Shown here: positions 1-64,000 of the stretch, piece after piece
How positions within the stretch are numbered: position 1 is the first letter of the stretch
Layout of the letters: the number at the start of each line of letters is the position of its first letter
NCBI GenBank assembly: GCA_964574145.1
Contig: CAZNKJ010000002.1
Coordinates: 2,075-66,074 of the forward strand
DNA from: an uncultured Candidatus Saccharibacteria bacterium
GTDB lineage: Bacteria; Patescibacteriota; Minisyncoccia; Phycocordibacterales; CAZNKJ01
Length of the DNA: 64,000 bases
Direction: 5' to 3'
Translations under genes and position numbers: made by a program
The notes under the pieces: model-generated
The model's database searches: none
Told to the model about the DNA's origin: nothing
The model's input: only the letters and a program-made list of their open reading frames with translations

Positions 1-96
1 CCTTTGGAGCTTACCTTTGAAGCAGAAACACTTGCGAGATGAAACCAGTAGTCGCATCTACACAAGCAAGTAAGTGTATTTTAGCATAAAAAAGGA

Positions 97-130
97 CCTC
101 CAACCGAATAAACGGAGGAGGTCCAGATTG
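97..130 (-). terminator. Rho-independent terminator (stem ggacctcc/ggaggtcc, T-run on minus strand) downstream of the 196..549 gene
   Basis: 8-bp GC stem followed on the minus strand by ttttttat, about 65 nt past the stop of the minus-strand ORF. Confidence 0.5.
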
Positions 131-195
131 AGTGAGAGCTTCGCCCAATAAAGGTTCAAGAATACGAGAGGTTCAAGACCTCAAGTATCCAAGGT

Positions 196-549
196 TCATT
201 TCCGAGCAGACGAAACGCCGATGTCACCGAGACGGCAGCCGTCCCAGAAGTAGTTGACGTCGAAACCGTTCTCATCAGGGTTACCGACGACGACGAAGTT
301 ACCGACCGCAGAAATGGAACTGGTGCGAACGTACTTACCACGAAGTAGATAGATGCCACGAACCTTGAAATAGGCGGTGACAGCGTAGCTGACTTCGGGA
401 GCGTTCGGAATGTGCTCAACCTCGGTGATGAGGGCTTGCTGTTCGGTCCCCGTCTTGCTGAACGAGTTAGGCACTTCATCCTTACGGATTGCGAGCCATT
501 TGTCAGCTCGGACAATGTCGTCTTGTGCGAACTTCTCTTTAAGCTCCAA
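196..549 (-). CDS. hypothetical protein in a GC-rich (about 58%) patch; TTG start embedded in a palindromic repeat
   Basis: 117-aa ORF with protein-like composition; GC far above the window background; flanked by the REP-like hairpins; no recognisable family. Confidence 0.35.
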   Translation of the reverse strand: MELKEKFAQDDIVRADKWLAIRKDEVPNSFSKTGTEQQALITEVEHIPNAPEVSYAVTAYFKVRGIYLLRGKYVRTSSISAVGNFVVVGNPDENGFDVNYFWDGCRLGDIGVSSARK

Positions 550-585
550 AGGTTTAACCTTTGGAGCTTACCCTTTGGAGCTTAC
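540..585. repeat. 33-bp perfect palindrome (taagctccaaaggtt-t-aacctttggagctta) plus a tandem extra 14-mer cctttggagcttac
   Basis: Arms 540-554 and 556-570 are exact reverse complements; 14-mer present at 558-571 and 572-585; same element at 1138-1169 and truncated at 1-23. Confidence 0.85.
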
Positions 586-693
586 ATGCCAGACCGCCTA
601 ACTACGTTGAGCCGTCTCGGTTGAGTATGCGTGTGGATAACTATCAACAGCAATAGTCATCAACGGTGGTTGCTCTCCAATCGTATTTATGCT

Positions 694-1095
694 TTACTTA
701 GTGTTGGTTAGAGGTTCTTTCTTGTTCCGATATTTTTTTGCCAGCGTTTTATACAGGCGACGTGTTTTGTCCATGGCGCAAAAGGCCAGCCGATTCTCGA
801 ATTGCGATACAAGGTCAGCGCATTTTTTTTGGATGCGTTTAGGGGTACGAATTAATAGTGCGCCCACAAGGGGAAGTATTCTCAGCACGATTCTAATAAA
901 CAAGAATAGCAATATGGCCTCTGCAATGAATGTTAGCCATGGATGCAGCGAAGCATTGATTATTATGCCGAGACCTGCAAGGAAAACGTGTAGTTCTTCA
1001 AGTTTTGTGATGATTGCTTGCGACATGGGATCGATCCTTTTAAGCAAGTGGTTTTCACAAGCCCTGGTGTTTGTTCGTAGCAAACACCAGGGCAA
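694..1095 (-). CDS. hypothetical small membrane protein (one or two TM segments), possibly starting at an internal Met
   Basis: 133-aa ORF with a hydrophobic stretch LAGLGIIINASLHPWLTFIAEAILLFLFIRIVL; more protein-like than the overlapping plus-strand ORF; lies between two copies of the palindromic repeat. Confidence 0.3.
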   Translation of the reverse strand: MPWCLLRTNTRACENHLLKRIDPMSQAIITKLEELHVFLAGLGIIINASLHPWLTFIAEAILLFLFIRIVLRILPLVGALLIRTPKRIQKKCADLVSQFENRLAFCAMDKTRRLYKTLAKKYRNKKEPLTNTK

Positions 1096-1137
1096 CTCAT
1101 TAGCCGCGAAATTGGGGTAGATTTAAGCAATACTCTA

Positions 1138-1169
1138 TAAGCTCCAAAGGTTTAACCTTTGGAGCTTAC
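1138..1169. repeat. second copy of the 33-bp palindromic hairpin (core CCAAAGGTT-T-AACCTTTGG)
   Basis: Identical 15-bp arms to the 540-570 copy. Confidence 0.85.
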
Positions 1170-1266
1170 TTTTATGTGTTGTTTTTTCATATTTAATTCT
1201 TGACCTTATCGAGTTTCTTGCGAACCTCATATAGCGGATATTGCGTAAGCAATAAACTTGTATGAA

Positions 1267-1291
1267 ATACCAAAGGTTAAACCTTTGGTAT
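1267..1291. repeat. related palindrome ataccaaaggtt-a-aacctttggtat (same AAGGTT/AACCTT core)
   Basis: Perfect 12-bp arms; shares its core with the 540 and 1138 hairpins and with the terminator at 16997. Confidence 0.8.
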
Positions 1292-1334
1292 AGAGGCAAA
1301 TGACAAATTTGTTGTTTATTTTTTCTTCAAGTCT

Positions 1335-1733
1335 CTAAACTACCTCATTTTGAGGTTCTGTTACAGGATTCTGTGCTTCTTTTGGATTTGCTCCAAAACG
1401 ATTTGAACCCTCTTGGCTTTCTAGGATCATAAAGAAAAGGATTACCAACATTCCTATCATTGGTATAAGGTAAATAAGCATCCACCAACCACTTTTGTCA
1501 GTATCGTGGAGTCTGCGTACCGCTACTGCTATACTTGGAAGTAATACCGCCAAGCTGTATATTCCTCCTAGGATGCCCATTCCAAAATGTGAGGAGATAC
1601 CGAACACTCCTTCAATGAGATTTAGAGCTAAAATAATTGTTAGATTAACAAGTGTGAACATCCAAAATTCTTTTCGTCCAGCTCGTCCTTCAAAAACTGT
1701 ATATTTTTTTAAAACATCAAGATACCATTCCAT
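1335..1733 (-). CDS. DUF805 family inner-membrane protein (YhaH/YhaI-like)
   Basis: Signature RRLHDTDKSGWW followed by TM helices, typical of DUF805. Confidence 0.75.
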   Translation of the reverse strand: MEWYLDVLKKYTVFEGRAGRKEFWMFTLVNLTIILALNLIEGVFGISSHFGMGILGGIYSLAVLLPSIAVAVRRLHDTDKSGWWMLIYLIPMIGMLVILFFMILESQEGSNRFGANPKEAQNPVTEPQNEVV

Positions 1734-1938
1734 ACATTTATTTTTTATAATTAGTATTTAATACGTTAATTATGTCATAAAAACAGTTGTAGTATAAGAG
1801 TAAAGTGTTCATAAAAGGATAATGTTTCCAGTAGTTCTAATTTCAAGCTGTTGTTATATGAAGAGTACGTTTTATCTTGTTTAATTATTTTTGTATTGAT
1901 ATTGTAAACAATGAAATAAAAAATAATGTAGTTTTAGT

Positions 1939-2619
1939 ATGGATTATAGAAATACAGAAGAAATTATCTTAATAGACAAACCAAAGGGAATTACATCATA
2001 TGATGTAATTCGTAAGCTTAAATATAAACTTAGTTTGCAATCAGCAGAGTGTCGAATACGTATTGGACACGCCGGTACTTTAGACCCACTTGCCACTGGA
2101 CTTCTTATTATAGGTATTGGGGCTGGAACTAAAAAATTAAATGAGTATTTAAAGCTTCCAAAAATCTATATAACAGAAATTTTACTTGGTATACGTACTG
2201 ATACAGGAGATTTGGAGGGGAAGGTATTAGAACGTAAGGAAATTTTGAAACTTTCTGATACTTGTGTGAAAAAGGTACTTAAAGAAATGGTGGGGAAATT
2301 GGAGCTTCCTGTGCCGGCTTACTCTGCCATAAAAAGGGGAGGGGAAGCGCTTTATAAAAAAGCTCGGCGAGGAGAGCAGATAGAGTTGCCTATTAAGGTT
2401 ATGAAAATAGACCGAGCTAGCTTCTGTGACATGTCGCCAGAATCAGATGGAGGATATGTCGTTGAAGTTGAGTTTGCTGTAGGAAGTGGTACTTATATAC
2501 GTTCTCTTGCCGAAGAGTTTGGTAAGAGGCTAGGATATCCAGCGACAGTTAAAGAGTTGCGTAGAACAAGTGTTGGAGATTTTGATATTAAAGACGCTAA
2601 GAAATTAGAAGATTTCTGA
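1939..2619 (+). CDS. truB: tRNA pseudouridine(55) synthase TruB
   Basis: Catalytic motif GHAGTLDPLATGLL; 226 aa, TruB-like length. Confidence 0.9.
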   Translation: MDYRNTEEIILIDKPKGITSYDVIRKLKYKLSLQSAECRIRIGHAGTLDPLATGLLIIGIGAGTKKLNEYLKLPKIYITEILLGIRTDTGDLEGKVLERKEILKLSDTCVKKVLKEMVGKLELPVPAYSAIKRGGEALYKKARRGEQIELPIKVMKIDRASFCDMSPESDGGYVVEVEFAVGSGTYIRSLAEEFGKRLGYPATVKELRRTSVGDFDIKDAKKLEDF

Positions 2620-2637
2620 TATGTATTAAAAAATAAT

Positions 2638-2668
2638 AGCGGATTCACTTTCTGTGATTCCGCTATAT
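2638..2668. terminator. imperfect hairpin (agcggattcac / gtgattccgct) between convergent truB and the 2663..3040 gene
   Basis: 10 of 11 bp stem located between two convergent stops. Confidence 0.4.
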
Positions 2669-3040
2669 TGTGAAGGCATACTGTCCTTTGCGTTCTAGGA
2701 TCACCTTGCCGACGGTAGATTTTTTTGCCCCTGACCGTTTCTTCTTCTTTGGAGTTTTTGTTTGCGCTCGTGCGCTACGTGTGCGGGCACTCATTATTGA
2801 AAAATATTTTCCTGCCGCACATCTGTAAATCGAACGTTTCTCTTCGTGAAGATATAATTCATTCAGAGAGTATCTGAGGGCCTCTTGAAACTCCATCCTT
2901 TCTTTTTTGTCGTAAATTTTGTAGATAAGGGATTCAAGCAGATCATTTGAAAAGCCATACCCCTTCTTTTTTCCTGCATAGTCGACAGCCTCGTCAAAGG
3001 CTGTTTTTTCGATGGAATACATCACAACCTCCGCTGGCAA
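2663..3040 (-). CDS. hypothetical protein with a lysine/arginine-rich C-terminal tail
   Basis: 125-aa ORF; basic tail KTPKKKKRSGAKKS; no family recognised. Confidence 0.4.
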   Translation of the reverse strand: MPAEVVMYSIEKTAFDEAVDYAGKKKGYGFSNDLLESLIYKIYDKKERMEFQEALRYSLNELYLHEEKRSIYRCAAGKYFSIMSARTRSARAQTKTPKKKKRSGAKKSTVGKVILERKGQYAFTI

Positions 3041-3110
3041 GATTATTACGCAAATGTCTATACACTTTATAACAAAAAAAGACTAGATTGTCAATATTTT
3101 ATTAAAAAAT

Positions 3111-3150
3111 AAAAACTCGTCCGGGAGCATGTTAACGGACGAGTTTTTTA
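3111..3150. terminator. bidirectional rho-independent terminator (ctcgtccg ... cggacgag flanked by A5 and T6)
   Basis: 8-bp GC-rich stem with 12-nt loop, T-run on both strands; sits just downstream of the 3156..3593(-) gene. Confidence 0.7.
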
Positions 3151-3155
3151 TTTGT

Positions 3156-3593
3156 CTAGATAGTTCCTAAGGAAGGGAATGCTCTGATGAAGTCCTTCTC
3201 CCTTATATGTTGCACAGTAAATGATTTGATGTGTCTTTTAATCACTAACTTACAGCGACGGACGAAACTTTCGTTACCGCTGAGACATTTTGGACACACG
3301 ATCATGGCGTGTGCACATCCATTACTGGATACTCGACACACTTCTGTCGTTCCGTCAGTTTTTTTGTTGATTTTTTCGATTTCACACCGAAGGGTATCGA
3401 TTGTTTCATTCGTCACAATGCCTGGTATCCAAATGAATACTTTGCATTTTTCCACCACAAGAATTGCAGCGATGAGAGTTTGATCTTCTTCCATCACGGT
3501 TTCTAGTTTTGGTGGCGGTTGGTCTTTTGAAAAAAAACTTGGAAATAGCTGTTGCAGTATTTCTCGGTCCTGCAGATCATTTTTGGGCATCAT
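3156..3593 (-). CDS. hypothetical protein with a C-terminal CxxxxC...CxxC zinc-ribbon-like motif
   Basis: CRVSSNGCAHAMIVCPKCLSGNESFVRRC cysteine cluster; 145 aa; family not recognised. Confidence 0.4.
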   Translation of the reverse strand: MMPKNDLQDREILQQLFPSFFSKDQPPPKLETVMEEDQTLIAAILVVEKCKVFIWIPGIVTNETIDTLRCEIEKINKKTDGTTEVCRVSSNGCAHAMIVCPKCLSGNESFVRRCKLVIKRHIKSFTVQHIREKDFIRAFPSLGTI

Positions 3594-3675
3594 GACCCCC
3601 TATATCTATAGTTTAAAGAGCTCCATTTAAGAGAATACAACAAAAGAAGCATCTATGCAAATTTCACCAAAAGGA

Positions 3676-4128
3676 TTATATAAATGATTTTTCTACCACG
3701 GATTTAACGTCAGAACCATCTGCTTTTCCTTTAAGTTCTTGCATGATTGCTCCTATAAGTTTACCTATTTGTTCTTTGTCGGATATACCAAGTTCTTCCT
3801 TTTTTGCTAGAACTACTTTTTCTATTTCTTTTATGTTCATCATTTGCGGAAGATAGCCCTCTATGATTTTCAATTCCTCTTTTTCTTTCTCCGCTAGATC
3901 GTTTCTATTACCTTTTTCAAATTGTTCTATGGAATCTTTACGTTGTTTAGCTGCGCGCGTAATTACTACAAGAGCATCTTCATCAGAGAGTTCTTCATTT
4001 GGCTTTCTTTTTTTAGCCACTAGTTCGTTAGTGAATGAGGAAATAAGTCCGCGAATTGTGGTCAAGCGTATAGAGTCTTTGGCACGCATTGCTTCCACCA
4101 TTTCTTTTCTGAGCTGTTGTTGAATCAT
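3676..4128 (-). CDS. GatB/YqeY domain-containing protein
   Basis: 150 aa; YqeY-like pattern (LTTIRGLISSF...EKEELKIIEGYLPQ). Confidence 0.75.
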   Translation of the reverse strand: MIQQQLRKEMVEAMRAKDSIRLTTIRGLISSFTNELVAKKRKPNEELSDEDALVVITRAAKQRKDSIEQFEKGNRNDLAEKEKEELKIIEGYLPQMMNIKEIEKVVLAKKEELGISDKEQIGKLIGAIMQELKGKADGSDVKSVVEKSFI

Positions 4129-4210
4129 GTCTTATGAAAGTATTTAGGTATATTTATTCATGGTATCAAAAAGCTCCATACATTCAAGCTCTTTTGCTAT
4201 ACTTAGAGGC

Positions 4211-6895
4211 ATGATTACAGGAGAGTGGGAGAAATTGGATACAGAGGGAGTACTCAGAGCGCTTTCCAGTACAAGAAAGAATGGATTAAATGAAGATGAG
4301 GTACTGGTTCGTCAGAAACGAGACGGGAAAAATGTACTTCAAGATCAAAAGAGAGAGAGTTTTGTTGGAAAAGTGGCAAGACAATTTAGAAGTCCTCTTG
4401 TTTTTATATTATTTGTAGCTGGAATAGCTACTGTGTTACTTGCTGAATACATTGATTCAACAGTTATTTTCATCGCCCTTCTTATTAATGTTGTTATCGG
4501 TCTTTTCCAAGAGGAGCGTGCTTCTCGAGCTTTTACAAAACTTAACGAATCGCAAGAGTATTATTCTGTGGTTATTAGAGGTGGTGTAAAGAAAAAAGTA
4601 TTGTCTAAAGAATTAGTACAAGGGGATATTGTGGAGATAGAAGGGGGAAAATATGTTTCAGCAGATCTTAGAATTCTTTTAGAAAAAGACTTATCGTTAA
4701 ACGAGGCAGCTTTAACTGGAGAATGGGTTGCCGTTTCAAAAGATACAAAGGAGCTTTTACAAGGAGTACCTCTTGCTGAGAAGCGTAATATGGTGTGGCG
4801 TGGCACTCTTGTGGCTGAAGGGTATGGTGTTGGGATAGTTGTTGCTACTGGAGATAAAACAGAAATAGGGAAAATATCTCGCGAGCTGGGTACTATTGAG
4901 AAACACGCCACACCTCTTCAACAGAATATTCGCAGTATTGCTCGTTTTCTTTCCTATATTGTCATTGGGTCTGTAATAACCATCTTTCTTCTCGGGATCT
5001 TACGTGGGGAGACAATAGGGGAGATGCTTCTTGTGACTATTGCAATAGCTGTTGCGACTGTGCCTTCAGGTCTTCCTGCTGCTGTAACTATAGTTCTCGC
5101 TTTAGGTATGGAAAAAATCTTAGAGCGTGGAGGGTTGGTACGTAATTTGTTGGCTGCTGAGACACTCGGAGCAACTACAATTATCCTTACTGACAAAACA
5201 GGAACTTTAACTGAAGCAAAGATGAAACTCTCTTCTATTTTTGTTTCTGATACGTTAAATAGAAAGAGAAAACTTTTAGGGTGGACTGATGATGAGAGAA
5301 AAGTTTTAGCAATGGCTGTGATGGCTTCAGACGCTTTTGTTGAAGAGAAAAAAGAAGAGGAAAATATTCCTAGTAAATTAGTAGTTCACGGGAGACCTAT
5401 AGAACGAGCTGTAGTATTGGCTGGGCTAGAGGTGGGGATTTCACAGAATGTTATTTCTAAGGAAATGCCACGTCTTGATTATTTGCAGTTTGAATCAAAA
5501 AGACGTTATGGTGGGTCGCTACATAAATTTCCTGAGAAGAAATCTAACCGCTTTTATATAACAGGATCACCAGAAATGTTGCTTGAAAAAGCCACATATA
5601 TTTATTTAGATGGAAAACAAAAAAAACTCACCGATGCTGTGCGGGCTCAATTTACTAAAATTCAACAGAAATATAGTAAAAAAGGAGAGCGTTTTATTGC
5701 AGTGACATATAAGGATGTAAAATGGGACACCATTCCTAATTTAGAAGATGATAAGTTAGACGAGGAGCTTATTAAAGGTATGGTGTTTGTTGGATTCCTT
5801 TCTTTTAATGATCCTGTACGTGCGGATGTACCTGATGCCATAAAAGAGGTTAAACATGCTGGAGCTCGCGTACTCATGGTTACGGGAGATAACCCTCAGA
5901 CTGCGTTAAATATTGCCATAGCAGTAGGTATAGCAGAGAAAAAGAGTGAGGTTAAGACTGGGAAAGATATTGAAAAATGCAATGATGAGGAACTGTATCA
6001 GCTTATAAAAGAAAATAAAGTGTTTGCTCGCACTTTACCAAGTCAGAAATTACGCATAGCCCGTATTTTGAAGAATAAGGATGAAATAGTGGCTATGACT
6101 GGGGATGGTGTCAATGATGCTCCAGCTTTGCGTAGCGCTGATATTGGGATTGCTGTTGGGAGTGGTACGGAAGTTGCGAAAGAGGCTTCGGACATTATTC
6201 TCCTCAACAACAGTTTTTCTATAATCGTTTCTGCTATTGAAGAAGGAAGAAGGATAATAGATAATCTTAAGAAAATCGTAGCTTACTTGCTCTCTACTAG
6301 CTTTAGTGAAATTTTTGTTATAGGAGGAGCTTTGGCTATGGGAGCGCCTCTCCCTTTATTACCGGCGCAGATTTTGTGGGCGAATATTATTGAAGAGGGT
6401 TTGATGAGTTTTTCATTTGCGTTTGAAAAGAAGGCGCCAGGAATAATGCGTCGTGACCCGCGTGAAAGCGCTTCGCGAAACATAATGACTCCTCGTCTAC
6501 GTCAATTGATAGTGATTGTTGGGGTTACTACTGGGATATTTTTAATAGGTCTTTATTTTTTCTTACTTTCTTTTGATCTACCTATAGAAGAGATTCGTAC
6601 TATTATGTTTGTGGCTCTTTCGCTCGACGCATTGTTTTTTTCTTTTTCATTAAAGAGTTTGAATAGACCACTTTGGAAGATAGACTTATGGTCAAACAAA
6701 TTCTTACTCATGGCTTTTTCAATGAGTGTTTTACTTCTTCTTGCTGCTGTTTCTCTCCAGCCACTTAGAACGCTTCTTTCCCTCACGCCACTTTCAGTTC
6801 TTGATATTTCATTTCTAGTAGGAGTGGGGCTTTTTAATCTATTGACTATTGAATTTGCCAAATATTTTATATTTGAGCGGGGTATGCGTAAATGA
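4211..6895 (+). CDS. P-type cation-transporting ATPase (type II, Ca2+/Mg2+-ATPase-like)
   Basis: DKTGTLT phosphorylation site, MVTGDNPQTA and TGDGVNDAPAL hinge motifs, about 10 TM segments; start moved to the ATG at 4211 (agagg SD 4 nt upstream) instead of the ORF-track start at 4160. Confidence 0.9.
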   Translation: MITGEWEKLDTEGVLRALSSTRKNGLNEDEVLVRQKRDGKNVLQDQKRESFVGKVARQFRSPLVFILFVAGIATVLLAEYIDSTVIFIALLINVVIGLFQEERASRAFTKLNESQEYYSVVIRGGVKKKVLSKELVQGDIVEIEGGKYVSADLRILLEKDLSLNEAALTGEWVAVSKDTKELLQGVPLAEKRNMVWRGTLVAEGYGVGIVVATGDKTEIGKISRELGTIEKHATPLQQNIRSIARFLSYIVIGSVITIFLLGILRGETIGEMLLVTIAIAVATVPSGLPAAVTIVLALGMEKILERGGLVRNLLAAETLGATTIILTDKTGTLTEAKMKLSSIFVSDTLNRKRKLLGWTDDERKVLAMAVMASDAFVEEKKEEENIPSKLVVHGRPIERAVVLAGLEVGISQNVISKEMPRLDYLQFESKRRYGGSLHKFPEKKSNRFYITGSPEMLLEKATYIYLDGKQKKLTDAVRAQFTKIQQKYSKKGERFIAVTYKDVKWDTIPNLEDDKLDEELIKGMVFVGFLSFNDPVRADVPDAIKEVKHAGARVLMVTGDNPQTALNIAIAVGIAEKKSEVKTGKDIEKCNDEELYQLIKENKVFARTLPSQKLRIARILKNKDEIVAMTGDGVNDAPALRSADIGIAVGSGTEVAKEASDIILLNNSFSIIVSAIEEGRRIIDNLKKIVAYLLSTSFSEIFVIGGALAMGAPLPLLPAQILWANIIEEGLMSFSFAFEKKAPGIMRRDPRESASRNIMTPRLRQLIVIVGVTTGIFLIGLYFFLLSFDLPIEEIRTIMFVALSLDALFFSFSLKSLNRPLWKIDLWSNKFLLMAFSMSVLLLLAAVSLQPLRTLLSLTPLSVLDISFLVGVGLFNLLTIEFAKYFIFERGMRK

Positions 6896-6907
6896 TAGAA
6901 TTGAGAT

Positions 6908-7993
6908 ATGAATATTTTTCTATTAGTAATACTTTTTCTAATTCTTGCAGCCAATGGTATTTTGATATGGTTTTTTTTGTGGGAAAGAAGGTTAAAAAAT
7001 CCTAAAGGCGATGGTATGGTTTTGCTTCAAAATCAACTCCAAGACCTTTCTCGAGTGCTGGATTCTAGAGTGGGGGATATTTCAAAACAGATGCAAAAGT
7101 CTGTGGAGACCCAGTTCAGTGAATCACAAAGAGTAATAAGGGATACTAACGATCAAATGGTTAGGCATCTAACCAGTGTTGCCAAGGGCGTTGCTGAAGC
7201 TGCAGAGGCGAGTAAACAGGTCTTTACTATTGCAGACCAGCTAAAAAATCTTGAGAGAGTTCTTACTCACCAAAAACATCGTGGAAATTTAGGTGAAGCA
7301 AGCCTAGAGCTTATTTTGAGCAATATTCTTCCAGCTACTGCTTATAAATCACAGTATAAATTTGAAGATGGTGATATTGTAGACGCGGCAATTATGACAA
7401 AAGAGGGGGTAATTCCTGTTGATGCAAAATTTTCATTAGATAATTACAATCGTCTCATAAATGAAGTAGATAAAGACAAAAAAATTCAATTGGAAAGAGA
7501 TTTTAAGAACGACCTTAAAAAACGTATAGATGAGACTGCAAAGTATATAAAACCAAAAGAGAACACTCTCCCGTTTGCTTTTATGTTTATTCCAGCAGAG
7601 GGGATTTATTATGATCTTTTGGTAAACGAAGTAGGGTCAGTCAAAGTAAATACTCGTAGTTTGATAGACTATGCATACAAAGACAGAAACGTTATTATCG
7701 TTTCTCCTACTACATTTGCGGCATATCTACAATCAGTATTGTATGGTTTTCGTGCTTTTAAAATAGAGGAATCGGCAAAACAAATCGGCAAACATGTGGA
7801 AGACCTTTCAAGACATTTAAAGAGTTATGATGAATATTTTAAAAAAGTTGGTAGTTCACTAGGAACTACGGTGAATCATTACAATTTTGCTCAGAAAGAG
7901 CTTGGAAAAATAGATAAGGATGTGGTTCGTATAACTGGGAACTCTATGGAAGTGGAAAATTTGTCACTTGAGCGTCCCGAGAAAGAAGGCTAG
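6908..7993 (+). CDS. rmuC: DNA recombination protein RmuC
   Basis: N-terminal TM and coiled coil, then RmuC core (HRGNLGE ... PVDAKF ... FMFIPAEG). Confidence 0.8.
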   Translation: MNIFLLVILFLILAANGILIWFFLWERRLKNPKGDGMVLLQNQLQDLSRVLDSRVGDISKQMQKSVETQFSESQRVIRDTNDQMVRHLTSVAKGVAEAAEASKQVFTIADQLKNLERVLTHQKHRGNLGEASLELILSNILPATAYKSQYKFEDGDIVDAAIMTKEGVIPVDAKFSLDNYNRLINEVDKDKKIQLERDFKNDLKKRIDETAKYIKPKENTLPFAFMFIPAEGIYYDLLVNEVGSVKVNTRSLIDYAYKDRNVIIVSPTTFAAYLQSVLYGFRAFKIEESAKQIGKHVEDLSRHLKSYDEYFKKVGSSLGTTVNHYNFAQKELGKIDKDVVRITGNSMEVENLSLERPEKEG

Positions 7994-8054
7994 ATCATCA
8001 AATGTCTTGTAAAAAAGATATGATACTTCAAAAGTATCAAAAAATGTCAAAGAA

Positions 8055-8148
8055 ACGTGTCGAAGTCCGCCTTTGACATCTATTGTCAAAGGCGGACTTC
8101 GACACGGAGACGGGCTTCGAAGGCGTGTCAAAGGCGGACTTCGACACG
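8055..8148. repeat. GC-rich composite repeat: 23-bp inverted repeat (cgtgtcgaagtccgcctttgaca / tgtcaaaggcggacttcgacacg) plus a third direct copy
   Basis: Arms 8055-8077 and 8083-8105 perfectly complementary (loop tctat); third copy 8124-8148; T-run at 8172-8177; generates the spurious ORF 8037..8234. Confidence 0.8.
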
Positions 8149-8290
8149 GACATTGATACGTTTCGACATACGTTTTTTGGAAGCGAGTTAACCTTTTTTT
8201 GAAAAAGGGGGTTTATAATAAAAACTATCACCATAAGGACATCCTGCGGTGGCTTGAATTTTTATTAAAATACTGTACTATAGTGCCACT

Positions 8291-8611
8291 ATGCAAAAAA
8301 TTGCTGTTATAGCCACAGGTGGAAAACAATATGTAGTCTCAGAAGGAGATCTTATTACTATTGAGAAACTGAGTGGAGAACCCAAGGAAGGGGATGTGGT
8401 TACTTTTGATAAAGTGCTTCTTATGGATGATGGAAAGGATGCGATTGTTGGAACTCCATACATAGAGAATACTAAGATTTCAGGCACTCTGGTGGGCTCT
8501 GGTAGGGCTTCTAAGATAACTGTCATACAGTTTAAGTCTAAGAGTAGATATTTTAAGAAGAAAGGACATCGGCAGCCTTTTAATAAAGTAAAAATAAATT
8601 CATTCAAATAA
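8291..8611 (+). CDS. rplU: 50S ribosomal protein L21
   Basis: MQKIAVIATGGKQYVVSEGD N-terminus typical of L21. Confidence 0.95.
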   Translation: MQKIAVIATGGKQYVVSEGDLITIEKLSGEPKEGDVVTFDKVLLMDDGKDAIVGTPYIENTKISGTLVGSGRASKITVIQFKSKSRYFKKKGHRQPFNKVKINSFK

Positions 8612-8647
8612 GAATTAAATATTTTGTATTTTCTTTTATTTGAGATA

Positions 8648-8683
8648 CAAAACCGCATGACTTGTATGTCATGCGGTTTTGTG
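8648..8683. terminator. bidirectional terminator hairpin (aaaccgcatgac / gtcatgcggttt) shared by rplU(+) and recR(-)
   Basis: 12-bp perfect stem, 6-nt loop, flanked by A and T runs. Confidence 0.75.
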
Positions 8684-8714
8684 TAATCTATTAGATTTAG
8701 ACTGTAGACTTTGT

Positions 8715-9335
8715 TTAATTACGGTTTTGCAAAGCATTTTTTATGGTTTCAGTATCTGAATATTCAAGTTCGGTACCGGTGGAAAGTCCTCGTCCAAGTG
8801 TTGAGATTTTGAATCCATATTTTTCTCTAAGAGGGGCTAGGAGTTCATTTAAAAAGTTGGCTGTATTGTCGCCATCAGGGTTATTTGAGAGAGCGAAAAT
8901 AACCTCTTCGCACCTTTTGTTTTTGCATTCTTTTTCTATGCGCGATAAAAGTTCTTTACTTCGTATATAACGTTCTGGTTCTTTTTCTAGAATAGGCACA
9001 GTACCCCCTATGACAAAATAGTATCCTTTGTATGCACTACTTCGTTCTATATTTTCCAAGTCAACATCTTTTTCTACTATCATAATTTCAGATAAGTTTC
9101 TGTTTTGGTTATTGCAAATAGCGCAGAGCTTTTCATTTTCACTATGTGTTTCAAAAAAGCGGAAACACTTATTACATAGAGATACTTCATTTCTTAATTC
9201 CTTTAAATTAGAAGAAAGTTCGTCTAGAAAGTGAGAATTACGCGTGAGCAAAAAATATACGAAACGTCTAGCTTGTCTTGGACCAATGCCAGGGAATTGT
9301 CTAAAAGACTCTACCAGTTTTTCTATAGAACTCAT
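8715..9335 (-). CDS. recR: recombination protein RecR
   Basis: FRQFPGIGPRQARR HhH motif, C4 zinc finger, Toprim domain. Confidence 0.95.
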   Translation of the reverse strand: MSSIEKLVESFRQFPGIGPRQARRFVYFLLTRNSHFLDELSSNLKELRNEVSLCNKCFRFFETHSENEKLCAICNNQNRNLSEIMIVEKDVDLENIERSSAYKGYYFVIGGTVPILEKEPERYIRSKELLSRIEKECKNKRCEEVIFALSNNPDGDNTANFLNELLAPLREKYGFKISTLGRGLSTGTELEYSDTETIKNALQNRN

Positions 9336-9357
9336 TTTTGTCTATTGGATTAGATAT

Positions 9358-10758
9358 TTAAAATTCATTTTCTGATGAAGATGGGCTATCAAAATCTCCA
9401 AATTCACTCTTATCAACAGATAGGAATGATACTTTTTGCTCATCAAAATATAGTTCAATTTTGCCAACTGGACCATTGCGGTGTTTTTCAATTAGTATTT
9501 CCGCAATATTGTTATTTTCTACTTCATCATTCATCTTGTCTTCGCGATGAATAAACATGACAACATCTGCATCTTGCTCAATAGAACCTGAGTCACGTAG
9601 GTCAGAGAGTCTGGGGCGTCCTCGTCGTTGTTCTACGGCTCGTGAAAGCTGGGAGAGCGCAAGAACGGGGACCTCAAGTTCTCGTGCCATATGTTTTAAA
9701 GAACGTGAAATTTCAGTAACTTGTTGGACAAGAGAGTCAGATTTACGGCTTGCTGTCGGAGCCATTAATTGGAGATAGTCCACTATTATAAGGCCTAAAC
9801 CTTTTTCGCTTTTTAGTCGGCGGGCGACTGAACGCATTTTCAAGATATCACTTCCTGGTTTGTCATCTATATAAACAGGAGCTTTAGAGAGTTTGTCTAG
9901 TGCTACTCGTATTTGGTCAAATTCTGCGTCCGTTGAAAGATTCCCTGTGCGTAACTTCCAAGCGTTTACTCGTGATTCTGCAGCTAACATTCGGTCTACT
10001 AATTGTTGAGAGCTCATTTCAAGAGAAAAAATACCAACAGGAGTGTTAAATTGAGTCGCAGCTTGGCGAGCTATGTCTAGCGCCAGAGCAGTTTTCCCCA
10101 TTGAAGGGCGGGCGGCCAATATTATCAGGTCTGATTTTTGAAATCCGGCAAGCATATTATCTAAGTCACGGAAACCACTACGAACACCTCGAAGCTCATC
10201 TTTTGTTTTATGTAAATTGTCTAGACGCTCCCAAGCTTCTCCTAATGTCTCTTTTAATTCTACAAATTTATGCAGAGTAGGGGAGTTAGTCACTTCGTAC
10301 ACTTTTCTTTCTGCTTCATCTAGAAGTTCCTCTATGTCCTTACCTTCATCGTACCCAAGTTCTGAGAGGTAATCAGCTGCGTTAATCAAATTACGCATCA
10401 TTGATTTTTTCTGGACTATATTGGCGTAATGCTTAACATTTCCTGCTGAAGGTACGGCGTTAACGAGTTCAGCTAAGTAAGTTCGCCCCCCTATTCTTTC
10501 AAGAAGTTTCTTTTCTCCAAGTTTGGAAGACATAGAGAGTAAGTCTATAGGTTCACTTTTTGCAAAGAGGTCAAGCATGGCTTCATAAATAAGCCTATGT
10601 TTATCTGCGTAAAAAGAGTATGGGGATATAATATCAATGATGTCATGCATTGATTCTGGCTTGATCATAACAGAACCCAAGAGAGCTTTCTCCGATTCTA
10701 TATTATGCGGAGGAATGCGTAGCGTTTGACCACTAGAGAGACGTTCTTTGGTTGTCAT
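9358..10758 (-). CDS. dnaB: replicative DNA helicase DnaB
   Basis: N-terminal DnaB domain, Walker A ARPSMGKT, RecA-like C-terminal domain. Confidence 0.95.
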   Translation of the reverse strand: MTTKERLSSGQTLRIPPHNIESEKALLGSVMIKPESMHDIIDIISPYSFYADKHRLIYEAMLDLFAKSEPIDLLSMSSKLGEKKLLERIGGRTYLAELVNAVPSAGNVKHYANIVQKKSMMRNLINAADYLSELGYDEGKDIEELLDEAERKVYEVTNSPTLHKFVELKETLGEAWERLDNLHKTKDELRGVRSGFRDLDNMLAGFQKSDLIILAARPSMGKTALALDIARQAATQFNTPVGIFSLEMSSQQLVDRMLAAESRVNAWKLRTGNLSTDAEFDQIRVALDKLSKAPVYIDDKPGSDILKMRSVARRLKSEKGLGLIIVDYLQLMAPTASRKSDSLVQQVTEISRSLKHMARELEVPVLALSQLSRAVEQRRGRPRLSDLRDSGSIEQDADVVMFIHREDKMNDEVENNNIAEILIEKHRNGPVGKIELYFDEQKVSFLSVDKSEFGDFDSPSSSENEF

Positions 10759-10837
10759 AAATTAATAATATCATATTTGTAGGTATACAAAAAAACATGT
10801 TTTGTTATGAAATATGTGCTTAAGATGTGTATAAAAA

Positions 10838-10876
10838 AAGACCCTTTGATGTTATCTTAGGGCCTTTTCTCTATAT
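10838..10876 (-). terminator. rho-independent terminator of the small gene 10893..11126
   Basis: Minus-strand reading aaaaggccct...agggtcttttttt: 8-bp stem with one mismatch, then T7. Confidence 0.6.
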
Positions 10877-10892
10877 ATTCAGAGAGAGTTGG

Positions 10893-11126
10893 TTAATGTC
10901 CACAACAATTTAGATTTAAGATGGCGCGAATGCGATTTCCCTGGTCGTCATAAGCACTGAAGATGTCATCTGTGTTACTGGAACGATTCTCATTGTGGTT
11001 ATCGGTAACTCCGCAAGCCTCGTCCTCATCTTGGTAGTCGCCAAACAGATAGCAAGTATTTGTGAAGAGGTCTGTTCCGATCACTCTGGTTTTACCTTCT
11101 GGAGCTTTAAACATTGCAGAATACAT
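10893..11126 (-). CDS. small acidic Cys-containing protein of unknown function (77 aa, C-terminal CCGH)
   Basis: Own SD (aaagggg), TTGACA-like upstream element, own terminator; local GC elevated; no family recognised. Confidence 0.4.
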   Translation of the reverse strand: MYSAMFKAPEGKTRVIGTDLFTNTCYLFGDYQDEDEACGVTDNHNENRSSNTDDIFSAYDDQGNRIRAILNLNCCGH

Positions 11127-11209
11127 AGGTTGCCCCTTTCTTTTTCAAAAAATTTTTTGGAACGATGTCCGCATATAATTGTTATATGACTTCTCTAAGA
11201 TGTCAACTT

Positions 11210-12706
11210 CTAGTATTGCTTAACTGAAGGTCCGTCTGGTGTGTCTAAAACTGTATATCCCGCAGATTCAATTTTCTTTCTTATCTCATCCGCTATTTTC
11301 CAATCTTTATTTTTGCGTGCACTTTCTCTTTTAGCTATTAGTTTGCGTATTTCTGGAGGAGTTTCTGAGACAGATATTTTTTTTTCTATTCCAGTGAGTA
11401 AAGTTTTTAATTTTCTATGTCCTTCAATGAGACCTAGTCCAAGCACTTTATCAAAATCCAGAAGAGTTACACGTTTATCTTTTTTATTTATAGAATTGTC
11501 TTTGATAAGTTCCCATAGGATCACAAGGGCTCCTGGTGTGTCAAGGTTGTCATTTATGCGTTCAAGAAAACGTTTCTTGAATTCCTCATTTATCTTACCG
11601 TTTTTTATACCTAATTCATCAACAAAGATGCGCAATAGTCTTGAAAATGCTACTTGCGCGCCCTCTAGTGCTTCCCATGTAAAGTTCATTGGACTTTGGT
11701 AGTGTCCAGTAAGTACCCAATAACGATAAGCTAGCGGGGTTATTTCTTTTTTTTCAAGTTGTCTAAGTAGTATGCCGTTGTTTGCTGATTTAGATATTTT
11801 TTTCCCGTTCATAGTAATAAAGGCATTATGTAGCCAATATTTTACGTATTGTTTTTTTGTTACAGCTTCGGCTTGTGCAATCTCGTTGTTGTGGTGAATA
11901 GAAATATGTTCGATACCTCCTGTATGAATATCTATTTGTTTTCCAAGTTTTGAAAAAACCATAGCTGTACATTCTAAATGCCAGCCAGGGAAACCAACAC
12001 CCCAAGGCGATTCCCATTCTTGTTGACGTCTACTATTTTTCTTTTGTGAAAATTTCCATAAGGCAAAATCAGTGGGGTTTCTTTTTTCTTTATTTATTTC
12101 AACACGAGCTCCTTCTTTTAGAGATTCGATATCTATATTTCCTAGAGCTCCATAGGATGGGAAAAGGGAAGTGTCATAGTATATTCCGTCTGTTGTTTTA
12201 TAAGCGTAACCTTTTTCTTCTAGGGTTTCTACAAGAGCGATCTGTTCTTTTATAAAGTCTGTAGCGCGTGTAAAAATAATAGTTTCTGTATGTACATTGA
12301 GCTTATTGAGATCTTTTTTCCATGAGTCGGTTATTAAAGTGGCAAGTTTTTTAGCGCTTACACCAGCACGAGATGCTCCTTTTTCCATCTTATCCTCTCC
12401 GCTGTCGGCATCTGACGTAAGATGTCCAACGTCTGTAATATTAATTACTTGTTTAACGGTATAATTGTTGTAAATAAGAGTGCGTTTGAGTATGTCGGCA
12501 AAAATATAAGCGCGGAGATTGCCTATATGTTGATAGTCATACACAGTAGGGCCACAGTTATACATCTTCACTATACGTGGATTAATCGGAACAAACTCCT
12601 CCTTTTTTTTAGTTTGAGTATTAAAAAGAAAAAGAGAGTTTTTTCTCTTTATATTTTTTTCTTTAAAATATGTATTTTTGAATAGTTTGAAAAAGCTGAA
12701 AGTCAT
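11210..12706 (-). CDS. cysS: cysteine--tRNA ligase
   Basis: MYNCGPTVYDYQHIGNLR (HIGH region), KISKS (KMSKS-type); true start is probably about 25-30 codons inside the ORF. Confidence 0.95.
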   Translation of the reverse strand: MTFSFFKLFKNTYFKEKNIKRKNSLFLFNTQTKKKEEFVPINPRIVKMYNCGPTVYDYQHIGNLRAYIFADILKRTLIYNNYTVKQVINITDVGHLTSDADSGEDKMEKGASRAGVSAKKLATLITDSWKKDLNKLNVHTETIIFTRATDFIKEQIALVETLEEKGYAYKTTDGIYYDTSLFPSYGALGNIDIESLKEGARVEINKEKRNPTDFALWKFSQKKNSRRQQEWESPWGVGFPGWHLECTAMVFSKLGKQIDIHTGGIEHISIHHNNEIAQAEAVTKKQYVKYWLHNAFITMNGKKISKSANNGILLRQLEKKEITPLAYRYWVLTGHYQSPMNFTWEALEGAQVAFSRLLRIFVDELGIKNGKINEEFKKRFLERINDNLDTPGALVILWELIKDNSINKKDKRVTLLDFDKVLGLGLIEGHRKLKTLLTGIEKKISVSETPPEIRKLIAKRESARKNKDWKIADEIRKKIESAGYTVLDTPDGPSVKQY

Positions 12707-12718
12707 ATGTATTTTTTT

Positions 12719-13636
12719 CTACAACCATTTTTTATATTTGAAAAATATAAAGAAAAATACAGCAGCCAGCAACATAATTCCAAGAATTACCCAGAAATCG
12801 CCGTAAAAGCCAGTTAAGGGTAATGTTTTTGTATTCATGCCAAAGATGGAAGCAAACAGGGATAGTGGAAATGTGACAAAGGCCATTATTGTCAGTACTT
12901 TTATAGTCTCATTTTGTTTTGTTGTAAGAAGTGAATTATTTGTTGCGCGTAGTTCTCTCAGTAAATCCATTTTAGCTGCGACCGAATTTTGTATTCGAAA
13001 ATATTCATTGATAATTTTTTTTGATTTGTTCATATACTGTTCTTCAAAAAACTTCTTGGAAATTGCTTCAAATGTTTCAAGAATCTCGCGATGTGCAGAA
13101 AGAGTTTGTTTAAAATCCAAAAGCTCTCGGCTGATTTTTGAGAGATCAAAAACCATTTCTCTTTCCCGCTCTTCAAAGACTTTTTGTTCTATCTCTCTAA
13201 GTGAATCACCAATATATTCTAATTCATGTTCAATGGCGTGATAAAGTTTTTTGATCATATAGTAGAACACATGTCCAGCGTGTTTATCGGTGTTATTTTT
13301 GTCTAAGATTGAATCAACTTCAAAAAGTTTTGCAAATTTGTGTATGGGGTCAATCGTGTCATATCTGGTAGTAATAAGAAAATTTTTACCTATTATAAAA
13401 TCTACTTCTTGGTTTTTTTGAGAAGTGTGAGTATGTTTGAAAGCGGGGAAGTGCAGAATTAAGTAGATTACAGAGTTCCCCCAAAATTCTATATGTGGTT
13501 TTACAGAAGGAAGTAAGAGCTCTTCAGCTACATGTGGATGAATTTCATATTCTTCCATTATTTTTCGCACCTCTTCGTTTGTTGGAGATTCAAGATCTAT
13601 CCAAGTGACGTTATTGTGTTTATATCGGGTGAGCAT
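12719..13636 (-). CDS. corA: CorA-family Mg2+/Co2+ transporter
   Basis: FGMNTK (GMN motif) followed by two C-terminal TM helices. Confidence 0.85.
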   Translation of the reverse strand: MLTRYKHNNVTWIDLESPTNEEVRKIMEEYEIHPHVAEELLLPSVKPHIEFWGNSVIYLILHFPAFKHTHTSQKNQEVDFIIGKNFLITTRYDTIDPIHKFAKLFEVDSILDKNNTDKHAGHVFYYMIKKLYHAIEHELEYIGDSLREIEQKVFEEREREMVFDLSKISRELLDFKQTLSAHREILETFEAISKKFFEEQYMNKSKKIINEYFRIQNSVAAKMDLLRELRATNNSLLTTKQNETIKVLTIMAFVTFPLSLFASIFGMNTKTLPLTGFYGDFWVILGIMLLAAVFFFIFFKYKKWL

Positions 13637-13755
13637 TACATAAGACAGTATAACATGCAGTAATTAAGGTGTAATATTTTGTCCACCATTTTCGGGATAA
13701 TAAATATTAAGTACTGGATATATCAAACTTTACCATTTAGACAAAACCTGCGATA

Positions 13756-15021
13756 ATGGTTTTAAATTTTAGAGCCATGAAAGAAAAATTTCTAGACATG
13801 ATAAATAAGCGCAGATTTATATTTTTTAGTGTTATAACAGTTTCTCTTCTGCTCTCTTTTTGGTTAGGCTTGAATGTAGGATATACAAATAGCAGACAGA
13901 TTGAATCTCTGGCTATTTTGAGCAACAAAGATTCTTTACCCCCAGAAAATATAGATTTTACGCCGTTGTGGAAGGCCTGGAATGTGTTGGAGGATAGATT
14001 TGTTCCAGCAACAACAACTTTATCAAAAACTAACCAAGATTATCTATGGGGAAGTATTAGAGGGCTCGCTGCTTCTTACGGAGATCCTTATACAGTATTT
14101 TTTCCACCCGCAGAAGCAACGATTTTTGAGGAAGATATAAATGGGTCTTTTGGAGGAGTTGGAATGGAGATTGGTGTTAGGAATGGAGTATTAACAGTTG
14201 TATCTCCTTTGAAAGGTACGCCGGCAGAAAAAGCTGGCGTAAAGAGTGGAGATTGGATAATGGAGATAGACAGTAAGAGTACTGATAAAATGTCAGTGGA
14301 CGAAGCTGTACAAAAGATTCGCGGGGAAGTGGGGAAAGCTGTAGTCCTTACAATCTCACGAAAGGAGGATAGTGAGTTAAAAACTATAGAAATTACCCGA
14401 GCTATTATAAGTATCCCTACTATTGATACAAAAATGAGAAAAGATGGGGTTTTTGTTATAAGTCTTTATAATTTTTCTGCTCTGTCACCAAATTTATTTC
14501 GTACCGCGCTTAGAGAGTTTGTTCAGTCAAACAGCAATAAACTTGTTCTTGATCTGAGAAATAATCCTGGAGGTTTTCTAGCAGCTGCTATTGATATGGC
14601 AAGCTGGTTTTTGCCTGCGGGGAAGGTTGTTGTCACGGAAGATTTTGGTAAGGGGGTTGAGCCAAAAATTCACAGAAGTAAGGGATATAATATTTTCACA
14701 AAACAGCTCAAAATGGTAATTTTGGTTAATGGAGGAAGTGCTTCTGCTTCTGAGATTTTGGCGGGAGCATTGCAAGAACAAGGTGTAGCAACACTTGTTG
14801 GACAGAGTACCTTTGGTAAAGGGTCAGTGCAGGAGGTGATAAAGATTACTCCAGATACTTCGCTTAAAGTAACAATAGCGCGCTGGTTGACTCCAAACGG
14901 AATCTCCATTTCAGATGGGGGTCTTACTCCAACAGTGGAGATAAAAATGACTGCAGAAGATGTTGAAGCTGGTAGAGATCCTCAGCTGCTGAAAGCAGTT
15001 TCTGTATTGTTAGAAAACTAG
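13756..15021 (+). CDS. ctpA: carboxy-terminal processing protease (peptidase S41, Ctp/Prc)
   Basis: N-terminal TM, PDZ domain (GVKSGDWIMEID), S41 serine motif ILVNGGSASASEILAGALQ. Confidence 0.9.
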   Translation: MVLNFRAMKEKFLDMINKRRFIFFSVITVSLLLSFWLGLNVGYTNSRQIESLAILSNKDSLPPENIDFTPLWKAWNVLEDRFVPATTTLSKTNQDYLWGSIRGLAASYGDPYTVFFPPAEATIFEEDINGSFGGVGMEIGVRNGVLTVVSPLKGTPAEKAGVKSGDWIMEIDSKSTDKMSVDEAVQKIRGEVGKAVVLTISRKEDSELKTIEITRAIISIPTIDTKMRKDGVFVISLYNFSALSPNLFRTALREFVQSNSNKLVLDLRNNPGGFLAAAIDMASWFLPAGKVVVTEDFGKGVEPKIHRSKGYNIFTKQLKMVILVNGGSASASEILAGALQEQGVATLVGQSTFGKGSVQEVIKITPDTSLKVTIARWLTPNGISISDGGLTPTVEIKMTAEDVEAGRDPQLLKAVSVLLEN

Positions 15022-15051
15022 AATTAGTAGATGTATTAATTAAAGTAATAT

Positions 15052-15501
15052 TTGAAAATGAAAGTTATACTTCTCAATGATATTCCAAAGATTGGAAGAA
15101 AGGGTGATATAAAAGATGTAGCAAGTGGTTATGCTACAAACTATCTCTTGCCTCGCGGGTTAGTGGAGGTTGCGACTGAGAAAAAAATACAGGAATTGGA
15201 AGAAAGGAAAAAAGAGTCAGTCGTAGAACAAAAAATACAAGAGAATTTGTTAGAAAAAAATATACAGGCTTTGAAAGGAGTAGTGGTCGAAATATCTGCA
15301 AAAGCAAATGAAAAAGGACATCTTTATGAGAGTGTTCATATTCTAGAAATACTACATGCTCTTAAAAAACAAGAACATGTAGATCTTAATGAAGAGAGTC
15401 TTTCTTTAGATGGTCCGATTAAGGAAATAGGTGAGCAGACTATTTCAGTAAAAGAGGGAAATTTTGTCGGATCTTTTGTTGTGTCTGTGAAAGCTCAATA
15501 A
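15052..15501 (+). CDS. rplI: 50S ribosomal protein L9
   Basis: MKVILLNDIPKIGRKGDIKDVASGYATNYLLPRG. Confidence 0.9.
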   Translation: MKMKVILLNDIPKIGRKGDIKDVASGYATNYLLPRGLVEVATEKKIQELEERKKESVVEQKIQENLLEKNIQALKGVVVEISAKANEKGHLYESVHILEILHALKKQEHVDLNEESLSLDGPIKEIGEQTISVKEGNFVGSFVVSVKAQ

Positions 15502-15529
15502 TTTTAACAAGATAAACAATTAACTAACT

Positions 15530-15814
15530 ATGTCTTCAGTAGACAAAAACAAAGCTTTAAGTGTTAAAACTCAAGACATGAATAGAGCTATCGACTCGTT
15601 AAATGAAGAGATGAAAGCTGTAGACTGGTATCAACAAAGGGCTGATGTTACAACAGACGAGAACCTTAAAGGTGTCTTATTGCACAACATGAATGAAGAG
15701 TTGGAACATGCAGCGATGTTGATAGAGTGGATACGTCAACAAAGTCCTCAATTTAGTAAGGAACTAAAGAAATATCTTTTTAGTGATTCTGAGGATATTT
15801 CTAAAATGGAGTAG
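15530..15814 (+). CDS. EncFtn-like (encapsulated-ferritin-like) small four-helix protein
   Basis: 94 aa; EEMKAVDWYQQRADVTTDENLKGVLLHNMNEELEHAAMLIEWIRQQ resembles the Glu/His metal-site region of encapsulin cargo ferritin-like proteins, from memory only. Confidence 0.5.
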   Translation: MSSVDKNKALSVKTQDMNRAIDSLNEEMKAVDWYQQRADVTTDENLKGVLLHNMNEELEHAAMLIEWIRQQSPQFSKELKKYLFSDSEDISKME

Positions 15815-15825
15815 ACAAAAAACGC

Positions 15826-15872
15826 AAAATAAAAACTTCTCGTGTCGAGTATCGAGAGGTTTTTATTTTGCG
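15826..15872 (+). terminator. imperfect hairpin downstream of the EncFtn-like gene (cttctcg...cgagagg + T-run)
   Basis: Stem-loop followed by tttttatttt. Confidence 0.4.
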
Positions 15873-16162
15873 TCTATTGATTTTAATTTCCGAGTAGCTT
15901 CTTCGAGTTTGTTTTGATGTTCGTGTATTTTGCGTTTCAGTTCATCTTTTTCTCTTACCAGCCTACGCTTACTGTCTTCTTTTTTTGGAACAATGCTTCG
16001 TGACAGATTTTTTATTTCGCGTTCAAGTTCATCGATCTGTCTTTTATCTGTAGATATTTCTTGCTCGGTCTGAGATATTTGAGACTCCTTTGCCCGTAAG
16101 TCATTTTCCAACTGTTGAATTTCTCTATTGAGAGAGTTTAAGAGGTTGTTTATATCAGACAT
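15863..16162 (-). CDS. coiled-coil protein, unknown function
   Basis: 99 aa, heptad-rich and E/K/R/Q-rich. Confidence 0.4.
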   Translation of the reverse strand: MSDINNLLNSLNREIQQLENDLRAKESQISQTEQEISTDKRQIDELEREIKNLSRSIVPKKEDSKRRLVREKDELKRKIHEHQNKLEEATRKLKSIDAK

Positions 16163-16239
16163 ATTGTAATGTATTCACAAGAGATAATCTCTTTCTTTAA
16201 TTTTTTATTCTTGCGCAAAAACCATTGTATTTATGGAGG

Positions 16240-16518
16240 TTAAGATGTGACAATGTTCACACATTTTTTGAGGTTAGTGGTGCCATCAAATTTCTTTTTG
16301 CGATGTTGTGTGAATTTAACTATCCCATCCTTAAGAGCAAAAAGCGTATGATCCTTACCCATCCCCACGTTGTTTCCTGGGATAATGCGAGTGCCTCGTT
16401 GACGTATGATGATAGAGCCTACCTGAGCTGTTTCTCCATCATAAAGTTTTGTACCCAAATATTTTGGATTGGAATCCCTTAAGTTTTTTGCTGATCCTCC
16501 TGCTTTTCTGTGTGCCAT
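16240..16518 (-). CDS. rpmA: 50S ribosomal protein L27
   Basis: [30 protein letters not shown]-terminus. Confidence 0.9.
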
Positions 16519-16574
16519 AGATGTATTATTTTATAGTATATTCTGTATATCTTTTGATATACTAGTGAATACAG

Positions 16575-16958
16575 ATGAGGAGAAGTATACCAGAGGTTAT
16601 AGATATGATCAAGAGATTTTTGCTAGGAGATTTTTTCATGGTCTTAGTTATTGTCTTAGTTGGGACTGCCAGTTTTGGTTTAGGGAGATTGTCTGTAAAA
16701 GAGGAAAGACGAGAGCCAGTAAGGATTGAATATCCGAATGTTTCAAATACTACCCCAGTAAGTTCAGATACTCAAAATACTTTGAAAAAACCTGCTTCTG
16801 AAGAATATTTTGTCGGGTCTAAAAATGGAAATAAATACCATTATCCTTGGTGTTCCGGAGCTAAACGTATAAAGTTAGAAAATCTTGTACGTTTTGCTAC
16901 TCAAGCAGAAGCTGAAAATGCCGGCTACACTCCAGCGGCAAACTGCAAGGGTTTATAA
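16575..16958 (+). CDS. membrane-anchored protein with an Ada-N-terminal-like metal-binding domain
   Basis: N-terminal TM; C-terminal KYHYPWCSGAKRIKLENLVRFATQAEAENAGYTPAANC matches the Ada Zn-binding pattern but with fewer cysteines. Confidence 0.45.
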   Translation: MRRSIPEVIDMIKRFLLGDFFMVLVIVLVGTASFGLGRLSVKEERREPVRIEYPNVSNTTPVSSDTQNTLKKPASEEYFVGSKNGNKYHYPWCSGAKRIKLENLVRFATQAEAENAGYTPAANCKGL

Positions 16959-16996
16959 AAAAGAAGAGTAATTAATATAAATTAAAACTTTACGTT

Positions 16997-17028
16997 TAAT
17001 AACGAAGGTTTAACCTTCGTTATTTCCT
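16997..17028 (+). terminator. palindromic terminator taataacgaaggtt-t-aaccttcgttatt (same AAGGTTTAACCTT core as the 1-1300 repeats)
   Basis: 14-bp perfect arms, 40 nt after the stop of 16575..16958. Confidence 0.65.
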
Positions 17029-17056
17029 CTGAATATTTCGTGTCATAGAAAGAAAA

Positions 17057-17671
17057 TTGCGGTATACTTATTTTATGATAGTTGTTGACGTAGAAGCGAG
17101 CGGAACTGAATATCACAAGCACTCTATTGTTTCCATTGGAGCGCTTGACCTTGATAATCCACAAAACCAGTTTTATACAGAATGCCGTATTTGGGATGGT
17201 GCGCATATAATGGAGGAAGCTTTGGGAGTAAATGGTTTTACTAGGGCTGAAATTACTGATCCTGGTAAAAAAGACGAAGCGGAATTATTTCGGGAGTTTG
17301 TTGCATGGGCAGAAGATATAGAAGACCGCACTCTTGCCGGACAGAATGTTTCTTTTGATAGAGATTTTATCAAAGCTGCTGCAGAGCGCGCGGGGGAAAA
17401 TTATTCTTTTGCGTATCGTACCATCGACACTCACACACTCGCTTACATGCATATTATTAAACGCGGGAAGAAACCTCCGTTTGATAAAAAAACACGGCAT
17501 AGCGCTTTAAATTTAGATGCTGTGTTGAATTATACGGGTATTCCTGATGAACCAGAACCACATAACGCACTTACGGGAGCATTTTCACATGCCGAGGTAA
17601 TTTCACGGATTTTGTATGACAAACCGTTATTACCAGAATTTGAAAAGTATCCAATTCCGTGGATAGAGTAA
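17057..17671 (+). CDS. DnaQ-like 3'-5' exonuclease (DEDD family)
   Basis: Exo I VVDVEASG, Exo II GQNVSFDRDFI, C-terminal HNALTGAFSHAE. Confidence 0.75.
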   Translation: MRYTYFMIVVDVEASGTEYHKHSIVSIGALDLDNPQNQFYTECRIWDGAHIMEEALGVNGFTRAEITDPGKKDEAELFREFVAWAEDIEDRTLAGQNVSFDRDFIKAAAERAGENYSFAYRTIDTHTLAYMHIIKRGKKPPFDKKTRHSALNLDAVLNYTGIPDEPEPHNALTGAFSHAEVISRILYDKPLLPEFEKYPIPWIE

Positions 17672-17781
17672 ACAAAAGAAAAATGAGTAAACTTACTCAC
17701 ATACGAACAGTATGTTGTTTGGTAGTTTTTAACGTACAATAATACAGTACTAGAAAAATTTGAATAATAAAGATATTTATC

Positions 17782-18540
17782 ATGCATGATGAAAGTGAAG
17801 AAAAAAAGAAAACTCCGCATAATAATGAAAATAGACAGATAGAAAAAGCTCTTTTATGTGAAGAAAATAATGCAGTGGAATCTTGGCGAATTTTTAAAAT
17901 CATGGCAGAGTTTGTTTCTGGTTTTGAGGTGTTGCGACGGTATGATCTTGCTGTAACTTTTTTTGGATCAGCTAGAAGTGAATTAGGTGATAGAATTTAT
18001 GAACATACAACAGAGTTAGCATACAAACTGTCCAAATCAGGCTTTACAGTTATTACTGGAGGTGGTGGGGGAGTTATGGAAGCTGCTAATATTGGTGCTA
18101 CTAAAAACGCAGGTAGTAATTCAGTCGGTCTTAATATTAAACTGCCAAAAGAACAAATCCTAAATAAGTATGTGACTGACTCTGAAGGATTTCATTATTT
18201 TTTTACACGTAAGGTAATGCTAGCCTTTGCTTCAGAAGTATATGTTTTTATGCCGGGTGGTTTTGGTACATTAGACGAACTTTTTGAATTAGTAACTCTT
18301 ATTCAGACTAAAAAAATTAAAAGATTGCCCATAATTCTTTTTGGACGTGACCATTGGGAGCCATTGATTTCTTGGGTAGAGAAAGAACTATATTCTCACT
18401 TACATGCTGTTGATAAGGAAGATATGGAAATTTATCATCTAGTTGATTCAGTTGAAGAAGCATATGATGTAATAATGGAATTGACCGAAGGTGCTCGAAA
18501 AAAAATAGGAGGGAGACGTAGGCAAACTGGGACAGAATAG
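17782..18540 (+). CDS. LOG family protein (TIGR00730 Rossmann-fold, YgdH-like)
   Basis: FFGSAR ... GGGGGVMEAAN ... PGGFGTLDELFE motifs. Confidence 0.85.
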   Translation: MHDESEEKKKTPHNNENRQIEKALLCEENNAVESWRIFKIMAEFVSGFEVLRRYDLAVTFFGSARSELGDRIYEHTTELAYKLSKSGFTVITGGGGGVMEAANIGATKNAGSNSVGLNIKLPKEQILNKYVTDSEGFHYFFTRKVMLAFASEVYVFMPGGFGTLDELFELVTLIQTKKIKRLPIILFGRDHWEPLISWVEKELYSHLHAVDKEDMEIYHLVDSVEEAYDVIMELTEGARKKIGGRRRQTGTE

Positions 18541-18570
18541 TCGCTTATTTTTTTTTAGTTTAAATTTATC

Positions 18571-18687
18571 ATGTTACGAGTGACAAAAGAAAAACGATGG
18601 TATAAAGATAGACAAAATATTGCATTGATAACGGGGTTTATCAGTACTATAGTAACTCTTTTGAATTTTTGGATTTCAGTAAATTAA
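18571..18687 (+). CDS. putative 38-aa single-TM peptide (MLRVTKEKRWYKDRQNIALITGFISTIVTLLNFWISVN)
   Basis: Hand-translated; charged N-terminus then about 20 hydrophobic residues; followed immediately by a 20-bp perfect hairpin; no homology support. Confidence 0.25.
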   Translation: MLRVTKEKRWYKDRQNIALITGFISTIVTLLNFWISVN

Positions 18688-18695
18688 ACAGTGAA

Positions 18696-18741
18696 CCCAA
18701 AGCCTTTCTACGGCTGAGATGAGCCGTAGAAAGGCTTTGGG
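18696..18741 (+). terminator. 20-bp perfect inverted repeat (cccaaagcctttctacggct / agccgtagaaaggctttggg, 6-nt loop)
   Basis: Exact complementarity over 20 bp; GC-rich relative to surroundings; T-run only 12 nt further on. Confidence 0.55.
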
Positions 18742-18804
18742 GTGAGAGCCTTGCTTTTAAATTTCTTAGTGTGTTACGCTAATGTGACGTTGTGGTATGT
18801 GATA

Positions 18805-18833
18805 TTGACATAGTCGATTTGACGTGCTATGAT
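18805..18833 (+). promoter_or_regulatory. consensus sigma70-type promoter TTGACA-17 nt-TATGAT
   Basis: Perfect -35 with 17-nt spacer and near-perfect -10; about 150 nt upstream of the 18980 gene. Confidence 0.55.
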
Positions 18834-18979
18834 AGAAACAAGAATTCGGTACTGCCGGATTTTTCTTTTTGTTATTTTTTCTGTATTTAAATAAGTATAG
18901 AGAAAGAGCAAAAAGTTTGTCATCTAATAATTAGCTTATTTTACACATAGCATTTGCAATAAGTGCCATTCTGTCAACA

Positions 18980-19357
18980 ATGTTTGTTCCTGTGTCTGAC
19001 GGAATGGTAGTAGAAACATCTTATACTTTTTCTGAGTCACCAACGATAGAGGAGTATGTACAAGAGTATTATAAAGAAACCCCTATACTTGCTGATATAG
19101 CGCGGTGTGAGTCTCGAAACCGACAGTTTACAAAGAACGGTGATATTTTTCGTGGGGAGGTAAACGACAGAGATGTCGGAGTTATGCAAATCAATGAGGA
19201 TTATCATCTTAAGACATCCAAAAAACTAGGGTACGATCTGTATTCTTTGGAGGGGAACCTTGCATATGGTCAATATCTCTACAATAAAAAAGGAGTGGCT
19301 CCATGGAAAGCTTCATTTAAGTGTTGGAAAAAGAGTAATCATTTGGCGCGTAAATAA
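18980..19357 (+). CDS. lysozyme-like / lytic transglycosylase (SLT) domain protein, no signal peptide
   Basis: ARCESRNRQF ... DVGVMQINEDYH ... NLAYGQYLY fits the SLT/goose-lysozyme ES...GLMQI pattern. Confidence 0.5.
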   Translation: MFVPVSDGMVVETSYTFSESPTIEEYVQEYYKETPILADIARCESRNRQFTKNGDIFRGEVNDRDVGVMQINEDYHLKTSKKLGYDLYSLEGNLAYGQYLYNKKGVAPWKASFKCWKKSNHLARK

Positions 19358-19380
19358 AAAAGAATGAAAATAGAAGAATA

Positions 19381-19416
19381 CAACACCCACCAGTCTAGCC
19401 AGACTGGTGGGTGTTG
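19381..19416 (+). terminator. 16-bp perfect hairpin caacacccaccagtct-agcc-agactggtgggtgttg
   Basis: 24 nt downstream of the 18980..19357 stop. Confidence 0.65.
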
Positions 19417-20150
19417 TATATGTATTTGGTTTTAAACAAATGACTTTTGACGTAGTCGCTTTCTAGTTTTTAATAGGGGAGTATACCCAACTTTCTTTCT
19501 TAGCAGAATCAGTAATCTTTTAAATAAGGTTCGCACAATATATCTTTTGCGACACTTATGCAAACACTTTGGACTTTAAATATAAAAAATAAAATACTCA
19601 GACTTTTGCTTTTGCTACTATGTGTGTATAGTTAGTTTTTTATACACCACCTTCCTTCTCTGTCCGAGATCTCAGTTAGACTCCTTACAGTTTTTTCTAT
19701 AAATCTTATTAAAAAATGAACTCTGTCCCCTACTGATACTAGATTAGAACATTTAAGTAAATGGTGTCAATAAAATCTATTTGGTATCAATTAAAATACA
19801 AAGAGACTGTCCGTTTTAACTTTAACAGGCAGTCTCTATATTCTATGGTATTCCTTTAATTAATCCAATGTACAGTTCGCTGGTCGAGTCTTGTGCGGAC
19901 AGCGATGTTTGGGGCAACAACACACCCCACAACACAGAGTTAGCGCATCCCAACCATTATCAAATTCATACTGTTCTCCTAGTTTAAAAATTCTCGGGAA
20001 GGTAAAAAAGAATTTCTTTTGTCCCACTGACTCTTGTTTAAAAAAATCAGTTCTTCTTCTTAAGAAAATTTTCTTATACATGAGAATCTTTCCTTCTATT
20101 CGTTAGGTTACTACTTAGAGCTTAACACGTTATCCTTTATTTATTAGTTG

Positions 20151-21452
20151 TCAACGAAGAGTGTCGGCATCTCGTAAGTAGTCTAATGGATTGAGATAAG
20201 CTTCGTATGGGGCTATTGGTATAGTAACTACTTTTCCGTTACTTTTACAGGTGTATTTTGTTAACACAACAGCGTCTGCTATGTAGGTGGTAAAGTGTAG
20301 ATGAGGACCTATTGAGTATCCTGTATTACCGGAAAATCCTATAACATCTCCAGTACTAACTGTCTGTCCAGCTTTTACACTAACTACTGATAGGTGCGCG
20401 TACAGAGTAGAAAGTCCATTGTTGTGTTGTATTAGTATCCATTTCCCATACTGGCAATAGCGCACAGAGCCAAGATTTATAGCCTTAACTGTCCCCCCTA
20501 AGGATGCATATACAGACGTTCCTTCTGATGCTCTCAAGTCAACACCGTTATGTCCCTTCCCATTGTATCCTCCAGATCGGGCAAATGGAGTATTTCCAAA
20601 GTACTGAGTAACCCTGAGTCTATTAAGAGGCCATCCGAGTACCCCCTGACCTACAGAAGGAATGGAGTTTGGGTTAAGTGTGAATTTAAGTTGAGATTCC
20701 AGGTCTTGCAAATCTTTTTCAAAACGTTTTTGTGCAGCGCGTTTTGTAGTAAGTAACTTTTGATAGGAGGTCTCTTTGCTTTTGGTAATGGTCAAGAGCT
20801 GGTTTTTTTCAGAACGGTTGTTGTCCAGCACCTTTTTCTTGCCAGCAAGTTCTTTTTTATAAGTAGAAAGTTTGGAGCGCTGTCTCTCAGATTCTTTTTT
20901 CCTTGTTTCTAACTCTTTTTTAAGTAGAGTTAGTTTTTTAACATCTTCTTGCATAACCAATTGAAAACGTTCCATAGTTGTTACTTGGTCCCAGGTTTCA
21001 GAAAGATTCTTATTGGCAAGAATTGTTTCTATAGGTGAATTAGATTCTATTTCATAAATAGTACGTATGGTTTTAGCTATAGCTTTCTTGTTTTGAATTA
21101 CTGTTTTTTCTTTATTAACAATTTCAGTCTTAATTTCTTCTAAAGTAAGATCCGTTGTTTTGATTTTATATTTTGTCAAAGAAATATCTGTTGAGATTTT
21201 TTTTCTGGAGAGATCCAAAGTTTTAATTGCTCTTTGTAAAGTTTTCTTTTCTTTCCCTACTATTCGCAGATCAGCTTCATGTTTATTAATTTCACCTTCT
21301 AGTTTTTTGATTAATTCATTTCTGTTCTCTATCCTTTCTTTTATCTCTTTTTCTGTTGCTGGTTGGGCAAATACATAGTTATTTACCCATACAAATTGTG
21401 TAAATAGAATAATAATAACTATATATATAGTTTTGTTGAGTTCAATTTTCAT
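20151..21452 (-). CDS. M23 family metallopeptidase with N-terminal coiled-coil (EnvC-like)
   Basis: Signal/TM, long coiled coil, HNGVDL and GNTGYSIGPHLHF M23 motifs. Confidence 0.85.
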   Translation of the reverse strand: MKIELNKTIYIVIIILFTQFVWVNNYVFAQPATEKEIKERIENRNELIKKLEGEINKHEADLRIVGKEKKTLQRAIKTLDLSRKKISTDISLTKYKIKTTDLTLEEIKTEIVNKEKTVIQNKKAIAKTIRTIYEIESNSPIETILANKNLSETWDQVTTMERFQLVMQEDVKKLTLLKKELETRKKESERQRSKLSTYKKELAGKKKVLDNNRSEKNQLLTITKSKETSYQKLLTTKRAAQKRFEKDLQDLESQLKFTLNPNSIPSVGQGVLGWPLNRLRVTQYFGNTPFARSGGYNGKGHNGVDLRASEGTSVYASLGGTVKAINLGSVRYCQYGKWILIQHNNGLSTLYAHLSVVSVKAGQTVSTGDVIGFSGNTGYSIGPHLHFTTYIADAVVLTKYTCKSNGKVVTIPIAPYEAYLNPLDYLRDADTLR

Positions 21453-22833
21453 TTTTTAATAATTCGTGGGCAGACAGGAGTCTTTTAAGTGTCTCTTGTT
21501 TCCCTATGATAGCTGCAATAGTAAATGGGTCTGAGGATCTTTCTTTACCTGAAAGAGCTACTCGCATAGGCCAGAGAACCAACCCCCTTCCCTCTTCGCT
21601 AGCATAATCCCATAAAGCATCTTTAATTTTTTCTTTATTGAAGTGTTCTGTCGGAATAGTTTTTATGTATTTCTCAATTACGAGTAGTCTCTTTTTAGTG
21701 TTCTCCACATTCTCTTCTTCTTTTTTAGGAAGTAAAAGATTAGAGCTACTCAATAAAGGAGCTTCGAAGTAATAATCTAATTCCCCCTCGTCTGTCGATT
21801 TTTTAATCTCACTGAAGTGAGTTATTCGTTCCCTAAGAACAATGGCTACTTCCTTAAGTCTTTCTTTAGTATATGTTCTTTTTTCCTTTATGAGATCAGG
21901 CATATGTTCTTCAATGTTTTTTATGAGTTTCTCTATTGGCATGATTTTAATATACTCAGAGTTAAACCAATTAAGTTTTTCTATGTTAAACACAGCTCCT
22001 CCTTTTTGTATATGTTTTAGAGAAAATTTTTCGATGAGATCGTCCAATGTAAAAAATTCTTGTTCTGTTCCAGGATTCCAGCCTAACAGTGCTAAGTAAT
22101 TTATCAAAGCCTCTGGAAGATATCCTTCTTTTTTATATTCTTCAATACTGACTGTGGTATTTTTTCGTTTTGATAATTTAGAACGGTCTGCGGCCAAGAT
22201 AAGAGGTATGTGAGCATACAGATGTCTTTCTATGCCTAATGCCTCTTGAATTAAAATTTGACGGGGGGTATTTGAGATATGATCTTCTCCACGAATTATA
22301 TGAGATACATTCATGTCATCATCATCTATTACTACAGCCAAATGGTACAATGGTTCATTTATACTCCTAGCTATAACAAAATCTCCTAACTCAGATGTGT
22401 TGAATGTAACATCACCACGAATAATGTCTGTAAAAGTTATATTTTTATTTTGATTGCGTAAGCGCACTACTTCTACCTCATTTCCAGACCCATCTTTACT
22501 TATTTCTTTTGAAACAAATGCTTTGTCTGTGTCTAGTAATTTTTTTATAGCGCTGGTATAAATATCTGCTCTCTCACTCTGTCGATAAAATTCATCGTGA
22601 GTGAGTCCTAACCAAGCGAGCCCATCTAATATTTCTTTTTCATATTTATCAGAACTTCTTTTTACATCTGTATCTTCTGAACGAATGATAAATTTGCCTT
22701 TATTTTGTCGTGCGAAAAGAAAATTAAATAAGGATGTGCGAGCCGTTCCTATGTGTAAATTTCCAGTAGGGCTGGGGGCGATTCGTGTTACTACTTCGGT
22801 AGATTTTCGCATTGTAATTTTATTTATTTTCAT
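21442..22833 (-). CDS. gltX: glutamate--tRNA ligase
   Basis: APSPTGNLHIGTARTSLFN (HIGH region), KLSKR (KMSKS-type). Confidence 0.9.
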   Translation of the reverse strand: MKINKITMRKSTEVVTRIAPSPTGNLHIGTARTSLFNFLFARQNKGKFIIRSEDTDVKRSSDKYEKEILDGLAWLGLTHDEFYRQSERADIYTSAIKKLLDTDKAFVSKEISKDGSGNEVEVVRLRNQNKNITFTDIIRGDVTFNTSELGDFVIARSINEPLYHLAVVIDDDDMNVSHIIRGEDHISNTPRQILIQEALGIERHLYAHIPLILAADRSKLSKRKNTTVSIEEYKKEGYLPEALINYLALLGWNPGTEQEFFTLDDLIEKFSLKHIQKGGAVFNIEKLNWFNSEYIKIMPIEKLIKNIEEHMPDLIKEKRTYTKERLKEVAIVLRERITHFSEIKKSTDEGELDYYFEAPLLSSSNLLLPKKEEENVENTKKRLLVIEKYIKTIPTEHFNKEKIKDALWDYASEEGRGLVLWPMRVALSGKERSSDPFTIAAIIGKQETLKRLLSAHELLKNEN

Positions 22834-23956
22834 GATTTAGAGCTATTTCCATTACCGCTTCGGCAATAGAACGGGCTGCTCTTGGTGTAGCGAATTTTTT
22901 TGCGGCTTCCGACATTTCTTTCTGTAATTCATTATTTTTCATAATACGTTCAATTTCTGAAAGAAGAAGATTTGGAGTAAGGTTTCTTTCTTCAATAACG
23001 TCGGTTGCTCCTCCGCGCGCGTAGGTGTAAGCATTTTTTTGTTGATCATGAGAAATTTCTTCTGGAATTGGGACAATTATTGACGGTAGTCCCCAAGCAG
23101 CTATTTCAAAAATAGCCACCGATCCTGCTCGTGATATAACCAAAGTTGAAGCTCCTGCAGCCATACGCATAGCTAAAAGATCTAAGTAGTTAAAAATATT
23201 ATATCTATTTTTGTATTTATTTTCGCGAAGAATAAATTCTGATGTCCTCTGAACTTCTTCAAAGTTTTTCTTTCCGGTTTGATGGATAATTTGGTATTTT
23301 TCGATTAATTTAGGTAAAGCGTCTAATATAACATCATTGATACGCACGGCACCTTGTGAGCCCCCAAGTATTAAGATAGTAGGTATTTTTTGGTCAAGTT
23401 TTAAAAATTCTTTCCCACCTTCTTTGGCTACTGTATAAAGTGCATGTCGAATCGGCTGGCCTGTTAAAGCAACGTTCTCATTTCCTTTGAAATACTCTGC
23501 GGTTTCAGGGTATGAAATGGCTATTTTTTTAGCAAATTTACCTGCCCAGGCGTTAACTCTGCCTGGCTTCACATCTGATTCATGGATAACTACAGGTATA
23601 CGCAAGATTCGCGCGGCAACAAGAGTTGGAAAGCTGGCGTAACCTCCTTTACTGAATACAACATCTGGATATATTCTATATAGACGTAATATTGAGCGTA
23701 TGACTCCGTACATTGTTTTTAGCAGGTCAAATAAATTGAGAATTGAGAAATATCGACGTATTTTCCCTGCAGAACTTTGTTGAAATTTAATATCATTTTC
23801 ATACAGAGCTCTAGGGTCAAAAGGTTCTGGACCAATATAGTAAAGTTTAGGTTCTAGAATCTTTCTTTCCTCTACAATAGAATGTATCTCCTCCGCAACT
23901 GCTATAATAGGGTAAAAATGCCCCCCACTACCTCCTCCTGTAAAAACGATTTTCAT
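22820..23956 (-). CDS. murG: undecaprenyldiphospho-muramoylpentapeptide beta-N-acetylglucosaminyltransferase MurG
   Basis: MKIVFTGGGSGGHFYPIIAV N-terminus, GT28 fold. Confidence 0.9.
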   Translation of the reverse strand: MKIVFTGGGSGGHFYPIIAVAEEIHSIVEERKILEPKLYYIGPEPFDPRALYENDIKFQQSSAGKIRRYFSILNLFDLLKTMYGVIRSILRLYRIYPDVVFSKGGYASFPTLVAARILRIPVVIHESDVKPGRVNAWAGKFAKKIAISYPETAEYFKGNENVALTGQPIRHALYTVAKEGGKEFLKLDQKIPTILILGGSQGAVRINDVILDALPKLIEKYQIIHQTGKKNFEEVQRTSEFILRENKYKNRYNIFNYLDLLAMRMAAGASTLVISRAGSVAIFEIAAWGLPSIIVPIPEEISHDQQKNAYTYARGGATDVIEERNLTPNLLLSEIERIMKNNELQKEMSEAAKKFATPRAARSIAEAVMEIALNHENK

Positions 23957-23971
23957 TACATTTTTTATTTA

Positions 23972-25090
23972 CTAAGATGATATCTTATTTTTTGTGGCAT
24001 ATCGTGACACATTCAGGATAATACCAACCCCAATTAAGGCAAGAAATAGTGCACTACCTCCGTGACTTACGAACAATAGAGGTAGCCCTGTTAATGGAAA
24101 TATTCCAACTAGTGATCCTATGTTTATAAATGATTGAGATGTGATAAGTATAACAATTCCGACCACAATGAGTCCACCAAATTTATCAGGAGCACGGCTT
24201 GCTATTCTCATTCCTCGCAAGGTAAAAAATATAAAAAGAGATATCAAAAAAGTTACTCCAATAAATCCAAATTCTTCTGCAAAGACTGCAAATATGGAGT
24301 CTCCTATTGGTTCTGGTAGGTAATTAAATTTTTGTACACTTTGACCAAACCCTCTGCCGAACATTTGACCTGATCCTATGGCTATTAATGCTTGTTGTAT
24401 TTGGTAGCCACTGCCTAGAGGGTCTAGGGCTGGATTTAAAAAAGTCAAAAGTCTATCCATAACGTAGGGTCTGACGCTTGCTACTACTGCAAATGCACCC
24501 ACTGATAGGACTCCAAGTCCTACTATGTCGCGAACACGAGCGCCAGCTGCCACAAACATAGCCAATGCTGTAGAAAAAATTACTAATACGGTTCCTGTGT
24601 CTGGCTGAAGAAGTAAAATGATGCTTGGTAAGCTTAATAAGCCGACAAACGGCAAGATCCCTTGTTTCCAGGAATAAAGTTTTTCTTTAAGAGAAGATAG
24701 AAAAGATGCTAAGTAAATAACAAAACCAAGTTTTAATAATTCAGCTGGTTGAAATGTCGTGAAGCCAATGTTAATCCATCGAGTTGCTCCACCGTAGCTA
24801 AATCCTATACCTGGTACAAAAACTAAAAGTGTGATACCTAAAGATATAAGAAATATATAAGGAGCGTATCGACGATATATACGATAATGAATACGTGTGG
24901 CGAACAGAAGTCCAATGAAACCCCCAATAATTCCAAGAAAAATTTGGCCGAGTGCTACAGAGGTAAATGTAGCCCCGTTACGCGCTAAAAGTCCCAAAGA
25001 AGCTGATGAAAAAATTAAAAAACCGACAAATACTAGGACTATTACAGAGATAAGAAAGGTACGGTCAGTACTATTACGTGGGCGTAACAT
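23972..25090 (-). CDS. ftsW: SEDS-family peptidoglycan glycosyltransferase FtsW/RodA
   Basis: 10-TM FtsW/RodA pattern; sits between mraY and murG. Confidence 0.85.
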   Translation of the reverse strand: MLRPRNSTDRTFLISVIVLVFVGFLIFSSASLGLLARNGATFTSVALGQIFLGIIGGFIGLLFATRIHYRIYRRYAPYIFLISLGITLLVFVPGIGFSYGGATRWINIGFTTFQPAELLKLGFVIYLASFLSSLKEKLYSWKQGILPFVGLLSLPSIILLLQPDTGTVLVIFSTALAMFVAAGARVRDIVGLGVLSVGAFAVVASVRPYVMDRLLTFLNPALDPLGSGYQIQQALIAIGSGQMFGRGFGQSVQKFNYLPEPIGDSIFAVFAEEFGFIGVTFLISLFIFFTLRGMRIASRAPDKFGGLIVVGIVILITSQSFINIGSLVGIFPLTGLPLLFVSHGGSALFLALIGVGIILNVSRYATKNKISS

Positions 25091-25094
25091 ATAC

Positions 25095-26150
25095 TTATCC
25101 TATAAAAGCAAGAATTATTCCTGACAGTGCAAAAACAACAGAAAGGATCCAATATCTCATTACTACCTTAGGTCCAGACCACCCTATAGCTTCAAAATGA
25201 TGATGAATCGGAGCAACTCGAAAAATCTTTTTTCCGCGGATTTTTTTTGAAAGTACTTGCAAGATATTTGAACCTACTGTGATGACTAAAAGAAAAGCAA
25301 TGATAGGAAGAACAGCTATTCCAATCCCCCCTCCAAGGGAATCTGTCATAAATGCTATGACAGCTATGGTAAGTGTGAGTCCCATTGTTCCCGTTTCTGT
25401 CATGTAAAAACGTGCAGGAGGAATATTAAACCAAAGAAAAGCAAGAATAGCGCCTGTGATCATCGCAGAGAAGGCTGCCAAATTAATTTGATCTTGACTG
25501 AAAGCTATAGCAGAGTATGCAGCAAAGATGCTCGCGAATACTCCTCCAGAGAGTCCGTCTATCCCATCTATTACACCACTTGCATATAATGCTAAGGAGA
25601 CTGTGATAAAAAATGGAATAATAAGCCAACCAATTTCAAAAATACCACCAAAAGGAATTCCTATACCTGTAATATCAAGTTTTGTATAAAACCACCATCC
25701 TATAAAGCCGGATATTAATGTGATGAAAATGAGTCTACGTTGTAGTGAAAGTCCGTCTTTTCCACGTATGTCCATTAGATCATTGAACAGACCCACTAAT
25801 GCTCCGAGTATTAGTGTAAATAAAGGTATCCAAGTTTGTTCTCGTGACAGAAAACTTAATTTTATAGTAGCAGTGCTTGGAAAAAGTTGAGCTAAAAAAG
25901 CAATGCCTATGATTGTAATAATAGCGCTACCCCAAATAACAATCCCCCCCATTCTAGGTATATAGCCTTCTTTTTCTCTATGTAGTTTGTTAAATTCTTG
26001 CGCGTCTGTTCCATCAAGGGCTATTTTCCCAGGTATCTTTTTCCAAGCTTTATATTTATAGAGATAGTGAGTTAGTATTGGTGTAATTAAAATACCCACT
26101 AAAAAAGCAGTAGTGGCTGGAAGCATTATTTTAACAACGTCAATTATCAT
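25095..26150 (-). CDS. mraY: phospho-N-acetylmuramoyl-pentapeptide transferase MraY
   Basis: VAPIHHHFE motif, polytopic membrane protein. Confidence 0.9.
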   Translation of the reverse strand: MIIDVVKIMLPATTAFLVGILITPILTHYLYKYKAWKKIPGKIALDGTDAQEFNKLHREKEGYIPRMGGIVIWGSAIITIIGIAFLAQLFPSTATIKLSFLSREQTWIPLFTLILGALVGLFNDLMDIRGKDGLSLQRRLIFITLISGFIGWWFYTKLDITGIGIPFGGIFEIGWLIIPFFITVSLALYASGVIDGIDGLSGGVFASIFAAYSAIAFSQDQINLAAFSAMITGAILAFLWFNIPPARFYMTETGTMGLTLTIAVIAFMTDSLGGGIGIAVLPIIAFLLVITVGSNILQVLSKKIRGKKIFRVAPIHHHFEAIGWSGPKVVMRYWILSVVFALSGIILAFIG

Positions 26151-26176
26151 TTTGTTTAGTATAGTCTAACGAATCC

Positions 26177-27169
26177 TTATTCTTTCTGCAAAGCAAAAAA
26201 ATCTAACGTTTTTTGAACTAATAGTTCGACATCTTTGAAGCGTCCTTCAAAGGTTGACCCTAGGACTGAAATTAAAATCGGGCGATTAATTCCAGCGTCA
26301 AATGCCACAACTAAATTTCCACCAGCAAGATCTGTAAAACCTGTTTTTGAAGCAATAAGGCCGGGAATATTTTTGATAGATTTATTAGTGTTATCTCCAT
26401 CATGTAATTTGTTGTCAAGGGATAGATAATATACAGAGGTCTCACGAGTTGCATCTAACGAAACCGGGGTGTGCAAGAGAGAGTAATAAAGTAGAGTAAC
26501 TACATCTTTTGCGGATCCATAACCTCCGCTTATGTATTTGTTTGTATCAAGTCCTGTTGGATTGAGAAAATAGGTTTGAGTTAATCCTATTTTCCCCGCT
26601 TTTTTATTCATCAGATTCACAAAAGCTTTTCCGGCTTTTATGTTTGGATTTTTGTCTATAGATCCAGCGGCATAAGCAAGTGCTCGCGCCCCATCGTTAG
26701 AAGAAACAAGAAGGGTAAAACTTATTAAATCTTTTACTTTCCATTCTTCTCCTTGTATAAGTCCGCTGTCCCCTTCCGCAGATAGCGCTTGTTTGTTTAT
26801 TAGTATCTTACTTTCAGGAGATAGCTTTTCTGTTGAAATAATAGCTGTCATGAGTTTTGTAAGAGAAGCTAGAGGTAGTTGTGTTTCTTTATTTTTACTA
26901 TAAAGAATTTTCCCACTTTGCGCATCAAATACATATGCTGCTTTGGCAGATATAGAAACTGAATCAAAAGGATTAGATTCCAGAGAAGTTTTCTCTGCAC
27001 GTTTGGTTTTTCCTCCTCCTTCAATTTTTTGTGAAGAAAATGAGAGGGTGTAAATTGTAATTATTGTAAGAAAAAGAAAACTAGAAATAATCAAAAGAAA
27101 AAGAAAACGTTTAGAAAAAACTTTATCTTCCTTTTCTATGGGTGTTGTTGAATTTACTTCTTCGTACAT
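26177..27169 (-). CDS. D-alanyl-D-alanine carboxypeptidase (peptidase S11, PBP5-like)
   Basis: SxxK (ASLTK), SxN (SSND), KTG motifs; N-terminal TM. Confidence 0.8.
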   Translation of the reverse strand: MYEEVNSTTPIEKEDKVFSKRFLFLLIISSFLFLTIITIYTLSFSSQKIEGGGKTKRAEKTSLESNPFDSVSISAKAAYVFDAQSGKILYSKNKETQLPLASLTKLMTAIISTEKLSPESKILINKQALSAEGDSGLIQGEEWKVKDLISFTLLVSSNDGARALAYAAGSIDKNPNIKAGKAFVNLMNKKAGKIGLTQTYFLNPTGLDTNKYISGGYGSAKDVVTLLYYSLLHTPVSLDATRETSVYYLSLDNKLHDGDNTNKSIKNIPGLIASKTGFTDLAGGNLVVAFDAGINRPILISVLGSTFEGRFKDVELLVQKTLDFFALQKE

Positions 27170-27197
27170 ATTTATTTAATTTAATAAGCTTTCCTAT

Positions 27198-27752
27198 CTA
27201 TGAAATGGTCATTGAGTCAGTATCCAAACTTTCCGATTCAAATTTTTTCAGTTCGGATAATATTTTTTGGTATTCTGGAAGATCTGTAACAGAAGTTACT
27301 CCAAGAAAAGAAAGAAGTTCTGTGGTGGTTTTATATATATAACTCCTGCTGTCATTAGGGTTGGATGTTTTTTCTATGAGTCCGCGTATAAGCAAGTTAC
27401 GGAGTATAAAGGTGGAATTAACTCCGCGGATGTAGTCTATCTCGCTTCGGGTTACATGGCCTTTATATAGGATGATAGCAAGCACTTCAGACCCAGCTTT
27501 TCCTAGGTCGCGAGAAAGCTCTTCTCTACGAATATTCTCTATTAGATTCGCCTCTTCAGACGCTGTGCGAAGCTCTAGTTTGTCTCCAGAAATAACGAGA
27601 TTGATACCGCGATTTTCAAGATTTTTTCCTAGTATTTCCACAGATTCTTTTATCTTTTCTTCAGAAGATTGTAGAAGTTTAGAAAGTTCTTTTATTTTCA
27701 TTGGCTCAGCTTTATAAAACAGCAGAGCTTCTATTTTTTGTTCTAATCGCAT
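27198..27752 (-). CDS. scpB: segregation and condensation protein B
   Basis: ScpB winged-helix pattern (ALLFYKAEPMKIKEL ... ILYKGHVTRSEIDYIRGV). Confidence 0.85.
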   Translation of the reverse strand: MRLEQKIEALLFYKAEPMKIKELSKLLQSSEEKIKESVEILGKNLENRGINLVISGDKLELRTASEEANLIENIRREELSRDLGKAGSEVLAIILYKGHVTRSEIDYIRGVNSTFILRNLLIRGLIEKTSNPNDSRSYIYKTTTELLSFLGVTSVTDLPEYQKILSELKKFESESLDTDSMTIS

Positions 27753-27766
27753 TTTATTAACTTGAT

Positions 27767-28513
27767 TTAAGTATAGCGCGGTGTGCTGACTGTTTCAGTT
27801 TTCATGTTTATCTCTCCAAACTGAGAATCTTGCTTGACTTCCAAGATCCCTCGTTTAACAAGTTCTAGCATCGCAAGAAAACTTATAATTATCGTCGCCT
27901 TTTTTTCTTTTGTTATTTTCTCACTTCTGCCAGCAAAATCATGGAAAGAGATAGAAAGATTTCGTGAAATTTTATCCGATAATTTTTCTATCATTTCCTC
28001 TAAACTAATTATTTTTTGTACTACCGTTTTTGCCAAAAGTTCCTTTTTTGGCAAATTTGTTAAGACTGATGAAATATGTGCATAAAGATAAGGAACAGAA
28101 CAAGTTTTATATGGAGAAAATACAGGCTCAACTTTTTGTAAGGATGATCTGGAAAAAAGAATAGTCTTGCCAAAATTTTGAATTAAGAACGGAGTAGTCT
28201 GCTTGAAGAGTTTATACAATTTAAGTCGTCTCTCCAGGTTTTCTATATCACCTTGTTCTTCTTCTGTGAGAGAGAGATTAGGTAATAAAGATTTGGACTT
28301 AATTAATAGAAGAGTAGATGCTACTAGAATAAAATGAGCAGACTCCCCTACTGGCATTTCTTCTTTTTCCTTAATGTGTGAAATATAATCATCTGTAACC
28401 GTAGCAAGAGAGATGTCGTTGATATGGAGTTTCCTTTTTTCTATTAGATGGAGGAGAAGTTCAAGAGGGCCTTCAAACACTTCAGTTTTTATCTGAAAAT
28501 TTTCCAAATCCAT
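27767..28513 (-). CDS. scpA: segregation and condensation protein A
   Basis: N-terminal FEGPLELLLHLIEKRKL kleisin motif; adjacent to scpB. Confidence 0.85.
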   Translation of the reverse strand: MDLENFQIKTEVFEGPLELLLHLIEKRKLHINDISLATVTDDYISHIKEKEEMPVGESAHFILVASTLLLIKSKSLLPNLSLTEEEQGDIENLERRLKLYKLFKQTTPFLIQNFGKTILFSRSSLQKVEPVFSPYKTCSVPYLYAHISSVLTNLPKKELLAKTVVQKIISLEEMIEKLSDKISRNLSISFHDFAGRSEKITKEKKATIIISFLAMLELVKRGILEVKQDSQFGEINMKTETVSTPRYT

Positions 28514-28612
28514 ACATAAACTATACGTTTTTTGTGGCTTTGATTCAAGGGATAAAAGATCAAGAAAACCTTCTTAAGAAAGTTTTGAATAATAAACATA
28601 AGAAAATTAAAT

Positions 28613-28642
28613 AGCGCGGATTCTTATTGGAGAATCCGCGCT
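28613..28642 (-). terminator. terminator hairpin agcgcggattc / gaatccgcgct downstream of the lipoprotein gene
   Basis: 11-bp perfect stem, 8-nt loop, AT-rich tail. Confidence 0.6.
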
Positions 28643-28663
28643 ATGGAAGCTTGAAACTTCCAT

Positions 28664-29167
28664 CTAGTTTGCAACCAGGCGCCATGTCCCGTTGGACTCT
28701 TGGCATGCTGTGGATGTGACATCCACAGATTTGTTGTCTCTGGACGAATTTTGTCCGAAGAAAAAGGCGTGGCTGTGAACTTTTTTACACGTTTTGCCTG
28801 AGGCAGAACGTCCTTCGTCAATTGTCCTGGAATTTCCATAAGAGCCCGTACGTGGGTTTTTCCACGTGATGTTGTTTCCAACGGAGGATTTGTAGGCTCT
28901 TTCCGCCGTTTGTTGGGCGTACAAGGCATCCGCCTTGTCGAGGGTATCTCCAACAGAGTTACCTATGCCAGCACCCAAGAGGGTCCCGATGGCGACTCCG
29001 ACCAACTGACCTTTTCCGCCACCGATGAAAGAGCCAGCAACAGCTCCACCGACAGCTCCTAAGACAGTTCCGACAGTTTGTTTTTGGCCCCAATTAGAGC
29101 CTTCATTTGCGCATCCTGCCAAAAAAAATGCCAAAATGCCAACCATCAAAAAACCAGACTTTTTCAT
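28664..29167 (-). CDS. lipoprotein with glycine-zipper domain (17-kDa surface-antigen-like)
   Basis: Lipobox LAGC; GAVGGAVAGSFIGGGKGQLVGVAIGTLLGAGIG glycine zipper; local GC about 60% against a roughly 35% background. Confidence 0.6.
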   Translation of the reverse strand: MKKSGFLMVGILAFFLAGCANEGSNWGQKQTVGTVLGAVGGAVAGSFIGGGKGQLVGVAIGTLLGAGIGNSVGDTLDKADALYAQQTAERAYKSSVGNNITWKNPRTGSYGNSRTIDEGRSASGKTCKKVHSHAFFFGQNSSRDNKSVDVTSTACQESNGTWRLVAN

Positions 29168-29257
29168 CTCCTTATCCTTTCATTTCATTTCAACCCAGAA
29201 TCAAAAAACTCGAGTACCGTTCAATAGCTTGCCATATTTAACATGAAAAGTCAATAC

Positions 29258-29578
29258 TTATGGTCTTATTAGAATGTCCTGAAAAAAAATAATCCTATCT
29301 TTCTTATCCAGCTTTATCCCCTCTTGCTGATAGAGTTTTAAACGTTTTTTGCGATATTTTTCATTCATCCAAACACGTCCGTCTGCATATACGATTCTAT
29401 GGAACGGAATATCATGTATTCCTCCATCATACGCTTTCCCAAGGATGGTAGTGATACTCTGTGCCGCCATAGCTCCTCCACCAGCAGCTCTCGCAATACC
29501 ACCATAAGTCATCACATGTCCCCGTGGAATAGATAGTGCAATTTTCAGAATATTTTCGGTAAAGGATTTTTGTTTCAT
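29258..29578 (-). CDS. alkyltransferase-like (ATL) protein: MGMT DNA-binding fold without the catalytic Cys
   Basis: MTYGGIARAAG ... IPFHRIV in place of PCHRV; 106 aa. Confidence 0.65.
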   Translation of the reverse strand: MKQKSFTENILKIALSIPRGHVMTYGGIARAAGGGAMAAQSITTILGKAYDGGIHDIPFHRIVYADGRVWMNEKYRKKRLKLYQQEGIKLDKKDRIIFFQDILIRP

Positions 29579-29614
29579 TCGGTGAATACTTATTTAGGTT
29601 GCCTTGAAATCTTT

Positions 29615-31279
29615 TTATATAAACAAGCGCGCTAGGCGGAGGTCTTCGTAGCTATATTTACCTTTTAGTTTTTTGTGTGCTGGAGAAAGTTTTGTTTCTT
29701 TTAAAGATTTAAATACCGACCTTATCGCCTTCAGGTCGGCCAGCTTTGGTGTATGTGGTTTTAGATCCACATCGTACTTCCCTACTTTTAGTTTTTCTAG
29801 GTGAGAAATAACAGTTCCCAAAGTCATCCCTCTTTCTTTTGCTACTTCTTTCAGACTTTTTCCTTCTTTTAAAAGAACGAGAGTTTTCTCATGTGATGGA
29901 ACTTTAGGCGTTAGCTTCTCAGCGCTGGATGTTTTGTTTTTTTCAATTTCTTTTTTGTCGTTTGTTCCGCTATTTTTCGTTATAAAATCCTCATGCATTT
30001 TCTGAAAATCTTCGGCACTAAATTTTTGTATCACTTTAGACCATTTTGTAGATTCGCGAATAAGCCGTTTGTTTAGTTCCAAAACGTAAGGGTCTACAGA
30101 GAGTGCCATATTGTTTAAACCAAGTAAAGTAAGCCCATCCAAGCTTTTTAAACGTGAAAGAGCCACATAACCTTGCCCGGGTACAAAAGATTTAGAAAGG
30201 TCAATTTCTGCCGCATCAAGGCTCATTCCTTGGCTTTTATGAACTGTAATAGCCCAAGCAAGACGTAGTGGCAGCTGCTCGGCTGAAGCAAGTACCTTGC
30301 CATCTTCTTCTATTTCCCATGTAGCTTGTGTTACAGATATTTCCTTTCCAGAATGAGTCTCAACCACAGGTACTCCGTGCTTCAAAGAGGTTACTATACC
30401 CAGTGTGCCATTTACATACCCCTCTTCAAAATTATTTTTAACAAACATAACAACAGCCCCCTCTTTAAGCTTCAAAGTTTCAGGTGCTAAAATGCTTTTA
30501 CAAAGTGAAGCTACTAGACTGGATTTCCCTCTTGTAGACATTTGGTATTCAAATTCCTCTTCCTCAAGTTTTTCTAATTCCTTTTCATTTACAGAATCAA
30601 CGTCAATGTTATGTGTGTACAAACGTGTGGGAGTTACTTTTGATTTTTTTCGCACACCCCTCATCTCTTCAAATATTTTTCTAGTAGTAGATGAGACAGC
30701 ACCGGAACGTATTTCATTTAAAATCTTTTCAAAAGAACGATCATCATTTTGCCGATATTGTTCCTCTAAGTAACATATACGTGCATTCATTTTCTTCCAT
30801 GCTTGTGAGCTGTCTACGTAAAAAACAGCATCTTCTCCCTTCACGATAGGTGGAAGTTGGAAGAAGTCTCCAGAAAGCACAATTTGCATACTACCAAATG
30901 AGTCATCATTTCCTTTCATAGCTCTGGCTAGTCTATCCAGCGCATCAAACATCCTTGGATTTATCATAGAAGTTTCGTCTATAATAAGAACTTTTGTTTT
31001 GTCGTATCTTTTCCAGAGATGTTCTTTTTGGGTGAGCATCTCAATATCGTAGTCAGACAGGTCGCTTTTTATTCCAATCCCACTCCATGAGTGAATAGTC
31101 ATACCATTGAGATGCGTAGCTGCAATACCTGTGGAAGCTGTCACGGCCACAACCACCCCTCTATCTTTCAAATATTCGGTATATTTGTTTAGTACGTGAG
31201 TTTTACCACTTCCTGCAGCGCCAGTAAGGTATACATTACGCCCAGCTTTAAGGATATCAAGAGCTTCTTTTTGTATCAT
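29615..31279 (-). CDS. PIF1-family 5'-3' DNA helicase with C-terminal helix-turn-helix domain
   Basis: Walker A GAAGSGKTHVL, VTASTGIAA, DETSM, PIF1-signature SGDFFQLPPI; C-terminal LKEVAKERGMTLGTVISHLEKLK HTH. Confidence 0.85.
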   Translation of the reverse strand: MIQKEALDILKAGRNVYLTGAAGSGKTHVLNKYTEYLKDRGVVVAVTASTGIAATHLNGMTIHSWSGIGIKSDLSDYDIEMLTQKEHLWKRYDKTKVLIIDETSMINPRMFDALDRLARAMKGNDDSFGSMQIVLSGDFFQLPPIVKGEDAVFYVDSSQAWKKMNARICYLEEQYRQNDDRSFEKILNEIRSGAVSSTTRKIFEEMRGVRKKSKVTPTRLYTHNIDVDSVNEKELEKLEEEEFEYQMSTRGKSSLVASLCKSILAPETLKLKEGAVVMFVKNNFEEGYVNGTLGIVTSLKHGVPVVETHSGKEISVTQATWEIEEDGKVLASAEQLPLRLAWAITVHKSQGMSLDAAEIDLSKSFVPGQGYVALSRLKSLDGLTLLGLNNMALSVDPYVLELNKRLIRESTKWSKVIQKFSAEDFQKMHEDFITKNSGTNDKKEIEKNKTSSAEKLTPKVPSHEKTLVLLKEGKSLKEVAKERGMTLGTVISHLEKLKVGKYDVDLKPHTPKLADLKAIRSVFKSLKETKLSPAHKKLKGKYSYEDLRLARLFI

Positions 31280-31342
31280 GAAAGATATTTTAACATATTA
31301 GACAAGGACCCAACTTAACAGGTTTCCAAATAAGTAAGTTCT

Positions 31343-31891
31343 TTATACGGGTTTTTGTTGTGAGATGTTCTTATCTTGAGATAAATTTGTTACGTCTTTT
31401 ATTAGTCCATTTGATATATAATATGTCTCTCCTTCCTCATTTCTTAACACTGTTGAACGCATAGTAATTCTGGATACTTTTCCTTCGAAACTTCCTATTT
31501 TCACTGTGTCTCCAATGCCATATTGGTTTTCAACTAAAATAAATAGTCCTGAAACAAAATCTTTTACCAATGACTGAGCGCCAAAACCAATAGCTAAACC
31601 TATCACACCAGCTCCTGCCAAAATTGGTCGTATATCTATTTTGAATAGACCCAAGACCATTAGTAAAACTATTCCGTAGATAATTATGTTTCCAGTTGTA
31701 ACAATAATTTCTCCAAGAGTTTTAGCCCTTTTTTCTTTTTGTGAAGTGTGAGAATCATCACCGTCGTCCACTATTTTAACAAGGCGGTTTACTACTAGTC
31801 TCAATAGAACTCTACCAAGAAAAAATAGAGTGGAAATTCCAATAATATCTACTGCATTTGCTTTAACAATATTGATTATAATTTCTTGCAT
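31343..31891 (-). CDS. small-conductance mechanosensitive channel (MscS family)
   Basis: GFGAQSLVKDFVSGLFILVENQYGIGDTVKIG ... ITMRSTVLR. Confidence 0.8.
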   Translation of the reverse strand: MQEIIINIVKANAVDIIGISTLFFLGRVLLRLVVNRLVKIVDDGDDSHTSQKEKRAKTLGEIIVTTGNIIIYGIVLLMVLGLFKIDIRPILAGAGVIGLAIGFGAQSLVKDFVSGLFILVENQYGIGDTVKIGSFEGKVSRITMRSTVLRNEEGETYYISNGLIKDVTNLSQDKNISQQKPV

Positions 31892-31908
31892 AGTATTTAA
31901 TTTATTTA

Positions 31909-33288
31909 TTAAAAATTCTCAACCAATTTAAGTAAAAACCGCACGGGCTCGCCTGCGGCGCCGGGAGCTAAATTGTCGCTTGGAATACTTTCCATACGAG
32001 GCGCGATATCAATATGTACCCACGGTAAGTCTCGTGCAAATTCATGTAGAAAAATTCCGCCATTTATAACACCGCCATATCTAGATCCCTTATGATTGAG
32101 GTTAGTCACATCTCCCCTGTTTCCCTTTACCTCTTCCTCATATTCTTCCCAAAGAGGAAAAGGCCACATGTAATCCCCTGTTTTTTCTCCGAGGTCTACG
32201 AACAGTTCTTCCAGTTTTTTATTTTTTGTCATTAAAGCATTTGTGCGTTGTCCTAAAGCAACAAGAGCAGCTCCTGTGAGGGTTGCCACATCTACAACAA
32301 GCCGTGGTTTGTATTTTCGAGAATAAGTAAGAGCGTCTGCGAGGATCACCCTTCCCTCTGCGTCTGTGTTCATCACTTCAATTGTCTTTCCGGACATTGA
32401 TTTGAGAACATCTCCAGGTCGATAGCTTTCCCCTCCTGGCATATTTTCAACAGCAGGAATAAGACCAATAATATTTTTCTTTACTTTCAATTTCGCAGCC
32501 AGAGTAATAGCGTTTATAACAGCAGCTCCACCTGACATATCTAAATGCATACCAAGCATGGAATCTCCTGGTTTTAAACTTAACCCCCCTGTATCAAAAG
32601 TGACCCCTTTCCCAATCAAGACTATTGGCTTTTCTTTACTCCCACCGTCGTAGTCCATGATTATTAAACGTGGCTCTTCTTTAGAACCCTTAGAAACGCC
32701 CAAAATGGCCCCCATTTTGAGCTTTTTAAGCTCTTTTGGTCCAAGCGAGGTTACCTTGATCTTGGTGCCTTTTACCGCCTTTTTAGCTTCTTCGGCGAGG
32801 ATTTTCGGAGTCATGTCACTTCCTGGAGTGTTTGCCAATTCTCGACAATTATTAACGCTGTTTCCAATTATTTGTCCCTTTAGGAAACCTGTTTTTATGA
32901 AGTCGCTTATTTTGCCAGTTACTACAATTTCCAATACTGTTGGCCAGCCGTCTTTTGGTTTTGTGCGAAATGTTGTAAATTCAAAATTCGCCATTTCAAA
33001 GTTTTGGGCAAGGAGAGATGCAATTTCTGTTTTATCAATTTTCTTGAGTTGAGGAAATAGAAAATCATCAAACGAAATGGCGATTCTCTTAATCTTATTT
33101 TGTTTCGCAGTTCGAATTATTTGACGTGCCAGCAGGCGTAATTTTCTGTATGTTATTTTCTCCTTTTTCTCTACGTTAATCTGTAAAACCGTCTGATCAT
33201 TTTTCTCAATGAGTTGTGTGTTACCACTTTCTGTTATTTTTACAGCAGGGATGTTTTTAGTTTTTTTATTAGAAAATAAGATTTTCAT
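31909..33288 (-). CDS. pepA: leucyl aminopeptidase (peptidase M17)
   Basis: NTDAEGRVILADALTY signature. Confidence 0.9.
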   Translation of the reverse strand: MKILFSNKKTKNIPAVKITESGNTQLIEKNDQTVLQINVEKKEKITYRKLRLLARQIIRTAKQNKIKRIAISFDDFLFPQLKKIDKTEIASLLAQNFEMANFEFTTFRTKPKDGWPTVLEIVVTGKISDFIKTGFLKGQIIGNSVNNCRELANTPGSDMTPKILAEEAKKAVKGTKIKVTSLGPKELKKLKMGAILGVSKGSKEEPRLIIMDYDGGSKEKPIVLIGKGVTFDTGGLSLKPGDSMLGMHLDMSGGAAVINAITLAAKLKVKKNIIGLIPAVENMPGGESYRPGDVLKSMSGKTIEVMNTDAEGRVILADALTYSRKYKPRLVVDVATLTGAALVALGQRTNALMTKNKKLEELFVDLGEKTGDYMWPFPLWEEYEEEVKGNRGDVTNLNHKGSRYGGVINGGIFLHEFARDLPWVHIDIAPRMESIPSDNLAPGAAGEPVRFLLKLVENF

Positions 33289-33289
33289 A

Positions 33290-34696
33290 CTACTCTTTTT
33301 CTTTTAAGTTCTCATCTATGCTAATACCAAGCTCAGTTAAATGTTTTTGTAATACTTTAGAAGGTCCTTTCATCACAGAAGTGTGACCACTTCGTGTCAT
33401 CGGGAAAGCCTGAACCTCTCGTAAGGAATTTTCTTCAGTTAAATTCATTATGATACGCTCTATCCCAAGAGCTAGACCTCCATGAGGGGGTGTGCCGTAT
33501 TCATAAGCCTCAATCATATGTCCCACACTTTTTTCTACTTCTTCATCGCTATAACCCATTGTCTTGTAAACTGCACGTAAGATATCTGGATCATGTGAGC
33601 GAATACTACCACCACCTATTTCGTAACCATTACATACTAAGTCGTATTGTGACGAAATTATTTTCTCAATATTATTCCCATTCTTAAGCCATTCTATATG
33701 ATTCTCTTTTGGCATTGAAAAAGGATTATGACTAAAAGTCCACTTACCTTCGTCTGTTTTTTCAAAAAGAGGAAAGTCCACCACCCACGCATACGCCAAT
33801 ACCTTATTTTTCTTTTCATCTTCTGTGCGCAGATCAAATTTATCAGCTCCATATTTTTTTATTGCGTCACTATATGGAATTTTTGGAAAAGGTTTTTCTT
33901 TTATAACATAACCCATATTTTCTACCGTTTTGGTGATCATGTCTTCAACTAGATCCATCACATCTTCTTCTTTCACGAATGACATTTCTATGTCTATCTG
34001 TGAATGCTCGAACCCTCGATCTGCTCTAAGGTCCTCATCACGTATAGCACGGGCTATTTGAAAATATTTTTCAAAACCAGATGTCATTAGTAGTTGTTTA
34101 TACTGTTGAGGAGATTGAGGAAGAGCATAAAATTTACCAGGATGAAGACGTGAAGGCACTATGAAGTCGCGTGAACCTTCAGCAGTGGATTCGGTGAGAA
34201 GTGGTGTTTCTATTTCTGTGAAATTTTCTTTAAACAAATATTCCCTACACTTTTGTACAAAGGAACTTCGTATCTTGATATTTCTTTGCATACGTTTTGT
34301 TCGCAAATCGAGATATCTATATTTTAAACGTGTTGTTTCCTCTACATCCTTAGTGTCCTCGGTAATTTCAAAGGGTGGGGTTTTTGATTTATTAAGTACA
34401 GAAAAAGAAAGAGCTTCTATTTCAAATGAGCCATTAGCTTCATCTTTGTTGACCATTTTTTCTGGACGTTCATTTACTTTTCCAATAATTTCTATTACCC
34501 ATTCAGGACGAACGGAGTTTGCTGCTTTGTGAGCTTCTTCGTGGTTAGGAAGAACAACTATCTGCACTTTTCCGCTCATGTCACGCAAGTCAATAAAGAT
34601 GAGTTTACCGTGGTCACGACGAACATCTACCCATCCTGCTATAGCTATCTCTTTGCCTATATTATCTTTCAGATCTTTTATATACGTTCGTTTCAT
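33290..34696 (-). CDS. aspS: aspartate--tRNA ligase, short form lacking the GAD insertion
   Basis: OB-fold N-terminus; class IIb motif IRDEDLRADRGFEHSQIDIEMSF; 468 aa. Confidence 0.8.
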   Translation of the reverse strand: MKRTYIKDLKDNIGKEIAIAGWVDVRRDHGKLIFIDLRDMSGKVQIVVLPNHEEAHKAANSVRPEWVIEIIGKVNERPEKMVNKDEANGSFEIEALSFSVLNKSKTPPFEITEDTKDVEETTRLKYRYLDLRTKRMQRNIKIRSSFVQKCREYLFKENFTEIETPLLTESTAEGSRDFIVPSRLHPGKFYALPQSPQQYKQLLMTSGFEKYFQIARAIRDEDLRADRGFEHSQIDIEMSFVKEEDVMDLVEDMITKTVENMGYVIKEKPFPKIPYSDAIKKYGADKFDLRTEDEKKNKVLAYAWVVDFPLFEKTDEGKWTFSHNPFSMPKENHIEWLKNGNNIEKIISSQYDLVCNGYEIGGGSIRSHDPDILRAVYKTMGYSDEEVEKSVGHMIEAYEYGTPPHGGLALGIERIIMNLTEENSLREVQAFPMTRSGHTSVMKGPSKVLQKHLTELGISIDENLKEKE

Positions 34697-34708
34697 AGAG
34701 TTTATTTT

Positions 34709-35656
34709 TTATAGAATGACGCCTATTTTTTCACGCACCTCTTTCATTTTCTTTGCAGCAGCTTCTTTTGCTTTTTCCCCACCTTCTTTTAGTACTCTTC
34801 TTGCTTCTCCCTCATTAATACTTTTTCTTTTTTCACGAAATGGTGTGATGTAAGAGTCAATGTCTTCAATGAGAGCTTCTTTTAATGCTTTGTAATTATT
34901 TTTATTATCTTTATAAAATGATTTTAATTCTTCTTCACTTTTAAATAATTTATGGATAGCATATACGTGTTCTGGAAAATCTCCAGAAGAGTCAGTTTTT
35001 ATACTCATAACTTTTTTTTCTATTTCTTCTCTTTTTGCGAAAAGAGGAATTGTGTTTCCATAACTTTTACTCATTTTTTGTCCGTCAGTCCCTGGGACAA
35101 TAGAGGTGTCATTTAGTATTATTTCTTTTGGTAGTTTGAAAGTGTTTCCATACGTTCTGTTAAATTTTTCAGCAGTATCCCTTGCGTATTCTATATGTTG
35201 TTTCTGATCTTGTCCGACAGGGACAAGATCAGTGTTATAGAGAAGGATGTCGGCTGCCATTAGCATAGGGTAGTTAAATGTCCCGACAGAAACTTCATTT
35301 CCCTTAGCTTCAGCATCTTTATAGGCATGCGCGCGCATTAGATAGGGCATAGTTGTTATTGTTTCAAAAATCCACGCAAGTTCAGTATGTTCTGAAATAT
35401 CAGATTGTTTAAATAAAATTGTCTGTTCAGGGTCGAGTCCTATGGCTAGATAATCTATGGCTACATTCAATATATTTTCCTTTAATTCATTCTTGTCTTG
35501 AATAAAATTAAGAGCATGGTAGTCAGCTATAAAAATATAACCGACATGTTTTTTTTGGAGGTCAACAAATTGGCGCATGGCACCAAAATAATTACCAATA
35601 TGCGGTCGTCCAGTTGGTTTAACACCTGAAAGCAGAATAGATACTTGTTTTACCAT
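34709..35656 (-). CDS. trpS: tryptophan--tRNA ligase
   Basis: GVKPTGRPHIGNYFGA (HIGH region), KMSKS present; start set to the internal ATG at 35656 because the longer ORF-track start overlaps the histidine kinase. Confidence 0.9.
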   Translation of the reverse strand: MVKQVSILLSGVKPTGRPHIGNYFGAMRQFVDLQKKHVGYIFIADYHALNFIQDKNELKENILNVAIDYLAIGLDPEQTILFKQSDISEHTELAWIFETITTMPYLMRAHAYKDAEAKGNEVSVGTFNYPMLMAADILLYNTDLVPVGQDQKQHIEYARDTAEKFNRTYGNTFKLPKEIILNDTSIVPGTDGQKMSKSYGNTIPLFAKREEIEKKVMSIKTDSSGDFPEHVYAIHKLFKSEEELKSFYKDNKNNYKALKEALIEDIDSYITPFREKRKSINEGEARRVLKEGGEKAKEAAAKKMKEVREKIGVIL

Positions 35657-35676
35657 TCTCAAAATAGTACCAAGAT

Positions 35677-36651
35677 TCAGGATGTTTTCAAAGTGGCTCT
35701 TTCTGAGGCATCTAGAGGAATTTCTATGTTGAATATAGACCCCTTCCCCTCTCCTTCCGAGGTTGCCCATATACGCCCACTGTGTGCTTCTATAAAGAAG
35801 TGTGCTACATACAAACCAAGTCCAGTTCCCATAACATTCACCTCTTTGGCTCCTGGTGCTCTGTTGTATTTTGTAAACAATTTAGCGATATCTTGATGAG
35901 TAAGTCCTATTCCTGTATCTGAAATACTGATATGCACAGTTTTTTTGATATTATCTCGTTTTAACGAAACAGTAACTTTTCCCTTCAAGGTATATTTAAT
36001 GGCGTTATCAATGATATTACTAATTACTTGTTTTATTTTATTTGAGTCGCCAATTATTGTGCAAGACTCTTCACTTTTTATAAAATTAACAACAGTGCCT
36101 CTTTCTTTGGCAATGTACATTTGTTCTTTTATAATGGATTCTATTAATCGTTCAATATCAAATTCACCCATTGAGTATTCCATTCTGCCTTCTTCTATGC
36201 GAGAGACATTCAAGAAATCTTCCACTGTGTTGGCTAGAGATGTGCTCGCTTTTAATATGCGACCAACAGCTTCTTGAACCCCTATGGGCACTCCACCAAA
36301 AGAACCTTCCAAAATCATAGAAGCGTATCCTTTAATGGCAGTAAGAGGGCTTCTTAGTTGATGGGAGGCTAGAGATACAAATTCTGATTTTTGTTTTTGA
36401 TCCCAAGCGTCATGAAGTTTACTTTCTGCTAATGAAAGTTCTGCTTTAAAAGCATCGCGTTCATTTTCCATTTTTTTCTTCCACTGTATAACTACATAAA
36501 CTGTGGCTATGGATACAAGTAAAATCCAAAAGAATAGTAAAGAAGTTAGTTCCTTACTAACAGTAGATTCCGGGAAAAAAATTTTGACAAAAACAGACGT
36601 TACTAAAATAGCAATTGTGGAAATGAGTGTGTAGAGAAAAGAGCGATGCAT
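35677..36651 (-). CDS. sensor histidine kinase (two-TM, no extracytoplasmic sensor domain)
   Basis: HisKA H-box LASHQLRSPLTAIKGYASM; HATPase_c N, G1, G2 boxes; no response regulator in the window. Confidence 0.85.
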   Translation of the reverse strand: MHRSFLYTLISTIAILVTSVFVKIFFPESTVSKELTSLLFFWILLVSIATVYVVIQWKKKMENERDAFKAELSLAESKLHDAWDQKQKSEFVSLASHQLRSPLTAIKGYASMILEGSFGGVPIGVQEAVGRILKASTSLANTVEDFLNVSRIEEGRMEYSMGEFDIERLIESIIKEQMYIAKERGTVVNFIKSEESCTIIGDSNKIKQVISNIIDNAIKYTLKGKVTVSLKRDNIKKTVHISISDTGIGLTHQDIAKLFTKYNRAPGAKEVNVMGTGLGLYVAHFFIEAHSGRIWATSEGEGKGSIFNIEIPLDASERATLKTS

Positions 36652-36663
36652 ATAAATAATATA

Positions 36664-37194
36664 TCAGCGTTTAGCTAAAAAGAGAATACTTAAAAGAGGT
36701 ACTGAAAGCCACCAGAAGAAAAAATCAGAAGAAGAAAACAAAAGTTTTATAGGTGGGGCAAAAGAATAAAAACTAGCTATAGGTAATACATTATAAGCAA
36801 AAGCAATAAGTAAAGAAGTTGCAGCTAGAGATAATAACGATGCTTCAATAAAACGCCTTATTCCTCTATCTGGATAATCAGTAAATATTACACGTTCAAT
36901 GATTATATATACTCCAATAACAAATGCGAAAAAAATTATAGCATTTGATAATAATATTTTAATATCTGACCCTGTGAATAGAGAAAATTTGTCAGTATAT
37001 GGGAAGTGTATATAGATAAGAAGACTAATATATAGAGAAAAAATAAGGGCTATCATCCGATCTTTTCCATATCTAATCGCAAAGACAAAAAGAGCTGTTG
37101 CTGTTAGGATGGCGACCAAACTAGCTATAGAAAGCTCAGAAAAGAAAAACGAAAATTCTTTTATGTATGAAGAAACAGTACTCACTATATTCAT
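36664..37194 (-). CDS. polytopic membrane protein of unknown function
   Basis: 176 aa, about 5 hydrophobic helices; just upstream of the histidine kinase. Confidence 0.4.
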   Translation of the reverse strand: MNIVSTVSSYIKEFSFFFSELSIASLVAILTATALFVFAIRYGKDRMIALIFSLYISLLIYIHFPYTDKFSLFTGSDIKILLSNAIIFFAFVIGVYIIIERVIFTDYPDRGIRRFIEASLLSLAATSLLIAFAYNVLPIASFYSFAPPIKLLFSSSDFFFWWLSVPLLSILFLAKR

Positions 37195-37205
37195 GATAGC
37201 TTTTA

Positions 37206-38270
37206 TTATATACCTTCATCACGAATATCTTCAATCAATTTCTTCACTTTCTTAGATAATTTTTTTGGAAGCGTAATTTCTATTGTGATTAAAAGATCGC
37301 CTCTTTTGTTTTGTCCAAGAGACACGCCTTTTCCTTTTACGCGTAATATTTCACCATGAGAAATGCACGCAGGTGTTTTTACAAGAATAGTCTCACCTAA
37401 TACCTCTATGCTTTGTTCGCTACCTAACAGAGCGTCTGAAAGTTTAAGTGATAATGTCATACGCAAGTTGGCTCCTTCTTTTGTAAATACAGAATCTTTT
37501 TGCACATGAAGTTTTACGTATAAATCACCAGGGACTCCTCCAGGCACAGCTTCTCCAGCTCCAGTCAAACGTATCATTTCTCCATTATTTACTCCTGCGG
37601 GGACAGTTATTGAAATTTCTTGTTCCTTACGTGCAACTCCAGCCCCTTTACAATCATTACATTTAACTTCGGGTACCTTCCCGGATCCGTGACATATTTC
37701 ACATGCTCTAACGCTGGTGAAAGCTCCAAGTATTGAGTTTTTAGTTTCGTGTATTTTACCACGGCCATTGCATGTTGAGCATGATTTTAATTTAGTGTCA
37801 GGTTTTGCACCACTTCCTGAACATGTTTTACAAGTGGATGATTTTGTTAAAAGTACTGAACGAGAGGTTCCAAGTACAGATTCTTTAAAAGAAACCTCAA
37901 TGTCTATTGAAATATCTCTTCCCCGGCGAATAGAATTTCCGCCCTGGCCTCGAAAAAAATCACTAAACTCGCTGAAAATATCGCTGAAATCCCAATCTGG
38001 TACTGATCCGCCCTGAGAAGAAAATCCTCCAAATCCTGAAGGACCTCCTGTTTGGCCGTCACTAAACACCCGACCATAAGCATCGTATTCGGCACGTTTC
38101 TTTTCATCACCTAATACGCTATAAGCTTCACTGGCTTCTTTGAATTTTTCAACATTTCCTCCAGGCTTATCTGGATGATATGAGTGTGCTAATTTTCTGA
38201 ATGCTTTTTTAACATCTTCTTTGCTAGCACTTTTAGTTATACCAAGTATTTTGTAGTAATCTTTTTCCAT
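37206..38270 (-). CDS. dnaJ: chaperone DnaJ
   Basis: J domain with HPD, G/F region, four CxxCxGxG repeats. Confidence 0.95.
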   Translation of the reverse strand: MEKDYYKILGITKSASKEDVKKAFRKLAHSYHPDKPGGNVEKFKEASEAYSVLGDEKKRAEYDAYGRVFSDGQTGGPSGFGGFSSQGGSVPDWDFSDIFSEFSDFFRGQGGNSIRRGRDISIDIEVSFKESVLGTSRSVLLTKSSTCKTCSGSGAKPDTKLKSCSTCNGRGKIHETKNSILGAFTSVRACEICHGSGKVPEVKCNDCKGAGVARKEQEISITVPAGVNNGEMIRLTGAGEAVPGGVPGDLYVKLHVQKDSVFTKEGANLRMTLSLKLSDALLGSEQSIEVLGETILVKTPACISHGEILRVKGKGVSLGQNKRGDLLITIEITLPKKLSKKVKKLIEDIRDEGI

Positions 38271-40180
38271 TAAGCGTTTGGTTTGTCATTGTCTTCTTTT
38301 TTCTCATCCTCAGCTTCCACATCATGTATTTTTTCTTCAGTTTTCTGAGAAGAGTCATCCGCTTGCTTTTGTTCAGGTGTATTTTTTGCAACTTCTTCAC
38401 CTATTTTTTGCATAGTGACAGAGAGCTGCTCAGTTTTTTCTTTAAGTACTGATAAATCATCTTTATCTTTAACTTCTTTAACTTCTTTAACTTTTTCTTC
38501 TACTTCTTTTTTGACTTCGTCTGAAATTTTGTCTGAATTGTCTTTAACAGCTTTTTCAGCTGTGTAAATAGCTTGATCAGAGAGGTTGCGAGCTTCTGCA
38601 AGTTCGCGTCGTTTTTGGTCTTCGTCGCTGTGTGCTTCGGCATCTTTTTGCATCTTTTCGATGTCCTCTTCTTTTAATTCGGAAGATGCTTCTATGCGGA
38701 TGGATTGAGTTTTGTTTGTCACTTTATCTTTTGCTGTTACGTTTAAGATTCCGTCTGCATCAACATCAAAACTAACTTCAACTTGAGGAACTCCTCGTGG
38801 TGCAGGAGGGATACCGTCTAAGATAAAACGTCCGAGACTTTTATTATCAGTCGCCATTGCCCTTTCTCCTTGTAGTACATGGACTTCAACAGAGGTTTGG
38901 CTATCTGCTGCAGTAGAAAATACTTGGGTTTTTGACGTGGGTAAAGTGGTATTTCTCTCTATAAGTTTAGTATTCACTCCGCCCATAGTTTCAATTCCTA
39001 GAGAAAGAGGTATAACATCGAGAAGAAGAACATCTTTCACGTCTCCTTGAAGGATCCCGGCTTGAATGGCTGCGCCCATAGCTACCACTTCGTCTGGGTT
39101 AATAGAACGATTGGCTTCTTTTCCAAAAAAGTCTTTCACTGCTTTTTGAATAGCTGGCATTCGAGTTTGTCCTCCAACAAGTACAATTTCATCAATATCT
39201 TCTTTTTTGAAACCAGAAGCTTCTAAAGCGCGTTTTGTTATACTCATAGACTTCTCTACAAATTCACTAGCTAATTCCTCTAATTTAGCGCGATTAAGTT
39301 TCAGTAATAGATGTCGAGGCCCTGTTGAGTCAGAGGTAATAAACGGTATATTTATTTCTGTTTCTGTTGTAGTAGAAAGTTCTAGCTTAGCTTTCTCCGC
39401 TGCTTCATCTAAACGTTGGAGTGCTAGTGGGTCTTTAGAAACGTCTATTCCGCTTTCTTTTTTAAATTCGTCAGCGATCCAATGAATAATTTTTTGATCA
39501 ATGTCTCTGCCTCCCATATGAGAATCTCCATCTGTAGATTTTACTTCAATTACGTTATCTCCGACTTCAAGGATAGAAACATCAAAGGTCCCTCCACCAA
39601 AGTCATAGACGGCGATTTGTTCATTTTTCTTTTTATCAAAACCATACGCAAGAGCAGCTGCGGTTGGTTCATTTATAATTCTTTTTACTTCCAGTCCTGC
39701 TATTTTCCCTGCATCTTTGGTCGCTTTTCGTTGAGCATCATTAAAATATGCAGGAACGGTAATAATTACTTCGGAAATAGTTTCTCCTAATTTAGCCTCA
39801 GCATCTTTTTTAAGTTTCTGTAAGATCATCGCGGAAATTTCTTCAGGACGATAATCCTTATCTCCCATAGTAACCACCACTCCCCCACTTTTACTAGAGT
39901 TTATTTTAAATGGAACTATTTTCTTATCATCTTTGATAATATCTTCTTCATAAGAATGTCCAACGAAACGTTTTATACCAGAAATTGTATTTTCTGGGTT
40001 GGTAACTGCTTGACGTTTTGCGAGAAGCCCGACTAAACGCTCTCCTGTCTTGGACATTGCAACAACGGAAGGAGTTGTGCGAGCCCCTTCATCATTTTCA
40101 ATGATAGTAGGGTCAGAACCTGTCATTACCGCCATTGCAGAGTTAGTTGTTCCTAAATCTATTCCTAGTATTTTTCCCAT
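38270..40180 (-). CDS. dnaK: chaperone DnaK (Hsp70)
   Basis: [17 protein letters not shown] and the other Hsp70 signatures. Confidence 0.97.
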
Positions 40181-40226
40181 AATATTTTGTTTACTAAATT
40201 ATATTCTTCTAAAATAAAATAAGCAC

Positions 40227-40838
40227 TTATTTAATTTCTTGTTTACTATAGACCATCACTTTTACCTTTGCTGGTCGTATAATACTATTGTTTGTGCGGT
40301 ATCCTTTTTGTAGCACGCTTACTATCTTTCCGTCATTTTTTTTCTCTTGAGTTTCTGTGGTTTCTAAAGATTCGTGTTCACTTGGGTTAAACAACTCCCC
40401 TTCTTTGGGTTGAAATGTTGTGAACCCATTTTGGGTAAGCACAGAAAGTAAGTGTGAGTGTATATATTCTATTCCAGTACGCCATGTTTTGTCCACTTTT
40501 TTCCAAGCTTCTTTATTAGCAAATGCCATATCAAAACTATCTAAAGTTGGAATAAGGTCTATTAAGAAACTTTCTTTAGAAGCGGAAGAGATACGAGAGC
40601 TTTTTTTTTCAAAATCTTTACGTTCGTTTATTAAATCAGCTCTAGATCGTTGCCACCCTAAGAGATACTCCTGGCGCTCTTTTTTGCATTCCTGTAATTC
40701 TTTTTGAATTTTTTTGATTTTACTGGAGATTTCGTTAGAATTTGCATCAATTTCTTCATCTCCCATTGTGTAATCAATATCTGTATCTGCACAAATATTT
40801 TGTTCGTTTTTAGAAATTTTCTTGCTCTTATTTTTCAT
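40227..40838 (-). CDS. grpE: nucleotide exchange factor GrpE
   Basis: Position in grpE-dnaK-dnaJ; coiled-coil plus C-terminal beta domain. Confidence 0.85.
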   Translation of the reverse strand: MKNKSKKISKNEQNICADTDIDYTMGDEEIDANSNEISSKIKKIQKELQECKKERQEYLLGWQRSRADLINERKDFEKKSSRISSASKESFLIDLIPTLDSFDMAFANKEAWKKVDKTWRTGIEYIHSHLLSVLTQNGFTTFQPKEGELFNPSEHESLETTETQEKKNDGKIVSVLQKGYRTNNSIIRPAKVKVMVYSKQEIK

Positions 40839-40906
40839 AGTAAACAGGTATTACAAAACGGTTAAGACAAGAACGCGCTGCGATTTCAGTTACGTGGAAA
40901 AAACGG

Positions 40907-41317
40907 CTAACGTTTTGACCATTGTGGTGCACGCCGAGCCTTACGTAATCCAAATTTCTTACGTTCTTTTTTTCTTGCATCGCGCGTTAGATATCCTTCT
41001 TTTTTTAATATCAACCTCAGGTCTTCTTTATACTTAATTAAGGCACGAGCTATTCCGTGTCGGATAGCATCCGCTTGTGCAGCTACTCCTCCTCCTCGAG
41101 TGTGTACCTTAACGCTAAAAAGTGTTGATAATCCAGCAGTGGAGAATACATCAGTGACAGACTTTCTTAATTCGTCTGTTGGAAAATATTTTTGAAAATC
41201 TCGTTCATTAACTTCTATTTTTTGGGCAGAACTTTCAGTTATACGAACTCGAGCGGTAGCTCTCTTTCTTCGCCCGACGGCCTCATGGTATTTAGTTGTT
41301 TTTTGTGTAGTAGTCAT
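40907..41317 (-). CDS. rpsI: 30S ribosomal protein S9
   Basis: C-terminal RKARRAPQWSKR. Confidence 0.9.
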   Translation of the reverse strand: MTTTQKTTKYHEAVGRRKRATARVRITESSAQKIEVNERDFQKYFPTDELRKSVTDVFSTAGLSTLFSVKVHTRGGGVAAQADAIRHGIARALIKYKEDLRLILKKEGYLTRDARKKERKKFGLRKARRAPQWSKR

Positions 41318-41319
41318 AA

Positions 41320-41676
41320 TTATTCATGTATAGAAAGAAGCTTCATTCTTTGGCTTCGTAATTTATTTGAAGGAAGCATTCCATATATCGCTCTTGAAAG
41401 AACTTCAGATACCCCTTTGTCTTTTATTACTTTTTCTAGCAATTCTTTTTTTAATCCACCTGGGTATCCAGAATATCTCGTGTATTCTTTTTGCTTTATT
41501 TTTTTTGGATCAATAAGCATTAGCCCAGCGTTAGTAACAGAAACCCCCAAAGAAGTAACCTTATTTCGGACAAAAGAAGGATCATCTTTCCCCATTAAAA
41601 CATGAGCTGCTTCGGAAGCCACTCTTCCTAATCGTTTTCCTTTTGCGTCTATGGTTTGTATATTTTTAATTTCCAT
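41320..41676 (-). CDS. rplM: 50S ribosomal protein L13 (compact form)
   Basis: L13 N-terminus (IDAKGKRLGRVASEAAHVLMGK). Confidence 0.9.
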   Translation of the reverse strand: MEIKNIQTIDAKGKRLGRVASEAAHVLMGKDDPSFVRNKVTSLGVSVTNAGLMLIDPKKIKQKEYTRYSGYPGGLKKELLEKVIKDKGVSEVLSRAIYGMLPSNKLRSQRMKLLSIHE

Positions 41677-41681
41677 AAGTT

Positions 41682-42035
41682 TTAAACAAATTCTATTTGA
41701 GCTGTTGAACGAGCATCATCTGAGTAAGATGTAAGTTTTGTAATACGAGTGTATCCTCCAGATCTATTTTTGTATTTAGGTGCCAGTGTTGTAAACACTT
41801 TAGTTATGATTTGTGGTTTACCATTAAATTCTCTTTCCAAAATACGCCTATTTGAAAGAGTGTCATTTTTACCACGAGTGATCATTTTTTCAATGTATGG
41901 ACGAAGCTCCTTTGCTTTAGCTTCTGTTGTTTGGATTTTTTCATGAAGGATTAATGCATAGGCAAGAGAACGCATCAATGCTTTGCGTTGGCTTCGTGGA
42001 CGTCCTAATTTTCTATTTGAGTTATGATGCCGCAT
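41682..42035 (-). CDS. rplQ: 50S ribosomal protein L17
   Basis: MRHHNSNRKLGRPRSQRKALMRSL. Confidence 0.9.
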   Translation of the reverse strand: MRHHNSNRKLGRPRSQRKALMRSLAYALILHEKIQTTEAKAKELRPYIEKMITRGKNDTLSNRRILEREFNGKPQIITKVFTTLAPKYKNRSGGYTRITKLTSYSDDARSTAQIEFV

Positions 42036-42042
42036 ACGTTTG

Positions 42043-43011
42043 CTATTTTAGAGTTATTCCGTAGTTTGAAAGAGCTCGCTTTATCTCTTGCAGTCCTTTT
42101 TGCCCAAGTCCCTCTATGTCTAGTATATCTTCTTCCTTTTTACGTGCCAGTCCTCCGACAGTACGTATATTAGCTGTATCAAGAGCGTTGACAGTTCTAG
42201 GTGAAAGGTCTAGAGACTCTACTCGAGTTTTCAAAAACTCTGTATCCACCTCCGTTTTCTTTTCAGTATCTTCAGTATCTTCTTTTATTATATCTTCCTC
42301 AATTGTCTCGGGTTCTTCTTCCTTAAAACCAACAATAGCTTTCAATTGCATAACCATTATTTCGATAGATTTTTCTAAAGCTTCTTTTGGCAGAAGGGTA
42401 CCATCAGTTTCAATAAATAAACGCAGTCGATTAAAATCAGTACGATCACCTACACGCATATTTTCAACTTCATAATTTACCCTTCTTATAGGGGTAAAAA
42501 TAGCATCTAATGTAATGATTCCAATATTTACCTTATCTTTTTCTAACACGTCTCGTGAGACATAACCAAGCCCTCTTTCCACCATTATTTCTATTGAAAG
42601 TTCCGCATTTTTTTCTGTTAAAGTAGCTATTAACTGTTCAGGGTTTAATATTTCTACTTGTCCAGAAGCGGTAATGTCACCAGCTGTAACATTTTTTTCT
42701 CCTTTTATAGAGAGAGTAAGAGTTTGTGGCTCTTCTGACAGTAGTCTAATACGTACCTTTTTTAGATTAAGAAGTATAGTCACCACATCCTCTTTGATAC
42801 CCTTGATTGTAGAAAATTCATGCGAAACCCCCTCAATTTTTACAGAGGTAATGGCTGCTCCAGGAAGAGAAGAGAGGATGATTCGACGAAGTGAATTTCC
42901 TAGAGTGTGTCCATATCCAGGATATAGCCCATCTATTTCATAAATTCCTGTGAATTCTTCTTCTCGTATAATACGAGGCTTAGATGGCAATGTAATATTA
43001 TTTTCTATCAT
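42043..43011 (-). CDS. rpoA: DNA-directed RNA polymerase alpha subunit
   Basis: N-terminal dimerisation domain and C-terminal alpha-CTD. Confidence 0.95.
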   Translation of the reverse strand: MIENNITLPSKPRIIREEEFTGIYEIDGLYPGYGHTLGNSLRRIILSSLPGAAITSVKIEGVSHEFSTIKGIKEDVVTILLNLKKVRIRLLSEEPQTLTLSIKGEKNVTAGDITASGQVEILNPEQLIATLTEKNAELSIEIMVERGLGYVSRDVLEKDKVNIGIITLDAIFTPIRRVNYEVENMRVGDRTDFNRLRLFIETDGTLLPKEALEKSIEIMVMQLKAIVGFKEEEPETIEEDIIKEDTEDTEKKTEVDTEFLKTRVESLDLSPRTVNALDTANIRTVGGLARKKEEDILDIEGLGQKGLQEIKRALSNYGITLK

Positions 43012-43049
43012 AATTCTTCTTTAAAATGATTAGTAGCGAGTTATTAAAA

Positions 43050-43664
43050 TTAACGACTATAGTATTCAAGCACTGTACCCAAATCAAACGGCATTAGAGT
43101 TATGTCAATGTCCGGAGTTCCTGTTATTGTACCTTCCATTTTTTTTGAATCAAAATTTATCCACTTAGGCGACTGATGTTCTTTCAGTTTTTCGTCTAAA
43201 TTTTCAAATAATATCTTTGAACGACTTCCTTCTCGAACAGCTATTACATCTCCTTCAGAGAGACTGTATGAAGGTATAGTCACCTTTTTCCCATTTACTG
43301 TAATGTGTCCATGAGAAGCTATCTGTCGTGCCAGGGATCGTGTAGAAGCGAGACCTGAGCGATAAATAGTGTTATCTAATCTAGCTTCTAACTTCTTAAT
43401 AAGGACTCTGTCAGGCCTTTGTTCTTTTTGAGAAGTTGATTCTTTTACATACCTGGCAAGTTGTTTTTCAGCCAGTCCATAAGTAAAACGAACTTTTTGT
43501 TTTTCTAAAAGTTGTCGTCCATAGTCAGATAAAGCTCGTGGACGTGAACGACCTCGGACACGTCCACGACGCTCTTCTGCAAGTAAAAATTTTTGTGTTT
43601 GGCATTTTTCAAATACACCACTGCCTAATCTTTTACATATTTTATATTTTGGACCTGTTTTCAT
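43050..43664 (-). CDS. rpsD: 30S ribosomal protein S4
   Basis: S4 N-terminus and S4 RNA-binding domain. Confidence 0.95.
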   Translation of the reverse strand: MKTGPKYKICKRLGSGVFEKCQTQKFLLAEERRGRVRGRSRPRALSDYGRQLLEKQKVRFTYGLAEKQLARYVKESTSQKEQRPDRVLIKKLEARLDNTIYRSGLASTRSLARQIASHGHITVNGKKVTIPSYSLSEGDVIAVREGSRSKILFENLDEKLKEHQSPKWINFDSKKMEGTITGTPDIDITLMPFDLGTVLEYYSR

Positions 43665-43676
43665 AAGATAATATTT

Positions 43677-44111
43677 CTATACTCTACGAGGTTTAGGTGG
43701 TTTTGGACCATTGTGCGGTACTGGAGTAGCATCTTTTATACTCATAACCTCAATTCCTTTTCCAGAAAAAGCCCGCAAAGAAGACTCCCTACCACTTCCG
43801 ACACCATTAATGACTACTTTTACATCTTTTACACCCATACGCAAAGCTTTTTCAGCTACGATCTCCCCCACTTTAGCTGCTGCAAAAGGTGTCCCTTTTT
43901 TAGCCCCCTTAAAACCCAAAGACCCGCTAGTAGACCAAACAACAACTCCCCCCTTAAGGTCAGTTAAACTTACGCGAGTATTATTATAAGTTGCCTCTAT
44001 ATGGAGAATTCCTCTCTCTAGCTTTTTTTTAGGAGTTCTGGCAAGAGAGCGGGATTTTAGTCCCGAATCAGCTTCTCCTCCAGATTTTCGTATAATTCTT
44101 TTTTTACCCAT
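43677..44111 (-). CDS. rpsK: 30S ribosomal protein S11
   Basis: GILHIEATYNNTRVSLTD and C-terminal S11 motifs. Confidence 0.95.
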   Translation of the reverse strand: MGKKRIIRKSGGEADSGLKSRSLARTPKKKLERGILHIEATYNNTRVSLTDLKGGVVVWSTSGSLGFKGAKKGTPFAAAKVGEIVAEKALRMGVKDVKVVINGVGSGRESSLRAFSGKGIEVMSIKDATPVPHNGPKPPKPRRV

Positions 44112-44113
44112 AT

Positions 44114-44491
44114 TTATTTTTTCTCAACCTTACGTCTGCCGGACCCCATAGTTTTCTTAGCCCCCTTGAGAGTACGAGAATTTGTTTTAGTTCTTTGTCC
44201 GCGAGCAGGTAATCTTTTGGCATGTCTTGAGCCACGATAGCTTTTAATATCCTTTAGGCGTTTTATATTTGTTGAAATTTCGCGGCGAAGATTTCCCTCT
44301 ATTTTCTCTGATTCCACAAGTTGTCGAAGTTTCCCCTCTTCTTCAGTTGTAAGTTCCTTTGCTTTCTTTCCCATATCTACAGATGCCTGAACTAAAATAG
44401 CCTGAGCTTTTACACGTCCAATACCATAGACGGCTGTTAGTCCGATCTCTAGTCTTTTTTCATCTGGAATGGTGATTCCTGCAATACGCAT
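44114..44491 (-). CDS. rpsM: 30S ribosomal protein S13
   Basis: MRIAGITIPDEKRLEIGLTAVYGIGR. Confidence 0.95.
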   Translation of the reverse strand: MRIAGITIPDEKRLEIGLTAVYGIGRVKAQAILVQASVDMGKKAKELTTEEEGKLRQLVESEKIEGNLRREISTNIKRLKDIKSYRGSRHAKRLPARGQRTKTNSRTLKGAKKTMGSGRRKVEKK

Positions 44492-44509
44492 AATTAAAAT
44501 TGAATGATA

Positions 44510-44623
44510 TTAACCTTGTCTTTGTTTGTGCCGAGGATTTGAACATATAACATAAACGTACCCTCTTCGTCGTACTGTTTTACATTTCGCACACATTTTT
44601 TTTACTGAAGATCTTACTTTCAT
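44510..44623 (-). CDS. rpmJ: 50S ribosomal protein L36 (37 aa)
   Basis: Hand-translated from the minus strand: [37 protein letters not shown]; expected position between infA and rpsM; below the ORF-track length cut-off. Confidence 0.85.
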
Positions 44624-44689
44624 GACACATCTAATTGACTATAAGAAAAAGCCACTGGATACAGCGCTTTTGAGCTGTAGAAACGAATA

Positions 44690-44908
44690 CTACAGACGTT
44701 TAGTAATTCTTGCTTTCCCTCCGTAGGGATCAAGGACTAATCTAACCTTGTCTCCTACCAGAACCTTTATTCTATACATTCTCATCTTTCCTGCAAGGTA
44801 CGAAAGTATGACCTCTCCAGATTCAAGTTTTACTCGAAATAACGTGTTTGGCAAAGACTCTTCTACCACACCTCCCACATCTTCTATATCTTGTTTTTTA
44901 TTTCCCAT
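44690..44908 (-). CDS. infA: translation initiation factor IF-1 (72 aa)
   Basis: S1-like OB fold ... VLDPYGGKARITKRL; start set to the internal Met (MGNKKQ) giving canonical length. Confidence 0.9.
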   Translation of the reverse strand: MGNKKQDIEDVGGVVEESLPNTLFRVKLESGEVILSYLAGKMRMYRIKVLVGDKVRLVLDPYGGKARITKRL

Positions 44909-44968
44909 TACAAATCGGAGTTCATTTGGAATACTACAAAACATTAAGTTGAAAGTCAACCTGATACT

Positions 44969-46261
44969 CTATTTTTTTAGCTGTATTTCAACTAAAATCT
45001 TCTCTGGGTCGTTTCCAAATGATTGTCTCCAGAATGGATTTATGGAGGCATGAGCTTTGTAGATAGCTGGATAGCCTTTTAATATAGTATTGACTGCTGA
45101 TTTAGGACGATTCCTCAAGTCTTCTTTCAGTCTACTTTCATCAAAAGTCCATACTATGCTGGCCGTACCCTTAAGTGAAAAGGTAAAAGAATCTTCTTCC
45201 CATGGTTGAGAGATTTCTCCTGTGGGTTTTTTTAGAGTTAAATCTTTTGTAGATAAGATATACACTGGGAGACCTTCATAATCTGATATAGTTTCTTGAG
45301 CAATATATTGTGCAAAATCTTTTCTTTTAAAAATAACAGCGTACACTATTCCACTACTTTCTATGCGCGCCTTGTTGTCACCGTCATCAAAAATTTGCGG
45401 CTCCGAAAAATTAAAGAAAGTTCCACCTTCAAAAAAATAAAAATCTGATGGAATGTCTGTATAGACCTGATTAAGCATTTCCTCACGTAACTTTTTTTCT
45501 AAAGATTGTTTTGTTTTAGAAAACAAACCATCTTCAACCTTGAGTCTCTCACCAGCAAAACCTCCAGTCATAGGAGTCTTTGATCGAGCGTAAAATTTAC
45601 TATATTGAGGAGAACCTTTAAAACCAGGAATAGTAAAATCTTTAAGAGGAATATTATATTTTTCTCCTGGCTCATCTCCGTAAACGGTCACTTCCACACT
45701 ACCTGGGGTTATGCTACCATCTGAATTTTTTTTCTGTCCTGGAATAGATACCGACTCATTAATTCTGTAAATTAGCCCTTCCGGAGTTTCAAAACGAGTA
45801 TTAGTCACTAGTCGCTGTTTTTTAGAACTGAAATTATTGAAGATTAAAATTTTTCCAGAAGATTTTTTCTCAATTTGCTCTTTGTCAGTAGCAGAAACAA
45901 CTTTAGATACGGTTTTCTCAATTTGCATTATTTCATAAGAAAGTTCTCCTATCTCAGGCTCTCGTAAGGCCGTAAATTGACCATCCACAGTAACTTCCTT
46001 TTGTTTTGGGTTCACTATGATTTTAGAGTAAGAAAAAATAAGAGAAAGAATTATTACAGCAACAACTAGCAACACTACTGAGATGATCCACGTACCATAT
46101 TTTGAAAAGAAATTAGTTTTACTGCGATCGGGTGGAATTGGAGGAGTGTTATTGTACTCATAAGACTGCCCTACTTTGGACTTTGGGACATTAGAGCGAC
46201 TTATATTGCGAATACTTCTGCGTTTAGGGGGTACTATATCGTTGAATGAATTCTGTGACAT
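44969..46261 (-). CDS. single-pass membrane protein, unknown function (about 55-aa cytoplasmic N-terminus, TM, about 350-aa extracytoplasmic domain)
   Basis: TM WIISVVLLVVAVIILSLIFSY; no family recognised. Confidence 0.5.
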   Translation of the reverse strand: MSQNSFNDIVPPKRRSIRNISRSNVPKSKVGQSYEYNNTPPIPPDRSKTNFFSKYGTWIISVVLLVVAVIILSLIFSYSKIIVNPKQKEVTVDGQFTALREPEIGELSYEIMQIEKTVSKVVSATDKEQIEKKSSGKILIFNNFSSKKQRLVTNTRFETPEGLIYRINESVSIPGQKKNSDGSITPGSVEVTVYGDEPGEKYNIPLKDFTIPGFKGSPQYSKFYARSKTPMTGGFAGERLKVEDGLFSKTKQSLEKKLREEMLNQVYTDIPSDFYFFEGGTFFNFSEPQIFDDGDNKARIESSGIVYAVIFKRKDFAQYIAQETISDYEGLPVYILSTKDLTLKKPTGEISQPWEEDSFTFSLKGTASIVWTFDESRLKEDLRNRPKSAVNTILKGYPAIYKAHASINPFWRQSFGNDPEKILVEIQLKK

Positions 46262-46332
46262 GCGATTTTTAAAATCTATGACCTAAGTACTTTCTAGTGT
46301 AGCACAAGAAATATCTACAACAAGTAGAGAGA

Positions 46333-47538
46333 TTACGAGGATTTATTAATAAGTGATAGATGAATTATTTGAAGTAAAAGAGAAGAATCGGGAGCTATTT
46401 TTTGATCAAAAGAGAAAAAATTTCCCATCATCCCAGCAGTTAGTACCGTAATGGTATGATAATCCTGTTTATCTTCATTGTCATTATTAAGATATGACTC
46501 TAATAATGATTTAAACCAATAAGAGGTGTCAGACGGTGCCGTAATATAGATATGTTTAGGAAGAGGTGCTGTGGAAATAAATTTTCCGAGGGTTTGGTTT
46601 AACTCAACACTCCATTCCTTACTTACTTTTTGGATCAATTTGTATTCTTCAGAAGTTTTGTTGAGGTGGGATTCTTTTTCTGTCATCATACGTATTAAAG
46701 AAAGAGCTTCCGCTGGAGTACTGTTGCGTTTTTCGGATATTATTCGAGCCAGGGTTAATACTCCTATAGGAAAGGGTATCGTCTCTTGTATGACATCTTT
46801 TAACACAAGAGTTAAGTTACTAACTTCCCCACTTATATTTATAAGTAAAAACTTGTCAGATTTTGAGTAACAATCCCTAACTACTGTATAAGTAGAGAGA
46901 GAACGTGAATAAAATGTTACGTTTATATTTCTAAAATGGTTGTCTAGAACGTCACAGATATTTTTTTTAACCAAGGCAGACATAAAAGCCATATGAAGAG
47001 ATAAACTAATGTGTTTTGCTTTTTTCCCATAGGGATTGGCAGTTCTGTAACCATTTAAATCAACACTAAGTAGTTTTTTATCAATTAGAGAAGGTTCTTT
47101 GATATGTTTGTTTTGCCACAACTTACCTTTTTCTTTCTTCGCATGATCTTCTGTACGTTCTAGCATCTTTTCAATAAAATGCGGAGAAATCACAAAAGAT
47201 TCTTTTCTTTGAAATGAAAGAAGATGTGTTTTTGAGACATACCAGATAGAAGAAAGTCCACAAGAAACGGTCTTTATATGAAAATTAACAGAAGAATTTG
47301 CTATAAATCTATTTACTTCTTCACTTATCTCTATCAAACCTCTAAGCATTTCTTTTATGAAACGATCATATCTTAGGTGGGATTGAAAGATGAGCTGAAC
47401 TCTGGTAGAAAAATATATATGTATTTTCCCATCTTTCTTAAAGCCAGAAATTGAACATCCTATTGATGAGCTCCCTATATCAAAAACAATATCAACTTTT
47501 TTACCAGATCTTTTGTGCCACGACGATATCCATCTCAT
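46333..47538 (-). CDS. divergent actin-fold ATPase (FtsA/PilM-like)
   Basis: N-terminal VDIVFDIGSSSIGCSI (phosphate-1-like), later INISGEVSNLTLV (phosphate-2-like); 401 aa. Confidence 0.4.
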   Translation of the reverse strand: MRWISSWHKRSGKKVDIVFDIGSSSIGCSISGFKKDGKIHIYFSTRVQLIFQSHLRYDRFIKEMLRGLIEISEEVNRFIANSSVNFHIKTVSCGLSSIWYVSKTHLLSFQRKESFVISPHFIEKMLERTEDHAKKEKGKLWQNKHIKEPSLIDKKLLSVDLNGYRTANPYGKKAKHISLSLHMAFMSALVKKNICDVLDNHFRNINVTFYSRSLSTYTVVRDCYSKSDKFLLINISGEVSNLTLVLKDVIQETIPFPIGVLTLARIISEKRNSTPAEALSLIRMMTEKESHLNKTSEEYKLIQKVSKEWSVELNQTLGKFISTAPLPKHIYITAPSDTSYWFKSLLESYLNNDNEDKQDYHTITVLTAGMMGNFFSFDQKIAPDSSLLLQIIHLSLINKSS

Positions 47539-47603
47539 GTACTTAGTATAGATTTATATGCGTCAAATAGGAATAGGATACGGTCATAAACTGTTGAATT
47601 CTT

Positions 47604-49448
47604 TTATTCAAGAATCGCTTTTATTCGACGAACACCTGCTGAACTTGCTTCTTCCTTTTTAATTTTAAAATGTCCAAGTATTTTTGTGTTTTCTACGTGA
47701 GGACCACCACAACATTCTATACTGTAGTTTCCAATCTTATATACTTTAACAATATCGTCATATTTTTCTCCAAACAAACCTATTGCACCAAGAGACCTTG
47801 CTTTTTCTAAAGACATTTCCTCGCAAGTAACTTTAAGGTTGTCAGAAATTTTTTCATTAACAATGTTTTCTACTTTTTGTTTTTCTTCCATAGTTAATTT
47901 TTTCTCATGAGAAAAATCAAAACGTAGACGTAAGTCGGTAATATTACTGCCACGCTGTTCAACAGTGTCCCCAAGTACATCTTTTAAAGCTTGGTGTAGT
48001 AAGTGTGTAGCAGTGTGATATTTTATAGACATTTCTTCATGATCTGCTAGACCTCCCTTGAATTTTTGTTTAGCTCCTAATCTTGAAGTTTCTTGATGCT
48101 TGAGCATTTCTTTTTTGAAACCTTCTTCATCAACTTTTATTCCCTTTTCTTGTGCTAATTCTCGAGTTAATTCAAATGGAAATCCATAAGTTGAAAAAAG
48201 TATAAAGGCGTTTCTGCCCGTAATATCTGAATTTGAAAATTTATTAAACTGTTTTAACCCCAGATCTAGTGTGATAGAAAATCTTGCTTCTTCTTCTGAT
48301 ATAATTTTATTTATTTTAATTTCTTGGTCACCAATATTTGGATACTGTTTTTTGTATTCTTCAGCTATTACATTTACAAATGAACCAATAGTTATATCTG
48401 GTTTTAACTTATGCAATTGAAGAATCGCTCTTCTCAGAAGTCTACGTATAAAATACCCTTGTTCCGTATTGCTTGGATACACACCATCTCCTATCATAAA
48501 AACAGCTCCACGAATATGGTCTGCGATTACTCTGAAGGCAAATTTGTTGTCAGCATACTCTTTGCTTGTTAATTCTTCTATTTTTTTTATTATATTCCAC
48601 AAGCTATCTACTCTAAAAACATCCCCGTCATTATTTGCAGCCGCTGTGATCCGTTCTAGACCTCCTCCAAAATCAACATTTCGTTGTTTCATTTCAGCAA
48701 ATGAATCATTTTTATTTTTTATATATTGCATAAAAACAGAATTTCCTATCTCCATAAACCTCCCACAATCACAATTTGGATGACAGTGTTTGCCGAAAGA
48801 TTTATCGTGAGGAATATCAAATTCATAGAAAATCTCAGAATCTGGCCCTCCTGGTTCTCCTGCAGGCATATTTTCAGGAACCCCAGTTCTTGACCACCAG
48901 TTTTTTTTAGCATCATAGTAAAAGATACGTTCTCCTTCTTTCATTCCCCGATCTCCACCATTTTTTTCACTTCCTATATAGATGTCTTTTGCAACAATCC
49001 CTTTACTGATGAATAATTGTTTCCAGATAGAGGCTGATTCAATATCTCTTGGTATATTATTTGATTTATCTCCAGCAAAGACGGTTACATAACACCTGTT
49101 TGGGTCTAATGAAATTTTTTCAATTAAAAATTCAAAACACCAACTAAGTTGATCTTCTTTAAAATATTCTCCTAAAGACCAGTTGCCAAGCATTTCAAAA
49201 AAAGTTGTGTGACGATTATCCCCCACTTCCTCTATGTCTTCCGCTCGAAAACATTTTTGTGAATCTACCAACCTTTTTCCTTGAGGATGTTCTTTACCCA
49301 ATAGATATGGTAATAAAGATTGCATACCAGATCCAGTAAATAAAGTGGTTGGGTCGTTTTCTGGCACTAAAGAGGCTGATGGTATTACAACATGTTTTTT
49401 TTCTTTGAAGAAATCTAGATATAATCTTCTTATTTCATTTGTTTTCAT
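47604..49448 (-). CDS. alaS: alanine--tRNA ligase, compact form lacking the C-Ala domain
   Basis: TLFTGSGMQ class II motif; editing-domain HxxxH (HTATHLLHQAL) and CGGPH; 614 aa. Confidence 0.9.
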   Translation of the reverse strand: MKTNEIRRLYLDFFKEKKHVVIPSASLVPENDPTTLFTGSGMQSLLPYLLGKEHPQGKRLVDSQKCFRAEDIEEVGDNRHTTFFEMLGNWSLGEYFKEDQLSWCFEFLIEKISLDPNRCYVTVFAGDKSNNIPRDIESASIWKQLFISKGIVAKDIYIGSEKNGGDRGMKEGERIFYYDAKKNWWSRTGVPENMPAGEPGGPDSEIFYEFDIPHDKSFGKHCHPNCDCGRFMEIGNSVFMQYIKNKNDSFAEMKQRNVDFGGGLERITAAANNDGDVFRVDSLWNIIKKIEELTSKEYADNKFAFRVIADHIRGAVFMIGDGVYPSNTEQGYFIRRLLRRAILQLHKLKPDITIGSFVNVIAEEYKKQYPNIGDQEIKINKIISEEEARFSITLDLGLKQFNKFSNSDITGRNAFILFSTYGFPFELTRELAQEKGIKVDEEGFKKEMLKHQETSRLGAKQKFKGGLADHEEMSIKYHTATHLLHQALKDVLGDTVEQRGSNITDLRLRFDFSHEKKLTMEEKQKVENIVNEKISDNLKVTCEEMSLEKARSLGAIGLFGEKYDDIVKVYKIGNYSIECCGGPHVENTKILGHFKIKKEEASSAGVRRIKAILE

Positions 49449-49538
49449 TTTTAACTTTCTATAATTTTCTAAAAAAGAAAGACTCTTATTTGCACAGAGT
49501 ATAACGAAATGGTTATTTTTTCAACAATTTTATTTTGG

Positions 49539-51326
49539 TTAAAGTAGTTTGTCTAATTTTTTGATATCGTTTTCTATACTCTCTATTCCTTTTTTGAAAA
49601 AATTTGGATTTCTGGTGTCTATTCCAATATTCATAAAAATTTCTTCTGGTGAGGTACTCGCTCCAGCAGATAAGAAAGATTTTATTTCATTTTTGAAATT
49701 TTTATTTTCTCTATATTTTTCTACCATAGCTCTACTTATTATTTGACCGTAAGCATATGAATATACGTAAAAGAATCGTCGAAAATGAGACACAGCTACA
49801 AAAAAATATCCATCCAAGTCTTTTAAAGAAAAAAGAGGACCTAGGTATTCTTTCATGTGTTTATTTAGTGTCTTCGCTATCTTTTCTTTAGACATGAACC
49901 CCTCCTCTCTTATTTTTACATGTAATTCCTCTTCAAAATTAAAAAAGGCTATTTGTCTAAAAATAGAATTGACATCATCACTTATTTTGTCATGTAAAGC
50001 TATCTTTTTTTCTGAATAAGACAAGTTTTTAAATATTGCATCAAAAGCTAATTGTTCAAAAAGAGTACTTGCTGTCTCTGCGACAGAAGTGCTGTGTCCT
50101 TGGTAGAAAGCAGGCTGTTTTTTAGACATCTCAGCGTGTATAGCATGACCCATCTCGTGTGCGAGAGTTGTGTAAGATCTAAAATCATTTGTATGATTAA
50201 GTAGCACCATAGTTGGTACTCCAACAGAACTAGAACAATAAGCTCCACCTGTCTTCCCTTTTTGTGGGTACACATCTATCTGCCCCTTTTTTAGAAAAGA
50301 ATTAAATATATCTAGATACTTAGGATCAATGTCTTTTAATACGTCTCGATAAAGATCACAAGCATCTTTGAATAAAATTTTATGTTTTGTTTTTCCTACA
50401 GAAGCATTTCTATCAACATATTTCAGTTTTTTTAAGCCCAACATTTTACTTTTTACTTCGTAGAAACGATGTGCAACATTGTTCATTTCAGTTACACACT
50501 TTACAAGACCAATTACACTTTTTTCTTCATTTTCGTAACCTAATATAGTAGAACTATATGGTTTTTTAAAACCGCGCAATTCGTCATCTGTCTTTTTATT
50601 TAATACCACTGCATTTAATTCACTTTCAGCAAAATCACTGATCTCTTTAAACTTACCGAGAATAGAATCGTGCAGACTATGTCGATCTTTTGTTTTTAAA
50701 GAAGGGAGGATACCCATTGCTTCTGCAATAGGTAATTTTTTTTTCTTGTAAGTAATTATTTGAGTAGAAATCAATTTATCAACTCCATCTACCCATAAGG
50801 AGTAACTGGTCTGTGATTTTAGGTTTAAGATTTTCTCTTCAGGTTCGGATAAATCATATTTACTTTCTTCAAAAATTCTTTTCAGGAAATAACGATACTT
50901 GCCCAGAGTTGGATTGTTTAGAAAACTTTTTTGTAACTTGGAATCAATACGACCAAGCCTTAACAGAAAAAACAAAATTTTATTACCTAATTTTGTAAAC
51001 TCATCTTCCAGTTTAGTAAGTTTGGAGACAGCGTCCGAATCCGATGAATTAAGTTCTTTTAAATATAGATAATAAAACAAAGCACGCTCCCCAGAGGAGT
51101 CTGCTTCTAGTTTTTCATAATCCTCTAAAGCATGTAACAGTTTATTTGCATCTTTAAGATAGTCTGTTTTTGGTTTGTACTTTTTTTCAAAAGCAATAAT
51201 TATTTTTTTCTCTTTTTCAACGTCACTCTTTATATCTTTAGAATTTCGTGAATTATAAAAAAGCTGTAAATTCCACTTTGTTTTCATATTAATATCTGCT
51301 GTATTATGTATTAATAGATCTGACAA
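49539..51326 (-). CDS. pepF: oligoendopeptidase F (peptidase M3B)
   Basis: HEMGHAIH zinc motif, 595 aa. Confidence 0.9.
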   Translation of the reverse strand: MSDLLIHNTADINMKTKWNLQLFYNSRNSKDIKSDVEKEKKIIIAFEKKYKPKTDYLKDANKLLHALEDYEKLEADSSGERALFYYLYLKELNSSDSDAVSKLTKLEDEFTKLGNKILFFLLRLGRIDSKLQKSFLNNPTLGKYRYFLKRIFEESKYDLSEPEEKILNLKSQTSYSLWVDGVDKLISTQIITYKKKKLPIAEAMGILPSLKTKDRHSLHDSILGKFKEISDFAESELNAVVLNKKTDDELRGFKKPYSSTILGYENEEKSVIGLVKCVTEMNNVAHRFYEVKSKMLGLKKLKYVDRNASVGKTKHKILFKDACDLYRDVLKDIDPKYLDIFNSFLKKGQIDVYPQKGKTGGAYCSSSVGVPTMVLLNHTNDFRSYTTLAHEMGHAIHAEMSKKQPAFYQGHSTSVAETASTLFEQLAFDAIFKNLSYSEKKIALHDKISDDVNSIFRQIAFFNFEEELHVKIREEGFMSKEKIAKTLNKHMKEYLGPLFSLKDLDGYFFVAVSHFRRFFYVYSYAYGQIISRAMVEKYRENKNFKNEIKSFLSAGASTSPEEIFMNIGIDTRNPNFFKKGIESIENDIKKLDKLL

Positions 51327-51353
51327 AGCAATGGATTGCTAATATCATAGATA

Positions 51354-51917
51354 TTAAATTTTGCGTAAAAAGAATTTATAATCACTGAAAACTTTTTCTA
51401 GTTTTTTTACGATAGGTGATTTTAATTTTGATTTAATTATCTCTATTATTTCTTCATAAAATTCTATTCGGGTTTCAACAGTTCCTGAAAATTCTTTAAG
51501 AAAAGAAGAAGGTACTTCCTTGTACCCAATTAGAATAGAAGCAAAATTATGTATTTTATCCGCCGAAGCAACAAGCAAGGATTCTGTAGGCGCAGACTTT
51601 AATCCTGTGATATATCCCTTTTTTCTCTTCCCCCAAGACTTTGCATTTTTAGGTTCAGTAACACCAACCACTATATTTCTTACTTTAGCTCCAAAATCCT
51701 TCAACATTTTTTCTTCTGTATATTCGGTGTCTTCTAAGGTGTCATGCAAAAGTGCTGCGATAATGATATCTTCATCATTGGTGTAATTAGAGACTATCAA
51801 AGCTACAGAAAAAAGGTGGGTAATATAAGGAAGCTGAACAGAACCCTTACGTTTCTGTCCTTTGTGAAATTCTCCTATAACACAAATAGCTTTTTCTATT
51901 CTGTCGGAATATTTCAT
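51354..51917 (-). CDS. small HD-domain (p)ppGpp hydrolase (RelA/SpoT hydrolase-domain-only, Mesh1/SAH-like)
   Basis: HKGQKRKGSVQLPYITHLFSVA ... AALLHDTLEDT ... ADKIHN matches the RelA/SpoT HD consensus. Confidence 0.75.
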   Translation of the reverse strand: MKYSDRIEKAICVIGEFHKGQKRKGSVQLPYITHLFSVALIVSNYTNDEDIIIAALLHDTLEDTEYTEEKMLKDFGAKVRNIVVGVTEPKNAKSWGKRKKGYITGLKSAPTESLLVASADKIHNFASILIGYKEVPSSFLKEFSGTVETRIEFYEEIIEIIKSKLKSPIVKKLEKVFSDYKFFLRKI

Positions 51918-52522
51918 TAGCCCACCTTGTTAAGAGTGGCTAATACTTTAAAATCTTTCTCCAGAGTAGTTATTAGATCTCTATTATATATAGCTGCCGC
52001 AGGATGATATTGAGGTGCTATGAGTACAGGTCCATAAGATGTTTTAGTTTTATATATTTTGCCATGAGCTGTGCTGATTGGTTCAAGTTCAGACTCAAGA
52101 TCAAATTTCTTCATGATATAAATCATTGAATAACGACCTAGGGTTGCAATAACAGAGGGTTGAATTATCTCTATTTGCCTATCTAGGAAAGGTCCGTATA
52201 TCTCTATTTCAGAAGGAAGTGGGTCTCGGTTTTCAGGAGGACGATCTTTTACTATATTAGTTATATAAACGTCTTCTCGCGCAATTTTTATAGAAGCGAG
52301 CAATCTATCTAAAGTTTTTCCAGCCGCGCCGCAAAAAGGTTTCCCTTGTTTAGCCTCATTTCTTCCTGGCGCTTCACCAATAAACATAATATTTGCATTA
52401 TGATCACCTTCTCCAAGGACAGGATAGTAATTATTTTCTGTACGAAAATTATATAGCGGAGATTTGTTTAAAGTAAAAACCTCATCTCGTATAGATTCCA
52501 TCTCTTTTGTTTTGTTTTTCAT
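51917..52522 (-). CDS. uracil-DNA glycosylase family 4
   Basis: GEGDHNANIMFIGEAPGRNE and FCGAAGKTL motifs. Confidence 0.85.
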   Translation of the reverse strand: MKNKTKEMESIRDEVFTLNKSPLYNFRTENNYYPVLGEGDHNANIMFIGEAPGRNEAKQGKPFCGAAGKTLDRLLASIKIAREDVYITNIVKDRPPENRDPLPSEIEIYGPFLDRQIEIIQPSVIATLGRYSMIYIMKKFDLESELEPISTAHGKIYKTKTSYGPVLIAPQYHPAAAIYNRDLITTLEKDFKVLATLNKVG

Positions 52523-52803
52523 AGAGCTTTTTCTTTTTTAAGCATCTCTATTTTCTTTTGTCTACCACCATTATATCCTCCTGGGGTGCCATTCTTACGT
52601 ATGACACGATGACATGGTATATCTGGATTGTGGTTCGCTTTCATTATATTTCCAACAGCTCTGTGTGCGAGAGGGTTACCTGCTTTCTCAGCAACTTCTT
52701 TGTAAGACATTGTTTCGCCTGAAGGAATAGCTTTTACTATAAAAAGTACCCTGTCTTTAAACCCTAGCTGATCTAAATATTTAAATATCTTACTCATAAT
52801 CAA
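52519..52803 (-). CDS. ogt: methylated-DNA--protein-cysteine methyltransferase (short, C-terminal-domain-only form)
   Basis: SYKEVAEKAGNPLAHRAVGN ... IPCHRVI active-site cysteine. Confidence 0.8.
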   Translation of the reverse strand: MIMSKIFKYLDQLGFKDRVLFIVKAIPSGETMSYKEVAEKAGNPLAHRAVGNIMKANHNPDIPCHRVIRKNGTPGGYNGGRQKKIEMLKKEKAL

Positions 52804-52813
52804 TTAGGTTGTA

Positions 52814-53698
52814 TTAAAACAAGGTTGGAGTATCGCTCAAACTTTCTCTACACACGTCTTTTCTTTGTCTTTTCTGCTTGGTTCGACCTTGATCCAGATA
52901 CATTTTTTGTAATTTTTTCCCGGAAGCCTCTCTATAAGAACAAAATTCACAATTATTACCTGAGATGGGAATATTATTACTCTCAAGACATTTTTTGATT
53001 TTCTCCAAAGTTGGTTCTATCCATTCTGTTTGTCCATCACATGGAACGACTGTTATTTCAAATTTTAATTTTCCATCAAAAACATCCTCTTCGGCACGAG
53101 CATTAGCATAAACAAAATATCCAGTTTTACTTACAGGAAAATTATTTTGAAGAAGAAGCCATTGATATACTCCTATTTGTCTCTTGTATTGATCTTCCCA
53201 AGAAGAATCAGATAAAGATTCTATTCTTCCTTTTTTAGAAGTTGATTTATAATCAACTACAATCAGCTCCCCTCTTTCATTTTGCCATATATCATCTACG
53301 GCTCCTGAAACAATAAAACCTGTAGGTTTATGTGTAAACTGTAAACCTTTAAAATTTTCTCTCCAAATATCCATATCTTTATGTTCATACGGTATTGCTT
53401 TAATAGAGTTTTGTGTCATTAGAGGGTGTGATTCCTTTTTTGCACGATAAATATCAAACTCTTTTTTAAAGAGAGTATCAACTGCTATATTTATAGTAAA
53501 AGCAGGCCCTCTTGGGCGGGCTGTGCCTAATTTATTGTTCAAATAGAAACAACGAGGACATTCTATAAAAAGATCTATTTTTGATCGAGAAAGCCTCCAT
53601 TTTTTACCTCCATAATTCCAATCTGAAGAACGGTTTGGGTTATATGCCATTGGCAATACTATATCACAGACATAGCAACATCTGGTATAGAGATTCAA
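52814..53698 (-). CDS. Cas4-like PD-(D/E)xK (RecB-family) nuclease with Fe-S cysteines, standalone
   Basis: SKIDLFIECPRCFYL (Cas4 N-terminal Cys motif), VVDYKST, QYKRQIGVYQWLL (QhxxY), C-terminal C-x12-C-x2-C. Confidence 0.7.
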   Translation of the reverse strand: MNLYTRCCYVCDIVLPMAYNPNRSSDWNYGGKKWRLSRSKIDLFIECPRCFYLNNKLGTARPRGPAFTINIAVDTLFKKEFDIYRAKKESHPLMTQNSIKAIPYEHKDMDIWRENFKGLQFTHKPTGFIVSGAVDDIWQNERGELIVVDYKSTSKKGRIESLSDSSWEDQYKRQIGVYQWLLLQNNFPVSKTGYFVYANARAEEDVFDGKLKFEITVVPCDGQTEWIEPTLEKIKKCLESNNIPISGNNCEFCSYREASGKKLQKMYLDQGRTKQKRQRKDVCRESLSDTPTLF

Positions 53699-54195
53699 TC
53701 TTCGTCTTCAAAATCATCATCTACTACACGAGTATGGTTTCCATCATAGGAAAAAAACTTCAAACGACTCTCGACAAACCAAAGAATAGAAAAAACAAAA
53801 AGAGTTAAAATGGTTGTGAAAGTTGCTAAAATATATAATTTATAACCAGTAGCTACTCCAACACCTGCAGCTACCCAAAGACCTGCTGCTGTTGTAATTC
53901 CGCGCACTGATGATTCTCTGACAATAATGAGCCCTGCTCCGATAAAGCCAACCCCTGTAATAATTCCCGACATGACACGAAGAGGGTCCACATTCGTAAT
54001 ACCTATCAAAGTTTGTGCAACTACAGTTGAAATTATAATAAACAAACAAGCTCCTAGAGAAACGAGTGCGTATGTACGCATTCCCGCAGTTTTTCCAGCT
54101 ATTGCTCTTTCGGCTCCCAAAGACATACCTAATATCATAGCGATAAGTAGTTGTAAAAAGAGAGATATTTCTGAGCTAATGGATAATATTTCCAT
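53695..54195 (-). CDS. MgtC/SapB family membrane protein
   Basis: GMSLGAERAIAGKTAGMRTYALVSLGACLF. Confidence 0.8.
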   Translation of the reverse strand: MEILSISSEISLFLQLLIAMILGMSLGAERAIAGKTAGMRTYALVSLGACLFIIISTVVAQTLIGITNVDPLRVMSGIITGVGFIGAGLIIVRESSVRGITTAAGLWVAAGVGVATGYKLYILATFTTILTLFVFSILWFVESRLKFFSYDGNHTRVVDDDFEDED

Positions 54196-54221
54196 TGTAT
54201 TTTTAATTTAATCTAATGCTA

Positions 54222-54731
54222 CTAAATAGTTTCAAATGTAGCCATTATTGGTTGCTGGTCTTTATCAATAAGAATAGAATCCACACCTAACTCAAAAGCT
54301 CTATCTCCATTGTCGCTATAAAGTACAGCATAATATATATTACCGGGGGTAGTGTCTCGAAGAAGCTCTACACTACCTCGCGAAACACCCTCTGGGAACA
54401 AGTAAGCCCCTAGTACGTTACCTAACTTACCATTAAGGTCTTCATGTATAGCAACCCATCCTGAGTGTTCAAGAATTACATTAGAAACACGAACATAACT
54501 TCCCGCCTCTTGATTAACAATATCTACTCGTGCTGTTTCGCCAGAGAGAACAGGAAAACCTTTCTTTGTTAATGTTCTTTCTTCTTTTGTTATCACCTTT
54601 TCTTCCTTTTGGTATTTTTCAGAATTTTTAACTTTAGTATCGATATTCCATATTAAAACAGTACCGATTCCTATAGTAAATCCAACAAAAGCAGAAATGA
54701 GAATTTTTTGATTTATTGAAAGTGTATACAT
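54222..54731 (-). CDS. membrane-anchored protein of unknown function
   Basis: N-terminal TM then about 130-aa soluble domain; no family recognised. Confidence 0.4.
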   Translation of the reverse strand: MYTLSINQKILISAFVGFTIGIGTVLIWNIDTKVKNSEKYQKEEKVITKEERTLTKKGFPVLSGETARVDIVNQEAGSYVRVSNVILEHSGWVAIHEDLNGKLGNVLGAYLFPEGVSRGSVELLRDTTPGNIYYAVLYSDNGDRAFELGVDSILIDKDQQPIMATFETI

Positions 54732-54781
54732 AATTCACATTTTTTTAGACTTGATTAAAATATTTTCTTCTACGAAAGTCA

Positions 54782-55609
54782 TTATACCCCTTTTGGAGTC
54801 TTACACAACAAAAGCCCCTCAGCTACAACTTTTTCTAATTTTTTCTCCGAAAAAACCTCTTTTAGTACTTCGGGCTTTGTGTGCAGCTGTTTACATAGGA
54901 TAATTCCTTTTTCAAGCAGAAGTTTTTTTTCTTGATTAGTAGGACTAACAAGAGCTGTGACTGGCTGGATACCAGTTTCTTCAATGAGATCTTGTAAAGA
55001 TCCACCCTCAGGGTAACTCCAAGACATCATGGTTAATCCACGACAAGTACCATATTCAACAGCATCTTTTGTAAAACGTGTATTGGTGATAAGCCATCCT
55101 TCGTCAACAACTTTTGGTTTTAAGTCAACGAAACGGGCATCTACATAAAGAGCTACTTTTAAATCGGAAGTTAGAGAAAGAGAATTATGAAATTTCATTT
55201 CTGCACCTATTCGCACACCATCTTTTTCTGCAATAAGATCTACTTCATGATTAGCGCACTTACCATTTGTAATAACTCCTGTTTTTGTACTATATCCCCG
55301 CGCTTTAAAAATTTCAGCGACAAAATCTTCAAAAGGAAATCCACTTGGACCTAGCTCTTGAACTGCTCTCTTCATAGAATAGCGAGCTGCAGGAATATGT
55401 GCTTTTCTTTTTTTTAGAAGAGAGAAGGCGTGTTTATATATATGAGAAGTGGTATCATTTTCTTGTACCTCTTTTTTTACATGCGCAACTATTGCATCAG
55501 AAATTGTAGGATCAGCCCCAGATCGTCTGAGAGAAGATCGGAGTTTTTCTGGAATAAACGGTTCAGTGTCACCATTCTGTTTTTTAATATTAGGATACTG
55601 ATTATTCAT
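54782..55609 (-). CDS. ATP-cone domain fused to an Mrr-like restriction-endonuclease catalytic domain
   Basis: N-terminal KKQNGDTEPFIPEKLRSSLRRSGA (ATP-cone, NrdR-like); C-terminal FEDFVAEIFKARGY ... HEVDLIAE ... AEMKF (Mrr_cat D/ExK). Confidence 0.6.
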   Translation of the reverse strand: MNNQYPNIKKQNGDTEPFIPEKLRSSLRRSGADPTISDAIVAHVKKEVQENDTTSHIYKHAFSLLKKRKAHIPAARYSMKRAVQELGPSGFPFEDFVAEIFKARGYSTKTGVITNGKCANHEVDLIAEKDGVRIGAEMKFHNSLSLTSDLKVALYVDARFVDLKPKVVDEGWLITNTRFTKDAVEYGTCRGLTMMSWSYPEGGSLQDLIEETGIQPVTALVSPTNQEKKLLLEKGIILCKQLHTKPEVLKEVFSEKKLEKVVAEGLLLCKTPKGV

Positions 55610-55642
55610 TGTAACTATTAGTATAACGTGAAATTAAATATT

Positions 55643-56743
55643 TCAGACAATAATACCTCCCCCTAAACACCTTAATCCTTTGAAACCCTTAACTGACCCT
55701 TCTTCATATAACACCACAGATTGTCCACTTGAGACCAGAGGAAGAGTGTCTTTAAAGCATACTTTTGCAGTATTTTCGTCTTTTATAGCTATCAAAACAC
55801 TAAGCAAGTTACCTCGTAATCGTACCCTTGCTTTATATAGTTTATTTTTTTGCGGGATATCACCTATCCAATTGGTGTTCTTTATATTCAATTCATCAGA
55901 TTTTTTATTCAAAGATACTGGTTGGTTAGAAACTATTAAGATGTTTTCTTTTATATCCTTACCAACCACATAGAGAGCTTTGTGTAAAGATGTATCAGTT
56001 ATATGAAAACCGTGTCGCTCCCCCAAAGTAAAAAACTCAACTCCGTCATGTGTACCAACCTTCTTACCTGTCTCAGAGAGAACCACACACCCTTTTTTAC
56101 CAACAATGTAGTGGTGTAAGAAGTCTTTCATATTTATTGACCCAATAAAACATAACCCCTGACTATCTTTTTTCCGGGCAGTAGGTAAAGCATGCTTTAC
56201 AGCGATTCGGCGTGTTTCTTTTTTATTCATTCCACCAACAGGAAACTGCATAGACAGGAGGCTAGCATTTTCAACCGCCCACAGAAAATATGATTGATCT
56301 TTCTCCTTATCAACAGATTCCCAAAGAGTTGGAGTTTCGTTATTAAAAATTTGAGCATAATGCCCTGTAGCAACACCATCAGCCCCCATCTTTTTTGCCC
56401 ACTCAAGAAAAGCTCCAAATTTCACTTCCTTATTGCACAAAACATCAGGATTAGGAGTAAGTCCTTTATTATAACATTGCAACATTACCTCTATCACGCT
56501 TTTTTTATATACAGCCTCCAAGTCCAATGTTTTAAAAGTTATTCCAAGGTGAGCACAAACACGCATTGCGTCAAGTCTATCTTCTTTCCATGTACATTGA
56601 ATAAAATCAGGTTGCCATACTTTTATGAACACACCAACTACCTCATAATCCTGTTTCTTCAAAAGTAACGCGGAAACTGAACTATCTACTCCACCAGAGA
56701 GTCCGACATATATCTTTTTTCTTTTCTTATCCGAGTTAGTCAC
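55643..56743 (-). CDS. mnmA: tRNA-specific 2-thiouridylase MnmA
   Basis: PP-loop IYVGLSGGVDSSVSA, MnmA cysteines. Confidence 0.9.
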   Translation of the reverse strand: MTNSDKKRKKIYVGLSGGVDSSVSALLLKKQDYEVVGVFIKVWQPDFIQCTWKEDRLDAMRVCAHLGITFKTLDLEAVYKKSVIEVMLQCYNKGLTPNPDVLCNKEVKFGAFLEWAKKMGADGVATGHYAQIFNNETPTLWESVDKEKDQSYFLWAVENASLLSMQFPVGGMNKKETRRIAVKHALPTARKKDSQGLCFIGSINMKDFLHHYIVGKKGCVVLSETGKKVGTHDGVEFFTLGERHGFHITDTSLHKALYVVGKDIKENILIVSNQPVSLNKKSDELNIKNTNWIGDIPQKNKLYKARVRLRGNLLSVLIAIKDENTAKVCFKDTLPLVSSGQSVVLYEEGSVKGFKGLRCLGGGIIV

Positions 56744-56784
56744 ATTTGAGAGAATAGCAAAATTTTTTATTAAAATAAAGAAAA

Positions 56785-57816
56785 TTATCTCAGATAAAGA
56801 AATTTTTTACCCCTGTGCTCTTTGAAAGTAACGCTATAGTGCACATTCCCTTTCTTATCTGCAAGAAAATACAAATAATCTGTTTTTGTTGGAAAGATTG
56901 CAGCTTCTATGGAATCCAAGCTAGGACTTCCGATCGGCCCAGGAGGTAATCCTGTATATTTGTATGTATTATATAGCGAGTCAATGTCCAAATCTTTTTG
57001 TGTTAATTCAAACGTATTTTTACCGTTTATATAATCAAAAGTAACATCAACCTGCAAAGGCATCCCTATTTTTATTCGTTCCCACAATATACCAGAAATA
57101 ATACGACGAGACTTTGAAGTGTACGCTTCTTTCTCAATGAGAGATGCCATTGTGATTATATCCTTAAGTGAACGCCCTGAATTTTCTATATCTTTTTGAT
57201 ATATTTTTATTTTTTTATAAAAAGTTTTTTCTAAAGAATCCGCTATTTTTTTTTCGGAAATATTGGGTAAAAAATAATAAGTATCTGGAAAAAGATACCC
57301 TTCTTTGTTTTTAGTCAAATTTAAAAATTTTTCAGAATTAAAATTTCTAAATCGCTTAGCTAGTTTAGTGGCCATATCAACTCGAGAAACTCCTTCCTGA
57401 AGCCTTACTTTAAGTGGCTTTAATCCGAAATCACCTACCGTGACCATATAAGCTATCTTAGGAATACCATATGGATGGCTAAAAAAATAATCTCCTGCAG
57501 AAAAAGAACGCTCACCTCCCATAATTCTTACCAAAACAGAAAACCAAAAACTAGAGCGGATTACATTTTTTTGTTTAAAAGAATCGGCTGTTTCTTGAAG
57601 AGAAGCTCCTTTAGGTATGGATATTATTTGTTCATCTGGGAAAGACAAAGGTGGTATAAAAAATACTAAAAAAATATACAGAAAAAAAGCAGATATTGCT
57701 GTTACAACATAAATATGATTTGTACGTTTTTTATTTTTATATAATAGTAAAAATATCCTACTAAAATAGTTAAAATATTTTTTATATATGCGAATGGCTT
57801 TCTGCAAAAAATTCAT
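56785..57816 (-). CDS. mltG: endolytic murein transglycosylase MltG (YceG family)
   Basis: N-terminal TM, YceG domain. Confidence 0.8.
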   Translation of the reverse strand: MNFLQKAIRIYKKYFNYFSRIFLLLYKNKKRTNHIYVVTAISAFFLYIFLVFFIPPLSFPDEQIISIPKGASLQETADSFKQKNVIRSSFWFSVLVRIMGGERSFSAGDYFFSHPYGIPKIAYMVTVGDFGLKPLKVRLQEGVSRVDMATKLAKRFRNFNSEKFLNLTKNKEGYLFPDTYYFLPNISEKKIADSLEKTFYKKIKIYQKDIENSGRSLKDIITMASLIEKEAYTSKSRRIISGILWERIKIGMPLQVDVTFDYINGKNTFELTQKDLDIDSLYNTYKYTGLPPGPIGSPSLDSIEAAIFPTKTDYLYFLADKKGNVHYSVTFKEHRGKKFLYLR

Positions 57817-57821
57817 ATGAC

Positions 57822-59105
57822 TCAGAGTGGTATGTCCGGGGGAGCTATTTTCTGCCGAGAAGTAATTCTAGGAATTGTCGGCGTTTGTACAACTTGTCCA
57901 GGTAAATGAAATACTGTGGCTAGCTCCTCGGAACTCAAGACAAAATAGTCACGCTCATACGGAGGTGAGAGATAGGAGCGTAAACGGTATCCTTCATAAA
58001 GTTCATGTTTTGCAGCTTTAGCACGCCAACCAAACGGATCCTCCCAAGGATATTTAAACATTGTGGGAAATTTTGGTTTAAAGTTATTAAGTGAATGAGA
58101 CTGAAATGTTCGCATGATAGTAGGAAACCCATTACGTTTTCTGCCATCAAAATGTTCCTTATCAGCCATATAGATCATGCGAATGCCAGTATCAAAAGGT
58201 TTTTTACTAGTATTTCGTTCAAGAGCCTCAATTGTTTTTTGTTCACTTTCCGTAAACATACGGAAAGAAGATCCTTCGCCTCCCTGAGCTTTACTTATAA
58301 TATTCTCAACTTCCCTTTTTGCTTCATCCTGCCAATCTTCAGTTTGAAACCAAGTACCATGTTTATGTTTTTCCGCCTGATGAGCTCTAATAATAATTTG
58401 AAAAAAACCATATTCTCCTTTTCCAAAAGATCCAAAAAATTCAATGATAGCCGCCATAGGATCTACTTTGTATTCTTCGTCTGTCTCTTTATCCAACCCC
58501 CAATCCACATAGGTTTTTATTGGATATGGATCAGGTTTTGCCAAAACCTGATACAACCCAAACAACTCTTGTTTATCAGGATTGTAAGGAAGACGAGTAA
58601 TATAATCAGGTACTTCCTGAATTTCAATTGTTGGATATTGACTATAAAACTGTGATTCTACAACAGGTTTTATTTTTGAAGGAATGCGAATATAAAAATG
58701 AATCTCTCCCTCTAAAGAAACTATTTCTAGTGAAGATTGCTCGCGTAATTTTCCTTCTACATACTTTTCATAACTATGTTTAGGAGTACCTGTGTGGAAA
58801 AAAGCATTCAAAGCTGTTTCCATCGCAAGAGGAGACTGAGTTATCTCCTCTGGTAATTTTATCTCCAGAAGAATATTTTCAATTTGCATGAAAGCCTTCG
58901 TCCGCACATAGTGCATCCATAAATGTCCGAAAATAAAAATAAAAATAACAGTGAGCCATAATGGTGCGTAAGGTGTTAAAGTCTTATATACATCAGATGC
59001 AACCATAATGGGAAAGAAAAAATAAGCCCCAATGGCTATGGTAATCAAAAGTAATCCAACTGAAACTTCAGAACCAGTTAATGTTTTTAGTATTTTATCA
59101 AACAT
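57822..59105 (-). CDS. membrane protein of unknown function (two N-terminal TM, about 340-aa soluble domain)
   Basis: No family recognised. Confidence 0.45.
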   Translation of the reverse strand: MFDKILKTLTGSEVSVGLLLITIAIGAYFFFPIMVASDVYKTLTPYAPLWLTVIFIFIFGHLWMHYVRTKAFMQIENILLEIKLPEEITQSPLAMETALNAFFHTGTPKHSYEKYVEGKLREQSSLEIVSLEGEIHFYIRIPSKIKPVVESQFYSQYPTIEIQEVPDYITRLPYNPDKQELFGLYQVLAKPDPYPIKTYVDWGLDKETDEEYKVDPMAAIIEFFGSFGKGEYGFFQIIIRAHQAEKHKHGTWFQTEDWQDEAKREVENIISKAQGGEGSSFRMFTESEQKTIEALERNTSKKPFDTGIRMIYMADKEHFDGRKRNGFPTIMRTFQSHSLNNFKPKFPTMFKYPWEDPFGWRAKAAKHELYEGYRLRSYLSPPYERDYFVLSSEELATVFHLPGQVVQTPTIPRITSRQKIAPPDIPL

Positions 59106-59194
59106 AAGATTTTATACATCGCTTTATAATAATACACAAAATAAAGCGCTTGCGCGCTTGTATTTATTCACAAAACCAATTGAATTGTTTATAT

Positions 59195-60238
59195 TTACTT
59201 AGAAATGCTGTAAATACCTTTTTGATCTCGTTTAAAATAAGCAGAGTCTTGAAGATTTACCAAAATAGTATTGTCTTTCACGTATCTTTCTTTTTTTACC
59301 AAGTCTATAATTTCCTGCCTAGAAAGAGGTCCGTGTTTTTCTAAGACATCTGAAATTACATCTTTGACTACTCCACGAGAGTATCCCCATTCTGAAAGAG
59401 CATACAACCCTCGTCCAACCAATACAAAACGTTTATCTTTAATTAGCTCATTATGACATGTTGCAACATGAGCTCGTTTTTTGAAAAGCTCGGTAATAGT
59501 TTCCGCAACTTCAGTAAAGTGCATAGGAGACCCATGGTGTTTAATTACAAGATAAGCATAGTCTCGCATCCCCTTTACACGAACGTTTGCAGAAGTCGCC
59601 ACTCCCCATTCTCCTAGAGGATTTTTTCCCAATTGTTTTGAAAGAGAAAGCCATCGACGTGCAATTTCTTCATTTTTATACACTTCATTAAGTTCAGAAA
59701 CTTCTTTCAAAAATCTTTGTATAAGCTCTGACTCCGGTATCAGATCATCATCTGAAAGAGAAGCGTATAAATTCTGTAGAGCAGAATGTACAGTATCTGC
59801 TATTTTTTTATCTACATACCATCGGTGATGAAATTCTGCATTTTCTTTTTCGCGCACAAACATTTCTCCTAAAACAAGAAGAAAATTAATATGACTACGA
59901 ACATCGAGATCTTTGCCGAAAATTTCCAAGAGATCGTTCTCAGTAACTATGCCTCCTATTTTAGCAACAGCCTCTTCAAGCTCTTCAAAAACAAACTGCT
60001 CTTCCTTGAAAGTGTCCGATTTTCGTATATTCGCCAATCCGTAATTTTCAATCTGACGAACTCTCTCTCGAGTTATCCCATAGATATTTCCAATAGCCTC
60101 TAAAGTCTTAGTTTTTCCTCCTTTTTCAAGCCCATACCGACTAATCAAAATTTCACGCGCTCGATCTGATAGTACGGATAGTAGGCGTTTTGTTACTTGT
60201 TTTGGTTTAAAACTTAATGTTGTCATAGACTTTTGCAT
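59195..60238 (-). CDS. sigma-70 region-4 (HTH) domain protein with about 270-aa C-terminal extension
   Basis: LSDRAREILISRYGL ... KTLEAIGNIYGITRERVRQIENYGLANIRK aligns with sigma region 4.2; no regions 2 or 3. Confidence 0.6.
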   Translation of the reverse strand: MQKSMTTLSFKPKQVTKRLLSVLSDRAREILISRYGLEKGGKTKTLEAIGNIYGITRERVRQIENYGLANIRKSDTFKEEQFVFEELEEAVAKIGGIVTENDLLEIFGKDLDVRSHINFLLVLGEMFVREKENAEFHHRWYVDKKIADTVHSALQNLYASLSDDDLIPESELIQRFLKEVSELNEVYKNEEIARRWLSLSKQLGKNPLGEWGVATSANVRVKGMRDYAYLVIKHHGSPMHFTEVAETITELFKKRAHVATCHNELIKDKRFVLVGRGLYALSEWGYSRGVVKDVISDVLEKHGPLSRQEIIDLVKKERYVKDNTILVNLQDSAYFKRDQKGIYSISK

Positions 60239-60296
60239 TCTATTGATATATGTAGTTTAATTTTTATCATTATTATCGTCTTGAGTCAAGCTCTTT

Positions 60297-62717
60297 TTAA
60301 ATTGACTGCGTAACAAAGTTAATTAATCTATCTGGAACGTAAATTATTTTCAAAATATTCAAACCCCCTATCCATTTTTTTACATGTGGAACGTTTTGTG
60401 CAACATTCTCAATATCCTCTTTTTTACCTCCACGACTCATTTCTATCTCTCCACGAACCTTGCCATTTACTTGTATAACGATAGTCACAATGTCTTCTAT
60501 AGTAAGAGCTTCTTCGTACGCAGACCAAGTCTCAGTGTGTATAGATTTTCTCTCTCCGACCTTCTCCCAAAGCTCATCTGCTAAGTGAGGTGCAAAAGGA
60601 GCAAGTAATTTAAGAAAAGTCTTATACGTTTCAATACTAATTTTTGTCTTTTCTGCCATATTAATAAAAACCATCATTGAACTAATAGCAGTATTAAATT
60701 TGTACTGCTCTATATCTCCACTTACTTTCTTAATAGTTTTATGAAGTTGTTTAACTATCTCTATTGATTCAACATCAGATACACATGAAGAAAGTATGTA
60801 TACGTGTTCTAGAAATCGCCTGATTCCCGCTATACCACCCATATTCCACGGATAATTAGCTTCTTCTCCATATGGTCCCATAAAAGCCAAGTACATTTTT
60901 ACTGTATCGGCCCCTATGCGTTCGACTTGTTCGTCAGGATCAATAACATTACCTTTTGATTTACTCATTTTGTTTCCATCAGGTCCAAGCACTAACCCTC
61001 TATTGATACGTTTCTTATAAGGTTCATTCTCCGTCACCAAACCTAGATCCAATAATGCTTTACACCAAAACCGTGAGTACAAAAGATGCATAGTAGTATG
61101 TTCCGCTCCTCCAAAATAAATGTCTACAGGCATCCATTTTTTCTGAGACTCTATTGATGAAAATTCTCTATTATTTTTATTATCAAAATAACGCAAAAAA
61201 TACCAAGAGGAGTCAACAAAAGTGTCCATAGTTTCAACTTCTGGTTTCCAACCTTTCCCAAAAGTTTTTTCAGTGCGCTGCACAAGCTCTTTACTTTTAG
61301 CAAGAGGTGGTTCGCCTGTTGGTTTGAAATCAACATCATTTGGTAGTGTCCAGGGTAAAAGTTCCTTAGGAATAGAGTGAGCTTTTCCATCAGGGTCATA
61401 CACAATAGGTATAGGCACCCCCCAATATCTTTGACGTCCCACAGACCAGTCACGTAGACGATAATTACTTGTGATCTCACCACCAACAAATTCAGTGATT
61501 GCTTTCTTTGCCTCTTCACTATTCATTCCGTCAAATTTGCCGGAATTAACTAACTCGCCATTTCCTGTATAGACATTTCTATCATTATCTACGCTTGAAG
61601 ACAAAGTCTGGAAACTTAAACGTTTGATCACATTTTTTACTGGCAAATTAAACTTCTCCGCAAATTCAAAATCACGCTCGTCGTGTGCAGGGACTGCCAT
61701 TATTGCTCCCGTACCATATTCTGCTAATACATAATCAGCAATAAATATTGGAATCTCTTCTTTATTAACTGGATTAATTGCTTTTATACCCTCAAGCTTA
61801 ACTCCTGATTTTTCTCTACCTTCGGCTTTTCTTTCTATCTCAGACCGTTTACTTGTGTTTCTCACATATTTAACTACTTCGTCCCAATTCTCTATTTGTT
61901 CTTTCAGCTCACTAACAAGTTTGTGTTCTGGCGCCAGAACACAATACGTAGCCCCAAATAGAGTATCTGGCCGTGTTGTAAAAACTGTAAAATTTTTATC
62001 AAGATTTTTTATTTTAAAATCAATCCTAGCACCTCTTGAACGACCTATCCAATTTTTTTGAGACCGCTTAATATTTTCTGGCCAATCTAAGGTGTCAAGA
62101 TCATCAATCAGTCTGTCTGCATATTTTGTAATACGCATTTTCCACTCGTCCATTTGTTTTTTTTCAACAGTATTACCACAACGTTCGCAAGTGTCATCAG
62201 GAAGAAGTTGCTCATTTGCGAGAACAGTATTGCAGCTGGGACACCAGTTCACTATTCCCTTACCACGATAAGCTATATCTTTTTCAAAAAATTGAGTGAA
62301 CATCCACTGTGTCCATTTGTAATATTCAGGGTCTGTTGAACTAGTAGTTTTGTCCCAAGAAAAAGCATTGCCCATACTTCTAAGTTGTTTCTTCATGTAC
62401 TCAACATTTTTTTCTGTCCACTCTTTAGGATCTAAACTCCTCTTAATAGCAGCATTTTCAGCAGGTAACCCAAAAGCATCAAAACCCATTGGAAATAAAA
62501 CCTGTTTCCCTTGCATTCTGTGCGCACGAACATATATATCAACAACAGCAAAAGCAAACCAATGCCCTATATGAAGGTTTCCAGAAGGATACGGCCACTC
62601 TACGAGGACGTATTCTTTTTCTTTAGATTCGTCTCTATCTCCTACATTATAAATTCCACTTTCTTCCCATTTCTCTTGCCACTTTTTTTCTATTTTTTTA
62701 TGATCGTAAAATTCCAT
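60297..62717 (-). CDS. leuS: leucine--tRNA ligase
   Basis: PYPSGNLHIGH (HIGH), KMSKSKGN, CP1 editing domain. Confidence 0.95.
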   Translation of the reverse strand: MEFYDHKKIEKKWQEKWEESGIYNVGDRDESKEKEYVLVEWPYPSGNLHIGHWFAFAVVDIYVRAHRMQGKQVLFPMGFDAFGLPAENAAIKRSLDPKEWTEKNVEYMKKQLRSMGNAFSWDKTTSSTDPEYYKWTQWMFTQFFEKDIAYRGKGIVNWCPSCNTVLANEQLLPDDTCERCGNTVEKKQMDEWKMRITKYADRLIDDLDTLDWPENIKRSQKNWIGRSRGARIDFKIKNLDKNFTVFTTRPDTLFGATYCVLAPEHKLVSELKEQIENWDEVVKYVRNTSKRSEIERKAEGREKSGVKLEGIKAINPVNKEEIPIFIADYVLAEYGTGAIMAVPAHDERDFEFAEKFNLPVKNVIKRLSFQTLSSSVDNDRNVYTGNGELVNSGKFDGMNSEEAKKAITEFVGGEITSNYRLRDWSVGRQRYWGVPIPIVYDPDGKAHSIPKELLPWTLPNDVDFKPTGEPPLAKSKELVQRTEKTFGKGWKPEVETMDTFVDSSWYFLRYFDNKNNREFSSIESQKKWMPVDIYFGGAEHTTMHLLYSRFWCKALLDLGLVTENEPYKKRINRGLVLGPDGNKMSKSKGNVIDPDEQVERIGADTVKMYLAFMGPYGEEANYPWNMGGIAGIRRFLEHVYILSSCVSDVESIEIVKQLHKTIKKVSGDIEQYKFNTAISSMMVFINMAEKTKISIETYKTFLKLLAPFAPHLADELWEKVGERKSIHTETWSAYEEALTIEDIVTIVIQVNGKVRGEIEMSRGGKKEDIENVAQNVPHVKKWIGGLNILKIIYVPDRLINFVTQSI

Positions 62718-62723
62718 TATTAC

Positions 62724-63668
62724 TTACTGTTTAGGTAGCGAGGGATAAAGATCAGGGTCTATTTTTCTTTCAAAACATTGATACCCTTTTTTATGTTGCC
62801 AGTTATTTTGTTTTGAACCAAAATAAATACTGGACGGTTCAGAACGCTGCGGATCCCATTCTTTCTTGCTTTCAAGATTAAATGTGGCACAAAGTTCAAA
62901 TGTTAGAATTTCTAAAGTCTTGTAAGAATATTCTTCATCGTTCTGTTTGTCTCTCGGAATACGAAATCCTAAAATAGAATCATTTAAATTAGAAAGATTT
63001 TGTGGTAGTTTTTTCTTCTGCTGCCAATACTGCACTATCTGCCACTGTATATTACTAAGATCATTTATCTTCGCTTGATCAAACCGCAAAAGTCGTTGTG
63101 ATTGAGGAGATCCTATAATAAAAAATCCGGAAAATACTGAAACTAATACAATACTTGAAATCACCCATCCAATGTTTTTGGATAGCTTTTCATTTTTCCA
63201 CCATTTCCCCTTGATATCATAAAAATAATATGCAAAAGCTCCTCCTATAACAATAAGTACAGTTGCGGACTTAAAAACAAATCTCGCAGTTATATCTCCA
63301 TTAAGAAATATATTTATAAGAGCAATAAAATCTATTACTAAAGTAAGCCCAGCAACAAACAAAGTTAAAAAAATTAACCATCTATGGATACCAGATTCGC
63401 GTTTTTCAGGATTTTTGCGAAAATCTTGATTCAAGATACGAGTAAGAAAAATAAAGATTGGAAAGACAACAATAAGCGAAGCTATTGAAAACCTCATTGC
63501 CCCTGAATAAGAACCCGTATAACGAATAAATTCATCTGGGAAAAATATATTTATATACTCGAATAAGAGAATGAGTAAAGTCACAACGCTAACATACATT
63601 GATACAAAAACAGCTAATTGTAGAAAAAAATCTTTAGGTGAAAATCGTACAGACATATTTTTTAGCAT
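62724..63668 (-). CDS. polytopic membrane protein of unknown function
   Basis: About 6 TM helices in the N-terminal two thirds, hydrophilic C-terminus. Confidence 0.45.
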   Translation of the reverse strand: MLKNMSVRFSPKDFFLQLAVFVSMYVSVVTLLILLFEYINIFFPDEFIRYTGSYSGAMRFSIASLIVVFPIFIFLTRILNQDFRKNPEKRESGIHRWLIFLTLFVAGLTLVIDFIALINIFLNGDITARFVFKSATVLIVIGGAFAYYFYDIKGKWWKNEKLSKNIGWVISSIVLVSVFSGFFIIGSPQSQRLLRFDQAKINDLSNIQWQIVQYWQQKKKLPQNLSNLNDSILGFRIPRDKQNDEEYSYKTLEILTFELCATFNLESKKEWDPQRSEPSSIYFGSKQNNWQHKKGYQCFERKIDPDLYPSLPKQ

Positions 63669-63839
63669 TTATTTTAAAATTATTAACTACTTAAATAACA
63701 AGATACCATGCAAATAAGAGTGTGTATATAAATCTAAATTTTATCTCTCAGATAAACATAAGTTCAAAAATCATTAAATTAATTTAGTTTTGTTTTAGTA
63801 CTTGAGGACTTTTAGGTGAGAAAATATCTTATTGTCTTT

Positions 63840-64000
63840 CTATATCCTGAATTCTATAACGTCACCATCTTTTACTATATATTCTTTTCCTTCTGTTCTA
63901 GCCCAACCTCTTTCTCGCGCCTGCCCGTATGAGCCAGCCTCCATTAGTTTATTATAACCAATCACTTCTGCTCGTATAAACTTATCTTGAAAATCTGAGT
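63840..64000 (-). CDS. ychF: ribosome-binding ATPase YchF, 3'-terminal TGS-domain fragment truncated by the window edge
   Basis: Minus-strand translation ...FIRAEVIGYNKLMEAGSYGQARERGWARTEGKEYIVKDGDVIEFRI* matches the YchF C-terminus. Confidence 0.7.
   Translation of the reverse strand, partial: SDFQDKFIRAEVIGYNKLMEAGSYGQARERGWARTEGKEYIVKDGDVIEFRI

Follow-up and report, generated by a model that had tools for sequence, protein, structure and literature searches.

A perfect palindromic hairpin at the joints of a cassette-like mosaic at the likely end of a CPR contig

Compositionally foreign gene segments alternate with identical hairpins in the first 1.2 kb of the stretch of DNA analysed here (64 kb in all, the window), which raises the question of whether they form an array of mobile cassettes or were brought together in another way. 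CPR bacteria probably live attached to other cells and rely on imported DNA, and the window appears to sample the housekeeping core of a CPR genome that is small, AT-rich and Parcubacteria-like. The mosaic, which would be ordered native DNA / hairpin / segment B / hairpin with an extra right arm / segment A / hairpin (Table 1), is not an integron, and the locus may be either a real recombination hotspot or a joining error. If its joints are real, it would be a compact example of the acquisition of foreign modules by a genome-reduced CPR bacterium at a hairpin, with no integron machinery in view, one module being the hypervariable ligand-binding domain of a DGR-type protein, and it would point to a CPR-wide palindromic element able to sit in essential genes. 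If they are not, a perfect 31-nt palindrome common to populations can yield cassette-like chimeric tips on good metagenome contigs.

Table 1. Coordinates of the mosaic features and of the related hairpins in the window
Feature	Position	Strand	Remarks
Right arm CCTTTGGAGCTTAC, cut by the window start	1-14	+	
Non-coding tail of segment A	15-96	-	Downstream of the ORF1 terminator
Intrinsic terminator of ORF1	97-130	-	GGACCTCC..GGAGGTCC then TTTTTT; -11 kcal/mol, z -4.9
3' untranslated region of ORF1	131-195	-	Three direct copies of half-site AAGGTTCA
DGR-type variable-region-like stretch	196-309	-	Last 38 codons of ORF1; codon comparison with L036
ORF1, 117 aa	196-549	-	C-terminal C-type-lectin-fold domain of a ~270-aa CPR protein family
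37-nt repeat, copy 1	535-571	+	Contains palindrome 540-570
Tandem extra copy of right arm CCTTTGGAGCTTAC	572-585	+	Equivalent 13-nt extra arm in L037
Segment B	586-1132	-	44% GC; no relative found at DNA or protein level
DnaA box, perfect consensus TTATCCACA	632-640	-	Sole copy in 64 kb
ORF2, 110 aa from ATG 1026	694-1026	-	Orphan; membrane-like
Unrelated perfect hairpin	1061-1093		13-bp stem, 7-nt loop; upstream of ORF2
37-nt repeat, copy 2	1133-1169	+	Contains palindrome 1138-1168; break between foreign and native AT-rich DNA
Cousin hairpin ATACCAAAGGTTAAACCTTTGGTAT	1267-1291		12-bp stem carrying the 19-nt core; 44 nt past the DUF805 stop
Second cousin hairpin	16998-17024		13-bp stem, core AAGGTTTAACCTT; after a 127-aa ORF

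The long hairpin and its short cousins

The repeat is a perfect 31-nt palindrome (15+1+15; TAAGCTCCAAAGGTT-T-AACCTTTGGAGCTTA), which extends to 37 nt of conserved sequence and to 46 nt with the extra arm. The initial annotation had described it as a 33-bp perfect repeat at 540-570 and 1138-1169; its perfection was confirmed, and its length and the end of the second copy (1168) were corrected. Similarly, all four reported copies of the right-arm 14-mer CCTTTGGAGCTTAC were recovered, the last one at 1156 instead of 1155, and the supposed regular spacing of about 570 bp gave way to start-to-start distances of 557, 14 and 584 nt (copies at 1, 558, 572 and 1156). Allowing up to two mismatches, CCTTTGGAGCTTAC produced 6 matches versus 0.35 expected, and the 19-nt core CCAAAGGTTNAACCTTTGG was found three times and AAGGTTNAACCTT four times (once at 17005-17017), with 0 expected in shuffles; the hairpin repeats and their cousins are not products of chance, lying far beyond it. 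The hairpins fold as DNA at -14.5 to -14.7 kcal/mol (z -6 to -8.6), and all copies of the long form share one orientation, with T at the centre and the extra arm on a constant side. In the 64 kb the 31-nt form is confined to 1-1168 and the core occurs four times; four copies of the long hairpin are known, from a single sequencing project.

The window starts 4 nt past a palindrome centre, and the truncation noted at its start was verified, the right arm CCTTTGGAGCTTAC being followed directly by CTTTGAAGC, a 9/10 quasi-copy of the arm that forms part of segment A (it is covered by the L036 homology described below). Since an arbitrary cut would almost never fall inside a palindrome, position 1 is most likely the end of the assembled contig, and the statement that the element continues upstream is, as a claim on the record, probably wrong.

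Both shorter relatives mentioned in the initial annotation are present. The cousin at 1267-1291 is embedded in native 30% GC DNA and is probably the DUF805 terminator, and the terminator-like hairpin near 17 kb does carry the core. They match each other at 86% over 28 nt, both arms having changed together, and each plausibly combines the stem-loop and T run 3' of a same-strand gene that characterize an intrinsic terminator. Because these cousins show paired stem changes and reside in native DNA, the hairpin family can be regarded as native to this lineage and not as a synthetic oligonucleotide. Many other long perfect hairpins also lie between genes of this genome.

Foreign segments between the hairpins

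Composition breaks coincide exactly with the hairpins, which delimit inserts of 520 nt (A) and 547 nt (B). GC content is 50% at 15-539 (53.5% in ORF1) and 44% at 586-1132, below the 55-60% first given and still clearly foreign versus the background of 36% +/- 3%, and GC3 is 0.63 in A and 0.44 in B versus 0.26-0.30 in ten native genes. The view that one palindrome, with all copies in one orientation, bounds compositionally foreign segments is therefore supported. In the nearest available relative (L039; TruB 63% identical), gene order to the right of truB is kept, and DUF805, ORF1 and ORF2 are absent. Both predicted minus-strand ORFs (196..549 and 694..1095) exist, the second starting more plausibly at ATG 1026.

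The only DNA relative of segment A is L036, from an unrelated 42% GC genome, which matches window 16-539 at 80%, the homology ending at both hairpins. The module has the same ends there and lacks the hairpins; it is GC-rich relative to its neighbours, and its ORF begins at the same residue as ORF1. Tail and terminator (15-130) agree at 102 of 116 aligned bases (88%) and the ORF at 78%. The predicted minus-strand terminator at 97-130 proved real, a stem-loop with a T run placed 3' of ORF1 on the same strand, and two of the three AAGGTTCA copies (plus-strand about 152-162, 169-178 and 189-198) are conserved in L036. This half-site is similar to the hairpin core AAGGTT(N)AA.

Family alignment revealed that ORF1, whose TTG start lies inside the palindrome, comprises only the C-terminal ~115 aa of its family, the N-terminal ~150 aa being missing, and segment A has no promoter of its own; what had been taken for a complete accessory gene is a C-terminal domain fragment. 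The family includes a Komeilibacteria member, and none was found among the viral contigs searched. Pfam, PHROGs and NCBIfam gave no match for ORF1, ORF2 or the full-length members of the ORF1 family. A structured-RNA reading of segment A (z = -4.5, minus strand) was rejected, as the first 75 codons change mainly at the third position, and this bias indicates that 196-549 is coding.

The C-type-lectin/FGE fold is the carrier of every known DGR variable region (PMC8144416), and ORF1 has this fold with a C-terminal variable-like stretch, resembling the DGR variable proteins (Mtd, TvpA; CPR-restricted DGR clade 2). In its last 38 codons, 22 of the 28 mismatches to L036 fall at codon positions 1 and 2, versus 21 of 46 in the rest of the ORF (Fisher p = 0.007), and 12 of the 14 differing codon pairs are NNC in both sequences, as the AAC codons of a template repeat would give. 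Unlike DGR proteins, ORF1 is a C-terminal domain only; self-BLAST detected no template repeat in the 64 kb, which also held no reverse transcriptase (RVT) and no Avd protein. In DGRs the variable region is followed, 4-34 nt on, by a GC-rich stem capped with a GRNA loop (PMC6602519); no such stem was found at that distance past the variable stretch of ORF1, the hairpins downstream being one at 168-182 (5-bp stem, 5-nt loop) and the terminator.

DNA and protein relatives of segment B were sought and none was found, nor was any homologue of ORF2. This protein has a hydrophobic middle and a basic C-terminus, and an AAGGA ribosome-binding site precedes ATG 1026, the 133-aa form from TTG 1095 being less likely. 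The DnaA box of segment B is placed 47 nt from the hairpin and its extra arm.

The integrase or transposase that the initial annotation suggested looking for nearby was not there: a Pfam scan of 44 ORFs spread over the 64 kb matched no integrase, transposase, Y1 transposase (RAYT) or reverse transcriptase. Rfam, at the gathering threshold over the whole window and at E <= 1 on 1-1400, L036, L037 and L002, returned one chance miRNA match only; no tRNA genes were found, and hence no tRNA-type attachment site, and blastn of 1-1300 versus phages and plasmids gave no match.

Joints of the cell or of the assembly

The explanation that we favour, tentatively and at a level somewhat short of probable, is that a hairpin family native to the lineage acts as a joining point for foreign modules. 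The genome would bear a small native family of perfect-palindrome hairpins around AAGGTT-N-AACCTT, with two short members at terminator positions, and the long 31/37-nt member would stand at every joint of the mosaic in the terminal 1.2 kb. Foreign modules would be joined preferentially at this hairpin, or at its right arm CCTTTGGAGCTTA(C) of 13-14 nt, and strung together in one orientation. Joining would occur at the stem base, in a recombination requiring the arm sequence alone; either an enzyme specific for the site, with its gene elsewhere, or template switching by short homology at a stalled hairpin could bring it about. Segment A may be seen as a ready-made module, composed of a DGR-type C-type-lectin variable domain, a terminator and a conserved tail. 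At the joint 14/15, the hairpin arm abuts its own 9/10 look-alike, which suggests arm-guided joining. A selective function of the array is not evident, because segment A is a gene fragment without its own promoter.

We infer that the joints arose in the cell and are not an assembly product. The NCBI contig L002 (VAPK010348128.1, 439 bp) is 100% identical to window 193-631 and runs from ORF1 through the hairpin and the tandem arm 46 nt into segment B. Moreover, another contig, L037 (VAPL011220241.1), carries the same 31-nt palindrome with an extra arm where genes of 30% GC give way to GC-rich DNA; the extra arms are not assembler-made, since they measure 13 nt there and 14 nt in the window. Native DNA running on into segment B was seen in the window only, among the assemblies that could be read, and a Logan contig (L001, run SRR6439372) ends inside the hairpin at 1138-1168. 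Exact-protein look-ups (DUF805, TruB, RmuC, ORF1, three ORF2 versions/antisense and a 54-aa ORF), which returned Logan contigs and the 439-bp NCBI contig only, yielded no contig running past the hairpin. DUF805, TruB and RmuC were each found on three contigs of up to 77.9 kb; for the exact ORF1 protein the only recorded source is the 439-bp contig, and no ORF2 variant has an entry, so that the long contigs in the protein index may be without segments A and B.

These observations bear on the main rival, which we consider rather unlikely, namely a chimeric contig tip. The 31-nt hairpin would then be a real repeat common to several genomes or elements in the sample, through which low-coverage, GC-richer fragments were attached to a high-coverage CPR contig, either by the assembler or by template switching at the hairpin in the library PCR, and the order native-B-A would not be a real chromosome arrangement. 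Contig ends are the classic site of chimeric tips, and the whole feature occupies the first 1.2 kb of a near-certain contig end, with the window beginning, and the Logan contig ending, within the palindrome; however, the A-hairpin-B joint is identical base for base in a separately deposited contig, and to cross two full hairpin copies (46 and 37 nt) the contig required spanning reads or k-mers. A chimera would account for the change of flanking sequence at every known long-hairpin copy, two of which separate AT-rich from GC-rich DNA as expected of random flank pairing, as well as for the indexing of the ORF1 protein on a 439-bp contig alone while its native neighbours lie on far longer ones. 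The GC3 values, which imply that the segments did not evolve in this genome, are also compatible with it, but a replicon with ~550-nt pieces between hairpins would still be needed, so that the puzzle is moved and not solved. We counted the lack of a recombinase, transposase or reverse transcriptase in the 64 kb as a point against the favoured reading.

Known systems and the core in other genomes

The attC sites of integrons are imperfect palindromes of about 55-150 nt, in which R'' (RYYYAAC) pairs with R' (GTTRRRY) at the foot of the stem and extrahelical bases of the folded bottom strand set the polarity. The hairpin studied here, in contrast, is a perfect palindrome of 31-46 nt without R''/L''/L'/R' boxes; TAAGCTC/GAGCTTA forms its base, the sole GTTTAAC/GTTAAAC heptamer is at its tip, and its 15+15 pairing leaves zero bulges and no extrahelical bases. 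The proposed equivalence with integron-like cassettes separated by recombination-site palindromes does not survive this comparison. What the mosaic shares with integron cassettes, including CALIN arrays, is a series of ~0.55-0.6 kb units that all point the same way and each close with a conserved repeat able to form a hairpin, with heterogeneous foreign composition and the joint at the stem base; as in CALIN arrays, no integrase is in view. Unlike integron cassettes, one of the units is a domain fragment, and intI and attI are absent, no Phage_integrase match having been obtained among the 44 ORFs of the 64 kb (the side upstream of the window lies outside view). As to mobility, segment A recurs with the same ends in L036, but without the hairpin, and segment B has no relative.

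It is unlikely that the locus belongs to a true site-specific cassette system, integron-like or Xer-dependent (pdif), whose tyrosine recombinase is encoded beyond the contig end and whose site is the palindrome. Under such a system A and B would be mobile cassettes (about 557 and 584 nt) with the 14-nt core CCTTTGGAGCTTAC on either side, and the direct cores do flank each segment, in a single orientation and with unit sizes typical of environmental cassettes. Segment A is also a discrete module in another genome, but the L036 module is without any such site, and the segment itself is a promoterless domain fragment. Xer/dif modules (Acinetobacter pdif; Xer-using integrative elements) are likewise small gene modules between short near-palindromic sites, moved by a recombinase outside the module. 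Sites of the dif type, however, measure 28-31 bp, with an asymmetric spacer of 6-8 bp between two 11-bp arms, and pdif sites lie in alternating directions around the modules, whereas the hairpin is fully symmetric about a single base and its copies are all direct. In single-recombinase Xer systems (XerS/difSL, XerH/difH) the site is kept beside the gene, and a Phage_integrase-family (tyrosine recombinase) gene of Kaiserbacteria (L024) is preceded, at a distance of about 80 nt, by a doubled palindrome built on the core of the hairpin studied here; against this, the 64 kb contain no Xer or other recombinase gene, and the attC features are wanting.

The alternative suggestion of a MITE/REP-bounded or genome-wide element was not borne out, as the 31-nt form is not dispersed and occurs only in the first 1.2 kb of the 64 kb. 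REP/BIME/REPIN elements and MITEs are also 20-40-nt palindromes between genes, sometimes doubled, and Rickettsia palindromic elements offer a parallel to the core copies that lie in frame inside housekeeping genes of other CPR genomes. Unlike REP/BIME/REPIN elements, the 3-4 copies are clustered and bound foreign DNA instead of being scattered in native intergenic regions, and neither many dispersed copies nor a Y1 transposase (Y1_Tnp) was seen within the visible 64 kb. The REP family is defined by a conserved GTAG or CGTC tetranucleotide at one foot of its palindrome (PMC3733652); the tag is absent here, the foot being GTAAGC / CTCT(T/A)TAAGC. Shufflon-type cassettes (R64 shufflon, Mu/P1 invertible tail-fibre segments, pilS) resemble the locus in that a promoterless C-terminal variable-domain fragment starts exactly at a site-like repeat, and this start is the domain boundary of the ORF1 family; the differences are a single fragment, an expressed full-length copy and an invertase that are not in view, and a TAA stop in the ORF1 frame at the outer edge of the palindrome (568-570), because of which an in-frame fusion was not supported. 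A hairpin telomere or protelomerase site was rejected because the flanks are not inverted copies of each other, and IS200/IS605-type ends (insertion after TTAC) because the segments are without subterminal hairpins and without TnpA.

It also seems improbable that CPR bacteria possess an undescribed way of joining DNA at hairpins, distinct from integrons, in which the CCAAAGGTT-N-AACCTTTGG palindrome serves as an insertion or recombination site and short modules pass between genomes of very different GC content. On this reading, the modules would include ready-made DGR-type variable lectin domains, and the palindrome would also spread alone, in frame into cysS, polA and murD. A possible mechanism would be the cruciform-targeted, reverse-transcriptase-primed insertion of 5'-truncated copies, which would be consistent with ORF1 being a lone domain, with the terminator and tail that accompany it, and with the microhomology to the hairpin arm at the 3' joint.

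That the hairpins are simply the usual intrinsic terminators of the genome and the two ORFs ordinary resident genes is very unlikely, and this view is already largely refuted by the present data. The initial annotation had named, as grounds for abandoning the cassette idea, hairpins 3' of ordinary genes and ORFs syntenic in relatives: the two short cousins do lie just 3' of DUF805 and the 127-aa ORF, whereas the 31-nt form is restricted to breaks in composition and the ORFs, which have foreign codon usage, are not syntenic in the one relative, L039. CTTTTATGTGTTGTTTTTT comes after copy 2 (1133-1169), which scores as a terminator on the plus strand, but a T run accompanies the 31-nt copies on that strand only (1169-1188), and no gene on it precedes them; on the strand of the ORFs there is no T run, and ORF1 has its separate terminator. 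The abundance of other long perfect intergenic hairpins and the plain terminators often found among core matches in unrelated phyla agree with a terminator role, yet three identical 31-37-nt copies fall inside 1.2 kb and none in the remaining 62.8 kb.

Hardly credible is a synthetic adapter or linker concatemer, in which two adapters meeting end to end would make the palindrome, and size-selected library inserts of ~520-550 nt, ligated together, the segments: the perfect palindrome with one central base, the partial copies in tandem, the similar lengths of the two inserts (520 and 547 nt), the gene cut short where a segment ends and the limitation of the long form to one sequencing project would suit it, but a native hairpin at a distance of 100 nt has an identical 19-nt core and there is a related one with paired stem changes at 17 kb, the core recurs in CPR genomes of unrelated studies (including orthologous in-frame copies in two Moranbacteria), the palindrome is not listed as an oligonucleotide in the literature searched (a search by sequence string found no adapter, its four matches being chance primers), a 1.2-kb concatemer is too long for a single short-read library molecule and the joint was assembled twice, and segment A and its L036 homologue start at the same codon, which is unlikely under random shearing.

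Across 185,579 species genomes, the 19-nt core was found at 33 loci, 9 of them in CPR, and was absent from the viral contigs searched. Many of the matches in unrelated phyla were plain terminators, and four independent CPR loci carried the core as doubled palindromes; in other CPR genomes it lies in frame within housekeeping genes (cysS, polA, murD). A DnaA box identical to that of segment B adjoins the core hairpin in L006, L019 and L024.

Hairpin repeats and their genomic setting

The repeats described by the initial annotation proved real and its coordinates held to within one or two bases, although the long palindrome, with its T centre, measured 31 nt instead of 33. Across the 64 kb, a 19-nt core occurred three times and a 13-nt core four times, with zero occurrences in shuffled sequence, and DNA folding of the hairpins gave about –14.5 kcal/mol. 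The two shorter cousins were both placed in native AT-rich DNA, directly 3′ of ordinary genes, and matched each other at 86% over 28 nt, with paired changes in both arms. The hairpin family is native to the host genome and CPR-associated. Five other long perfect intergenic hairpins (8056–8106, 8647–8682, 18696–18741, 19378–19419 and 28611–28644), with unusually long stems of 14–23 bp and loops of 4–6 nt, were unrelated in sequence to the long palindrome.

Coordinates of hairpins and associated motifs in the window and in other loci
Feature	Location	Remarks
31-nt perfect palindrome TAAGCTCCAAAGGTT-T-AACCTTTGGAGCTTA	540–570 and 1138–1168	From the sequence of 1–1300
Conserved 37-nt repeat	535–571 and 1133–1169	Two copies 97% identical
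Right arm CCTTTGGAGCTTAC of the long palindrome	1–14; tandem extra copy at 572–585	
Shorter cousin hairpin ATACCAAAGGTTAAACCTTTGGTAT	1267–1291	
Second cousin hairpin AATAACGAAGGTTTAACCTTCGTTATT	16998–17024	
13-bp hairpin	1061–1093	Segment B; unrelated to the long palindrome
Perfect DnaA-box consensus TTATCCACA	632–640	Segment B; sole copy in 64 kb
DnaA-box/core-hairpin loci (four)	Window 632–640; L006 ~7110; L019 ~3640; L024 731–739	
Doubled palindrome, in frame within cysS	L035 2553–2598; L003 203–248	Two Moranbacteria, orthologous; gap in the window's CysRS
Doubled palindrome, in frame within polA	L009 ~355–402	
Doubled palindrome, ~80 nt upstream of a Phage_integrase-family gene	L024	Kaiserbacterium, 59% GC
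Doubled palindrome, between genes	L032	Saccharibacterium

The region was adjoined by genes for DUF805, truB, YqeY, a P-type ATPase, RmuC, RecR, DnaB, CysRS and CorA, followed farther along by cell-wall and division genes, DnaK/DnaJ/GrpE, RpoA and several tRNA synthetases. The proteins closest to TruB were at most 68% identical, the named ones belonging to Parcubacteria, Magasanikbacteria and other CPR groups. Of 44 ORFs distributed over the 64-kb window and scanned with Pfam, none matched an integrase, transposase, Y1 transposase or reverse transcriptase, and neither tRNA genes nor Rfam matches were found in the window. Genes with PD-(D/E)XK nuclease and Mrr-like restriction endonuclease domains (52814–55609), placed amid housekeeping genes, were the only defence-like genes seen there.

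Foreign segments between the hairpins

Segments A (15–539) and B (586–1132) had been annotated as about 55–60% GC, which was too high: segment A reached 50% (ORF1, 53.5%) and segment B 44%, against 36 ± 3% in the remainder. The composition is foreign all the same. The GC3 of the foreign ORFs (0.63 and 0.44, versus 0.26–0.30) likewise revealed a clearly foreign codon usage.

ORF1 (196..549, minus strand, 117 aa) had a single close relative, P0002 (68% identical), and an exhaustive search recovered 688 relatives at E ≤ 0.001, one of them annotated in Candidatus Komeilibacteria and none with a Pfam, NCBIfam or PHROG assignment. The best matches were mostly proteins of 200–290 aa aligned over their last ~115 residues alone; in the family alignment, ORF1 began right after a conserved GWYAE motif and lacked the conserved N-terminal half, and its TTG start and possible AAGG ribosome-binding site fell within the palindrome.

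DNA 80% identical to window 16–539 was found in L036, a contig from Logan run SRR16642406, and this homology started and stopped at the two hairpins. The L036 module was GC-rich compared with its 42% GC neighbours and had the same starting residue, without a flanking hairpin. The terminator at 97–130 and the tail (window 15–130, L036 2500–2613) were jointly 88% identical, versus 78% for the ORF; this tail comprises ~80 non-coding nt after ORF1, including a predicted stem CTTGC..GCAAG. Over the first 75 codons, mismatches at codon positions 1/2/3 numbered 10/11/25, a pattern that would be expected of a gene under purifying selection. Over the last 38 codons they numbered 10/12/6, and 12 of the 14 codon pairs differing at position 1 or 2 were NNC in both sequences (p = 0.007), such as AAC/AGC, AAC/GGC, TGC/AAC and CTC/TAC. 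These last codons match the NNC pattern that AAC codons in the template yield in diversity-generating retroelements (DGRs). CPR bacteria possess a DGR clade of their own, and every known variable region lies in a C-type-lectin fold (PMC8144416). Since neither a template repeat nor a reverse transcriptase nor a canonical target hairpin was present in the window, ORF1 is described as DGR-like and not as a demonstrated DGR target. The module corresponds to a discrete DGR-type lectin domain, existing elsewhere with the same ends.

Segment B carried a 110-aa minus-strand ORF starting at ATG 1026, with an AAGGA ribosome-binding site and a hydrophobic core, for which no homologue was found. In four loci a perfect DnaA-box consensus was located 7–60 nt from a core hairpin, and the composite AAAGTTATCCACAGTT..CCAAAGGTTTAACCTTTGG was present twice in one Saccharibacteria contig.

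Joints at the hairpins and their possible origin

The polarity was equal in all full copies (T centre, any extra arm on the right), and a second right arm followed three of the four known long-palindrome copies, which lie at assembly edges. The extra arm was perfect over 14 nt at 572–585 and over 13 nt in the metagenome contig L037, while 15–23 held a 9/10 look-alike, CTTTGAAGC, which belongs to segment A because L036 carries GTTTCAAGC at the same place. Copies followed by an arm or arm look-alike indicate that foreign DNA was joined at the stem base, beside arm-like sequence. A 12-codon minus-strand ORF (MKKQHIKVSSKG*, 1185–1150) began in native AT-rich DNA and had its TAA stop at the centre of the 1138–1168 palindrome; possibly this is what is left of a native gene start that was broken at the hairpin.

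The A–B joint was reproduced in the separately deposited L002 (VAPK010348128.1, 439 nt), identical to window 193–631, a stretch that runs from ORF1 through the palindrome and tandem arm into segment B, of which it includes the first 46 nt. Among 241 million metagenome records, the long palindrome was present in just one further contig, L037 (VAPL011220241.1), where 30% GC genes (an HTH protein, zinc-ribbon proteins and a 323-aa protein) were followed by the palindrome, the extra arm and GC-rich DNA up to the contig end; it was not found in 185,579 species genomes, viral contigs, phages or plasmids. Together with the extra arms at read level, the native hairpin family and the module ends that fall at hairpins, these two contigs lead us to favour, tentatively, an origin within the cell: foreign modules would be joined at the hairpin arm by a site-specific enzyme or through short-homology template switching.

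The main rival, in which a repeat common to different populations gave rise to a chimeric contig tip, is considered only somewhat less likely. It is consistent with ORF1 and ORF2 not being indexed on the long contigs, with the termination within the 1138–1168 palindrome of a 5,034-nt Logan contig (run SRR6439372) covering window ~1140–6170, and with the placement of the feature at a contig end. Position 1 is most likely that end, since it lies 4 nt past a palindrome centre, where an arbitrary cut almost never lands, and native genes were indexed on a 77,919-nt NCBI contig. The initial reading as integron-like cassettes was supported only in part: every testable attC criterion failed and no recombinase was in view within the window, while a hairpin-marked mosaic of foreign modules, matching no known family, remains. 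A REP/MITE origin failed on tag, copy number and distribution, and a plain terminator failed for the 31-nt copies. A synthetic adapter was excluded by the paired arm changes of the cousins in native DNA and by the core at CPR loci, including doubled palindromes.

At its other GC-rich/AT-rich boundary, L037 carried a 23-nt perfect inverted repeat (112–134 and 198–220, 63 nt apart).

The core palindrome in other genomes

CPR bacteria accounted for 9 of the 33 loci with the 19-nt core in species genomes, although CPR genomes contribute, by a rough estimate, just a few per cent of the searched sequence; the non-CPR matches mostly resembled ordinary terminators or chance. Doubled palindromes with the core were found at four independent CPR loci, and GC-rich CPR genomes share the core too. 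In L024, the 41-nt doubled palindrome (671–711), between an M23-like gene and the Phage_integrase-family gene, was preceded by tandem 18–19-nt direct repeats (ATAGTG(G)AGTAATCACGAA) and an 11-nt inverted pair, so that 540–800 looks like an origin or recombination region.

In other CPR genomes, core palindromes of the form CCAAAGGTT-N-AACCTTTGG were placed in frame within housekeeping genes, with the readings ..SKGSTFGVPKVEPLE.. and ..PKGLTFGAKVKPLG.., and recall the Rickettsia palindromic elements; the core was also in frame within murD (L014 4986–5004). Moreover, in four planctomycete MAGs (L004, L015, L016 and L033; Sedimentisphaerales/Phycisphaerales) the 19-nt core was contained in a conserved ~80-nt block (..TTGTCAAACAACTTTACCTGGCAAC-core-GCCAGCC..AAATCCGCTTTTGGCGAATTT), perhaps a regulatory or RNA element.

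Follow-up and report, generated by a model that had tools for sequence, protein, structure and literature searches.

The 94-codon gene that starts with ATG and, with its stop codon, occupies positions 15530-15814 on the plus strand of the window (the whole 64-kb stretch of DNA analysed here) codes for a short EncFtn-like protein of the s-FLP, or Non-EncFtn, type, and there is no encapsulin shell gene in its vicinity. The protein, devoid of a targeting peptide, most probably acts as a free, ring-shaped di-iron ferroxidase that would remove Fe(II) and oxidant without storing iron. Since the catalytic residues of the window protein are those of the model enzyme, R. rubrum EncFtn, and are accompanied neither by a shell nor by a targeting peptide, a free ferroxidase without storage function is the reading that appears best supported.

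The gene had been described in an earlier note, made from the sequence alone, as an orphan EncFtn-like gene, on the strength of two motifs, EEMKAVDWYQQRAD and NEELEHAAMLIEWIR, in a 94-aa product. Both motifs are found, letter for letter, in the translation of ORF 15530-15814. The HMM search that the note had proposed as a check places the product in the EncFtn-like family, and not in an unrelated one: Pfam family PF22277 (EncFtn-like) is matched over profile positions 4-85 of 85, with 121.2 bits and E-value of 1.6e-35, far above chance level and above the curated gathering cutoff of 27 bits, which disposes of the note's own reservation that the assignment might be wrong. In a sequence search against solved structures, the best match is 3k6c (E = 5.8e-25), followed by 5n5f and 5da5. 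Weak matches to Pfam Rubrerythrin were also returned, and ferritin heavy chain gives marginal matches only (E-values of 0.5-1). The AlphaFold2 model of the monomer, built from a 29-sequence alignment, has mean pLDDT of 92.2 and consists of helices 12-40, 44-71 and 73-83, i.e., the two long antiparallel helices and a short third one that are expected of the EncFtn-like architecture. When this model is compared to the PDB with Foldseek, all top matches are EncFtn structures (5n5f, 5da5/5l89 and 3k6c), with TM scores of 0.85-0.88 and rmsd of 1.0-1.5 Å. On the evidence of profile matches, structure matches and conserved ferroxidase-centre residues (see below), the earlier assignment is sound; within the ferritin superfamily, the predicted fold assigns the window protein to the EncFtn-like branch.

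The metal-binding residues are concentrated in two segments, codons 26-34 (EEMKAVDWY, 15605-15631, plus strand) and codons 52-60 (HNMNEELEH, 15683-15709, plus strand), both located by alignment to R. rubrum EncFtn (PDB structure 5da5). This alignment is ungapped, with an offset of +5, so that R. rubrum E32, Y39, E62 and H65, the ligands of the ferroxidase centre, correspond to E27, Y34, E57 and H60, and all four are kept in the window protein. Likewise, E26 and W33 are the counterparts of entry-site residues E31 and W38, and H52, E56 and E59 are the counterparts of H57, E61 and E64 in the outer metal site (roles of the R. rubrum residues are after PMC5012862). Eight of these positions (E26, E27, Y34, H52, E56, E57, E59 and H60) are invariant in the alignment of 29 short and long homologues. 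The one departure in the entry site is at codon 29 (15614-15616), where the window protein has Lys and R. rubrum EncFtn has Glu34. Besides the window protein, only its closest relative, P0002, has this lysine; among 42 further homologues, Glu is found in 41 and Gln in one. In the R. rubrum enzyme, the E34A replacement abolishes metal binding at the entry site and modestly increases activity (10.1101/785121), and the kinetics of the window protein may therefore differ from those of the model enzyme. Position 58, occupied by either Leu or Lys, was considered as a marker that would tell encapsulated forms from short ones, and was rejected because the encapsulated R. rubrum EncFtn carries Lys there.

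The window protein terminates 11 residues past the conserved YLF motif, with the tail SDSEDISKME (15779-15811, plus strand, delimited by alignment with long forms), and thus has neither a linker nor a C-terminal targeting peptide. Long homologues run 25-40 residues further and end in such a peptide, for example ...SLGIGSLRA, ...DDLGIGALDTGE, ...RFTVGDLKGE or ...FTIGSMKGE, which together conform to the pattern ...LGIG(S/A/G)L... or FT(V/I)G(S/D)(L/M). In the alignment with these long homologues, no targeting peptide of the LGIGxL, TVGSL or FTIGSL type, placed after a flexible linker, is seen in the window protein. NCBIfam model TIGR04535 (encapsulin-associated ferritin-like protein) aligns to it through profile positions 5-86 of 114 only; with the C-terminal end of the profile left unmatched, the score is 105.6 bits and stays below the cutoff of 125 bits. 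Short forms at the examined loci have tails of 7-16 aa. The window tail, LFSDSEDISKME, has the variant pattern S/T-D/E-x-x-D-I-x-x-x-E, which is common to short forms of CPR and DPANN, and proteobacterial short forms have TDKPIAHK in its place. The window protein does not match the C-terminal consensus of s-FLPs, LFTD(E/N)KPIAHE (Table 2 of PMC11202242); that consensus rests on sequences closely related to NE0167 by BLAST, and the mismatch therefore marks a subtype and does not speak against membership among s-FLPs. A separate set of EncFtn-like forms, 117-118 aa long (L013:6214-8354, P0042 and P0047), ends in ESL(I/L)RTLNxSS(D/E)Q, with no known targeting peptide; the L013 gene is placed just after the genes for an Fe-superoxide dismutase and two Fe-S assembly proteins.

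Short proteins of this type have been described before. In a 2024 review (PMC11202242), s-FLPs are defined as the shorter forms that have neither a long disordered C-terminus nor an apparent targeting peptide, typified by 3k6c, an unpublished apo structure; they were at first classed as non-encapsulated, and it was noted that the short tail might hold an unrecognised shell-binding sequence. This class is equivalent to the "Non-EncFtn" group that He et al. described in 2016 (PMC5012862). The window protein, with its 94 aa and 11-aa tail, has the length expected of an s-FLP (about 92-100 aa) and lacks a long disordered C-terminus; as in other members of the class, there is no associated encapsulin gene (0/88 short-form loci, including the window; see below). 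It lacks three features of a Family 1 encapsulin cargo in the strict sense, namely a targeting peptide, a PF04454 shell gene in the same operon, and a score at or above the TIGR04535 cutoff. Judged by its sequence, it is an ordinary member of the s-FLP/Non-EncFtn class.

The closest known counterpart is NE0167 of Nitrosomonas europaea (3k6c), which is 95 aa long, is 52-56% identical to the window protein in the structural alignment, has the same ferroxidase-centre residues, and is likewise without a long disordered C-terminus or a targeting peptide. Unlike NE0167, the window protein has K29 at the position of the entry-site Glu, belongs to a Paceibacteria-like CPR host, and is encoded behind rplI; its tail, in contrast to the TD(E/N)KPIAHE consensus, is of the CPR/DPANN type. 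FLP-TP proteins, such as Rru_A0973 of R. rubrum (5da5) and Hoch_3836 of H. ochraceum (5n5f), have the same fold as the window protein at 42-49% identity, with identical di-iron ligands and outer-site residues; they differ in having a disordered linker of 25-45 aa plus a C-terminal targeting peptide, and in being encoded just ahead of a Family 1 shell gene. The window protein shares its superfamily and its di-iron ferroxidase chemistry with classical ferritin, bacterioferritin and Dps, and the EncFtn dimer mimics a four-helix bundle (PMC5012862). These classical proteins, though, are closed 24-mer or 12-mer cages that store iron, whereas the chain of the window protein has the two-helix design and its known relatives are open rings without a cavity.

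Short forms from DPANN archaea (Woesearchaeota L006, L014, L016 and L019; Ca. Forterrea L058) and from other CPR bacteria are 61-68% identical to the window protein and are closer to it than are the proteobacterial short forms (55-62%). For the archaeal forms, this likeness is a hint of exchange between bacteria and archaea of ultra-small size, or of constraints common to both. In the NJ tree, the Paceibacteria-like clade is found near the targeting-peptide forms; this placement is not robust, as quartet bootstraps join the clade with the DPANN/CPR short forms (69% vs 30%).

Housekeeping genes fill the window, whose G+C content is 32-40%. The EncFtn-like gene is preceded by rplI, for ribosomal protein L9 (15052-15501, plus strand; Pfam Ribosomal_L9_N and L9_C), which ends 28 nt upstream of it, and is followed by a convergent gene for a 99-aa protein (15863-16162, minus strand) that matches coiled-coil families only, always below cutoff; Pfam matches and gene order agree with the earlier note, which had named rplI and a small coiled-coil protein as the neighbours. 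Four related loci have the order cysS-corA-S41 peptidase-rplI-EncFtn-like-(convergent gene of 97-101 aa)-rpmA, as far as their contigs reach, with one additional gene ahead of rpmA in L095. The EncFtn-like proteins encoded there are 89% (L094, from GCA_054033095.1), 80% (L095), 71% (L001, from GCA_036517055.1, named Candidatus Paceibacterota) and 67% (L005) identical to the window protein. In all five genomes, the gap between rplI and the EncFtn-like gene is 1-28 nt, and a simple terminator scan finds no terminator-like site in it; order and gap suggest that rplI is the probable co-transcription partner. Directly after the EncFtn-like stop codon, RNA folding reveals a hairpin with a 21-bp stem (15822-15873), which the simple terminator scan had missed. 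Its folding energy is -28.3 kcal/mol, with z-score of -8.55, and none of the 200 shuffled sequences folds as well. The hairpin is located between the two convergent genes, its 3' arm overlapping the last codons of the coiled-coil gene, and is probably a bidirectional transcription terminator.

In each of the five syntenic genomes, the EncFtn-like gene faces a convergent gene for this coiled-coil protein, which is 97-101 aa long and without a family (L001:10345-10638; L005:6235-6531; L094:6336-6635; L095:1121-1426). No coiled-coil neighbour is found among the conserved neighbours of short-form loci in other phyla, and a functional link therefore seems unlikely. Among the five orthologous EncFtn-like genes, synonymous change is saturated and replacements are few; between the window and L094, pS is 0.70, pN is 0.06, and dN/dS is about 0.03. 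The gene is thus real and is maintained under strong purifying selection.

We performed several kinds of searches for a shell gene. Within the window, the 48 plausible ORFs of at least 150 aa include no Pfam match to Linocin_M18 or to phage capsid families, and the annotated ones are all housekeeping genes. Four ORFs of 176-430 aa, all on the minus strand (44972-46261, 46336-47538, 57825-59105 and 36667-37194), have no significant Pfam match, and no capsid match to any of them was found in PHROGs or at relaxed Pfam thresholds. One of the four combines a transmembrane helix at its N-terminus with a weak baseplate-like match, one has an actin/FtsA-like N-terminal motif DIGSSSIG, and another has N-terminal transmembrane helices; with these membrane-protein or actin-like features and no capsid similarity, they were rejected as cryptic shells. 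Locus L011 served as a positive control: it encodes P0049, a 124-aa EncFtn with a targeting peptide, and a 269-aa Linocin_M18 (PF04454) protein whose gene is 4 nt downstream. With the L011 shell protein as the query, tblastn gave no match in the window or in the short-form loci covered by that search. Together with jackhmmer, these searches agree with the statement in the earlier note that no encapsulin shell gene is nearby.

For a broader comparison, one genome per GTDB species was scanned; at least 587 species have a relative of the window protein, and the best 80 loci were taken with up to 10 kb on each side. Short forms account for 74 of these best 80 loci. Overall, 95 loci were compared, and six-frame ORFs of 93 of them and of the window were searched by jackhmmer with the L011 shell as the seed. 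Shells were detected in exactly seven loci (L011, L012, L020, L030, L040, L056 and L060), and in each of the seven, a long-tailed EncFtn gene comes directly before the Family 1 shell gene. For the short forms (85 loci and the window, 86 places in all), jackhmmer found no shell gene; flanks of 9 kb or more on both sides were available at 50 of these places. The precomputed Pfam annotation of L094 and L095 also shows none, nor is there a shell gene in the fetched flanks of any of the syntenic relatives L001, L005, L094 and L095. This brings the short-form total, including the window, to 88, with no shell gene in the fetched flanks of any. The number of independent places is somewhat smaller than these locus counts, because some contigs were recovered from more than one sample and are counted more than once (L002-L004 repeat L001; L008 and L074 repeat L007; L010 repeats L009; L012 repeats L011). 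The long-tailed L013 was left out of the judgement on shells, as its contig ends 290 nt downstream of the gene.

A rule based on length and tail separates the shell-linked and shell-less groups cleanly. The canonical motif by itself is not an absolute predictor of a shell because of L060 (L060:5680-6809, from a Terriglobia MAG), where the 111-aa EncFtn-like product ends in a tail of 24 aa that lacks the canonical motif, and a Family 1 shell gene overlaps the 3' end of its gene; this may represent either a non-canonical targeting sequence or an assembly error. The expectation in the earlier note, that EncFtn-like genes normally sit next to a family-1 shell gene, thus holds for the long forms with targeting peptides and fails for the short ones, which are commonly shell-less. 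As shell-less short forms are common and already described, the orphan status of the window gene is what is expected of the subtype, and is not an anomaly. Among the matches listed in our literature search, no paper joins encapsulin with Patescibacteria, CPR or DPANN, and neither ferritin nor rubrerythrin is mentioned in two papers on oxygen adaptation of CPR.

Elsewhere, short-form genes are found in two recurrent contexts. In nine proteobacterial loci (L023, L038, L041, L049, L050, L051, L078, L079 and L093; for example, L049:1105-3924), the short-form gene is on the same strand as, and is flanked by, the genes for a CCG/4Fe-4S oxidoreductase (RFO), at a distance of 9-38 nt, and for DUF3501, which abuts or overlaps the short-form gene; in eight of the nine, rubrerythrin is encoded upstream of the short-form gene. 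The aerobic-type RBR-RFO-DUF3501 cluster has been linked to peroxide defence, and the published figure of it includes an unnamed hypothetical gene (Cardenas et al. 2016, PMC5114695). The short form is possibly an unrecognised fourth gene of this aerobic-type rubrerythrin operon. In four unrelated loci (L017, L025, L045 and L067), a gene for a ZIP-family metal transporter is located 63-215 nt downstream of the short-form gene (for example, L045:10336-11070). Both contexts would fit a shell-independent role in defence against metals and oxidants. None of these partner genes, i.e., rubrerythrin, RFO, DUF3501 or ZIP, is present in the 64-kb window.

The rubrerythrin neighbourhoods also suggest a different reading, in which the di-iron site would be re-reduced by a redox partner and the protein would serve as a peroxidase or oxidase akin to rubrerythrin, or as an accessory subunit, and not as a ferroxidase that consumes iron. 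The location of the short form between RFO and DUF3501, mostly downstream of rubrerythrin and with gaps of 0-38 nt, speaks for such a reading, and so does the tie of the cluster to peroxide defence (PMC5114695); the weak Rubrerythrin matches of the window protein point the same way. Yet the ligand set of the window protein is that of the EncFtn ferroxidases, the window has no gene for rubrerythrin, RFO or DUF3501, and the Paceibacteria-like lineage has no conserved adjoining partner gene, so that we regard this reading as unlikely. A less probable idea still, to which we would give small credence, is that the protein is a genuine encapsulin cargo, with the shell encoded elsewhere in the genome and the short tail LFSDSxDIxxxE serving as a non-canonical docking sequence. 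The possibility has been raised for s-FLPs (PMC11202242), the tail is conserved within the lineage, L060 has a shell gene beside an EncFtn-like gene without the canonical targeting peptide, and absence of a shell from the host is established for the 64-kb window. However, cargo and shell genes are adjacent in every such system among the loci compared, with 7/7 long-tailed forms having the shell gene directly downstream and 0/88 short-form loci having one in the flanks. Moreover, in the alignment with long forms, the tail falls at the end of their ordered domain and not on their targeting peptide, and tails differ between clades of short forms (TDKPIAHK vs SDSxDIxxxE), which would not be expected of a shared docking motif.

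It is hardly credible that the gene is left over, in a state of decay, from a former EncFtn-encapsulin operon, which would have lost its shell and targeting peptide in the course of genome reduction and would have no function left. Genome reduction is typical of CPR bacteria, and the position of the clade near targeting-peptide forms in the NJ tree might be taken as a trace of such an origin, but that placement is weak, with quartet bootstraps of 69% vs 30% favouring the other short forms. A functionless remnant is contradicted by the strong purifying selection: dN/dS is about 0.03, all metal ligands are invariant, and the gene has kept the same position in at least five genomes that have diverged to 67-89% amino acid identity. 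Of the three options listed in the earlier note (a shell gene elsewhere, a protein that works without a shell, or a wrong assignment), the second is the best supported, given the missing targeting peptide and the lack of shell genes in the fetched flanks of all 88 short-form loci.

The free ferroxidase may be pictured as follows. Each 94-aa chain would form a two-helix hairpin with a short third helix, and in a pair of chains, E27, E57, H60 and Y34 from both would make up a symmetric di-iron ferroxidase centre. The dimers would probably close into a ring-like decamer, of the metal-dependent D5 kind expected of the family, as suggested by the 52-56% identity to 3k6c, an entry with 10 chains. 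Free in the cytoplasm, this decamer would oxidise Fe(II) with O2 or H2O2, and thereby diminish Fenton chemistry. R. rubrum EncFtn, when isolated, has ferroxidase activity; it takes up only about 10-48 Fe per decamer and, without a shell, produces insoluble Fe(III) (PMC5012862). With neither a cavity nor a shell, bulk iron storage would be impossible for the window protein. The host appears to be a small-genome Paceibacteria-like (CPR) bacterium, in which the gene would probably be transcribed together with rplI, with termination, also probable, at the hairpin 15822-15873. Decamer formation, ferroxidase activity, independence from a shell in vivo and co-transcription with rplI are all inferred.

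As a single gene, the window locus carries minor weight, as a neat instance of a subtype already named and crystallised. The comparison of 95 loci sharpens the question, posed in the 2024 review (PMC11202242), of whether the short forms are encapsulated at all. In these loci, shell genes accompany the long-tailed forms only, and short forms are common, strongly conserved and sometimes part of a rubrerythrin operon, all of which argues that they work without a shell. For genome annotation, this means that short EncFtn-like genes should not be labelled as encapsulin cargo. A more general proposal, which we put forward tentatively, is that short EncFtn-like proteins are widespread shell-independent, ring-shaped di-iron enzymes with a physiology of their own: in CPR and DPANN, they may serve as a constitutive, rplI-linked detoxifier of Fe(II) and oxidant, possibly as the sole ferritin-type protein of the cell, and in many Proteobacteria, they may be the fourth component of the rubrerythrin-RFO-DUF3501 system.

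Follow-up and report, generated by a model that had tools for sequence, protein, structure and literature searches.

The RT0821/Lpp0805 proteins of Alphaproteobacteria, which include the Rickettsia-type 17-kDa surface antigen, are lipoproteins of about 160 aa that combine a lipobox cysteine with the domains PF05433 and PF16998. SlyB, YfgH and YiaD, glycine-zipper lipoproteins found in the outer membrane of E. coli, have a 2TM hairpin rich in GxxxG motifs (PF05433, PF13441, PF13488); proteins of this type oligomerise and stabilise membrane nanodomains (bioRxiv 10.64898/2025.12.22.696046). Alkyltransferase-like (ATL) proteins, such as ATL/YbaZ of E. coli, Atl1 of S. pombe and vpAtl of V. parahaemolyticus (2KIF), consist of a single domain like the C-terminal one of MGMT; they bind O6-alkylguanine and recruit UvrA/UvrC, and their active-site Cys is usually replaced by Trp (PMC10779285). 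Human PIF1 (6HPT) and Bacteroides Pif1 (5FHD) share a Walker A motif, the Pif1 signature and a 2B domain.

Here we describe a Patescibacterial locus in which genes related to all of these lie side by side. A sequence-only reading of the DNA had taken the lipoprotein, ATL and Pif1 genes for one probable horizontally acquired block. We find that the lipoprotein is a real but ordinary single-gene transfer; the part of the claim that concerned ATL and Pif1, which have native composition and Patescibacterial homologues, did not hold.

A variable spot between LAP and ScpA

The DNA analysed, a stretch of 64 kb with a mean GC content of 36.1% (0.361; ‘the window’), belongs to an ultra-small, Kaiserbacteria-like member of the Patescibacteria (CPR) whose MraY is 58–69% identical to those of Kaiserbacteria and Paceibacteria MAGs. 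The order (AspRS/LAP)-ScpA-ScpB-S11-MraY-FtsW is present in all 80 relatives compared (family-level Patescibacteria, ±10 kb around MraY). At most 150 bp separate AspRS/LAP from ScpA in 48 of 63 loci, versus 3.4 kb in the window, where the interval holds four contiguous genes, MscS-Pif1-ATL-lipoprotein, all on one strand and separated by short gaps (Table 1). Lipoprotein, ATL and MscS genes were found at the LAP-ScpA junction in none of the 80 relatives within ±10 kb of MraY. The four genes are the filling of a lineage-specific variable spot.

Table 1. Features of the LAP-ScpA region (window positions).
Feature	Position	Strand	Description and basis
ScpA	27767..28513	-	Conserved downstream border; heads the conserved ScpA-ScpB-S11-MraY-FtsW run; Pfam and neighbourhood
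Intrinsic-terminator-like hairpin	28611..28644	-	14-bp perfect stem with 7 GC pairs, T-rich tail; ends the lipoprotein transcript
Lipoprotein gene, RT0821/Lpp0805 family	28664..29167	-	Pfam, homologues, GC/GC3, alignment
Intergenic leader of lipoprotein gene	29168..29257	-	Conserved block and Shine-Dalgarno sequence
Alkyltransferase-like (ATL/MGMT-family) protein	29258..29578	-	106 aa; PFHR replaces PCHR; no N-terminal domain
Pif1-family SF1B helicase with C-terminal HTH_40	29615..31279	-	554 aa; Pfam, homologues, PDB match
Small MscS-type mechanosensitive channel	31343..31891	-	First gene of the LAP-ScpA filling; GC3 0.21; Pfam
Leucyl aminopeptidase (LAP, M17)	31909..33288	-	Conserved; borders the variable spot on its upstream side; neighbourhood comparison

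The whole window contains no tRNA, Pfam detected no mobility domains in the adjoining genes, and between 28.5 and 31.9 kb the direct and inverted repeats are only short, low-identity, chance-like matches; no flanking direct repeats, which the sequence-only reading proposed to look for, stand out. The insertion route of the lipoprotein gene is thus unmarked by a mobility gene, a tRNA or a target-site repeat. Three assemblies, independent of one another, show the same junction: the window contig, Logan SRR6439372 and GCA_006243105.1.

The lipoprotein and its gene

The lipoprotein ORF encodes 167 aa and is the sole ORF of the window with a lipobox. Its signal peptide ends in the lipobox LAGC (N-terminus MKKSGFLMVGILAFFLAGC), and the cysteine concerned, Cys19, is invariant in an alignment of 83 sequences. 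Both the lipobox and the glycine zipper claimed earlier are present, with the glycine-zipper 2TM domain PF05433 at 28.6 bits (cut-off 24.2) and the C-terminal 17kDa_Anti_2 domain PF16998 passing marginally at 28.9 bits (cut-off 26.6). The same alignment shows ten zipper glycines (G33, G37, G41, G49, G51, G53, G61, G65, G69 and G73) and two cysteines of the C-terminal domain (C127 and C155) to be invariant, and the AF2 model has a pLDDT above 90 over most of residues 78–167.

Like the RT0821/Lpp0805 proteins, with which it aligns end to end at about 40–50% identity, the window lipoprotein keeps the invariant zipper glycines, a WxNP motif and both C-terminal cysteines. Unlike those of Alphaproteobacteria, it is the product of a Patescibacterial gene, its C-terminal domain is longer by an insertion of 7 residues, and it differs in this domain at near-invariant positions, among others Y126T, R128K, E129K, G152S and D159N. 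It deviates at eight of 46 highly conserved columns, where the family median is one, and is the most deviant of the 83 sequences; its function may therefore have changed or decayed. With SlyB/YfgH/YiaD it shares the zipper region alone, the C-terminal domain being different: the NCBIfam models YiaD and PRK11280 match partially, with scores well below the equivalog cut-offs (44 versus 175 bits). A PDB sequence search gave no more than a non-significant overlap, with the zipper part of a lipoprotein of the OmpA family.

By analogy, the protein would be exported and anchored through a lipid at Cys19 to the outer side of the cell membrane, with its zipper hairpin embedded in that membrane and mediating oligomerisation, as in SlyB/YfgH-type lipoproteins. 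Lgt and LspA were not among the roughly 40 window ORFs scanned.

The compositional peak on which the sequence-only reading had built is real: sliding GC across the whole window places the 80-bp maximum, 0.613 (61%) against the mean of 0.361, at 28971–29050 within the lipoprotein gene, and the 200-bp maximum (0.56) also falls in this gene. The gene as a whole has a GC of 0.496 (49.6%) and a GC3 of 0.488, where its amino-acid composition and the genome’s codon usage predict 0.435 and 0.271. About half of the GC excess thus comes from Gly/Ala-rich composition, so that the raw ‘60% GC’ overstates the foreign signal. GC3 itself lies about six binomial standard deviations above expectation (z = +2.6 among window genes). 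Expression-linked codon bias was ruled out, as the ribosomal-protein, tRNA-synthetase and other housekeeping genes of the window lack raised GC3.

The strong terminator ascribed to the gene was likewise confirmed (Table 1). Upstream, a block TATTGACTTTT...ATATGGCAAnCTATT at about 29223–29256, conserved with the sister genome L087 (see below), contains the hexamer TTGACT (29249–29254), and a Shine-Dalgarno sequence GGATAAGGAG lies at 29168–29177. The block looks promoter-like, and we regard it as a putative promoter; the TTGACT has no clear -10 partner, and a sigma-70 scan gave no more matches than shuffled sequence.

Relatives of the lipoprotein and probable timing of the transfer

Below an exact copy, the nearest homologues are 36–51% identical (best 120 of 660). 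The named matches among these 120 are Azospirillum, Micavibrio, Rickettsiales, ‘Proteobacteria’ and one Solirubrobacterales, that is, Alphaproteobacteria in all cases but one, and none of the 120 is Patescibacterial. The only plasmid matches were from Azospirillum and Skermanella, a search of a phage collection found no homologue, and a metagenome scan with the alignment of the window and L087 copies as query gave 71 pattern matches, none confirmed as a CPR copy of the lipoprotein. A literature search on horizontal transfer of lipoproteins in Patescibacteria returned nothing relevant. The closest match among the best 120, P0002, lies on a contig of 64% GC; another of the closest, P0004 (47% identical to the window lipoprotein in the search, 50% in alignment A1), lies on a contig of 62% GC that also carries a Tad pilus and a TRAP transporter. 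The accession numbers of the proteobacterial P0004 MAG (GCA_054033075.1) and the sister CPR MAG (GCA_054033095.1) lie near each other, so the two may share a study or a habitat.

Alphaproteobacterial affinity, the GC3 anomaly and absence from this locus in the 80 relatives support horizontal acquisition of the lipoprotein gene, and of this gene alone. The donor was most likely a GC-rich alphaproteobacterium, judging by named matches and their context.

The sister genome L087 (84% identical in Pif1, 82% in LAP, 89% in MscS) has an orthologue of the lipoprotein gene directly after ATL, 54% identical and truncated where the contig ends; its upstream block, position and orientation are as in the window. 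This copy is also GC-anomalous (GC 0.545, GC3 0.385). Divergence between the two genomes at four-fold sites is about 1.0–1.1 for LAP, Pif1 and the lipoprotein and 0.9 for MscS. An orthologue at the matching site points to the capture of one gene before the two lineages split. Synteny in related genomes and best hits within the lineage had been named in advance as observations that would speak against transfer: the best matches lie outside the lineage, in favour of transfer, but the gene is syntenic in the nearest relative, which tells against a very recent event.

Native neighbours: ATL and Pif1

No compositional anomaly extends across the four genes, GC3 z scores being +2.6 for the lipoprotein, +0.3 for ATL, +0.3 for Pif1 and -0.9 for MscS. 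ATL and Pif1, described earlier as moderately GC-rich, turn out not to be so: their GC is 0.389 and 0.386, respectively, and their GC3 0.31 in both cases, each +0.3 sd relative to window genes. Foreign affinity is likewise confined to the lipoprotein. ATL homologues are 62–77% and Pif1 homologues 58–84% identical, and every named match to either is Patescibacterial. By composition and homologues, ATL and Pif1 are both native Patescibacterial genes and not part of an imported block. MscS is native, by its composition and its orthologue in L087.

The helicase contains PF05970 (E 2e-40), the 2B domain PF21530 (E 4e-8) and HTH_40 (E 1e-19), and human PIF1 matches it at E 3e-69. It aligns with 6HPT and 5FHD over residues 9–406, including the Walker A motif (GAAGSGKT), the Pif1 signature (GDFFQLPPI, DALDRLARAMKGNDDSFGSMQIVLSGDFFQLPPI) and the 2B domain; unlike these solved chains, it carries a C-terminal HTH_40, as is typical of bacterial and Patescibacterial members. 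Signature and HTH were thus both rightly recognised in the sequence-only reading, but the HTH is not ‘extra’, since PF14493 occurs in all 120 of the best Pif1 homologues. A literature search on Pif1 with HTH_40 found nothing relevant.

The idea that a damage sensor, a helicase and an HTH form one unit finds neither a conserved neighbourhood nor a specific defence-model match. ATL and Pif1 are adjacent only in the window and L087, and in none of five other Pif1 contexts or 80 ATL-bearing metagenome loci (at least 15 of them with at least 2 kb of flank). PADLOC gave only partial, generic overlaps of Pif1 with the SF1-helicase/ATPase domains of much longer proteins and no match at all for ATL, the lipoprotein or MscS. 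We have dropped the ‘damage sensor + helicase’ system as unsupported. Most likely the two proteins would act independently, ATL binding alkylated or otherwise damaged DNA and Pif1 unwinding 5'-3' in replication or repair.

Origin of the lipoprotein gene

We consider it likely that the lipoprotein gene alone is foreign, the product of a single old capture, with MscS, Pif1 and ATL native. Under this explanation, the tight AspRS/LAP-ScpA junction would have turned into a variable spot in the window lineage, to which rearrangement would have brought Pif1 and ATL as housekeeping genes. The lipoprotein unit would be a monocistronic cassette (promoter-like block, Shine-Dalgarno sequence, ORF and strong terminator), captured from a Proteobacterium by the common ancestor of the window genome and L087. 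Since then the gene would have been vertically inherited, its codon composition drifting part of the way towards that of the host and its C-terminal domain diverging quickly.

Absence of all four genes from the LAP-ScpA junction of 80 relatives, their contiguity on one strand with short gaps, and the contiguous Pif1-ATL-lipoprotein run in L087 would also fit arrival of lipoprotein, ATL and Pif1-HTH together as one transferred DNA-surveillance or defence unit. We think this very unlikely given the native GC3 (0.31) of ATL and Pif1, their closest homologues (62–84% identical, all named ones Patescibacterial), the lack of adjacency in five Pif1 contexts and 80 ATL loci, the merely generic PADLOC overlaps of Pif1 and lack of any for ATL, and a lipoprotein gene with a promoter-like block and terminator of its own. 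An explanation that needs no transfer, in which the lipoprotein is native and GC-rich through its Gly/Ala-rich sequence or codon selection, can draw on the 43.5% GC predicted from amino-acid composition alone and on the homologue L170 from a proteobacterial genome of 41% GC, whose gene reaches 47% GC with a GC3 of just 0.31. It is nevertheless improbable: the GC3 of 0.488 against 0.271 expected, about six binomial standard deviations, goes beyond composition, GC3 is not raised in the window’s ribosomal-protein and other housekeeping genes, the gene is missing at the locus in 80 relatives, and the family has no Patescibacterial member among the best 120 of 660 and is annotated almost only in Alphaproteobacteria.

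That a proteobacterial fragment was mis-joined to a CPR contig might be suspected from the metagenomic source and the sharp local GC peak, but there is next to no chance of such a chimera or contamination when the junction is identical in all three independent assemblies named above, when a different organism, L087, has the orthologous junction and conserved intergenic block, and when the gene’s GC of 50% is intermediate against the donor-like 62–66%. In both copies GC3 is far from equilibrium, as would follow from recent, independent transfers into the two genomes, and transfer might also have run in reverse, from CPR to Proteobacteria. Position, orientation and upstream block are alike in both genomes, however, the two copies have diverged at synonymous sites as far as the flanking genes have, and the family spreads widely and deeply through the Proteobacteria and was found in only two CPR genomes (best 120 of 660), which makes these variants highly improbable.

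A single old capture gives a clean, datable case in which a CPR bacterium with a reduced genome has kept a cell-envelope gene of diderm origin: the transfer is older than a split of about one substitution per synonymous site, and adjustment to the host’s composition is still partial. Patescibacteria are usually considered to lack an outer membrane, and the finding raises the question of what role a glycine-zipper ‘outer-membrane’ lipoprotein has in such a cell. Transfers of this kind help to infer the partners and habitats of uncultivated Patescibacteria. It is conceivable, though unlikely, that the Patescibacterium, a presumed episymbiont, took this gene for an outer-membrane glycine-zipper lipoprotein from its own alphaproteobacterial host and remodelled the C-terminal domain, making the protein a surface factor that would engage the host envelope or insert into it; if so, the gene would give a lead on the host’s identity. 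The neighbouring accessions of the P0004 and sister CPR MAGs are one hint of this.

A conserved ATL variant

A by-product of the analysis is a conserved Patescibacterial ATL variant. That the gene upstream of the lipoprotein encodes a non-catalytic ATL is borne out by its match to PF01035 (E 4e-12, residues 6–88 of 106; best PDB match vpAtl, 2KIF) and by the motif IPFHRIV where alkyltransferases read IPCHRV. Like YbaZ, Atl1 and vpAtl, it has a single MGMT C-terminal-like domain with an HTH, Tyr25 and a P-x-H-R motif, and has lost the catalytic Cys (PMC10779285). Y25, present in all 120 family members, aligns with the Tyr of Atl1 and hAGT (the base-flipping tyrosine, AGT Y114). Unlike those three proteins, it has Phe in place of the usual Trp; across the family the active-site column reads Phe in 115, Tyr in three and Trp in two of 120. 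The arginine finger (AGT R128, Atl1 R39) also appears to be absent: the vpAtl Arg falls opposite A39 in hhalign and opposite Q40 in phmmer, and the Atl1 Arg opposite A39 in MAFFT, in a family where column 39 is Ser or Ala in 120 of 120 and column 40 Gln in 118 of 120. No uvr genes were seen in the annotated parts of the window, and a literature search on ATL in Patescibacteria found nothing relevant. This subfamily, very conserved across Patescibacteria and with neither the Cys/Trp nor the arginine finger, may use a non-canonical mode of DNA-damage recognition.

A probably foreign lipoprotein gene

The GC anomaly at the lipoprotein gene is real. Against 36.1% GC for the window, the 80-bp maximum of all 64 kb (0.613) lies at 28971-29050 and the 200-bp maximum (0.56) also falls inside this ORF, which as a whole has a GC of 0.496 and a GC3 of 0.488. 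The same protein recoded with the window's codon usage would be expected to have a GC of 0.435 and a GC3 of 0.271; thus roughly half of the excess reflects Gly/Ala content and roughly half a foreign-looking choice of codons. As the sequence-only reading had described, the product combines its lipobox with a glycine zipper (glycine-zipper 2TM domain, 28.6 bits, cut-off 24.2; 17kDa_Anti_2 domain, 28.9 bits, cut-off 26.6), and the gene has its own terminator. No other ORF in the window has a lipobox. Every gene from 23.9 to 35.8 kb lies on the minus strand.

Features located in the window
Feature	Coordinates	Strand	Details
ORF without Pfam match	156-549	minus	GC3 0.57-0.63
ORF without Pfam match	689-1120		GC3 0.48
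EncFtn-like (encapsulated ferritin) gene	15530-15814		94 aa; E 2e-35; adjoins ribosomal protein L9
Hairpin	28611-28644		perfect 14-bp stem, T-rich tail; 3' of lipoprotein gene
Lipoprotein ORF	28664-29167	minus	167 aa; signal peptide with lipobox LAGC; PF05433, PF16998

In a search of 5.8 billion proteins, the best matches to the lipoprotein, its own exact copy aside, share 36-51% identity. Where named, they are annotated as 'RT0821/Lpp0805 family surface protein', '17 kDa surface antigen' or 'glycine zipper 2TM'; the named ones among the best 120 come from Azospirillum, Micavibrio, Rickettsiales and 'Proteobacteria', one is labelled Solirubrobacterales, and none of the 120 is Patescibacterial. 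Matches in PLSDB were confined to Azospirillum and Skermanella replicons, and a phage search with the lipoprotein gave no match. Three of the closest homologues lie on contigs of 64% GC (P0002), 41% GC (P0003, 2.1 Mb) and 62% GC (P0004, next to Tad-pilus and TRAP-transporter genes).

The window lipoprotein can be aligned over its full length with the alphaproteobacterial RT0821/Lpp0805-type family and keeps every invariant zipper glycine, the WxNP motif and both C-terminal cysteines, but differs by a 7-residue insertion. It is the most deviant of the 83 aligned sequences, with changes in eight of 46 highly conserved columns, seven of which fall within the C-terminal domain (R128K, E129K, G152S, D159N and others). 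SlyB/YfgH-type glycine-zipper lipoproteins form oligomers that stabilise membrane nanodomains (bioRxiv 10.64898/2025.12.22.696046), and by analogy the window protein is predicted to be a lipid-anchored, membrane-embedded, oligomerising surface protein.

A variable spot and its inheritance

The window MraY matched 80 genome loci (58-69% identity), nearly all of which carry the label Kaiserbacteria, Paceibacteria, Parcubacteria or Patescibacteria. When mapped by tblastn, these loci share the order AspRS-(LAP)-ScpA-ScpB-S11 peptidase-MraY-FtsW; within 10 kb, none of the 80 carries the lipoprotein, ATL or MscS genes, and three have Pif1 several kb away. In 48 of 63 informative loci AspRS or LAP lies within 150 bp of ScpA, compared with a gap of 3.4 kb in the window, so that the four genes in this gap (MscS, Pif1, ATL and the lipoprotein) occupy a variable spot specific to the lineage. 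An assembly chimera is ruled out because the window junctions are identical in three independent assemblies of the organism.

A sister-genome contig, L087 (GCA_054033095.1), carries a Pif1 homologue at 84% identity in the order TrpRS-AspRS-LAP-FolB-hyp-GNAT-MscS-HAD-Pif1-ATL, followed by a 96-codon gene that ends at the contig edge. This fragment is the lipoprotein, with 54% identity to the window copy and the same lipobox; it also shares with that copy the intergenic block TATTGACTTTT...ATATGGCAAnCTATT and a conserved Shine-Dalgarno sequence. Divergence at four-fold sites is similar for the lipoprotein (1.11) and its neighbours (LAP 1.09, MscS 0.91, Pif1 1.02), and the gene has therefore been co-inherited with them since the two lineages split, which points to a probable single acquisition by the common ancestor of the two. 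In protein sequence, the lipoprotein and ATL (54% and 63% identity) are changing far more rapidly than Pif1, LAP and MscS (82-89%). The L087 copy is itself anomalous (GC 0.545, GC3 0.385; neighbours 0.25-0.33), which is consistent with a gene that came from a GC-rich donor and is still moving toward host composition.

At L087 6661-9957 (corresponding to window 31892-31908), the LAP|ScpA spot holds an extra FolB, a hypothetical gene, a GNAT acetyltransferase and a HAD hydrolase. The GNAT gene lies on the opposite strand and is also compositionally odd (GC3 0.465), and a 21-codon C-terminal fragment of LAP is duplicated at 7090-7152. The duplicated fragment suggests that the site has undergone insertions or rearrangements more than once. 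P0004 (47-50% identity) comes from a proteobacterial MAG of 62% GC, L171 (GCA_054033075.1), whose accession is close to that of L087. This suggests that both MAGs were obtained in one study, and perhaps from one habitat, a possible hint to the donor of the lipoprotein or to a host.

ATL and Pif1 as native neighbours

The identities proposed for the two upstream genes hold: the ATL is a 106-aa MGMT-domain protein with IPFHRIV where IPCHRV is expected, and Pif1 (554 aa) carries the GDFFQLPPI signature along with a 2B domain and, at its C-terminus, an HTH_40. Their supposed GC enrichment does not hold, the composition being ordinary (GC 0.389 and 0.386, GC3 0.31, +0.3 sd among the window's genes), and the HTH thought to be an extra is standard architecture, found in 120 of the 120 best Pif1 homologues. 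These share 58-84% identity and are nearly all full-length (~553 aa); the best 120 of 1119 ATL homologues (~105 aa) share 62-77%. Since these homologues are close and every named one is Patescibacterial (Kaiser-, Nomura-, Moranii- and Pacebacteria for the ATL), both are native genes, conserved within the phylum.

ATLs are defined by the C-terminal fold of AGT, with the N-terminal domain absent, and by an HTH that carries a tyrosine and an arginine finger; the catalytic Cys is gone, usually replaced by Trp (PMC10779285). The window protein has the AGT-type domain, the base-flipping tyrosine (Y25) is present in 120 of 120 family members, and Phe replaces the catalytic Cys in 115. By sequence alignment the arginine finger is missing: its column is A39 by hhalign and MAFFT (Ser/Ala in 120/120) or Q40 by phmmer (Gln in 118/120), in a comparison with Atl1 and hAGT references (MAFFT) and a vpAtl sequence from PDB (hhalign and phmmer). 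The protein is best described, on these alignments, as a member of a Patescibacterial ATL-like subfamily. This subfamily (P0121-P0240), to which the window ATL (29258-29578) belongs, is very conserved Patescibacteria-wide (62-77% identity across candidate phyla); the ATL in L087 has Arg at position 40.

Block, unit or single gene

The sequence-only reading had joined the three genes into a horizontally acquired block. Alphaproteobacteria-type matches and codon bias (GC3 0.488 versus 0.271) uphold this for the lipoprotein; native composition and Patescibacterial homologues speak against it for ATL and Pif1. It had further suggested a DNA-surveillance or defence unit. ATL and Pif1 are adjacent in the window and L087 only, with no ATL beside Pif1 in five other Pif1-bearing loci (L088, L089, L063, L070, L080). 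Scanning metagenomes with aligned Patescibacterial ATLs gave 80 loci with an ATL (~32 of CPR type, at least 15 with flanks of at least 2 kb), none of which contains Pif1 or the lipoprotein. PADLOC matched Pif1 only through generic SF1-ATPase overlaps with much longer proteins and gave no match for ATL, lipoprotein or MscS. There is also no tRNA or integrase gene, and no flanking repeat that convinces. Nothing therefore indicates that the genes were transferred, or function, as a unit, and neither the three-gene block nor the surveillance unit is supported. The anomaly is explained by a fairly old, single-gene horizontal acquisition of a proteobacterial surface lipoprotein, which would have been inserted at a variable spot in a Kaiserbacteria-like genome. 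Only a reading of the lipoprotein as a host-derived adhesin and the odd ATL subfamily could gain importance.

Other features of the window

ARAGORN found no tRNA genes in the 64 kb, despite dense ribosomal-protein and aminoacyl-tRNA synthetase genes, and no Rfam family reached the gathering threshold. The scanned neighbours of the EncFtn-like gene included no evident encapsulin shell gene. The first 1 kb (region 1-1300) has 47% GC against 36% for the whole window, and both GC3-rich ORFs there are flanked by copies of a palindromic repeat, GCTCCAAAGGTTTAACCTTTGGAGCTTAC, without an Rfam match. The 14-mer CCTTTGGAGCTTAC occurs six times, all within 1-1169 (0.35 expected by chance). The region resembles another small insertion, foreign or cassette-like, with hairpin repeats at its flanks.
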